Source: a virus
Taxonomy: Duplodnaviria; Caudoviricetes
DNA length: 36,326 bases
Virus record (IMG/VR): IMGVR_UViG_3300030372_000758
Location: 1 to 36,326 of that record
Direction: 5' to 3' (one strand)
The translations under genes and the position numbers were made by a program. A model generated the notes under the pieces. It made no database searches. It was not told the DNA's origin and was given only the letters and a program-made list of their open reading frames with translations. Shown piece by piece: positions 1 through 36,326 of this stretch (position 1 is the stretch's first letter; each line of letters opens with the position of its first letter).

Positions 1-316
1 CTGTTACATAAGCTAAACTTGTAGAACTACCACCTTCATTTTGATATACTTCAAAAAAAGTAGAAGTTTTTGTAGCATCATAAGCTGTACTACCATCTCT
101 AAAATTTACTGCTAATCTAACACCTGCTGATGGATGCACATCGTAGTATTTAAAAATATATTCTTTATAGGTACTATCAATATTACTATCAAAAGTTACT
201 GTAGAACTACTTGATGCAGTCTGCGTAGATAATAAAGTCATAGCACCACCAGAAACTGCTGCTGGTAAACTTGTTATTGCAGTCAAGGATTGATTATTGG
301 CTACTTTAATTGCCAT
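1..316 (-). CDS. Tail fibre/receptor-binding-like protein, truncated by the window edge
   Basis: Not in the ORF track; ATG at 316 reads MAIKVANNQSLTAITSLPAAVSGGAMTLLSTQTASSSSTVTFDSNIDSTYKEYIFKYYDVHP, open to base 1; similar to the C-terminal domain of 1809..2555. Confidence 0.8.
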   Translation of the reverse strand, partial: MAIKVANNQSLTAITSLPAAVSGGAMTLLSTQTASSSSTVTFDSNIDSTYKEYIFKYYDVHPSAGVRLAVNFRDGSTAYDATKTSTFFEVYQNEGGSSTSLAYVT

Positions 317-319
317 TGA

Positions 320-646
320 TTACTCCTTCGGATTTGCGTCTTTGATAGACTTTATTCTTGCTTTCCAAGCATCTATATCTTTATAAATTTCGTCTAGCTG
401 ATCGCTTATATCTCCATAAGCTGATCTTCTAGTTCCTCTTATAATAACATTATTTTCTTCTGTTGTTGCAGCAGAGTTATAAGATGCTAATTGATCGTCA
501 TTTGGTTTTGCTAAACCTGAAACATTCCATGTGTGGATATAATCTGTTCCAGTATCATTTTGTAAACGAATATTATTTTGTTCGTCATTCCAATTTTTAG
601 AATTTGCTTCTAAATATAATTTAACTTTTGTATATAATTGTGCCAT
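320..646 (-). CDS. XkdW-like tail fibre assembly/chaperone protein
   Basis: LQND..DYIHTWNVSGLAKP.DDQL motif and C-terminal WKARIKSIKDANPK, directly downstream of a fibre gene. Confidence 0.7.
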   Translation of the reverse strand: MAQLYTKVKLYLEANSKNWNDEQNNIRLQNDTGTDYIHTWNVSGLAKPNDDQLASYNSAATTEENNVIIRGTRRSAYGDISDQLDEIYKDIDAWKARIKSIKDANPKE

Positions 647-1497
647 TATTGAGTTCCTATTAGTTTAAATCCTGAAAAAGCTGTAGCAGCACCAGTTGTA
701 GTTCTATCACTTCCTCTAGTATGATAGGTATTTACTTGAATATAATCTGTAGCAGCAAGTACAATAATTCCAGTTATTCCAAAGGCATAACTAATATTAT
801 CTTTTGGTACTCTTGTAAAATTAACTGTTGTACCATCCTGACTTCCATTTTTAAAAAATGATAATTGTATTTCATCCTCATCATACATACTATCCAATCT
901 TATATTTGCTCTAAAAAAATATTTTCCACCTTGTCCAGCAGGACAAGTAAATTTATTTGTACCATCATAAGCACTATCTGTGTCAAATATTTCTGTCCCA
1001 AAAGTTAATAAAGTATTTGTTGCAGTTGAAATAGTCTGACTGCCAGATGCTACAGCAGAAAAAGCTGGAGTATTACCCAATAAAGAAAAATCTATTCTTT
1101 TTAATGTTCCAGCATCAGATACTAAAAACTCATCAGTTGTAGCTGGAGGTGCTGTTAAAGCAGTTTCTCCAGAAATAATATCCTGTGCTAATTTTGCATT
1201 GGTTACAGTTCCATCGCTTGGAGTTCCAAGATCAAGAACATTACCTAACAAGATTACAAAGTCTATAACATCGCCAGTTGCTAAATTTGATGCAAAAGTA
1301 AGTGTTGAACCAGAAACAGTAAATGAAGTAACTGGTGCTTGTAAAATTCCGTTCAGCGACACAAGCATGTGTGACGAACTCTCAGGAACTACATTTGTAG
1401 AACTTACTTGTAGTGTGTATGCTGCTTGTCCATTAACAACAGTAATTGCATCACACTTTTGAAAGTTTCCTACTATTGGTTCTTTTCCTATATACAT
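646..1497 (-). CDS. Tail fibre protein with C-terminal C1q-like domain
   Basis: PAFSA...LTFGTEIFDTDSAYD..NKFTCP..GKYFF...DYIQV...FSGFKL matches the C1q/TNF-like pattern. Confidence 0.75.
   Translation of the reverse strand: MYIGKEPIVGNFQKCDAITVVNGQAAYTLQVSSTNVVPESSSHMLVSLNGILQAPVTSFTVSGSTLTFASNLATGDVIDFVILLGNVLDLGTPSDGTVTNAKLAQDIISGETALTAPPATTDEFLVSDAGTLKRIDFSLLGNTPAFSAVASGSQTISTATNTLLTFGTEIFDTDSAYDGTNKFTCPAGQGGKYFFRANIRLDSMYDEDEIQLSFFKNGSQDGTTVNFTRVPKDNISYAFGITGIIVLAATDYIQVNTYHTRGSDRTTTGAATAFSGFKLIGTQ
1081..1206 (-). repeat. 42-codon tail-fibre module, copy 1 (copy 2 at 2364..2489)
   Basis: VTNAKLAQDIISGETALTAPPATTDEFLVSDAGTLKRIDFSL vs ITNAKLAQDIISGDTALAATPADTDELLISDAGVLKRLDFSL. Confidence 0.9.
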
Positions 1498-1500
1498 ATA

Positions 1501-1809
1501 TTAATCTCCTGGTTTTGTTGGAAATTCTTTTGCTTTTATTTTCTCAACTGTATCTAATCCAGATGGTAAATCTCTTAATTCTTGCCTATAAGTTTTCCAA
1601 TTATCACTCATAGTTACATCAGAGTTAGCCATCCAATCTGTTTCAGCTAAAAGTTTATTTCTTTTATCTCTTAAATTTCCTATAGCAATATCAAATTCAC
1701 TTGGAGTTGATGCCAAATAATCTTGTTCTTCTTTTAATTTTAATGCTTCTTCTTCAGGTGTCATGTCAACAATTTGACTGCCTTGTCTTGTAACTATTAA
1801 TTTTTTCAT
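1501..1809 (-). CDS. Phage tail assembly chaperone
   Basis: LRDKRNKLLAETDW...WKTYRQELRDLP signature. Confidence 0.85.
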   Translation of the reverse strand: MKKLIVTRQGSQIVDMTPEEEALKLKEEQDYLASTPSEFDIAIGNLRDKRNKLLAETDWMANSDVTMSDNWKTYRQELRDLPSGLDTVEKIKAKEFPTKPGD

Positions 1810-2555
1810 TATGTATTTCTCACTCCAAATAATGTAAATTCACCTTTGGCTATATTTCCTGTGCTTGGAATTACTTGAACATAATTAGTATCAACAGCAA
1901 CTTCATAACTTCCATGAAAATGCCATGTTCCAAAATATCCTCCAGTATTTTCTGCATAGAAAAATCCATAAACTGCTGGTTTATAAGAAGAACCTACATT
2001 TCCTTTTCTATAAAAATGAACTTCACCAAACATTGGTCTTGATGTATTATCAAAATCCATATTTTGTCCCATGCTAATATGTCCAGCACTTGTACTAGCA
2101 GCAGAAACAAGTGTTGATGAATTATCTGGTTTATATTTAAAAAGTTGGAACATATAATCTGCTGTTTTAATATCAGATGAATCAGATACTCCAATTCTAA
2201 ATTTTAATTCTCCATTAGCACCATCGCCTAAAAAATTTGCTATATAAAGTATATAGTGTGAGTAATTGTTAAAGGTACTATCGTTGTTATGGTTAACATC
2301 AAAAGTAACAGAACCAACATCACTTGATACTGCTGTTGATGCTAATTTATCCATACCTCTAGTTAAAGAAAAATCTAATCTTTTTAATACACCAGCATCA
2401 GAAATTAATAATTCATCTGTATCTGCTGGTGTTGCAGCTAAAGCTGTATCTCCAGAAATTATATCTTGTGCTAATTTAGCATTTGTAATTATTCCATCTG
2501 CTACATCGCTAGAAGTTAAAGGTGCTGCTGTTGGTTTTTTACCTATAAAAGCCAT
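1809..2555 (-). CDS. Tail fibre/receptor-binding-like protein
   Basis: Shares its N-terminal module with 646..1497, beta-rich C-terminus ending FTLFGV, followed by a chaperone gene. Confidence 0.7.
   Translation of the reverse strand: MAFIGKKPTAAPLTSSDVADGIITNAKLAQDIISGDTALAATPADTDELLISDAGVLKRLDFSLTRGMDKLASTAVSSDVGSVTFDVNHNNDSTFNNYSHYILYIANFLGDGANGELKFRIGVSDSSDIKTADYMFQLFKYKPDNSSTLVSAASTSAGHISMGQNMDFDNTSRPMFGEVHFYRKGNVGSSYKPAVYGFFYAENTGGYFGTWHFHGSYEVAVDTNYVQVIPSTGNIAKGEFTLFGVRNT
2364..2489 (-). repeat. 42-codon tail-fibre module, copy 2
   Basis: Protein and DNA similarity to 1081..1206. Confidence 0.9.
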
Positions 2556-2556
2556 C

Positions 2557-2922
2557 TTATGTTATCTCCATTATAGACAATGTTCCTGAAACTTTATCAG
2601 CTACAGAACAATCTATTTTAATTTCATCTGTAGTTTCTAAAACTACTTTTCCTCCAGATAAAAGTTCTAATGAACTTCCAGCTGGTATAGTTACATCTTT
2701 CACTAAAAATGATGTTCCGTTTGCTACATTATTTGCGCCACCTCTGTTTGCTGTATCACTAACTAATTCTACCTCAACTGTTACTGCTGAAGAATGAATA
2801 TTAGTTAGGATTAAACCAAGTACAACTGTAGTCGTACTTCCAGCAACCGTATACATTTTATAAGGTGTGCCAGCCGATGCTGGTTCTGCTGCAAAAGTAA
2901 CTGTCTTAAAAGTATTTGCCAT
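2557..2922 (-). CDS. Small tail-associated structural protein
   Basis: 121 aa, beta-rich, RBS AGGAGG, between fibre genes. Confidence 0.6.
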   Translation of the reverse strand: MANTFKTVTFAAEPASAGTPYKMYTVAGSTTTVVLGLILTNIHSSAVTVEVELVSDTANRGGANNVANGTSFLVKDVTIPAGSSLELLSGGKVVLETTDEIKIDCSVADKVSGTLSIMEIT

Positions 2923-2935
2923 TTATATCCTCCTA

Positions 2936-5176
2936 TTATCCTAATGCGATTGCTAGAGCTGTCGGATCGTCTAAAGTACAAGCTATCGTAACTGTATCTG
3001 TAGAACTTCCAGTAGTCGTAATATTCGCACCAGCCGCTATCGTTAAAGTATTACCGTTAGTTATTGTTTGTGAAGAACCAGATGAGCCAGCAACGGTAAA
3101 GCTAGTCATTGCTCCGTCATTTCCAGAAAAACTAAAATGTACTCCAACGCCATCAGTATTTGAAAATGATCCGTTAGATACAACATGAGTTACTGGAACT
3201 TTTGTATAGCCAGAGGCATCTGTAACAGCACCGCTAACTTTAAAAATTGCATAAGTAGATGGTGTTCCTTCTTTAGTTACAGTTACAATTCCTCTTGCTG
3301 TTGTGTTGGTTACATCATCCCAAGATTGAACAAATCCAGAAATATCAGCAGAGGCATCGTCTGCATCATCTACATATAAAATTGAAACACTAGATAGAGT
3401 TCCATTATTGAAAGCTATTTTTCCCGCACCTGGGTCAGCATCACTCGTTGAAGAACTCCAAGTCATAGCCAGTTGAGAGTTTGTTCCCGATGCTCCTGTA
3501 CTTCCTGTTGAACCAGTAGCTCCAGTTGAACCAGTAGCACCCGTTGATCCTGTGTCTCCTTTATATCCGCTTTGCGTAAAATGAATTGATAAAGTATCAC
3601 CAGCAGAAAAAGTATTATTGGATGCTAAATGCGTAACAGCTAATTTTACATAACCGCTAGCATCTGTTGAAGCTCCAGTAATTTTAAATCTTGCATAAGT
3701 TGTTGGATCGTCTGTATCAACTATGTGTAAGTATCCTCTAATGGTTGAGGTACTATCATCCCAAACTAATACATCCGCAGATACATCGACACCATTTGCA
3801 TCGTTATCATCAATATAAATTGCTGTAGCAGATGCGTATGTTCCATTATTAAATCTTACTTCCCCACTTCCTGGGTCGGCATCACTCGTACCATTATCAA
3901 AAGTGTAAGAGTATCCAGGAATAGCTCCGTCATTACCAGATTGGGTAAAGTGAACTGAAAGATCATCTCCAGCTGAAAATGTATTACTAGAGGCAACATG
4001 AGCTACAGCTAATTTGTTATAACCAGATGCGTCTGTAGTTGCTCCATTTACTTTAAATTTTGCGTAAGTAGTTTTATCGTTTATATCAACAATTTGTAAA
4101 AATCCTTTTGTACCAGCACTTGATGAACCCCAAGTTAAAGTATCAGCATTGGTAGCTGCTCCGTGTTGGTCTGCGTCATCTATATAAATTGCTGTTGCAC
4201 TAGCATAAGTACCATTGTTTATTGCAAGTTCCCCCGCTCCTGGATCTGTGTCAGATGTACCACTATCAAATTTATAAAAGTATCCAGCACTAACTCCATC
4301 TTCTCCAGATGATGTAAAAGATAAAAATATTTCATCATCATTGGCAAAAGTTCCAGAACTATCAATGTAAGTTAAAGGAATTTTAGTATAACCACTTGCA
4401 TCAGTAACGGCTCCACTAACTTTAAATACCATCCAAGTATCTAAAGTATTTGCTTTTGATATTCTAATTCTTCCTCTGTTAGTTGGGTTTGCTACAACAT
4501 CGTCAAAACTTTGTACCCACGCAGAAACATCCGTAGCATTTATTTCAGCATCATCTATGTAAGCAATCGTTGCAGAAGAAATAGTTGCGTTATTTAATCT
4601 TATGTAACCAGTTCCAGGGTCGCTGTCTGTAGTTGTTGTTGAATATTTAAACTGTGCGCTGTCTCCACCAGCTGGCAAGAAGTCTGCAACTGTTGTTAAG
4701 TTTCCAGAACTGTCAAATCCTAAAGTTTTACTAGCTCTGTCTGTTGCGCTATCTGTAAATTCAGCAGATGAAATTGTATTTGATCTTGAAACTTTAAATG
4801 ATCTTCCTAATTCTTCTTGAACCTCTTGAACTTGCATTGTTAGTTTATCTAATGCGTCTTCGTGAGTTTCAGCTGGGAATGGATCGTTTGCTACATAATC
4901 TGTTTCTTGGGTTAAATTAGTATTTCTTAAAATAACTAAAGTAGTTCCCGCAGCTGGTGCCGTAACCATAGTTACTGTTCCACCGCTAGCTCCATTGTCA
5001 ACTATTGAATAGTTGGTAGAACCAGATCCTTCTGATTTAACTGTTTCTGTTCCAGTAGCCGATCTTTCAATTACTGTTATTTCAGATGTAGAATTTATAG
5101 GAAAAGTATAGGCAAAAGCTGTTGTTGAGCCATTACCAGAATAACTATTCCTTAATGTAGTTGTACTTATTGTCAT
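2936..5176 (-). CDS. Main tail fibre (T7 gp17-like N-terminal anchor, four ~120-aa repeats, short collagen-like stretch)
   Basis: N-terminal YSGNGSTTAFAYTFPI...HEDALDKLTM; four SD.DPG.G...YIDD...TDASGY.K repeats; (G-X-T)n linker. Confidence 0.85.
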   Translation of the reverse strand: MTISTTTLRNSYSGNGSTTAFAYTFPINSTSEITVIERSATGTETVKSEGSGSTNYSIVDNGASGGTVTMVTAPAAGTTLVILRNTNLTQETDYVANDPFPAETHEDALDKLTMQVQEVQEELGRSFKVSRSNTISSAEFTDSATDRASKTLGFDSSGNLTTVADFLPAGGDSAQFKYSTTTTDSDPGTGYIRLNNATISSATIAYIDDAEINATDVSAWVQSFDDVVANPTNRGRIRISKANTLDTWMVFKVSGAVTDASGYTKIPLTYIDSSGTFANDDEIFLSFTSSGEDGVSAGYFYKFDSGTSDTDPGAGELAINNGTYASATAIYIDDADQHGAATNADTLTWGSSSAGTKGFLQIVDINDKTTYAKFKVNGATTDASGYNKLAVAHVASSNTFSAGDDLSVHFTQSGNDGAIPGYSYTFDNGTSDADPGSGEVRFNNGTYASATAIYIDDNDANGVDVSADVLVWDDSTSTIRGYLHIVDTDDPTTYARFKITGASTDASGYVKLAVTHLASNNTFSAGDTLSIHFTQSGYKGDTGSTGATGSTGATGSTGSTGASGTNSQLAMTWSSSTSDADPGAGKIAFNNGTLSSVSILYVDDADDASADISGFVQSWDDVTNTTARGIVTVTKEGTPSTYAIFKVSGAVTDASGYTKVPVTHVVSNGSFSNTDGVGVHFSFSGNDGAMTSFTVAGSSGSSQTITNGNTLTIAAGANITTTGSSTDTVTIACTLDDPTALAIALG

Positions 5177-5241
5177 AATTTTTATATTTAGGTTGTGAGA
5201 AAGTGATTTGTAGGTACTAAAAACCTACACTATGTTTCTCT

Positions 5242-5269
5242 TTATTAAAATTTGTCCATAGTGTCTATA
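5242..5269 (-). promoter_or_regulatory. Putative late promoter upstream of the tail-fibre genes (copy of 24971..24998)
   Basis: TATAGACACTATGGACAAATTTTAATAA; TAGACA-17 nt-TAAAGA; 24/28 identical to the motif at 24971..24998. Confidence 0.6.
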
Positions 5270-5274
5270 CTTTT

Positions 5275-7728
5275 TTATGGGGTTAAAAAATATTTTGACC
5301 CTTGATTTTTATAGGCTTTTCGTCTCATTTTTCTAAAGTATCCTGGGTCTAAAAATTCTTTTATTTGGTAGCCAATTAAATAATCATAAGCTGCCTTTGT
5401 ATAAAATAAGTTTAAAAATGGTACGTTACCTTCAAGGATTGAATAATTGGATTTACCAAATTTCTTCATATCTCCATTAATTAAATGTGTAAATGATGCT
5501 AAAAATTTAGATAGATCAGCAAATGCTGGTCCCATAGCTGTCTCTTGCAAAGAACCACCATAACCATTTTTTAATTCTGAATATAAAAAATCTCCATAAA
5601 TACCCATTCCACCGCCTTGAACAAAAGCAGCACCCCAATTTTCTAATTTACTCATATCTCTTGGAGATTTACCTTTTAATAAATCTTTAACTGTCATTGA
5701 AAGATAACCCATCATAGTTCCAAAAATAATTGTAGATGCTAAACCAGCTGCTCTATTTCTACCTACACTTTCGTTAGCTGGATTATAACCTCTCCACTCT
5801 CTTCCAATAACTTTTTGATAAATAGCAACTGGAAAAGATTTAAACTGTGTAAATAATCTCATTAACTCCCCTTCCCAAGTTCCTCTTTTCCAACCTCTAT
5901 TTAATGTAGCTCTAACTGCGGCATCTGGTTCTGGTGTACCGTGCATAGCTCTATCTAATAAAAGGTTTCTATAAGAAATATGTAAATCTTGTCTAAAATT
6001 ATCAGCTTCTCTTTTTGATACTTTTCTACCTAAATAACTATCAATACTTTCAATAGATATTTCATCTATTTTTTCTGCTGTAATATATGTTTTACCATCT
6101 GCCTCTAATGCAGAAATAGATCTTAACATATCCCATTTACCGGTATCAAAACCATACATGGTTAAAATGTTTTGTTCTCTAGCTGAAAGTTTGTCAAATG
6201 TTAATGATCTTTTCATTCCATATAATCTAGCAACACCAACTGTCATTGCTGATTTTAAATTTGAAACCCACCAGTTCAAAGCATTTAATTGATAAAATTT
6301 ATTTGACAGAGATGCAAACTTACCCGTCATATCTCCTCTACCAGAAAATTTTTGATTCATAACTCCAATAGTAGTATTACTCATTACTCCTAAAACATCT
6401 AAAGCAGCTTTATTTCTACTTATACCAGTAAGTTGACCCAAAGCCTCTGCTAAACCATTAAATAAACCTCTACCTTGGAACCTACTTTCTGTCATATAAG
6501 TAGCAAGATCGGCAAATGATGAAATAGTTGCAAATCCTAGTTTACCAGTACCTTGTAAAAAACGAAGAGCCATACCAATTTTAGCACCCGTTGCATTATC
6601 AACTTGGTAAACTGAACCATCTACTTCCATAAATTCATTTTTAAATTTTTCAAACTTAAACTTTCCATCTAATTTAGGATTTATCTTTGCAAAATGAACT
6701 TCTAAAATTTTTAACATTCTTTCAAAGTTTGCTTTAGGTTTAGTACCTAAACTATTCATTATACCAATATTTCTTGCTGATAATTGTAAACCGTGTACTA
6801 CACTTTCTCTTAATCTTGGATTGCCAAATTGTTGATCGTACTTAAATCTGGCATCGGCATTTTTAAAATGTAATACTCTGCCTTCACTTAATTTTTTTGC
6901 AATACTTTGAGAACCATAAACTGCATCTAAACCATCATTTTTAAAAAAAACACCCGATCTTAATTTAAGCCACATATCATCTAAAATTTCATCAATGTTT
7001 TTTGCGCCACCAAAAGTTCTTTCTAAATCTAATAATGGTTTTATAATTTCTCTCCAAGCTGATTGATGTTGTTTCCAATCAGTTACAGTTCGACCAGCTG
7101 CTCCAATTAATTTATCTGGATCATGGTATTGTCTTGTAATCCAATCATCTAGTTTCCCAATGTTAGCACCTAAATTATTTAAAATTGTTCTAACATGTTC
7201 ATTATGTTTTTTAACAATTTCTGCGATAACTTTTGCATCTTTAACTCCAGTATTTTCTCCAGCTAACTCTCGATAAACCTCAATATCTAATTTACCATTT
7301 TGAAAAGCATCTAAAGCATTACCTCCAGCTTTTTTTAAATCGGTAAATAAGTTAGTCATAAACTCTTCTTCTAAACCAGCTTGATCGTTACCTATAGATC
7401 TTCTGGAACCTTTACCAAAATCTTGAATACCTACTAACATTGCTCTTATTCCTTTAATTGGATCTTTAGACCAACTATCTATTATATGATTTGATCTTTC
7501 TAAAATTTTAATAGTATCATTTGCTAAATTTCTTTTATTAATTGCTTGTTCTATTTCTATTTCATCAATAACTTTTTGTGCAAGTTTACTTTCTTCAATG
7601 TTAGCTTTTTTTAATGCTTGTTCAGCTGCTAAATTAGATTTAACTCTAGTTAAAACATTATTAACCTCTTCATCTGTTAATAAATCTTTTATAACTCTTT
7701 TAACTTCAATTAAACATTTATCCGCCAT
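5275..7728 (-). CDS. Large internal virion (ejection) protein
   Basis: 817 aa, helical with hydrophobic C-terminal segments, last of the core-protein genes before the fibre. Confidence 0.7.
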   Translation of the reverse strand: MADKCLIEVKRVIKDLLTDEEVNNVLTRVKSNLAAEQALKKANIEESKLAQKVIDEIEIEQAINKRNLANDTIKILERSNHIIDSWSKDPIKGIRAMLVGIQDFGKGSRRSIGNDQAGLEEEFMTNLFTDLKKAGGNALDAFQNGKLDIEVYRELAGENTGVKDAKVIAEIVKKHNEHVRTILNNLGANIGKLDDWITRQYHDPDKLIGAAGRTVTDWKQHQSAWREIIKPLLDLERTFGGAKNIDEILDDMWLKLRSGVFFKNDGLDAVYGSQSIAKKLSEGRVLHFKNADARFKYDQQFGNPRLRESVVHGLQLSARNIGIMNSLGTKPKANFERMLKILEVHFAKINPKLDGKFKFEKFKNEFMEVDGSVYQVDNATGAKIGMALRFLQGTGKLGFATISSFADLATYMTESRFQGRGLFNGLAEALGQLTGISRNKAALDVLGVMSNTTIGVMNQKFSGRGDMTGKFASLSNKFYQLNALNWWVSNLKSAMTVGVARLYGMKRSLTFDKLSAREQNILTMYGFDTGKWDMLRSISALEADGKTYITAEKIDEISIESIDSYLGRKVSKREADNFRQDLHISYRNLLLDRAMHGTPEPDAAVRATLNRGWKRGTWEGELMRLFTQFKSFPVAIYQKVIGREWRGYNPANESVGRNRAAGLASTIIFGTMMGYLSMTVKDLLKGKSPRDMSKLENWGAAFVQGGGMGIYGDFLYSELKNGYGGSLQETAMGPAFADLSKFLASFTHLINGDMKKFGKSNYSILEGNVPFLNLFYTKAAYDYLIGYQIKEFLDPGYFRKMRRKAYKNQGSKYFLTP

Positions 7729-9098
7729 TAAGATCTCCTAATTACACAGTTGACGGCAGCTTTTATTCCATCTCTAATTTTATTTTTATTTTGTATTTTA
7801 TTGTCTATACTTTCCATAGCTTTAGTATTTGCTGCAACATCAGCACTAGCAGCTTCATTATCTAATTGTTTTTCTAAATCTTTTGCTCTTAATGCTAAAT
7901 TTTGTGCATCTAGTTCTTCTGCTTGAACTGTTTTATTTTCAATAATAGGTTCTGTTTTATTTGGATTTACTCCAACATCATCTCTACTTAATTCTGTACT
8001 CTTAACTTTACTCGCAACTTTATTTTCGTTTACAATCTTTTCAACAACTGCTTTTTCTTTTGCTTCTAAATCTTTTAATTGTTTTTTTAACTCTTTAATT
8101 TTTTTTAAGGTACTAATATATTTTAATTTTCTTTTAGGATCTAATTTTTCTAAAGCCTGTATTTTTTGTTTAATATCTTGAATTTTTCCAAATAGTTTTA
8201 CACCTTCCTCATTTAATTCTTTTCTTGAATTAACTAATGATTTTTTAAGTTCAGCTTTTGTATTATCTATTTCAATTAAAGTGTCATTATTTAATCTTGA
8301 ATTTTGAACTACCTCGCCAACATTAACAGCTTCATCATTCGCTGCTTTAGTTACTGCGTGTCTAAATAAATCTTCTTTTAAATGAGGATGTGATTTGGCA
8401 AGTCTTTGGTAGATATTATCTTTTCCTCTAACACTTGCTAGAGCGTCTCCTATTTTACCAAAACCAAGGTGCATACCAGAACCAAGAATAGTTCCAGCAG
8501 TTAAATTTAAAATAGTATCTTGATAAGTATAGTCTGCTTGTTCAGATTTTGCGACACCATAAACAATAGGCTCAACTAAAGTATTACCAACAAAACCTTC
8601 TACAGCACCTTTTGCTAATCTTGCTCTTGTTGCTCCAAATCTAGCCGCCCAGGCAGCAAATCTTGCTTCTCTAACAATCGGTATAAAAGATGCTGCAATA
8701 TTTATTGGATCAGTAAATGATGTAACTAAACCAGCTCCTAAATAAACAGCTTTTGATGCTAAATTTTGTGGAGCTTTAGCAAGTTTAGCTGCTCTATGTT
8801 GTTCAATTTTTTTTCTTTGAACTATGTAATCTACTACACCTTTTCTAGTATCCTTTTCAAAGAATAAACCCATATCTGAATATTTTTTATTTAATTCTTC
8901 TTTAGGAATAACCTCATCACTAAAATTGTAAGCCTCTTGTTTTTCAAATGCTCTAAATAAAGATGATGTTGGGTTAAAGTTCCAGGCTTGATAAGCAGAT
9001 GTTTTAGTTGCCTCCCATAAACCTACGTTAGCTGTTTGTGCAGCAGTATTAATAACATGATCTGGTAATTTAAAAGTATTAAATTTTAAATTTAACAT
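7728..9098 (-). CDS. Internal virion protein
   Basis: 456 aa, Ala/Gly-rich hydrophobic segment (FTDPINIAASFIP) plus coiled coil; synteny. Confidence 0.65.
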   Translation of the reverse strand: MLNLKFNTFKLPDHVINTAAQTANVGLWEATKTSAYQAWNFNPTSSLFRAFEKQEAYNFSDEVIPKEELNKKYSDMGLFFEKDTRKGVVDYIVQRKKIEQHRAAKLAKAPQNLASKAVYLGAGLVTSFTDPINIAASFIPIVREARFAAWAARFGATRARLAKGAVEGFVGNTLVEPIVYGVAKSEQADYTYQDTILNLTAGTILGSGMHLGFGKIGDALASVRGKDNIYQRLAKSHPHLKEDLFRHAVTKAANDEAVNVGEVVQNSRLNNDTLIEIDNTKAELKKSLVNSRKELNEEGVKLFGKIQDIKQKIQALEKLDPKRKLKYISTLKKIKELKKQLKDLEAKEKAVVEKIVNENKVASKVKSTELSRDDVGVNPNKTEPIIENKTVQAEELDAQNLALRAKDLEKQLDNEAASADVAANTKAMESIDNKIQNKNKIRDGIKAAVNCVIRRS

Positions 9099-11317
9099 TA
9101 TAAACCTGGTACTTCTTCTGGTTCCATATCGTCATAATCAAATGGAATATTTGTAATAGGTAATAATGTGTTTACATCGGTAAAACTAATTTCTATTCTA
9201 TTGCCATTAGCGTCTGATATTGGGATCATCATACCATTTTCTCTTGGTACATATAATAACAAACCATCTCCCTTTTCGTTAAGATACCAATTACCATTAT
9301 TTTTAATATCAGAAACCATTAACTCTTGTATTTGCTGTTTTGATAAATTTTCAAATTTACTATCTATTCCACCTACAACAAATTCTCTATCCTCATTTAA
9401 AATTTCTTGGTCGATTGAACCATAATGGGATAAATCTATTTGATTAAGGTAATCTGTTTGTTTAATAGTATCTAAAATAAATTCTGCTTTCTTTTCTATG
9501 TGAGTTTGATTTACAGCTGTACCATTAACATCTTTTGGTATCCAAAAAGTTTCATGGTATTTATAATCGGTTGAATGAGCCTCAATAATTTTATCTACAG
9601 CTTTGTCTACTGTTAAATTTTCATTAAACATTTTATAAAGAACTGCTTGATATAAAGCATCTGTAACCATGTTAATATGATTTGCTTGATCTAATTCTCC
9701 AGCGGGTTGATTATTAACAACTGTTGCATAACCATTGTCGTTTAATTCTTTGCTAATTCCTTTTTTAATATCTGATAAATCAGATGACTTTAACATTGTA
9801 GAATTTTTAATATTTGTTTCTAAAGTTTTAACATCAAAACCATTAGCAATAGAAAGTTGAAGATCTCTATTATTGGTACTTAAAATTAAAGTTGCACCAC
9901 CAGGTAAGTTGGCATCTTGTAATTGATTATAAATATCTGGCATCTTATCGCCATACTTGTCGCTTAAACCATATAAGTAACCAATTTTTTTATTAACATC
10001 TACTTCATCATTAAAGGCTGTAACAATATTATTAGCTTCTGCCTCGCTAATATATTTTCTTAAAGCAATAGGTACATTTTTTTCTTCATAAATTTGATCT
10101 AATAAACTTGATCTTTCAGAAATAAGAGTTTGTACTCTTTCAAAATTATTTGTGCTTTCAGCTAAATTAATTTCTTTTTCAAGAACTTTTAAATCTTCAT
10201 TATTTGCTATATAATATCCAGCCGCATCTTTTTGGATTAAAGCCATTTTCTCATAAGCTATTTGTTCTAAATGCTTTTTAGCCTTTTCTTTAAAAGCTAA
10301 ATGATCTCCAGTAACTTCTATATTCTGTATAAGATTTAATTCTTGACCGTATTCTGAATTTTTAATGACTAAACTATTATCCCTAACTATGTCGCTAATA
10401 GTTAAAAATTCAAACATTTCAGCATACTCTTTGCTGTCTTTCCAAGGTTTAAGTAATTTTTCTTTTGTATAATTAGATGCTTCGCCAATCTTTGCACTTT
10501 CAAAATATTTTTTCATTTCTCGGCTTGACAAAGCCTGTGCAGCATTTTTAGCTGAATTAACTAACTGCATTCTTTTATCGGCTGATAAATTTGTATAATT
10601 AGTAAAACCATCTTTATCTTTTGCTAATATTTTATCGTAAGTGTCGATTGCATCGTTTTCTAAATCATTACTAAATTTTAATATATCTACACCTTCCCAA
10701 GTTTGAAATTCAACTTGTTTAGCTGTAGCTCCAAATAACTCTTTAAATTCTGTGGATTCAAATTTTTTTTTTAAATTTAAAATAGCGGCTATTTTTTCTA
10801 TTGAACCATCTGGAGATGTAGCCGCTTTAAATATATCTGGTTCCATTGATTTTAATTCAACAGTTCTAGTTTCTGTAATAAAATTAAGATAAGAATTTTT
10901 CTTAACAGTATTCATGTCTGATATTTTTGCTAATGTTAATTTTTCATTAAAAAATTTTTTACCAAAAATACCCTCAACATTATTTTCTAAAAAACTTTTA
11001 ACTTTTTCATATTCAGTTTCATAATATGCTGCAGCTTTATCTGGGTCTGTCATTAAACCAGCTTTTACTTTAGCTTTATTTAATCCTTCAAAATTTTCAT
11101 TACCATTAACTGCAACATCGTATGCTTTTAAAGCTGAATTTTTTGATTTTCTTTCCTCGTATTTAACATAAAGTTTTTCTCCACTTGCAAGCATATTACC
11201 CATTGCTCTACCTGGAGCGGCAGCGGTATCTAAACCTATTCTCATTGCTCTTGTAGATTTAACATCTCCAACTTCAGTTGTTGGTGCTACTTGTGTATTA
11301 TAAATTTTAATTGCCAT
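9098..11317 (-). CDS. Internal virion protein
   Basis: 739 aa helical protein in the T7 gp15-like position. Confidence 0.6.
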   Translation of the reverse strand: MAIKIYNTQVAPTTEVGDVKSTRAMRIGLDTAAAPGRAMGNMLASGEKLYVKYEERKSKNSALKAYDVAVNGNENFEGLNKAKVKAGLMTDPDKAAAYYETEYEKVKSFLENNVEGIFGKKFFNEKLTLAKISDMNTVKKNSYLNFITETRTVELKSMEPDIFKAATSPDGSIEKIAAILNLKKKFESTEFKELFGATAKQVEFQTWEGVDILKFSNDLENDAIDTYDKILAKDKDGFTNYTNLSADKRMQLVNSAKNAAQALSSREMKKYFESAKIGEASNYTKEKLLKPWKDSKEYAEMFEFLTISDIVRDNSLVIKNSEYGQELNLIQNIEVTGDHLAFKEKAKKHLEQIAYEKMALIQKDAAGYYIANNEDLKVLEKEINLAESTNNFERVQTLISERSSLLDQIYEEKNVPIALRKYISEAEANNIVTAFNDEVDVNKKIGYLYGLSDKYGDKMPDIYNQLQDANLPGGATLILSTNNRDLQLSIANGFDVKTLETNIKNSTMLKSSDLSDIKKGISKELNDNGYATVVNNQPAGELDQANHINMVTDALYQAVLYKMFNENLTVDKAVDKIIEAHSTDYKYHETFWIPKDVNGTAVNQTHIEKKAEFILDTIKQTDYLNQIDLSHYGSIDQEILNEDREFVVGGIDSKFENLSKQQIQELMVSDIKNNGNWYLNEKGDGLLLYVPRENGMMIPISDANGNRIEISFTDVNTLLPITNIPFDYDDMEPEEVPGL

Positions 11318-11757
11318 TATACAAACATTGCTCCTGTATTTAATAAACTTTGTCCAGCTTGAAAATAAGATACTTTTTTAGCAACTTTTCCTCTGTATTT
11401 TTCTATAGCTGCTTCCGCTCTTAAATTAATTGCTTCGTTTTCTTGTTGTTGTTTTGCTATTGTTGCATTGTATTCCATCATGTCTCTGTCTGTTTCAAGA
11501 TTGTATTCATTTTCAAATAAAACTTCTAAAACAGTTCCAGAGCTGTCAACACCAGACGTTGCGTAGTTAGTAATTATTTCGCCAATTAATTTATCTGCGT
11601 TGTCGTTAAATCTTGGTAAGTCATAATTAGTATAAACAGCAAAACCAGCTTTAGCCTCTTGCTCTGCAATTAAAGCATCTCTTTTAAGTAAACTAGCATT
11701 AAACTTACTAGCTCTATCTGCTGCTTTACCACCTATTACATCTCCAAAAAAACTCAT
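11317..11757 (-). CDS. Small internal virion protein (T7 gp14-like position)
   Basis: 146 aa, Ala-rich, YATSGVDSSGT motif; synteny. Confidence 0.65.
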   Translation of the reverse strand: MSFFGDVIGGKAADRASKFNASLLKRDALIAEQEAKAGFAVYTNYDLPRFNDNADKLIGEIITNYATSGVDSSGTVLEVLFENEYNLETDRDMMEYNATIAKQQQENEAINLRAEAAIEKYRGKVAKKVSYFQAGQSLLNTGAMFV

Positions 11758-12206
11758 TTTATAATCCTCGCAAATCTATAAAAGTCTGATCCATCTGGAC
11801 CATAACCCTTCATTAAACCTTCTTCTTTCAATCCTAAAAATTTTGCAAACTTTAATGCAACTAAACAATCGGCTTTAACTGATGTTTGTAATCTTCTAAT
11901 AAAATTATTTTTTAACATCATGTCAGTTCTTTGCTTAATAACCTTTGCAAATGTTATTGGATAGTTATTTATTTCTTTTGTAGCCAAGACCCACCCCTCG
12001 GCACAGCCATCCCAGAGGGGAAAGATCCCTCCAGCCGCTATAGGTTTGTTATTCAATAACCCTGTAAACGACATTCCAACTTCTTTTAGATAATAAGCAT
12101 ATTTTCTATGCTCTGGTTTCATTTCTAATAATTCACTATTTAAACCTTGATCTAAAATATAATGTGCGTGTTCGTTTTCAAAAGGTACAAATTTTATATT
12201 AGACAC
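11754..12206 (-). CDS. GNAT-fold virion assembly protein (T7 gp13-like position)
   Basis: ALKFAKFLGLKEEG GNAT-like motif; probable GTG start at 12206 with GGAG upstream, rather than 12236. Confidence 0.7.
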   Translation of the reverse strand: MSNIKFVPFENEHAHYILDQGLNSELLEMKPEHRKYAYYLKEVGMSFTGLLNNKPIAAGGIFPLWDGCAEGWVLATKEINNYPITFAKVIKQRTDMMLKNNFIRRLQTSVKADCLVALKFAKFLGLKEEGLMKGYGPDGSDFYRFARIIK

Positions 12207-14964
12207 TCTCTGTCTCCAATCTTGGATAAATACCAAGGATAGTCATTGGTAGAGCCTGTGGTTGTTGAACATAAACTAAACCTTCCGTGCCATAGCCTGT
12301 GTCAAATTCAACAGATTTATCTCCTGTAAATAATGGAATAGGTAAATCCATTGGAGATCCACTAGCTCTAAAATCTATTGATGTTAAGTTTGCTGCGTTG
12401 GGTCCAACTTTAGCTCCAACGGTATCTTGAAACCTAACAGATAAATCATAAATTCTTTTTGTTTTAGTTTGAGTTGTTTCTGTATAACCTTCATCTAATC
12501 TCATTGTTTGTAAATCAGATGTATACAGTAAACCAACTTTAGCTTGTTCAGTTGCGTTATCTATTGTTATACTGCCGCTTGAAACTGTTTTATTAGTTTG
12601 TGCAGCACCTTCGCCAATAACATCTACAACTTCTCCTTCTAAATGATCTAATCCAGTAAGAGTAGTCGTTTCATCGCCAACATAACTTAATCCACTATCT
12701 AAATAATGAAATGCAGTAACATCTCTATTAAAATCAAATGGAGTAAAATATTCAACGTGCCTTCTTACAGCTCCATTAACCCATCTTTGAACTATAACCC
12801 AAACTTGATCTTCGTCTGCATCGCCATCAATGACAGCAACACTTTCCACTTTAGCATGAGTTAAAATATTATCAGTTTGCTCTGATGTATGTGCTGAAGT
12901 TAAACTAACAACAGTAGATAAAGTTTTATCTGAATAAAGTTTAAATTGGTTGTTATCAATTTTTTCAATATAATATTTTGTATTTTCAGATAAACCACCA
13001 ATAGCTGTTCCAGTATTATCGTAATAAAAAATATCACCAGTAACAAAACCATGAGAGACTGAATAAATAAAATTAGAAGAAATATTAACACCTTGATAAA
13101 TGTATTGAGTTGTGTCTGAACTCGGAGCTGAAGTAAAAGATATAGCCGTTCCAGCGGTAGCATTCGATGCTGTTGTGGCTAATTTAATGGTATTGCTATC
13201 GGTTGCAATAGCATAATATAATGTTGAATTATTTAAACCACCAATCGCATTAGAGCCAGCATAATAATAAACCGGATCAGCTGTTGATAAACCGTGTGAT
13301 GATAAAGTTATAGTGTTGTTGGTTGTATTAACAACAGTTGTATTTGAAGTAAAAGAAATTGATTGTTGAATAATATTTTTTGTAGTGTCAGACTTACCGC
13401 CTATAATATGTCTATGCCAAGCTACAACACTTTCTAATCTATTATAAGTCAAGCCAGCTAATATTCCGTCAGTTCTTGCTCCCCAAACTATTGAGTATGG
13501 TTCTTGTTGGTAATCCATTTGGGTAATACCACTATCAGTTATATGTTCTGCAAGAATAGTTAAATCTGGAGCTACATAACCATCTGTATCAAAGTTATAA
13601 GCAAGTTCTCTCATTTTTCTTTTTGCTCTTTGTAAAAAGATAGTTGCGTTTCCAATAGATAAAGCATCCACTCCAGCTGAACCATAATTAGATTGTTTAA
13701 CGATTGAAATATTTGTTGGTGTAATTGCAGATGCGGTTCCAGCGGATACAGCATATTCCCCACCCGTTGTCATTACAATTAAAGTTCTTGTTGCCTTCAT
13801 AGCTTTAATTGCATTAACCTGGTTAGATGCAATGGTATAAATCATAGCATCGTCAGCATCAGTTCCAGCTGTCATATTCTCATAGTCTCCAGACTTTGAG
13901 AAAAACATAGTTTGTGGTTGATCGGATGTTCCAGCAAAAACTAATCTTTGTTCAAAGAAAGTAACTACCGATGGATGACCCGTGGTATCTGAAAAAGAAC
14001 CAAGTTGAAAAGCTGCTGTCGCATCGGTATTAGTAAACGCTTTAGTAATTGTGCAGACTACAACTGTGGTATTTGTTCTTGCTGTAATTACTGCCTCGCC
14101 ACTATTAAATTTTAAAATTCTTCCAACATCTGTTGTTTGCCAACCATTACCACCATTTATTCCTGTAGTTGAGCTAGCAGTTATATTAACACCCGTTCCA
14201 GTTCCAGAGGATGCTGGAGTTAAAGTTGTCGCTGTAGTATTAGCATCCATGTAGGGTCCAGTTTCGCCAAAGTCTACTTCTGAAAGTGTCCAAGAGGTAT
14301 GACCCGTTCTTGATAGTTTAGATGCTTCGTGTGATGGATGAGTAACATACATAACGTCAGCAGACTGTGCAAATTTTAAATCAAATAGTTGTGCTGTCGT
14401 ATAGTTAGTTGTAATTTGATAAATTCTATTGGCTACACCAGCGGATGAATAAGCAGTATAACCAGAAGAGTTTATATCGTTACCATCAACATCTTGTAAT
14501 TCAAAAGTATTAGTAGTTTTATCTGCTACTTTAAAAGTTTTACCATTTACTTCTGTCATTCCTACAACAGATGAAATAGTTATAAAATCTCCATTATTAT
14601 AACCATGTGAGCTAGATGTAACTACAGCTGGATTAGCAGCAGTAATTGCTGTAATAGTTTTATTAGCCTCTACAATTTGACCGTCATCTTTAAAGAAACG
14701 AATATATTGATTGCCAAATTCTAAAATGTAAGTTTGTTCAGTTGAAAATGTAAAAGGAATAAGTCTTGTTTTATTTGCAGATGTTTTTATTTCAGATACA
14801 AAATAAGTTCCTGGTCGTCTTGTTATTGGTCCATGTGGCATAACCACAAAGTTTTCAATATTAGTTGCACCATTAAAGTATTTTGCAAAATCTGTTCTTC
14901 CCTCCATAGAAGAGGAAAGCTCCCCAGCGGTAAAGCTAGGGATACTTAAAAGTTGTTTTCCCAT
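12199..14964 (-). CDS. Tail tubular protein B / nozzle (T7 gp12-like) with inserted beta domains
   Basis: SFTAGELS, NFVVMPHGPITRRPGT, FAQSADVM, FFEQRLVFAG, VAWHRH motifs. Confidence 0.9.
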   Translation of the reverse strand: MGKQLLSIPSFTAGELSSSMEGRTDFAKYFNGATNIENFVVMPHGPITRRPGTYFVSEIKTSANKTRLIPFTFSTEQTYILEFGNQYIRFFKDDGQIVEANKTITAITAANPAVVTSSSHGYNNGDFITISSVVGMTEVNGKTFKVADKTTNTFELQDVDGNDINSSGYTAYSSAGVANRIYQITTNYTTAQLFDLKFAQSADVMYVTHPSHEASKLSRTGHTSWTLSEVDFGETGPYMDANTTATTLTPASSGTGTGVNITASSTTGINGGNGWQTTDVGRILKFNSGEAVITARTNTTVVVCTITKAFTNTDATAAFQLGSFSDTTGHPSVVTFFEQRLVFAGTSDQPQTMFFSKSGDYENMTAGTDADDAMIYTIASNQVNAIKAMKATRTLIVMTTGGEYAVSAGTASAITPTNISIVKQSNYGSAGVDALSIGNATIFLQRAKRKMRELAYNFDTDGYVAPDLTILAEHITDSGITQMDYQQEPYSIVWGARTDGILAGLTYNRLESVVAWHRHIIGGKSDTTKNIIQQSISFTSNTTVVNTTNNTITLSSHGLSTADPVYYYAGSNAIGGLNNSTLYYAIATDSNTIKLATTASNATAGTAISFTSAPSSDTTQYIYQGVNISSNFIYSVSHGFVTGDIFYYDNTGTAIGGLSENTKYYIEKIDNNQFKLYSDKTLSTVVSLTSAHTSEQTDNILTHAKVESVAVIDGDADEDQVWVIVQRWVNGAVRRHVEYFTPFDFNRDVTAFHYLDSGLSYVGDETTTLTGLDHLEGEVVDVIGEGAAQTNKTVSSGSITIDNATEQAKVGLLYTSDLQTMRLDEGYTETTQTKTKRIYDLSVRFQDTVGAKVGPNAANLTSIDFRASGSPMDLPIPLFTGDKSVEFDTGYGTEGLVYVQQPQALPMTILGIYPRLETESV

Positions 14965-14966
14965 AT

Positions 14967-15548
14967 TTAATATCTACTGTTTAAAAAATCTTCAGTTATG
15001 ATTTGATCTGTTGGAGCTAATTCTGGGTTAGTGTTATAACCTTCAGAACTATCTGCGTGTCTTGCCTCTGATAATTTAGCTTGATATTTTTCTGCCATTA
15101 AATTTGCAACTTGTAGATTGGCAGTTATAGCATAAGCAATATCTTGCGCTAAATGTGCAGAGATAGTTTCTCTTAATAAAACATCTAATTCATTAACATC
15201 TGTTATTTGTGCTAAATAAATTAAATATACTTCACTTTCACTAATTAATAATTTTCTGCCTTCAATTTTGTAATCTGAATTGTAATCTTTAATTCCTAAA
15301 ATTCTTAAACAATCTGCGGGTAAAGTATATTGATAATCAAAACCCCAAGCTGGAGTATCGCTATCTTGTGCTAATTGAACTCTTTTAATTAAACAATTCC
15401 AAGGATGCGCTCTAAATACTGCATCTCTAATTGTTGTATATCTTTCATTACATAATCTAGCATTTTTACTATCATCTGTAAGAGCTGTTATAGAACTTGC
15501 GCCTAATTGATTTAATGCTGAATTACAAATTTGAACTACTGATGCCAT
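14967..15548 (-). CDS. Tail tubular protein A (T7 gp11-like)
   Basis: VQICNSALNQLG...HPWNC...YQYTLPADCLR. Confidence 0.9.
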   Translation of the reverse strand: MASVVQICNSALNQLGASSITALTDDSKNARLCNERYTTIRDAVFRAHPWNCLIKRVQLAQDSDTPAWGFDYQYTLPADCLRILGIKDYNSDYKIEGRKLLISESEVYLIYLAQITDVNELDVLLRETISAHLAQDIAYAITANLQVANLMAEKYQAKLSEARHADSSEGYNTNPELAPTDQIITEDFLNSRY

Positions 15549-15549
15549 G

Positions 15550-15756
15550 TTAATCCTTTTTAATTATATATTTTCTTCTTAATGTTCTTGGTTTTACCAA
15601 AGCAAATATTTCAGCTTCAGTTAATTCTTCTTTAGTATCAAAACCATAATGATACTTGCTATCGTTTTTAAATCTGTCTACCAAAACATATCGGTAAATA
15701 TGATTTCCACTTTTAAAGTGTAAGACAAGTTTTGGTTTATCTATTTTTTTTGTCAT
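15550..15756 (-). CDS. Small basic hypothetical protein (paralog of 35748..36041)
   Basis: 68 aa; LHF...NHIYRYVLVDRF motif. Confidence 0.7.
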   Translation of the reverse strand: MTKKIDKPKLVLHFKSGNHIYRYVLVDRFKNDSKYHYGFDTKEELTEAEIFALVKPRTLRRKYIIKKD

Positions 15757-15762
15757 GCATCC

Positions 15763-15794
15763 TAGGCGGGATCCACTCTCGCTTCCCCCGCCTA
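15763..15794 (-). other. GC-rich hairpin with GAGA tetraloop and purine-rich internal loop
   Basis: TAGGCGGG/CCCGCCTA stem enclosing GGAAGC-GAGA-GTGGAT; no U-tract in the transcribed direction. Confidence 0.65.
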
Positions 15795-15807
15795 AAATTC
15801 TTTTTTA

Positions 15808-16287
15808 CTAGTTACAAACGTAGTTAATGCAGAACGACATATCGCCTTCAGTTCCACCCGCAGCAGCCATAGTAGCCGCTATGTAGTAGTAACCTCCAGG
15901 ATCTGAACTCGCTCCAGCCATTTCCCACATTGCTTTACCAGCAGTATTGATGTCAGCAGCTTCGTGTCTTACATCTGCGATTGCAGCAGCATCAGCTACA
16001 GCACTTGCAAAGTAATCTTCGTCTACTACTGTTCCATCACTTTGATAAATTCCAACATTGAAAGTACATGAACCTCCAAGTGTATCTGATCCGATCCAAA
16101 TTTGTGGAACGACAGCATTACTTGGTATTGGTGCAAGCATAACAATATCGTTATCGTCACTATCACCAGCTGCTACAACTATAGTACCTTGTGCAACACG
16201 AAGAACTCCGTGTAAAAGGCTGCTATCTGTAAGAACTGGAGGAGTAGCTTCAAAATTTGCTACTAAATCACTATTTTTAGTTCCCAT
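15808..16287 (-). CDS. Capsid decoration/cement protein
   Basis: 159 aa, Ala/Gly/Asp-rich, immediately downstream of the major capsid gene. Confidence 0.6.
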   Translation of the reverse strand: MGTKNSDLVANFEATPPVLTDSSLLHGVLRVAQGTIVVAAGDSDDNDIVMLAPIPSNAVVPQIWIGSDTLGGSCTFNVGIYQSDGTVVDEDYFASAVADAAAIADVRHEAADINTAGKAMWEMAGASSDPGGYYYIAATMAAAGGTEGDMSFCINYVCN

Positions 16288-16305
16288 AATTTATTCTCCT
16301 ATTGA

Positions 16306-17181
16306 TTATGCTTCATGACAAGGAATTTGAACAACTTTTTCTTCTTCCATACGAGTTGCGCCCAAACTCATCGCATAATAAACTTGCGTTGAGTAAGATT
16401 TGTCAGCTCTTTCAGAAATTTTTGCAGAAATATCCTTACCGATACCTAACTTAATAGCATCTTCAGTATATGCAAAAACTAATCTGTCAGTAGTGTTAGT
16501 TGCATCCTTGTTCAATCTTGTTGACATTATAAACTCAAAACCTAAATAAGAATTTATACTACCTTCAGCAAGAGCTTTAACTGTGTTATAGTCAGAGCTA
16601 GTTACTTGTGTAGTTCCTAATAGATCCGAGATCTGTTGTGGTCCACAAACGACATATCTCTTCAATGAAGGGTCAACATCGTTGTTATCTAGGATTTTCT
16701 TCGCAGACAAAAGTTTAGCAATCGTCAAACCATCTGATTGGTCTGAAGTTGCAGTCTTTTGAGTTGAAGGTAAAGCCGTAGATGTACCACCAGCAACACC
16801 AGTATTCGCAGATGCGTTGAACGCTGTTATAATAACATCATCCATTGCTCTGTTCATAGCTGCCGCAGCTGCTCTTGCGTATGAACTTGTCGGGTCTACA
16901 AGCATTCTAACCTTGTCAACATCGTCAACAAGATCAGCCCATTCGTAGTCAGCCAAGCTCAATCTTCTTCTGCTGTGAGGCGTGTCTATTTGAGGTGTGT
17001 CGCCATGTCTGCTCGTTCTTAATTGAGCAGCAGTAACTCCGACTTGATCGAAGAATGCGTTTTTACCTCTAACAGTTTCCACATCAACAGAACCTCTTAA
17101 TTTACTTCCCATTTGTTGAGAAAGCATAGCAACATTAGAGCTATACTGTTCAACGAAAGAAGTAGTTATTTGTGAACTCAT
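16306..17181 (-). CDS. Major capsid protein
   Basis: FVEQYSSNV..LSQQMGSKLR, DTPHSRR, AAAMNRAMDD, GATRMEE; strong RBS AAGGAG; follows the scaffold gene. Confidence 0.92.
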   Translation of the reverse strand: MSSQITTSFVEQYSSNVAMLSQQMGSKLRGSVDVETVRGKNAFFDQVGVTAAQLRTSRHGDTPQIDTPHSRRRLSLADYEWADLVDDVDKVRMLVDPTSSYARAAAAAMNRAMDDVIITAFNASANTGVAGGTSTALPSTQKTATSDQSDGLTIAKLLSAKKILDNNDVDPSLKRYVVCGPQQISDLLGTTQVTSSDYNTVKALAEGSINSYLGFEFIMSTRLNKDATNTTDRLVFAYTEDAIKLGIGKDISAKISERADKSYSTQVYYAMSLGATRMEEEKVVQIPCHEA

Positions 17182-17214
17182 AATAAGTTCTCCTTTGTTG
17201 GTTATTGTTAATGT

Positions 17215-17310
17215 TAAGCGGCTGATTATCCTTGCGGGTCGAAACCTCGATTTCAGTTCTCCTGGAACCTATACTTTCATAGTGTCAACTAGGGTCTTTC
17301 GATTATCCCA
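17215..17310 (-). ncRNA. Candidate structured leader RNA of the major capsid gene
   Basis: Several small hairpins with GNRA loops; the same GG-AUAA-UC/GA-C-CC internal loop occurs twice. Confidence 0.55.
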
Positions 17311-17321
17311 ATATATTTCGG

Positions 17322-18161
17322 CTATACTTGATTTTTTTGTTCTCGTAAAGCCAAAACTTCTTTAACAGCTAGTTCATGGTTAGGATGTCTTTTATCCCAA
17401 TAAGCTGAACCTTGTTGTGTTAATTCTCCAATTTGTTTTTCTAATTGCGCTGGTGTTTGATAAGCTGGTCCAGATGCTTGCGTTATAGTATCTTCTCCCA
17501 TCTTATCTGCTAAATTTGCAAATGCTTTAATAAAACTTGGATGGTCGCCAATTTTAGTTCCGTCTGCTAAATTTGAATTTAAAAAATCAGCATCTAAAAC
17601 TTGTTTAGCAACAGTTGCCGCTTTATTAATTTGCTGGTCGTATGCTTGACCCCACTCTTTTTTAAGAGATGTTTCGCTTTGCTCTCTAGCACCCATAGCT
17701 GCTGTGTCTGCGTCTTGTTGTTGTTGAGCTGCCATATCATTATAAAACTTAACTATACCACTTGCTTGATTAGGTAATAATCCTAACTTATGCGCTTGGT
17801 CTGAAAAATTTTTTAAAGCATCTTCATTAATTTTAGCATCTTCTCCTAGATCATATTTATATCCAGTTGCATCCTTTGGTCTACCTAGTTTTTCATAAAC
17901 TGCATCCCAATCTTTTTCTGTTGCAAATTTATTAGGTACAGGAATTTTATCTGAACCTACTAGCTTTTGTGCGTGGACATAACTTTTTGCTAGGCTTTCA
18001 ATATCTTTAATATTTTCTAAAGATTTATCTGCTCTTATTTCATCGGAAAGACTTGCTTTCCAATCTGTACTTGTTGGAGTTTCTGTTTTAGGATCTCCAG
18101 ATAACACAGAATTTTCAGTTTGAACTTCTGGTGTTACTACCTCTTGATTTTCGCTTGACAT
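17322..18161 (-). CDS. Capsid assembly scaffolding protein
   Basis: Acidic N-terminus, LAKSYVHAQKLVG, YEKLGRP, LKKEWG; between portal and capsid. Confidence 0.85.
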   Translation of the reverse strand: MSSENQEVVTPEVQTENSVLSGDPKTETPTSTDWKASLSDEIRADKSLENIKDIESLAKSYVHAQKLVGSDKIPVPNKFATEKDWDAVYEKLGRPKDATGYKYDLGEDAKINEDALKNFSDQAHKLGLLPNQASGIVKFYNDMAAQQQQDADTAAMGAREQSETSLKKEWGQAYDQQINKAATVAKQVLDADFLNSNLADGTKIGDHPSFIKAFANLADKMGEDTITQASGPAYQTPAQLEKQIGELTQQGSAYWDKRHPNHELAVKEVLALREQKNQV

Positions 18162-18163
18162 AT

Positions 18164-18376
18164 TTATTCTCCTTTTTTGTTAAGCATATTTTTAATGAAC
18201 AAGACTACTGCTCTTGAACCTTCTAAAAATGCGCTTTCGTGGCTGTCTCCTTTAACGTGAGTAGTTGCATGAAAGCTGCATCTTTTTTCCAAATCAGAAA
18301 GCACTCGTTCTCCAGCTTCCGATTTAAAAACTGTTTTATAATCAATGTTTAATTGTTTAAGTTCTTTTTGATCCAT
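18164..18376 (-). CDS. Bbp19-like small protein
   Basis: YKTVFKSEAGERVLSDL...AFLEGSRAVV, directly after the portal gene. Confidence 0.75.
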   Translation of the reverse strand: MDQKELKQLNIDYKTVFKSEAGERVLSDLEKRCSFHATTHVKGDSHESAFLEGSRAVVLFIKNMLNKKGE

Positions 18377-19971
18377 TACTCAACCGCCTTTAAAGCTGGT
18401 GCTATTTTACCAGCACTCTCTGCAACTGCTTGCGCTTGTTGTAATTGTTGCATCTCCATTTCGGCTTGTTGTTTTTGTTGTTGAATTTGTTGAACCTCTG
18501 CTTTTGATCTCATAATTTTAGCTGGTAAACCTAAAACATTTTTAATGTGATCGACTAAACCATCTATATCTATGTAATCAAATACTGGTGCAATATTTTG
18601 CATTGAACCAAATATTTCTATTCCTCTCATAACAGATGATAACTCTTGTGTCTTTTGAGCTTTGGCTAATGGAGATACATATTCTATCTCAACATCCTGT
18701 TCCCCAATCTCCTCTGGTATTGGTGGAAGTTTATTATTTTTTAATAATAAATTAAAAGCTCTTGTAATTAATGGTTGTAGTAATTCACTTTGTAATCTTC
18801 CTAATACTGGACCCAACAATCTCATCTTCTCTTCAGTTCTTTGCATGACTTCTGTTGCTGTCATGTTTTGACCCTGTATCATCATTAACTGGTCGACAAA
18901 GAAATTTTCTCTTATTGCTTTTCTTCTTTGCTCTTCCATTTGAATACCAACAGGCGCATTCGATCCAATTTGTAATGGTTCAATTCTATCTCTGGTTCCA
19001 GATCTATAGAAATTTAATCCACCTGGTACAGTTCTAATTGGTAAAATAAAACCATCATCGGGAACCATTAAAGGTGGGTCAATTTGTTTTTGAGCTGCTT
19101 TAATAGATGTTTTAGACATTGTGTTTAACATCTTGGTATCTGGTAAAGCATTCATCGCTGGCGATCTGCCATAGATTTCATTAGATGAAGATTTTAAATA
19201 TCTTGGTACTACATAAGGAAATTCTCTAAATCCACTTTCTCTTAAAATAGCTCCTGTCTCTTGATGAATATGGCATGAGATATAATCCATATTATCTTTA
19301 TTCTGATAACCCATTGGAGTATCAGATTTATGTACCGAATGAAGTATAACCGTATCTTCAAAAGGTTTATTTTTAACTGCATCCTGTAAAGATTTTGGTA
19401 GTACCGCATCTGGATACATTAAAGGAATATTTTTATTTTTAAGATGAAATCTTCTTAATAAGCTGTCAACAAAACCTTTTTCATTTTCAGTAATAAATAT
19501 TTCTGAAATATGTAAAGTTTTAAAACGTAAATCATCTTTAACATCATCAGTAATAAACATAGCCGATGTTCCAAAAGCTAATAGTTCATGGTAAAGTTCA
19601 AAAACTTCTTGTTGAAAATTTGAACGAGCAAATACTTGCTGCATAATTTTAGCGCAGCTCTCTAACCATTCTACTGCTGTATCATCTTGGTTAGTTGCCT
19701 CATTTCTAAATTTTAAAACGAACCACGGAGAAATCGTATTGGTTAGCATACCATTTAAGCTAGCTGATAATAATTCTAATGCGTGAGTAGCCGTACCATC
19801 ATAAATCTGGTCGTGTCGTTTATCGCCTTTAGTTCTTTTAATAGTTATATTTGATTTTCTTGGTAAAAAATAATCTGCAATTTCTTGCCAATGTTCTTCC
19901 CAAGTAACTCTTTGATTTTTTAAAGTATTATATTTGTCAATAATTTTTTGTGATTTTTTTTCTACTGCCAT
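18376..19971 (-). CDS. Portal (head-tail connector) protein
   Basis: WQEIADYFLP, YGRSPAMNALPD, MTATEV, LGPVLGRLQSE, IEYVSPLA. Confidence 0.95.
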   Translation of the reverse strand: MAVEKKSQKIIDKYNTLKNQRVTWEEHWQEIADYFLPRKSNITIKRTKGDKRHDQIYDGTATHALELLSASLNGMLTNTISPWFVLKFRNEATNQDDTAVEWLESCAKIMQQVFARSNFQQEVFELYHELLAFGTSAMFITDDVKDDLRFKTLHISEIFITENEKGFVDSLLRRFHLKNKNIPLMYPDAVLPKSLQDAVKNKPFEDTVILHSVHKSDTPMGYQNKDNMDYISCHIHQETGAILRESGFREFPYVVPRYLKSSSNEIYGRSPAMNALPDTKMLNTMSKTSIKAAQKQIDPPLMVPDDGFILPIRTVPGGLNFYRSGTRDRIEPLQIGSNAPVGIQMEEQRRKAIRENFFVDQLMMIQGQNMTATEVMQRTEEKMRLLGPVLGRLQSELLQPLITRAFNLLLKNNKLPPIPEEIGEQDVEIEYVSPLAKAQKTQELSSVMRGIEIFGSMQNIAPVFDYIDIDGLVDHIKNVLGLPAKIMRSKAEVQQIQQQKQQAEMEMQQLQQAQAVAESAGKIAPALKAVE

Positions 19972-19974
19972 TTT

Positions 19975-20589
19975 TTATCCTAAAGTTTTCTTTTTAATGT
20001 TTAATTTATTATTACCTAATCCTGTTGCAGAAGTTAAAATATTTTGTGATCTACCTTTTTTATTTGTAGCAAGTAAATTTTCATTAGCAGACATTGTGGT
20101 AGCTGTTGCTTGATCTACTTCTGCTTTTGTTGGAGTTGTTACAGCTGCATTTACTCCCTCAACATAAGTAGTTTTTGTTAAAATAGGTTGGTTGTTATCT
20201 CTATCATTACCACCAACATTACCTGGTTCTTTTAAATAACCTTGACCCTCTAATTGAGTTTTAAATCCAGATGATAAAACAAATTCTCTATTTGTTAAAT
20301 CTGTATTAGTAAATTTTCCAGATTTTTTTGCAAATGCAACTCTTCTATTATAATTATTATCTTGAACAAATTTTGAATTACTAATTGCTTTAGCAGTTCT
20401 ACCTATTAAAGTTGCATCAAAAATTTTTGCAATAGGAGATCTTCTACTTTCTCTATTTTTTTTATTTTGTTCAGCAATCTGTTTGTTTACTGTAGATGTT
20501 TTTCTTGATGAATATGTTGTACCACCAGTTGCTACTGCCTCTGCTCCAGATACTTGATCGTCAGATCCACCGCTTGATGCTCCTCCCAT
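19975..20589 (-). CDS. Hypothetical virion-associated protein with gp7.3-like C-terminus
   Basis: C-terminal KGRSQNILTSATGL...KKTLG shared with the upstream gene. Confidence 0.6.
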   Translation of the reverse strand: MGGASSGGSDDQVSGAEAVATGGTTYSSRKTSTVNKQIAEQNKKNRESRRSPIAKIFDATLIGRTAKAISNSKFVQDNNYNRRVAFAKKSGKFTNTDLTNREFVLSSGFKTQLEGQGYLKEPGNVGGNDRDNNQPILTKTTYVEGVNAAVTTPTKAEVDQATATTMSANENLLATNKKGRSQNILTSATGLGNNKLNIKKKTLG

Positions 20590-20814
20590 TTATCCTCCTA
20601 ACTTTTTCTTTTTAACTAATAAGCTATTGTCATCTTCTAAACCGTCAGCTCCAGTTAATATTGTTTGTTTTCTGCCTTTTCTATTTCTTCTAATAGCGGC
20701 TCTTTTTTCTTCAATTTCTTTTTTTCTTGCCTCATCATCATAACTTGGCGGTTCTGGCGCTGGTGCTGGCGGTGGTGGTGGTGCGGGCATTTTTGGCGCT
20801 CTAAATATTCCCAT
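20590..20814 (-). CDS. Small Pro-rich virion assembly protein (T7 gp6.7/7.3-like position)
   Basis: APKMPAPPPPPAP...KGRKQTILTGADGL. Confidence 0.7.
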   Translation of the reverse strand: MGIFRAPKMPAPPPPPAPAPEPPSYDDEARKKEIEEKRAAIRRNRKGRKQTILTGADGLEDDNSLLVKKKKLGG

Positions 20815-20816
20815 AA

Positions 20817-22094
20817 TTATTCTCCGTGTATTCTATATTCGTTTACTGCTAAACTTTGTGCTGTTGCTTTTTGTCTAGGTAAATCAGTAATCGACAGAGC
20901 CATATATCTTGCGGCATCTGCTGCATGACTACTCCAATCTTTTACTGGTTTATTACTAAACATTTTCATCTTCTCGTTATATTTTCGATGATGGTGTCTT
21001 AAAGCATCTACTAATGGTTTTGTGTTTTCTCCGTCAAACCAACACTTAGGTAAAACCATCTTTAAGCTGTGGATACCATCTTCTAAATTTATTTTAGGTA
21101 AAATCTTAAACCTTATTCCTAATTGGTAAGCTACCTCTCTTCTGGTCTTACCAGTTGAAAATTCTGTTACTTCTATGTCATGTGGTGCAAAGTGTTCCCC
21201 ATAGACATAATCTTTATCTTTTACGACTTGAACATAATGCGGCAACCCTTCTCGGTTGTTTTCATAATAATCAATTATTAAAATCTGGTTCCCCAGTAAT
21301 TGATAGAAAACTATTGCTGTACTATCGTCAACTCCAAGATCCCAGGCAGTATGAACCATTAATGCTGGGTCGTATGCAATTCTAGTTATTTGTTTTTTTT
21401 CTTCTAAAGATTTTATAATTTCTCCATATACTGCTCCTTCAATATTTGCAATCCAATCGCACTCAAATTCTTGCTTATACTTTGCATCTCCCATTTGAGC
21501 TTTAGCAGCATCTAATTCCTCTTGGTCGATAATTCCTGTCTCGCTGGCTTTTGCCGTGTAGGCTAACCAGGTTGGATCAGATTGTGCGTGCTGGTATAAA
21601 TCATAAAATATATTACTCATTCCAGCTGGTGTTGAAATGAAGTAACAAAAACCTTTTCTATCTGATAGAGCGGGTCTAATAATTTCATTCCATAATACAG
21701 GGTTCATCTGGCTGCATTCATCCACACAAACCCCGTCAGCATAAATTCCTCTAATCTTATCGGGATCTTCGCTAGATAATAATTGTATTCTAGCTCCTGT
21801 CGCAAAATCGCACCTTAATTCAGTTTCGTTAAAAGTAGTTCCTGGTATACAGCTTGCGTACTGTTTTAAATAATCCCAGCATACCCTTTTAATAGATACG
21901 AATGTTGGTCCAATAAGATAATACCTTGGGTTCTTTTTATCATTTGTAAGAGCTTTCTTCATCAAATGTAAAATTATCAGTATAGTCTTGCCAAACCTCC
22001 TGTGGCAGTTAAGCACCGCAAATCTATGATTATCTAAATCATTATGCAGTTTTGCCTGTAGGGGTCTTGGAACATAAGGTATTTCTATGTGCAT
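20817..22094 (-). CDS. terL: Terminase large subunit
   Basis: Walker A HRRFGKT, Walker B VCVDE, ISTP coupling motif, WDLG and HAADAARY nuclease motifs; probable start MHIEIPY at 22094 (TAATG overlap). Confidence 0.95.
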   Translation of the reverse strand: MHIEIPYVPRPLQAKLHNDLDNHRFAVLNCHRRFGKTILIILHLMKKALTNDKKNPRYYLIGPTFVSIKRVCWDYLKQYASCIPGTTFNETELRCDFATGARIQLLSSEDPDKIRGIYADGVCVDECSQMNPVLWNEIIRPALSDRKGFCYFISTPAGMSNIFYDLYQHAQSDPTWLAYTAKASETGIIDQEELDAAKAQMGDAKYKQEFECDWIANIEGAVYGEIIKSLEEKKQITRIAYDPALMVHTAWDLGVDDSTAIVFYQLLGNQILIIDYYENNREGLPHYVQVVKDKDYVYGEHFAPHDIEVTEFSTGKTRREVAYQLGIRFKILPKINLEDGIHSLKMVLPKCWFDGENTKPLVDALRHHHRKYNEKMKMFSNKPVKDWSSHAADAARYMALSITDLPRQKATAQSLAVNEYRIHGE

Positions 22095-22561
22095 TATAAT
22101 TCTTTTCCCCACCTAATTCTAGGTGTTGCTTGTACTTCTTGCCAAATTCTATTAGTTCTAGTAGTCCAACCAGTATTTTTTTTAAATATTTGAACTGTTG
22201 TTTCTTTATTAAAATTTACTGCTTTTAAACTGCTCCCACTTTCATTTGATAAAGTATAAGTAATAATTTTTTTACCCCCCATACTTTGCCAAATTTTTAT
22301 AGCTTTAGCATATAAAAAACTACAAGTACCTTTAGGAGCATCATCTAAAACACAATTTCTATTTATTTCTAAAGTTAATTTATCGTCTAATTTTCTAGCA
22401 ACGGGTCTGCCAATAATAGCAACACCAACGAGTTTTCCCTGGTATTCTGCTCCAATGCTAAATTTATGACCCACACACCTTTTATTATGTCTATGGTGCT
22501 TTTCTATAAAAGTGTTTGCCTCTTTTAAATTTAAAGGAATTACTTTTAGATGTTTAGACAT
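22094..22561 (-). CDS. XF1762/Mom-like GNAT protein (putative DNA modification)
   Basis: EANTFIEKHHRH...GVAIIGRPVAR.LDD..TLEINR...ITYTL..ESGSSLKA. Confidence 0.75.
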   Translation of the reverse strand: MSKHLKVIPLNLKEANTFIEKHHRHNKRCVGHKFSIGAEYQGKLVGVAIIGRPVARKLDDKLTLEINRNCVLDDAPKGTCSFLYAKAIKIWQSMGGKKIITYTLSNESGSSLKAVNFNKETTVQIFKKNTGWTTRTNRIWQEVQATPRIRWGKEL

Positions 22562-22659
22562 TATAAAATCGCTAATATAATAATTAAAGCTACAACACCA
22601 ATTACGACTTTTTTATGGTCGTTCCAGTAGTGTTTCACTCCTTGAATAATTAAATCCAT
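22561..22659 (-). CDS. 32-aa membrane peptide
   Basis: MDLIIQGVKHYWNDHKKVVIGVVALIIILAIL; RBS GGAGG; TAATG coupling to the next gene; below the ORF-track cutoff. Confidence 0.75.
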   Translation of the reverse strand: MDLIIQGVKHYWNDHKKVVIGVVALIIILAIL

Positions 22660-22668
22660 AATCCCTCC

Positions 22669-22857
22669 CTAGTGAATTGTTGGTAAATCAAATAACTCTT
22701 TAACCGATTGATATTCAATGCCGCTATTCTTCATTAATCTTTTTAAAAACTTGTTAGCATGGGTTTGATCTTCAAAGCCGTTTAAGTGTATAATTAAACC
22801 CCCCGTATCTTCGGCAGTAAATACCATTGCTGTTATTAATTTGTTTTTTATATCCAT
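22669..22857 (-). CDS. Hypothetical protein
   Basis: 62-aa ORF in the operon direction. Confidence 0.65.
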   Translation of the reverse strand: MDIKNKLITAMVFTAEDTGGLIIHLNGFEDQTHANKFLKRLMKNSGIEYQSVKELFDLPTIH

Positions 22858-22986
22858 AGTGTGTCTGTCTGTGTCTGTGTGCGAAAGTCCCGATTTATAT
22901 ATTTATAATTTATGCGCCTTGTTTTTGGGTCATACCCCCATCACACGCATTGAAATTCTTTAATTTTTCTACAGTTTTTTTAGTCT

Positions 22987-23058
22987 TTGGTTATCTCAAC
23001 CGTAAACTATTGAGATATTGCTTTACTTATTTAATATTTTAAGTGTGTTGCAAGTGTC
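22987..23058 (+). other. Second att-like site (core-like 18-mer plus tandem arm-type repeats)
   Basis: TTGGTTATCTCAACCGTA is 16/18 identical to the attP core TTGGTTTTCTAAACCGTA; AAGTGTG/AAGTGTC tandem at 23041..23058. Confidence 0.55.
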
Positions 23059-23208
23059 ATTGTACCGTTAGCTGCGTTATATATCTGGATCGAACTCCTT
23101 AACGCGTAAGATGCTGGCTCTGGCGCGCTTATAAAGATACGGAGATTCCAACCAAGCCTAACCAGATACAACTGGATCTATTCGTATCTATTCGTATCAA
23201 ACAGGCAC

Positions 23209-23243
23209 AAAAAAACCCAGGAGAGATTACTCTCTCCCAGGTT
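23209..23243 (-). terminator. Rho-independent terminator
   Basis: CCTGGGAGAGAG-TAAT-CTCTCCTGGG followed by T7. Confidence 0.85.
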
Positions 23244-23266
23244 AATTATCTTTTAATATTATTTAA

Positions 23267-23650
23267 TTAATAACAGCCGTACAACTCTTCGCAAGCATCA
23301 TTCAAGCCAATTTGATCGCTAAAAGGTTGAATATACTTATCTCCACCCCAATAACCCTCAACTTGTTTGTCTTCGGTATTAACCCAAATATTGGGACCAC
23401 CTCCCGCAACTAATAACAATGCTCCGCTATAAGTCTTGTCTTGATTAACAACCCATTTGATAGAATAAACATCGTCTAAAAAATCAGATCCAGTTGGCTC
23501 AAAATCTTTTTTTTCTTCTTCGTTAAGATCGTGATACCTCTCGCAACTTTCGGGATCTATTTTTTCTGTTCCGTTTATTTGATTGGCTATGCTTTTGCAA
23601 TGCCTCTCAAGTTGCTCTTGTGTTGTCTCTTGTTTTCTTACTGCGCTCAT
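23267..23650 (-). CDS. Acidic hypothetical protein (GGPNIW motif)
   Basis: Probable start MSAVRKQ at 23650 with RBS AAGGAG; own promoter and terminator. Confidence 0.8.
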   Translation of the reverse strand: MSAVRKQETTQEQLERHCKSIANQINGTEKIDPESCERYHDLNEEEKKDFEPTGSDFLDDVYSIKWVVNQDKTYSGALLLVAGGGPNIWVNTEDKQVEGYWGGDKYIQPFSDQIGLNDACEELYGCY

Positions 23651-23677
23651 ATTGCTCCTTATTTGTTTAATAAGGTA

Positions 23678-23707
23678 ACAATAAACTAATGTTGACAATA
23701 TGTCAAC
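23678..23707 (-). promoter_or_regulatory. Sigma70-type promoter overlapped by a palindromic operator
   Basis: TTGACA-17 nt-TATTGT; palindrome GTTGACA-ATA-TGTCAAC at 23691..23707. Confidence 0.8.
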
Positions 23708-23746
23708 CCTTAATATGCTTAAATGCGTATTTTAATTTTTGGTACT

Positions 23747-23782
23747 AAAAAACCCCAGCAAGCGTTAAACTCAACTGGGGTT
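23747..23782 (-). terminator. Rho-independent terminator
   Basis: CCCCAG...CTGGGG followed by T6. Confidence 0.75.
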
Positions 23783-23799
23783 AATTATCTTTTAATTAT

Positions 23800-24036
23800 T
23801 TAAATAACGGGGATAATTGGCAATTCTTTTATATTAGTATGAATTGCACCACCATCATTACCCTCGTCATCTTGCGACATAGTTAATAAAACTCCATTAT
23901 CTAATTTAAGTTCTATTGGTCTTTTATGCCAAGAATAATATTTATCTGCAACTTTTTTTGGCATATATTTGGCAAGAACTATTCTTCTACCTAATAAATG
24001 TTTATTTATTAACTTTTCCCAATCTTTTTCACTCAT
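23800..24036 (-). CDS. Hypothetical protein (DDEGNDGGA motif)
   Basis: 78 aa, ATGA-coupled to the upstream ORF. Confidence 0.8.
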   Translation of the reverse strand: MSEKDWEKLINKHLLGRRIVLAKYMPKKVADKYYSWHKRPIELKLDNGVLLTMSQDDEGNDGGAIHTNIKELPIIPVI

Positions 24037-24221
24037 TGAGACACCTCCACCCTATCTGTAGAGATTTTAAAGTTATAAGCAAAGGGAAACTCATTAAGCA
24101 AACTTTGTTTTGTGTCTGCTAACTTTCCAAGCTCGGCAACCTTTTCTATTTTAACTGCGCCAGTAGTATAAAACAAATCAACAAGAGCAGTTATCTTATA
24201 TTGTACTTTTGTTTTTATCAT
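24033..24221 (-). CDS. Hypothetical protein
   Basis: 62 aa, strong RBS AGGAGGT. Confidence 0.75.
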   Translation of the reverse strand: MIKTKVQYKITALVDLFYTTGAVKIEKVAELGKLADTKQSLLNEFPFAYNFKISTDRVEVSQ

Positions 24222-24240
24222 AGTACCTCCTAATGATTTG

Positions 24241-24294
24241 CTTATATCATTAAGATTGACAATCTGTCAACTATTAATATGGATATGTGTCAAC
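24241..24294 (-). promoter_or_regulatory. Promoter with two operator-like sites
   Basis: TTGACA-18 nt-TATAAG; GTTGACAGATTGTCAAT (24255..24271) and GTTGACACATATCCATA (24278..24294). Confidence 0.75.
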
Positions 24295-24734
24295 TATCTA
24301 TTTGGTAGCTCTTGTATAGGTGTTTTAGATACTTCTTCCACAATCTTTTGAGCTGGTAACATATCTTTTTTCTCATCTGGTTTACCCCATGAAATAGTTA
24401 AAGTAGTGTCTGTTTTTTGCTCTATCTTTTGTTTATCGCCAAATGTTGTTGATAATAATCTACTAGCTAACCATCTTATGTGGTTATAGCGTTCCCTCAT
24501 CCAATGAACCTCTTGCGGTGTTTTAGGTACATCCATATCTTCAGCTATTTTATCAAGTAATGTCCAAACTCCCATTTGCCTTGCATCCATAACCTTTTTT
24601 TGTATTTCGTCATCAGTTCTACACCATTTATATACAGTTGAGACATCTGGCATATTTTTTGATTTACAGATTGCACTTAACGGCTTGCCAAGTTCTAATT
24701 GTTTGATGATTTCTCTAATTTGTTTTTGATCCAT
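24294..24734 (-). CDS. terS: Terminase small subunit (Sf6-like HTH)
   Basis: LELGKPLSAICK..NMPDVSTVYKW...AR, RWLASRL...FGDKQKIE. Confidence 0.85.
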   Translation of the reverse strand: MDQKQIREIIKQLELGKPLSAICKSKNMPDVSTVYKWCRTDDEIQKKVMDARQMGVWTLLDKIAEDMDVPKTPQEVHWMRERYNHIRWLASRLLSTTFGDKQKIEQKTDTTLTISWGKPDEKKDMLPAQKIVEEVSKTPIQELPNR

Positions 24735-24955
24735 TGTCTTAATTGTTCTTCCGAATAATTTTTAAATTGTTTTAAATTCTTATATGCTTTTATCTTTCCT
24801 TCAAGCGATGTTGCGCCAACCGAGGCTCCGCCATGAAACTTGCAACGGAACTTACCAGACTTCATTAGCTTGCCTTTACACTTACATTTAACAGTATAAT
24901 TGCTTGATCTAGTATAACTTTCGCAAGGGATTTTCTGTAACGGTCTACCTACCAC
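24695..24955 (-). CDS. HGGxSTG-motif zinc-binding protein
   Basis: C...C...RCKFHGGASVG, adjacent to terS. Confidence 0.8.
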   Translation of the reverse strand: MVGRPLQKIPCESYTRSSNYTVKCKCKGKLMKSGKFRCKFHGGASVGATSLEGKIKAYKNLKQFKNYSEEQLRQWIKNKLEKSSNN

Positions 24956-24970
24956 AGTATATAGTTCCTA

Positions 24971-24998
24971 TTATTAAATTTTGTCTATCTTGTCTATA
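24971..24998 (-). promoter_or_regulatory. Putative late promoter at the 3' end of the Q-like gene
   Basis: TATAGACAAGATAGACAAAATTTAATAA; 24/28 identical to 5242..5269. Confidence 0.6.
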
Positions 24999-25387
24999 AG
25001 AGATTTATCCAAACTAAATTCTAAATTAATTATTGCTTTTATATATCTCCTCTTAATCGTAACTCGATGACAAGAATACATTTTAGCCAGAGATACCCAT
25101 GAATGCTTTATGGCTCTGGACCAAACTAGCTTTCTATCCTTTAATTCAACTTTAGGAAGTAAATCAATGGCTAATAGCCAGCAATCAATTTGTTTACTAT
25201 TAGCTCGTAATTTTAGCTTTTTAGTCTTATTCCAGTAGCCATAATCCTTTGGCTCATAAGTAATATCCCGTAATATTTTATACATTGAGGGATTTGTGGG
25301 TTTTAAAGAGTTTAATCCAGGCATAAACCGTTCAGCCGTGCCAGCAGTATCAAAAATATCAATTATTTTAGCAGCTCTTAATTTCAT
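24974..25387 (-). CDS. Putative late-gene regulator (Q/sigma-region-4-like HTH)
   Basis: DRKLVWSRA..SWVSLAKMYSCHRVTIKRRY C-terminal HTH; lies between replication and packaging genes. Confidence 0.6.
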   Translation of the reverse strand: MKLRAAKIIDIFDTAGTAERFMPGLNSLKPTNPSMYKILRDITYEPKDYGYWNKTKKLKLRANSKQIDCWLLAIDLLPKVELKDRKLVWSRAIKHSWVSLAKMYSCHRVTIKRRYIKAIINLEFSLDKSLIDKIDKI

Positions 25388-25959
25388 GCCACCTTCTCGA
25401 TGGCACTAGACTTTTTTATTGGCTCATCCTTTTTGAAAGTATGTTTGCGGATTAAATTCCCTTTTTTACTTCTATATTCAACATAATGACCCTCTCTTCC
25501 ACATTCTATATATGTTTCCCCTTCATATTCTATAGATTGTTTAGCAACCCCCCTGTTCGAGAATGCTCTATTATAGTTATTCCTATTATTAGATCTATAC
25601 TGGTTATATACTAATGGTTTTATTAATAAGTCTCTTTTAGACACTTCACTAGTCTCTGTGAGAGACTTCACTCTATTTAGCCTTAATTTCTCTAACTCCA
25701 GCTGTTGTGTTAATAAATACAAATTAGTCGAAGTTAAGCGTTTTATTGTTATTAACTTTTGTTTGGCAAGGTTTTGAATTGCACGCTGAATACTACTACG
25801 AGATAACCCCGTTTCCTTCTTCAATGTCGCATATCGAGGATAGGCTTTCCCATCCTTTTTACCCATATAACAAACCAGCGCAAAATAAACTATCTTATCA
25901 ATAGCTGATAGCTTTTTATTAAATATAATATTTCTATCACCTACAAAGAATAAGCTCAT
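25384..25959 (-). CDS. Winged-helix replication initiator-like protein
   Basis: LSAIDKIVYFAL...AYPRYATLKKETGLSRSSIQRAIQNL; probable start MSLFF at 25959; internal iterons. Confidence 0.75.
   Translation of the reverse strand: MSLFFVGDRNIIFNKKLSAIDKIVYFALVCYMGKKDGKAYPRYATLKKETGLSRSSIQRAIQNLAKQKLITIKRLTSTNLYLLTQQLELEKLRLNRVKSLTETSEVSKRDLLIKPLVYNQYRSNNRNNYNRAFSNRGVAKQSIEYEGETYIECGREGHYVEYRSKKGNLIRKHTFKKDEPIKKSSAIEKVA
25629..25672. repeat. Two 22-bp tandem iterons (putative replication origin)
   Basis: AGTCTCTTTTAGACACTTCACT / AGTCTCTGTGAGAGACTTCACT (19/22), internally palindromic, beside an AT-rich tract. Confidence 0.65.
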
Positions 25960-26771
25960 ACTCCACACATCCCTTCGCAAATTCCAGAAAATAAATCTAT
26001 TTGTTTATCCTTCTTAACTGTTAAATCCGCATCCTTTAAAGGTACAGCCGATCTATGCAAAAAATATTCTACTTCCCCAGTTCTATCGCAGCCGTGTAAT
26101 CCAGTTCTTAATTCTTCATCTAACTTAACTACAGCATCCCATTCTTCTTTATCTTTTTTTACATTTTGCCATTCGGTATTGTCGTGATATGGGCAAAACG
26201 TGCAAGCTGATCTAGGAGGTTCTGGATAACCATTTTTTTTCATCCAATCTTTACAGCCTTGTCTAGTAACTTTTAAATCAATTAATGGATATTCAAAATC
26301 TATATAATGATATGTACTTGTTCTCATTCTTTGAGGTTCATCCCTAGAAATACCAAATATTTGAGTAACCTTATGTTCTTTTGGTACTTTAACTCCTTTA
26401 CCCACGCCTAATAATTCTCTTATTTTTTTAGTTACGGGTTCAATTTTATAGGTACTTGTGCAGGCTCTACGGATAATTCCTTTTTTATGAGTTTTTAAAT
26501 TACGAGTAAATAATGGAATTGATGTGCCTCTTATATAAGTTCCCTTATTTGATATTCTTAAATTATCTGGAAGTGAACCAGCGGTAACTATTAAAACTGG
26601 ATAAGATAACTGTTCTGTCAACCATTTTAACCATTCATATACTTGTTTGGGTTCTCCTTGGGTATCGGAAAATACTGCATAATCTGGTTTCGGGACCAAT
26701 CCCTTTTCCATCATTAATGCTAAAGTTGATGATTGTACTCCAGCACCTAAAGATAATATTCTTAAATTCAC
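25956..26771 (-). CDS. PAPS reductase-like (PP-loop, Cys-rich) protein
   Basis: ILSLGAGVQSS, FSDTQGE, CT..YKI.P, YPL, PRSACTFCPYH, CEGMC. Confidence 0.8.
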   Translation of the reverse strand: MNLRILSLGAGVQSSTLALMMEKGLVPKPDYAVFSDTQGEPKQVYEWLKWLTEQLSYPVLIVTAGSLPDNLRISNKGTYIRGTSIPLFTRNLKTHKKGIIRRACTSTYKIEPVTKKIRELLGVGKGVKVPKEHKVTQIFGISRDEPQRMRTSTYHYIDFEYPLIDLKVTRQGCKDWMKKNGYPEPPRSACTFCPYHDNTEWQNVKKDKEEWDAVVKLDEELRTGLHGCDRTGEVEYFLHRSAVPLKDADLTVKKDKQIDLFSGICEGMCGV

Positions 26772-27154
26772 TTCTTCCCCTCACAAATTAAATCGTGCCG
26801 TTCCTGGAGTAATTGCATCACTTGCAACCAACCATCCGGTAGCATATACATCTCCTCCGATCTCCAAGGTGTTAGTTGCTTAATTCTAAAAGATGTAATA
26901 CTCTCGCCATCCACCTTATAAAAAACCAGGAAACTTGGCAGACCAGCTAATTCGGCTAATTTCTTTGTAGTTGTCGTTGCCTTCCAAGGTTGTCCCACAT
27001 CAAAAGCAGTTTCAGCTAGATACAAAGGAGATTTACATTTTAAACAAATACCACAGGCATCAATATCCAGCATTCCCAATTTTTCGGGAAGTGATCTGTG
27101 CCAGAGTGAATAAGCTGAAAACTTTACATCCTTATAATAAATATCTCTAGCCAA
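26768..27154 (-). CDS. Putative PD-(D/E)XK-fold nuclease-like protein
   Basis: LDID..CxxC..PLYLAET; TTG start with GGAG RBS. Confidence 0.55.
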   Translation of the reverse strand: MARDIYYKDVKFSAYSLWHRSLPEKLGMLDIDACGICLKCKSPLYLAETAFDVGQPWKATTTTKKLAELAGLPSFLVFYKVDGESITSFRIKQLTPWRSEEMYMLPDGWLQVMQLLQERHDLICEGKK

Positions 27155-27466
27155 TTAAAGATCTCCCTTATTTCTATATTCCTTTAATTGTTTCTCTAAC
27201 TTTACTTCTAAAATTTTATTTTCTTTTTCTAATTTATTAACTCTAACCTGGAGTTCTCCATTTAACTTTTGATGACCCTCGTCTATAACCTTTAAGTTAT
27301 TATAGCTTTCTTGTAGCCTGTCGATTTCATTTTTAAGATCTTTAATTTGTGCCTCATACTTTGAAACCTTATTAATCATTAAAGTATCCGCCTCTTTTTT
27401 AGCATCCTCAACTTCCGATAAACCCACCTTAATATTTTTTAATTCGTTATCTAAAAAATCAGCCAT
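27155..27466 (-). CDS. Coiled-coil hypothetical protein
   Basis: Heptad-rich; probable start MADFLD after GGGGAG. Confidence 0.7.
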   Translation of the reverse strand: MADFLDNELKNIKVGLSEVEDAKKEADTLMINKVSKYEAQIKDLKNEIDRLQESYNNLKVIDEGHQKLNGELQVRVNKLEKENKILEVKLEKQLKEYRNKGDL

Positions 27467-27722
27467 AACAAAACTCCCCATCGCAATAATTACAAAGTAA
27501 AATTGGATCTCCTAAATATTCTCCTTTTAATCTATCGTTTGTTGGATGATCTATGTCGCAACAATTAGCACTAATTGCTTTTGGATATTTATTTACATAA
27601 CTCATCCAAACTTTACAAAATCGTTCCCATTCTAATTTATAAGGATCAACAACAACTTGATTTTGTGTTTCTTTAGGAAATAAAAGTAGAGCTGCAACAA
27701 TAAATAAAAATAATATTTTCAT
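27459..27722 (-). CDS. Hypothetical protein with N-terminal hydrophobic segment and Cys residues
   Basis: MKILFLFIVAALLLFP; coupled to its neighbours. Confidence 0.65.
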   Translation of the reverse strand: MKILFLFIVAALLLFPKETQNQVVVDPYKLEWERFCKVWMSYVNKYPKAISANCCDIDHPTNDRLKGEYLGDPILLCNYCDGEFCYG

Positions 27723-28012
27723 TTAATCACAATCTCCGTAACCTCCTGTACCCAAGCTCCAGGAATAGTGTTTGTATTACCAACAGTTAAAGATCCATCC
27801 TCTGCATCTATTGAATAGTCGGCAAAAATTGTAAGTAGTTCTTTTGTTTGAATTAATTTATGACCCTTTGAAATACAAATTGCGGGTTTTAACTTTTTAG
27901 CTTTTTCAACTGACATCCATGAATTATCTGCCAAGGTGTCGAACCACCTAACCTCCACAAAAGGATAATCTTCAATCGTACCAGTTATTTTTTTTTCTTT
28001 TTTCCTATTCAT
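27719..28012 (-). CDS. Conserved phage hypothetical protein
   Basis: VEVRWFD...W...CISKG...TIP..WV pattern. Confidence 0.75.
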   Translation of the reverse strand: MNRKKEKKITGTIEDYPFVEVRWFDTLADNSWMSVEKAKKLKPAICISKGHKLIQTKELLTIFADYSIDAEDGSLTVGNTNTIPGAWVQEVTEIVIK

Positions 28013-28202
28013 AAAAGCTAGAAGGTTTGACTTTTCCTTTGGTTTTTTCGGAGATCAGTTTCATAAATTCTGGTCGAGGTATCCTCTCCTTGTTGCACCA
28101 ACGAAATACAGTTGATCCAGGAGATGTGCCTTTAATTCCTAAAAATTCAGCTAGCTTTTTATGTGATAGATTTTTTGATTTTCTAAATGTTTCTAATTGC
28201 AT
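28005..28202 (-). CDS. cro: Cro-like HTH regulator
   Basis: 65 aa, LSHKKLAEFLG..TVFRWC..RIPRP...TKGKV; divergent from the CI-like gene. Confidence 0.85.
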   Translation of the reverse strand: MQLETFRKSKNLSHKKLAEFLGIKGTSPGSTVFRWCNKERIPRPEFMKLISEKTKGKVKPSSFYE

Positions 28203-28384
28203 GATTTGCTCTATATGGATTTAATGCCATATCGTCAACAAATACGCATATCAATAATGTGGATATTTAGGTATAATCTATATATTTATACAACTATATA
28301 TACACTTTTTTGCTTATAATTTTTTTTATACAGTAACTATTGACAATTATATACCTATTGATTTATAGTTGCCAATATGACAAT
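28203..28384. promoter_or_regulatory. Divergent cro/cI promoter-operator region
   Basis: Leftward TTGACG-17-TATAGA; rightward TTGACA-18-TATAGT; operator-like 28223..28239 and 28368..28384. Confidence 0.8.
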
Positions 28385-29084
28385 AACAAAATCAAATATA
28401 CGAATCTTAAATAATACAAATAAGGAACACAAAGATACAACTATGGCAATGCTAAAAAAACTTCTTGATGACAGAGGAATGAACCAAGCTGAACTTGCCA
28501 AACAATTAAAAAGAGACAAAACTACAGTTAATCGTTGGGCAAAAAATAGCCGTGAAATTACTTGGGATAATGCTGAAAAAATTGCTAAAGTTATTGGTTG
28601 CCATCCAGTAGAAATTTATAAACCTCACAACTACGTTATTTTAAGAAATAGATGTACTTGGAATGGTATTGTGCATGTTATAGATAAAGAAGATCAATAC
28701 GCAGTAGACGTGCCTTATGAATATTACCATCCCAATATAAAAGCTATTCTAATGCAATGTCCAGGAGTTCCAACAGACGGTGAGATTTGGTTATTTGATA
28801 TTCCTAAAGTTAAAACTTTTGCTAAAAATTCTATCGGTAAAATTTGCTACATAGAGCCATCTAAACTTGCAATAAAAGAATTAAAAAAAATGAAAAAAGA
28901 TCCATGTGTACCTATTGTTGCATTATTAAAAGGTAATGGTGATGGTACTTTAGCGTTAGTAAATAGTTATACTAATGAACCAATTAACGAACATTGCCAT
29001 AAAGTACCTACAGAATTTTTAGGTATAGTTTCTCCAGTTAAAGCTAGATACGACCCAGAGTTGTTAAATAATATAAACAAATAA
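28377..29084 (+). CDS. cI: CI-like XRE repressor
   Basis: LKKLLDDRGMNQAELAKQLKRDKTTVNRW HTH plus a C-terminal domain with no obvious S24 catalytic motif. Confidence 0.8.
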   Translation: MTITKSNIRILNNTNKEHKDTTMAMLKKLLDDRGMNQAELAKQLKRDKTTVNRWAKNSREITWDNAEKIAKVIGCHPVEIYKPHNYVILRNRCTWNGIVHVIDKEDQYAVDVPYEYYHPNIKAILMQCPGVPTDGEIWLFDIPKVKTFAKNSIGKICYIEPSKLAIKELKKMKKDPCVPIVALLKGNGDGTLALVNSYTNEPINEHCHKVPTEFLGIVSPVKARYDPELLNNINK

Positions 29085-29092
29085 GTATATAA

Positions 29093-29146
29093 GTTGCCAA
29101 ATATACATATTCCGTGTTGACAAAGTTCCTATAATGTTCATAAAAG
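29093..29146 (+). promoter_or_regulatory. Promoter with alphaproteobacterial LexA (SOS) box
   Basis: TTGACA at 29117..29122; GTTC-CTATAAT-GTTC (GTTC-N7-GTTC) at 29125..29139; operator-like 29093..29109. Confidence 0.75.
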
Positions 29147-29164
29147 AATCTATTGATTTGCTTT

Positions 29165-30097
29165 ATGGAAAAAGACGAATTTTTAGACAATATAAAAGAA
29201 TTACCTAAATGGGTTGAGCTTTACGGTATCAACCATCATTCCCCCTCTCAAATAAATTCCAATGATGATATTTGGAGTTACAAATATTTATACCTATCCC
29301 AAGAAGAACGAAGAGAACTACCCATAAATTCTAAAATGTTTTCTGGAGTGTGCCTTGGCGATATGGCGCAATTACAATTTGGCAATTATGTTTGGGAATA
29401 TGTTAAAGGAAAAGGTTTAACTAGAAAAGAAATTCCACCGCAAAGAAAAGTTTTTGAAAAAATTATAGAAAAATTTAATTTGTATGATCCCGCAGATGAC
29501 AAAGACAGAGAGCAACACGATATAAATAGACAAGGTTTAGCTTTAACATTTCAACAATTAAAATATGGATTAAGAGAAATTAAATTAAAAGCTCCAATAG
29601 ATTGTGAGAGATCCGTTAGTTTAGAATTACCTAATTGCTTATTACCTTGTATCGGCAGAATAGATATAGAAGATGAAAATAATTTTGTTGAAATTAAAAC
29701 AAAATGGCGAAAGAAAAACAGACCAAGAAAAGATGGTACATCTAATTATTCTGTACCAAAAATAGATGAAGGTTATTTAGGTTGGCAAGACCATATTCTG
29801 CAAGTTGCTTTCTATTGGTTAGCTTGCAATAAAAAAAAGAAACCTCACTTATTAGTAATTAATGAAAAAGATTATAATGTTTTTACTCCAGATAATTGCG
29901 ATGATTTAAAACCAGAAAATTTAGAACTTCAATTAAATAAAATGGCAATGGTTGCCAAACGCAGAGAAAGAGTAATGGAAAACCATGCTGGTAAAACTAC
30001 TTGGTTCCAAGATATTCCATGTGATTTCGACCACTTCTTTTGGAACGGTTTAGGAGATCACAAACAAGCAGCTATGAAACTGTGGGGTTTAGTATGA
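29165..30097 (+). CDS. PD-(D/E)XK exonuclease (RecE/Cas4-like recombination nuclease)
   Basis: HHSPSQ, GRIDIE..FVEIKTK, LQVAFY; ATG at 29165 (ORF track gives TTG at 29153). Confidence 0.85.
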   Translation: MEKDEFLDNIKELPKWVELYGINHHSPSQINSNDDIWSYKYLYLSQEERRELPINSKMFSGVCLGDMAQLQFGNYVWEYVKGKGLTRKEIPPQRKVFEKIIEKFNLYDPADDKDREQHDINRQGLALTFQQLKYGLREIKLKAPIDCERSVSLELPNCLLPCIGRIDIEDENNFVEIKTKWRKKNRPRKDGTSNYSVPKIDEGYLGWQDHILQVAFYWLACNKKKKPHLLVINEKDYNVFTPDNCDDLKPENLELQLNKMAMVAKRRERVMENHAGKTTWFQDIPCDFDHFFWNGLGDHKQAAMKLWGLV

Positions 30098-30348
30098 GGG
30101 AAGATAACTCAATGATTAATCCTCAATCTTGGTTGCTGAAAAAAGAATTAGTAAAGAAAAAAAACAATTCAAGAGGTATGCTCCTTATATTGATTGTTTT
30201 TCTTATCTCCCTCATAGTTATAAGTCATCTCTTTACTAATAACGGTAGCCAGATGAGTTCAGCCGAGAGGTTTAACAAGGGTTTTATAACAGGCAGTTAT
30301 CTTTCCCCTTTTTCATACATCTGGCTATCAGAAAGTTATTATGGGTAA
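30094..30348 (+). CDS. Small membrane protein ORF overlapping a structured RNA
   Basis: ATGA coupling at 30094; TM segment MLLILIVFLISLIVISHLF; the 3' half coincides with the RNA structure, so coding status is uncertain. Confidence 0.45.
   Translation: MREDNSMINPQSWLLKKELVKKKNNSRGMLLILIVFLISLIVISHLFTNNGSQMSSAERFNKGFITGSYLSPFSYIWLSESYYG
30244..30329 (+). ncRNA. C4/CI-like three-way-junction antisense RNA candidate
   Basis: P1 GGTAGCCAGATG/CATCTGGCTATC; P2 GTTCAGCC-GAGA-GGTTTAAC; P3 AAGGG..ATAAC-AGGCA-GTTAT..CCCTT; single-stranded parts complementary to 30073..30109. Confidence 0.7.
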
Positions 30349-30925
30349 AGTTATTAATATCAATAAAATAGAAAACGAAATAACAAAGTTAAAAGCTAAT
30401 GGCGGTATGTGGGAGATTGGTCCAGGTAAGTTTGCCATTAAACATTTAGAATTAGAAAAATTAGCCAACACTTATAATATTGAAACTAATGTTGAAATTA
30501 AACATTGTAATTTAGAAAAAGGTTGTGCAGTAGTAAAAGCTGTTGCAACATTTAACGGTAAAAGTTTTTATACACTTGGAGAAGTTTCCCCTCTTAATAA
30601 TGATTTTATATTTCCAATAGCTGTAGCAGAGAAAAGAGCTGCGGATCGAGCTATTCTTAAAGCTCTTGGTATTCATGGTAATATTTATAGTTCAGAAGAA
30701 TTATCAAATATAAAAAATAATAATAATCAAAATACTGGCATAGACTTAAACCAAGAAACAATCATTTTAGAAAGAATTAAAAACGCAAGTCATCAAGCAA
30801 ACTTGGAACAAATTAAAAGTCAAAATAAAGATTTCTTAACAGAGCTAAAGAAACAAGATTTAAAAAGGTACGAAAAATTAAAACAAGCCTTTTTAAATAG
30901 AAACCAGCAATTCATAGGAGGATAA
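30341..30925 (+). CDS. Putative single-strand annealing protein (Rad52/Sak-like)
   Basis: AVVKAVA...GE...AEKRAADRAILKALG..YSSEE; between the exonuclease and the SSB-like gene. Confidence 0.6.
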   Translation: MGKVININKIENEITKLKANGGMWEIGPGKFAIKHLELEKLANTYNIETNVEIKHCNLEKGCAVVKAVATFNGKSFYTLGEVSPLNNDFIFPIAVAEKRAADRAILKALGIHGNIYSSEELSNIKNNNNQNTGIDLNQETIILERIKNASHQANLEQIKSQNKDFLTELKKQDLKRYEKLKQAFLNRNQQFIGG

Positions 30926-30933
30926 TATAATAT

Positions 30934-31218
30934 ATGGCTGATTTTCAAAAACCAAAAGACCCAAACTGGATGTGTACCTTTTCATTGAAAAGAAACGCAG
31001 ATAAAAAACCTGGCGATAATAAACCAGATTTAGTTTTGGTGGATAGTGAAAAGATAAATCAAAAATCTGGGAAACCTTATCGTAAGAACTTTACGATTAA
31101 TGGTACCTGGTGCGAGGCATCTTGTTATATCCAAGAAAATAAGGATCTAAAAATTACCATTAAGAAAACTGGTGGAGATAAACCAGCTTCTAATGATGGA
31201 TTTAACGATCAATTTTAG
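30934..31218 (+). CDS. SSB-like protein
   Basis: KKPGDNKPD, beta-rich, acidic/aromatic tail DGFNDQF; RBS AGGAGG. Confidence 0.55.
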   Translation: MADFQKPKDPNWMCTFSLKRNADKKPGDNKPDLVLVDSEKINQKSGKPYRKNFTINGTWCEASCYIQENKDLKITIKKTGGDKPASNDGFNDQF

Positions 31219-31227
31219 GGGAAACAA

Positions 31228-31443
31228 ATGCAATATGGCTTAACTGAAAAGCAACTAAAACTTTTTAAGTTTATTAAAAGCTATATTTCTAAAAAAAACA
31301 TATCGCCATCTTACGATGAAATGAAGGTGGCGATAGGTGCAAAATCCAAATGTGGAATTTATGCTAGAATTAAACAATTAGAGGAAAGAGGATGGATAAA
31401 AAAACTACCAGGAAAAGCGAGAAGTATCCAAATAATCCGATAG
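31228..31443 (+). CDS. LexA DNA-binding-domain-only protein
   Basis: LTEKQ..LFKFIKSYI....SPSYDEM..AIG.KSK......LEERGWI...PGKARSI. Confidence 0.9.
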   Translation: MQYGLTEKQLKLFKFIKSYISKKNISPSYDEMKVAIGAKSKCGIYARIKQLEERGWIKKLPGKARSIQIIR

Positions 31444-31727
31444 ATCTTTCTCCAGATGCTAATACTAACGAGTTAATATCTCGAATATTAGATAGGGATA
31501 AAGAAGGTATGGATAAGTTTAAAATTACCATGCAAGACAAAATGTTGAAGGATCCCACCAATGCAAAGTTCTGGTTGCAAGAAGGATTAGAAGAAGGTAT
31601 AGATTTATGTAGATATTTAATAAATTCTATTCATTCTTACAATCTCCTCAACGAAAAATATAAGAAACTTCTCAAAGAAAACAAAGAATTAAAAGAACAT
31701 AATAAAATGATGTATGAGCATCCATAA
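31392..31727 (+). CDS. Hypothetical protein, possibly all-alpha NTP pyrophosphatase-like
   Basis: R..EG..KF..T...WLQEGLEEGID..RYL acidic motif. Confidence 0.5.
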   Translation: MDKKTTRKSEKYPNNPIDLSPDANTNELISRILDRDKEGMDKFKITMQDKMLKDPTNAKFWLQEGLEEGIDLCRYLINSIHSYNLLNEKYKKLLKENKELKEHNKMMYEHP

Positions 31728-31980
31728 GAAATTTGAAAAATTCTGGTCTGGTTCTGTTTCATTTACAGCTACAGAAACCTTTAAAGATCTGGATACTGCG
31801 GTTAAAGCTAGTGTGCCAAGTACCGCAGCTAAAATAGTAATTGATGAAAAAACTATCAGTTACGATTTCAATAGGATGAAGGAGGTTAGTAATCCAAATG
31901 ATAACACACTACCAACACCTGGGAAAAGAAATCCAGGAGAAAGAAAAGGAGAGAAAAAAGTTGAACAGACAAATAAATAA
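31714..31980 (+). CDS. Hypothetical protein
   Basis: 88-aa ORF in operon. Confidence 0.6.
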   Translation: MSIHKKFEKFWSGSVSFTATETFKDLDTAVKASVPSTAAKIVIDEKTISYDFNRMKEVSNPNDNTLPTPGKRNPGERKGEKKVEQTNK

Positions 31981-32095
31981 GTTGTTAAAAGACGATACTG
32001 TTCATCCAGCTATTGCTGCTCTTTCTAAACAAAGTCATTCAAAGCTGATTGATATAATTACTTTGAAAGACGAACAAAGTAAATTACCAGGTTAA
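31898..32095 (+). CDS. Hypothetical coiled-coil protein
   Basis: 65 aa, GGAGG upstream. Confidence 0.55.
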   Translation: MITHYQHLGKEIQEKEKERKKLNRQINKLLKDDTVHPAIAALSKQSHSKLIDIITLKDEQSKLPG

Positions 32096-32163
32096 ACTGG
32101 TACTTTATAACCATTCTAAACTAATTGAATATTAGTAATACCCTTCCTACGCCTAAATAAAGA

Positions 32164-32214
32164 AAAGCCAATTTGTCAATATAGGTTGACAGATAAGCAA
32201 CAGATTGATATTGA
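32164..32214 (+). promoter_or_regulatory. Integrase promoter with two operator-like sites
   Basis: TTGACA(32186)-17-TATTGA; AAAGCCAATTTGTCAAT and GTTGACAGATAAGCAAC. Confidence 0.7.
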
Positions 32215-32223
32215 TTTGGCTTA

Positions 32224-33399
32224 ATGAAATTTTGGTTAAATACAATTAAAGATAAAAATAAAAAGCCAATCTATTTACAAGTTCAAGGCATCAAAGATGA
32301 TGGTACTAAATTTGAACAATCAAGATTTGAACTGAACCAAAGACGTAGAGCCAAAGAATATATTAAAGATTTAAAAGAAGAGGATTATAAATTACCAGAG
32401 GTTGAGGTTACATTTGATGATGCTTTTCCAAAATATTATAAATCTTTAAAAAACAATGACGACAACCAAGAAGATACAAATAACAGATATATTTCATTAT
32501 TAAAGGCTCATATCCAGCCGTATATTGATGAAAAGTACCTATTTGAGTACAAGGCAAGCACCTTTAAAGACACCCTCTTAAAACGTATTAGAAGCAGTAA
32601 AAAGACTAAATGGAAGAAATTTAACGACATTTATCAATTAACTAGACAAAATGAAGTAATAGATAAAAAGACTGTCAAAGATGCGGTGGCATCCTTTAAA
32701 AGATTCATAGTTTGGTGTGATGATAATGGCTGGAAGATAGATCTTAAAATATTAAGACACAGATTTAGTAAAGCTAAAACTACAACCAAGGTTAAGAAGA
32801 TAGTTAAATGGGTTCCTAAAAAGGAAAATGTTTTAACTCTAATAAATAGTGAAAAAAATATTTGTGATAAAACTTTATATAGAGCATCGGCAGAAATAGG
32901 AGGAAGATTAAATGAGATGTTGGCTATCTGTTATGATGATGTTTATGAAGATAAAGAGCTTGGAGTATGGGTTGTTCATATCAGACACTCTTTGGGTCCA
33001 GATAATTCCTTTAGACCCGACTACTTAAAAACCGGTAGTTCTGAAAGAAAAATAGAAATTAGCGAAACATTATTAAAGTATCTTCAGTCTTGGATAAAGA
33101 TACAAATAGCACCTAAAACTCATCAAAGAAAATACAGAAGATTATTTCCATACAATAAAAAATATGCAGCCGATAAAGTTAAAGCTGCCGCTAAAAGATT
33201 AAATATAGAATGGCTTGGTGGCTTTGCACCATTTAGAAAATTCAGTAGTTCCCTTTTAAAATCTCAAAATGTTTTTACAGAAGAACAATTAGATTTAAGA
33301 TTTGGTAATACTGAAGAGGTAAGAAAGAAACATTATTATAATGATCTGAATTTGAACAAAGAAAAGAAAACTGCCACAATTAACAAACTACTAACATAA
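32224..33399 (+). CDS. int: Tyrosine integrase
   Basis: GGRLNEMLAI (R), LKT..SER (K), APFRK (R), FGN, KHY (Y); next to a tRNA-derived attP. Confidence 0.9.
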   Translation: MKFWLNTIKDKNKKPIYLQVQGIKDDGTKFEQSRFELNQRRRAKEYIKDLKEEDYKLPEVEVTFDDAFPKYYKSLKNNDDNQEDTNNRYISLLKAHIQPYIDEKYLFEYKASTFKDTLLKRIRSSKKTKWKKFNDIYQLTRQNEVIDKKTVKDAVASFKRFIVWCDDNGWKIDLKILRHRFSKAKTTTKVKKIVKWVPKKENVLTLINSEKNICDKTLYRASAEIGGRLNEMLAICYDDVYEDKELGVWVVHIRHSLGPDNSFRPDYLKTGSSERKIEISETLLKYLQSWIKIQIAPKTHQRKYRRLFPYNKKYAADKVKAAAKRLNIEWLGGFAPFRKFSSSLLKSQNVFTEEQLDLRFGNTEEVRKKHYYNDLNLNKEKKTATINKLLT

Positions 33400-33407
33400 G
33401 GATAAAC

Positions 33408-33839
33408 ATGGATGCGCTACACCATAAAGCTAGGATTGCAAAGTTTCTCTTTGCCTTTAGGTTCCTAGATAAAGTTATAGATAATGGCAATGGTTCACAA
33501 TCAAGATTGCCAAAACATAAAAACCAAACAGTTCATGCCAAAGCACAAGGTAAAACTTTTCAGCAAGTACAAAAACAAGAAAAGGGTCAAAACGGAATAC
33601 CAGCACATGATTTGTTTTTATTATTAAAAAAGGAAGGTTACGATATTAACTTAATTTTTAATAGTAATCCAGAAGAGGTATTGGCAAAGATAGATAAGAG
33701 ATACCACAAAAAAGTATTAGAGAATTTTGCTAGAGTAGATAAAAATATAGAACAAGAAAGGAAACTCCAAGCAAAATATAGACCAATGCTCCCAAAGTTA
33801 GAACGGGAGCTTGCATATCAATCAACATATAAAGGATAA
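33408..33839 (+). CDS. XRE-type HTH protein
   Basis: GKTFQQVQKQEKGQNGI resembles the TFQQVQKYE.G.NRI recognition helix. Confidence 0.75.
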   Translation: MDALHHKARIAKFLFAFRFLDKVIDNGNGSQSRLPKHKNQTVHAKAQGKTFQQVQKQEKGQNGIPAHDLFLLLKKEGYDINLIFNSNPEEVLAKIDKRYHKKVLENFARVDKNIEQERKLQAKYRPMLPKLERELAYQSTYKG

Positions 33840-33851
33840 TATGTTTAAAAC

Positions 33852-33877
33852 AAAGGTGGGGAGAAATCCCCACTTTT
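33852..33877 (+). terminator. Rho-independent terminator
   Basis: GTGGGGA-GAAA-TCCCCAC-TTTT. Confidence 0.8.
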
Positions 33878-33948
33878 AAAAAGATGCTTGAAACTTTAAT
33901 AATTATTGAGATTGTTTTTATAGCGATTTATTTCATTCAAAATTAATT

Positions 33949-34184
33949 CACACTTGAAAACACACTTACCTTTTTAGAAAAGGTAGATTAATGGTGCGCC
34001 CTGAAGGATTCGAACCTTCGACCTACGGTTTAGAAAACCAATCCTAATTTCTTTTGGAAGTATTGTCTATCAATAATAACAACTATGATTTGTAAAAAAC
34101 GGGTTGACATAAATCCATATAAATAACCCTTATAAAATAATGAAGTGTCAGATAGAAACATCATTGACACTTGAAGTTACACTT
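33949..34184. mobile_element. attP region with arm-type repeats
   Basis: NACACTT at 33949, 33961, 34166, 34178 (pairs 12 bp apart) and inverted at 34143, flanking the tRNA-like core. Confidence 0.8.
33992..34039 (-). other. attP core: 3' half of tRNA-Arg(UCU)
   Basis: GGT-TTTCTAA-ACCGT-AGGTC-GAAGG-TTCGAAT-CCTTC-AGGGCGC-A-CCA; D arm and 5' acceptor strand absent. Confidence 0.9.
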
Positions 34185-34193
34185 TGGTTAAAA

Positions 34194-34391
34194 CTATTCG
34201 TAAGTTTTATCTTCAGCTCTTTTTTTATCATCTAAAGCCATGCAATTATAATGAGCTTTAGTTTTATCTAAAAAAGCTACAAAACTTTCAGTATTTTCCA
34301 TTTCCTTTTTGCAATACCTACATGGTCCAATATTCATTACATATTGAACTGGTTTTACCCACGTCTTTTTTTTCTGTTTTTGCATTTGCAT
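34194..34391 (-). CDS. Small zinc-finger-like protein
   Basis: CRYC...HYNC. Confidence 0.7.
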   Translation of the reverse strand: MQMQKQKKKTWVKPVQYVMNIGPCRYCKKEMENTESFVAFLDKTKAHYNCMALDDKKRAEDKTYE

Positions 34392-34471
34392 CTAGGAGCT
34401 TGCCAGGCAAAGAGCCATTCATTAAATTTATCTATACCGCCAAAAAATTTTAATAAAATTTTATCAATCAT
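34355..34471 (-). CDS. 38-aa basic peptide
   Basis: MIDKILLKFFGGIDKFNEWLFAWQAPRCKCKNRKKRRG; ATGA-coupled. Confidence 0.6.
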   Translation of the reverse strand: MIDKILLKFFGGIDKFNEWLFAWQAPRCKCKNRKKRRG

Positions 34472-34632
34472 TGCTTATTCCATTTAAAAGTTTGTTTAAT
34501 ACTTTTACTTGTTTTATCTTTACCATTTTCAGAAGTACCATATTCAACAGTAGTTTGATTTGGCTCTAACTTATAAACACAAGCTGTTAAAAATAATAAA
34601 GTATAGACTATAACTATTATCCAATACTTCAT
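34468..34632 (-). CDS. Small lipoprotein (spanin candidate)
   Basis: MKYWIIVIVYTLLFLTAC lipobox, 54 aa, ATGA-coupled on both sides. Confidence 0.7.
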   Translation of the reverse strand: MKYWIIVIVYTLLFLTACVYKLEPNQTTVEYGTSENGKDKTSKSIKQTFKWNKQ

Positions 34633-34805
34633 TTTTTCTTTTTAACTTTTTTTAAAACTTTATTCATTTTCTTGTGTAAGACTTTTTGATCTTGTTGAAT
34701 TTTCATTAATTCAGATTTTAAATCCCAAGTAGCGTGAAGGTTCCAACCAATAAGTGAAACTAAAGCCACTAAAGCTAATCCAACTATTTTATCTTTTATA
34801 TCCAT
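34629..34805 (-). CDS. Membrane-anchored coiled-coil protein
   Basis: MDIKDKIVGLALVALVSLIGWNLHATWDLKSELMKIQQDQK..., 58 aa. Confidence 0.75.
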   Translation of the reverse strand: MDIKDKIVGLALVALVSLIGWNLHATWDLKSELMKIQQDQKVLHKKMNKVLKKVKKKK

Positions 34806-35020
34806 TATTCCATTATTAATTTAGTTATTTTTTTTTCTCCCATATAAACTTCTATCTCTGCTTTAGATTTAATACATTTATATTGAACTCTATCTCCAGA
34901 TTTTAATTGCCTCTCGGCTATCCTCTTCCCTTTTAAGCATTTGCTTAAACTATCTTGTATTCTGTGTTCTTTTATTTCGTGATCTACAATTAATAAAAGA
35001 GCTATTACTGTTTCTATCAT
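34805..35020 (-). CDS. Hypothetical protein
   Basis: 71 aa, MIETVIALLLIV...SLSKCLKGKR...YKC. Confidence 0.75.
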   Translation of the reverse strand: MIETVIALLLIVDHEIKEHRIQDSLSKCLKGKRIAERQLKSGDRVQYKCIKSKAEIEVYMGEKKITKLIME

Positions 35021-35271
35021 TAGTTATAACTATACCCTGTGTTTGAATTTTCTAATTTTTTAAATAAATCTTCGTGTTGTTTCATAATTTCTTCATCCAT
35101 ATCAAACATTTCATCCATCTTCTCATCCATTAATCTTACTTGTAATTCTAATCTTTCAACTTTATCTTCAAGAACTGCTTGACCCGTAGATAGTTCAAAT
35201 GTTCTAGAAAGCGACCAGCCTCCTAAAGCAATTAATAATCCAACCAATAATGTTAATATTTTTTCCATCAT
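35020..35271 (-). CDS. Membrane-anchored coiled-coil protein
   Basis: N-terminal TM ending GGWSL, then heptads. Confidence 0.75.
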   Translation of the reverse strand: MMEKILTLLVGLLIALGGWSLSRTFELSTGQAVLEDKVERLELQVRLMDEKMDEMFDMDEEIMKQHEDLFKKLENSNTGYSYN

Positions 35272-35630
35272 TGGTGATTACCATTATCTCTTACTTTGTC
35301 TTTTAAAATTTCTAAAGTTTGTTCAATTTGTTTTATATCTTCCATAGCTCTATTAAGATTTACAGTATTGTTTCTCATACCCTCCATCTCTTTTTCTATA
35401 TTTTCTACTTGACCCGCTATGTGTTCAAGCAGCATAAACTGTTCTTGATCTGTTGGTAGCTGCTCGCTCTTCTTTAATAAATCTGCTTGGTGTAATTCTC
35501 TTGATGTTTCTAAGCTCGTAATCCTGGCTGTTATTTCTGTATATGCGAAAATTCCCAAAGCTACAGCCGCACACAAAGCTAAAAGATTTCTAACTGGTAA
35601 AGAAATATTTGTATTCTCGTTTATCTTCAT
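35268..35630 (-). CDS. Membrane-anchored coiled-coil protein
   Basis: TM (LLALCAAVALGIFAY) plus coiled coil. Confidence 0.75.
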   Translation of the reverse strand: MKINENTNISLPVRNLLALCAAVALGIFAYTEITARITSLETSRELHQADLLKKSEQLPTDQEQFMLLEHIAGQVENIEKEMEGMRNNTVNLNRAMEDIKQIEQTLEILKDKVRDNGNHQ

Positions 35631-35755
35631 CTGCCTTGCCTATTGTATTTCTTAAAGCTACGAGCTTCAGATTTGTTTAATTTTTTCTTGTGCCTTCGTG
35701 GTCTTTTTGGTGGTTTATCCCTTGGTACAAAGTGAGTAAACTTAACTCTAGCCAT
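35627..35755 (-). CDS. 42-aa highly basic peptide
   Basis: MARVKFTHFVPRDKPPKRPRRHKKKLNKSEARSFKKYNRQGR; fills the gap exactly. Confidence 0.75.
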   Translation of the reverse strand: MARVKFTHFVPRDKPPKRPRRHKKKLNKSEARSFKKYNRQGR

Positions 35756-36041
35756 TAAAAAAAATATTTTTTATCTTATCTATTAAACTTGGTTTTGCTT
35801 CCTCTGTTAAAACCAAAGGTAAGTAACTAGCAGCTATCTCTTTTCCAGATTTATCTTTTTCTTCCTCTGTCTTTTTACTTCTTGCATTAATTTTATTGGG
35901 TCTAAACTTGTCAACTAATATGTATCGGTAAACATAGTTATCGCATCTAGCACCTTCAAACTGAAAGTGTAAAGTATCTGGCGCATCTTGATAATGACCG
36001 CCAAAGCAATGCGGATCAAAGTCTGATTTAGTTATTGTCAT
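35748..36041 (-). CDS. Hypothetical protein (paralog of 15550..15756)
   Basis: LHF...NYVYRYILVDKF motif. Confidence 0.75.
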   Translation of the reverse strand: MTITKSDFDPHCFGGHYQDAPDTLHFQFEGARCDNYVYRYILVDKFRPNKINARSKKTEEEKDKSGKEIAASYLPLVLTEEAKPSLIDKIKNIFFNG

Positions 36042-36325
36042 TTCTTTTTCCTATTCATTAGTTTGTCAGAAACCCTAGAACCAAAGCTGGCAGTAAAAAC
36101 AATAATTACCAAGTACCAAACACTATCTGGTAAATCATTTATGATTGCTACCCACTCTCTAAAGTTTTCTCTAGTAGATGGGAACCAGCCAGTAGTAAGC
36201 ATTCCTATTAGCCACAACATTAAAATTTCATCTTTGTACGACTGATCTTGGCTTTTAATTCTAGTTATATCGACATCTTTAGCTGCCTCTATTTCAGCAG
36301 CTCTTATTACTTTTTGCTTTTCTGC
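36038..36325 (-). CDS. Holin-like membrane protein, 5' end beyond the window
   Basis: Frame open to the window edge: AEKQKVIRAAEIEAAK...QSYKDEILMLWL...LPDSVWYLVIIVFTASFG...KKK; two TM segments and a basic tail. Confidence 0.65.
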   Translation of the reverse strand, partial: AEKQKVIRAAEIEAAKDVDITRIKSQDQSYKDEILMLWLIGMLTTGWFPSTRENFREWVAIINDLPDSVWYLVIIVFTASFGSRVSDKLMNRKKK

Positions 36326-36326
36326 T

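Follow-up and report, generated by a model that had tools for sequence, protein, structure and literature searches.

The DNA analysed here (the window) is a 36.3-kb virus record whose portal protein shares 56–57% identity with the portals of HTVC010P-type Pelagibacter phages, and it encodes a repressor, a cro-like gene and an integrase. From its kinship with HTVC010P-type phages, the host of this phage is likely SAR11. Integrase-bearing HTVC010P-type phages are described as integrating at SAR11 tRNA genes in the available part of PMC8477408, and an integrase was found in 8/8 long relatives of the window. A phage repressor gene (28377..29084, + strand; PHROG 3/8/4, E 3e-12) heads a run of genes on the same strand, in which a putative nuclease (29165..30097, +), 26–29% identical to the ‘putative nuclease’ of HTVC010P-type pelagiphages, ends with a TGA stop codon that overlaps the ATG of a small membrane ORF of 84 codons (30094..30348, +). 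This ORF encodes a basic stretch and a hydrophobic segment, then runs through the RNA fold described below and stops 5 nt into the next gene. The next gene (30341..30925, +) encodes a protein of 194 aa that is likely a Rad52/Sak-type single-strand annealing protein, judging from weak matches of its fold with those of RAD52, Sak and Mgm101 (E 0.02–0.05), which ranked under three dsRBD-type matches; a weak match to a phage ‘recombination protein’ was also obtained, and sequence and Pfam searches gave the protein no name. Farther along lie a small phage protein of 94 aa (30934..31218, +) that is possibly SSB-like, a lead only, with DUF736 as nearest named cluster at 0.88, under the reliable range, a LexA DNA-binding-domain protein (31228..31443, +; PF01726, E 1e-13) and, further downstream on the same strand, a tyrosine-type integrase (32224..33399, +; PHROG 1, E 5e-11). 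The element studied here belongs to the early operon of an HTVC010P-like phage that carries an integrase. Beyond the integrase, RNA contigs share 35–50 nt with positions 33988–34039 and continue into other, apparently tRNA-like sequence, and this stretch is likely the attP core. A GC-rich hairpin at 33856–33873, after the last + strand gene, is terminator-like on the − strand.

A structured RNA inside a small ORF

A sequence-only reading of the window had described a three-way junction at 30244..30329 (+), and folding confirmed its 12-bp P1, its P2 capped by a GNRA loop (GAGA in the window) and its P3 with a U-rich internal loop; the strings and coordinates given in that reading are all as written. 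What it overlooked is that the fold lies inside the small ORF and not beside it, with the ribosome-binding region of the annealing gene directly 3′ of P1. The 86 nt fold at −30.4 kcal/mol (z −4.92; equalled by 0/200 shuffles) and are the most stable segment of that length when 28300–34000 is scanned in 10-nt steps.

Related loci were collected by protein searches and one pattern search, which retrieved many contigs twice. The start of the annealing gene was present in 247 loci, 8 of which were too short; the remainder represent 84 distinct upstream regions, and the element was found in 84/84. Twelve more distant loci brought the set to 93 distinct contexts, 38 clusters and 56 cores, and one locus (L297), in which an inserted gene separates the element from the annealing gene, was kept apart. 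The elements fall into four classes: class A, to which the window belongs, and class B are three-way junctions of 86 nt and 84–87 nt, respectively, and classes C and D are hairpins without P2, of 66–72 nt and 46–53 nt. A loose pattern returned 119 loci, mostly chance matches; 100 of them were screened, with model R2 only, which left L309 and L395 as true members and led to the rejection of L342, and none of the pattern matches outside the gene context scored with model R1. Cultured phages gave no nucleotide match, and the three cultured pelagiphages HTVC010P, HTVC028P and Hodr gave no match with either element model. In HTVC010P the nuclease gene runs directly into the gene behind it, the two overlapping without an intervening small ORF; HTVC028P has a small hydrophobic ORF at the same place, in which no such fold was seen.

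Across 43 junction cores, 92% of cells pair, compared with 33–42% in slid controls, and 17/29 pairs change on both sides. One-sided changes all involve G–U (93/93), hence an RNA on the + strand is favoured. The apical loop GCAGY is present in 56/56 distinct cores (GCAGU at 30293–97 in the window) and stays unchanged while the scaffold shrinks from 86 to ∼46 nt; the idea that it mimics a tRNA-Cys anticodon was dropped because the loop flanks vary. The 3′ core of P1 lies 17–30 nt ahead of the next start in 93/93 loci. Judged by these comparisons of related loci, the junction is a conserved, covarying structured RNA.

The sequence-only reading had also tied the RNA to translation of the small membrane ORF, and this is borne out by an open frame and a stop–start overlap: the ORF is open through the element in 93/93 distinct relatives, and in 93/93 its stop codon lies between −10 and +10 nt relative to the start that follows. 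In its sequence arrangement, the small ORF matches one whose translation is linked to that of the gene behind it. Its GCAG motif falls in frame 0 in 63 cases, in frame 1 in 25 and in frame 2 in 5, so that conservation extends to the nucleotides of the RNA and to this coupling but not to the C-terminal peptide. Because the frames differ among relatives, the idea of a ribosome-arrest peptide was discarded. The small ORF product gave no family match of note, and its Atlas matches to YfhO-type clusters were judged to be generic hydrophobic look-alikes. In class C (L217, L220, L153 and L197) the hydrophobic segment of the small ORF ends in A-x-A, presumably resembling a signal-peptidase site, and in classes C and D (L217, L220, L153 and L291–L302) a second small hydrophobic ORF with a WHIYHTILA motif lies between the nuclease and the element-bearing ORF.

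Helix P0, its C-rich loop and RNA contigs

Co-folding exposed a further helix of 11 bp, P0, which had been overlooked in the earlier reading and joins 30147..30157 to 30230..30240 (both +). At least 9 of its 11 pairs are present in 89/93 loci, with two-sided changes at 8/11 positions, and at least 10 pairs form in 34/38 representatives, compared with 17.4 expected from synonymous shuffles. When the same best-partner search was applied to all, true partners reached 11/11 pairs in 33/38 and cross-class partners in 0. RNAalifold recovered P0 in class B (19/19 at all 11 pairs) and missed it on the mixed A + B and the class D alignments, in which MAFFT misaligned the strands; the predicted probability of P0 exceeds 0.5 in 26/38. 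The loop that P0 closes measures 62–86 nt in classes A, B and D, and the whole element is ∼200 nt, larger than first reported.

Two relatives bear on what is kept in this region. In L297 a gene of ∼190 codons (1863–2508), whose start we take to be GIY-YIG-like, separates the hairpin from the annealing gene as an insertion with stop–start overlaps at both ends, and the coupled start that immediately follows the hairpin is now its own. In L309 (∼1100–1290) the small ORF lacks the usual hydrophobic codons and its frame is shifted; the two strands of P0 are nevertheless kept, as are the C-rich motif, the hairpin and the coupling, and the hairpin itself now codes for a hydrophobic stretch. Thus coupling is retained in both loci, across a gene insertion and a deletion.

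The P0 loop carries C-rich, anti-Shine-Dalgarno-like motifs (30179..30212, +), namely UGCUCCUU at 30179–86 and UCUCCCU at 30206–12, which we take to resemble the tail of 16S rRNA. A C-rich hexamer occurs in 37/38 representatives compared with 1.0 expected from codon usage, and TCCCT alone in 24/38 compared with 0.44, counts that are to be read with the motif set having been picked post hoc, after viewing the data, and with the sequences being related. This arm has no specific partner among the downstream ribosome-binding site, the ORF start and a shared phage target: partner-specific covariation was absent against its own downstream ribosome-binding site (p 0.33), no partner-specific signal was obtained against the ORF start (p 0.82, n=86), and no common phage target was found across 9 genomes. 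The ribosome-binding site of a PAPS-reductase-like gene (26772–26790, −) is the second-best target of the C-rich arm in the window; the same site stands before the replication initiator in G003 and G005 and ranks first there, and it was not seen in other classes.

Upstream of P0, a GYUGYU site (30132..30137, +) is wobble-complementary to the invariant apical loop, a possible long-range contact. GYUGY is found in 23/23 class A, 43/49 class B, 0/11 class C and 3/10 class D loci, 4–20 nt before P0; in classes A and B (66/72) it would allow pairing with the apical loop. The site uses the rare codon CTG in 22/38 representatives compared with 1.5 expected; this signal rests mostly on one synonymous position, and a local hairpin in class B can explain it. 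When the apical and internal loops were searched against the whole locus, the GYUGYU site was never ranked first.

Twelve runs hold part of 29950–30550, and seven RNA runs were examined. In 6/7 of these marine RNA runs, contigs, which by themselves give neither strand nor ends, start within 30147–30184 and extend into the fold: pieces of X1 run from 30168 (adapter at that end, depth 17) to 30294, and contigs cover 30184–30338 in X3, 30169–30325 in both X5 and X6, 30163–30316 in X9 and 30147–30294 in X10. Among the matches listed, X2 contributed a piece at 30030–30213, and the contigs of X6, X9 and X10 are the sole ones in 28900–31500. The deepest contig of X1 in the region (depth 32) is 30883–31220 and spans almost exactly the 94-aa SSB-like gene. 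Conservation alone fails to explain the clustering of starts, because in the relative L208, which X5, X6 and X9 resemble, only 38/290 qualifying read starts fall in 30147–30184; the rough post hoc odds of the clustering are 0.002, or ∼0.05 if X5, X6 and X9 are one campaign. The clustering weakly hints at a stable RNA of ∼160 nt, for which 30168..30329 (+; X1, X3, X5, X6, X9 and X10) is a candidate fragment whose ends and strand are inferred. Neither a sigma-70 promoter nor an intrinsic terminator was found at its ends. The species of ∼85 nt that the sequence-only reading expected is not shown by these contigs, which begin ∼60–100 nt upstream of P1, in libraries that may miss such a short RNA.

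Comparison with known phage RNAs

That reading had likened the junction to the C4/CI antisense RNAs and proposed that its exposed strands bind the start of the small ORF (30092..30109, +). In the window, the 3′ side of the junction (30295–30306 and 30313–30318) indeed pairs with 18 contiguous bases there, with one G–U and no bulge in the 12-nt part for which one bulge had been described. This match (−20.3) is the best on the + strand of the window, with a lead of just 0.5 kcal over an unrelated site at 12013, and the same bases are also the top + strand match of the arm at 30203–30216. A cognate advantage of the pair was seen overall (p 0.003, 60 pairs; three loci without an assigned start were left out) and in class A (p 0.012, n=16), but the predicted loop–target covariation vanished without class A (p 0.32, n=44) and was absent in class B (p 0.93, n=31). 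Energies of −15 kcal/mol or better were reached by 6/60 distinct pairs, the ORF start region was first-ranked for the 3′ side in 4/38, including the unrelated class C locus L222, and no conserved target position was found across the 38 representatives. In the close relative L004 the ‘antisense’ strand has changed, with P3 kept and the target unchanged, and co-folding of the 86-nt core with the target gave no net pairing once its own fold was counted. Hence the complementarity stands as an 18-nt match in the window but is not conserved as a target beyond the subclade, and it is best read as lineage-specific. A supposed weaker copy of the target at 30405–30417 proved to be a top match for the upstream arm (30198–30220) and not for the junction loops.

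Membership in the C4 family was likewise not recovered: RF01695 gave 0 matches at E≤10 in the genome, none of 4227 Rfam families matched the window at E≤1 or six relatives at E≤0.5, and a narrow Rfam scan returned chance-level matches only. We compared C4 features with the available portions of PMC5320573, PMC8198154 and PMC2864571 (table, supplement). The C4 RNA of phages P1 and P7 resembles the element of classes A and B: both form a three-stem junction, are about equally large, lie in an operon of a temperate phage that includes a small ORF, and carry pyrimidine-rich unpaired strands on the 3′ side; here, however, P2 can be absent (classes C and D) and the fold lies in the 3′ half of the ORF. 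As far as the available part of PMC5320573 describes it, C4 is ∼77 nt, is processed by RNase P at the P1 base, starts with GGW, and takes its specificity from variable a′/b′ loops. In contrast, the unpaired strands of the present element are mostly conserved, GGT stands at the P1 start in the window and in 21/93 loci overall, and the two-target layout was not found, the downstream copy matching the arm instead. Of the C4 hallmarks compared, the three-stem junction was recovered, in classes A and B, and GGT at the P1 start, where RNase P would cut, is seen in part of the loci. Of the earlier reading as a whole, a conserved structured RNA tied to translation of the small ORF remains, with a weak hint of a stable small RNA, and the C4 identity and the named pairing do not.

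The CI RNA of satellite phage P4 is a stable RNA processed from the transcript under control, which holds complementary sites (PMC4825925, in the part available). The present element is similar in offering a candidate small RNA from a regulated transcript with complementary sites, but it has no conserved pair of flanking targets, and P0, its sole covarying long-range pairing, can form in cis. From the same part of PMC4825925, IsrK/orf45/anrP of prophage Gifsy-1 is an RNA that serves as both message and small RNA, adopts alternative folds and carries a small ORF, the translation of which is linked to that of the following gene. Such coupling, as a sequence arrangement, is seen here too; IsrK, however, is a 5′ leader ending at a terminator, whereas the element lies mid-operon at the 3′ end of an ORF and has no Rfam match. 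In mifM–yidC2, hok/mok and lambda cIII, translating ribosomes open a downstream start hidden in structure. These systems resemble the element in having a small membrane ORF ahead of a structured start, but here no arrest peptide is possible, as the 3′ half is read in three frames, and the switch seems to reside in the RNA alone. The element is a real, apparently uncatalogued structured RNA that would work like coupled-ORF and dual-RNA controls. No description of it was found in the literature searched, including the available part of PMC12753301, and an unnamed listing in the supplement of PMC10690425 is possible. That IMG/VR survey, in the part accessible, screened intergenic DNA only, and screens of this kind would tend to miss an element hidden in coding sequence.

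Possible modes of action

The explanation we lean towards, with somewhat less than even confidence, is that the RNA written into the small ORF acts as a gate in cis, coupling translation of the likely recombination gene to that of the small ORF. Sequence comparison establishes P0, P1, P2, P3, the open frame, the stop–start overlap, the C-rich motifs and the adjacency of P1 to the ribosome-binding site, and the gate is suggested by features common to all members, namely the coupling, P1 beside the ribosome-binding site, the C-rich motifs and a helix that would cage them. A ribosome crossing the small ORF would melt P0 and P1 and restart at the overlapping AUG. Without translation, the pyrimidine-rich arm may fold onto the downstream Shine-Dalgarno or AUG region, and it would likewise cover them if the P0 5′ strand were occupied or cut away; a message left untranslated might be cleaved within the loop of P0 and then shortened as far as P1, so that the ∼160-nt piece remains. 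Such a gate is supported because the frame is open and coupled in 93/93 loci even though all three reading frames are used across the same RNA sequence, because the inserted gene of L297 holds the coupled start directly behind the hairpin, because in L309 P0, the C-rich motif, the hairpin and the coupling outlast the hydrophobic codons and the frame, and because P1 keeps its distance from the next start while P0 covaries. Predictions made with the P0 5′ strand omitted also favour it, since the downstream Shine-Dalgarno is then paired to the arm in 30/38; with P0 formed it is more open in 26/38 and less open in 4/38, with an openness of 0.61 compared with 0.35 without P0, a difference that is partly an artefact because the model forbids pseudoknots. 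Against the gate stand the lack of partner-specific covariation between the arm and the downstream ribosome-binding site, an arm pairing of 0.60 that exceeds the 0.50 of synonymous shuffles only slightly, the retention of UCUCCCU in the window's class though its own Shine-Dalgarno is weak, the failure of RNAalifold to find P0 on the mixed and class D alignments, and the invariant GCAGY loop, which the gate leaves unexplained.

The same helix might instead serve in trans, an unlikely but serious possibility: the ∼160-nt piece would be an antisense RNA with a logic like that of CI or IsrK, using strands other than those first proposed, whose freed P0 3′ strand, GCAGY loop or C-rich arm binds the nascent operon message and gives lineage-specific feedback or immunity. 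The contigs begin within the loop of P0, past its 5′ strand and past the GYUGYU site as well; as the candidate RNA lacks the P0 5′ strand, its lineage-specific P0 3′ strand would be left unpaired and could act in trans. Moreover, the P0 strands vary from class to class, with full pairing never reached between members of different classes, co-folding gave net binding in 37/37 tested cases (−1.4 to −16.3 kcal/mol; ∼−17 through the arm in the window), and the CI RNA of P4 binds sites of the precursor from which it derives, as given in the accessible part of PMC4825925. Cis pairing, however, explains the same covariation and is favoured at a distance of 72 nt, the arm shows neither a partner-specific signal at the ORF start nor a common phage target, GYUGY is missing from class C, and the ends of the candidate RNA are inferred only. 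A more specific form, to which we give still less credence, is that temperate SAR11 podophages cut a ∼160-nt RNA from within the coding sequence of a membrane protein and that its freed 11-nt P0 strand shuts the operon from recombination to integrase; if so, this lineage-specific strand, by invading its counterpart site in new transcripts, would amount to a second, RNA-based immunity unrelated in sequence to C4 and CI.

The invariance of GCAGY on a shrinking scaffold, and a P1 end adjoining the ribosome-binding site, would suit a translational operator in which a protein on GCAGY and the U-rich internal loop (the annealing protein, the small SSB-like protein or a host factor) blocks that site. 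T4 gene 43 and E. coli thrS have protein-bound operators of this kind. We consider this doubtful, because P0, the C-rich motifs and the open frame would be left unexplained and a different gene stands behind the hairpin in L297. Slightly more doubtful still is an element of mRNA processing or stability only, a nuclease site or barrier that separates the lifetimes of the nuclease and recombination messages; long helices with internal loops just ahead of a gene start, and contigs ending near the 3′ end of P1, agree with it, yet it gives no reason for the anti-Shine-Dalgarno-like motifs, the covariation of P0 or the strict stop–start coupling. The original model, a C4-like RNA of ∼85 nt whose junction and P3 strands bind the small ORF start, is highly improbable: the top-ranked 18-nt match, the 4/38 first ranks with one in class C and the partner signal in class A speak for it, but they are outweighed by the few strong pairs, the absence of signal outside class A and of net binding by the folded core, the scarcity of GGT at the P1 start and the missing C4 model match.

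For temperate SAR11 phages, the pelagiphage literature in its available parts yielded no description of early-gene control beyond the repressor. Whichever way it acts, the element is a clean case in which RNA structure and stop–start coupling outlast the reading frame of the peptide. SAR11 are the most abundant bacteria of the ocean, and the element offers a concrete, testable control element that is conserved across a phage clade of likely SAR11 viruses.
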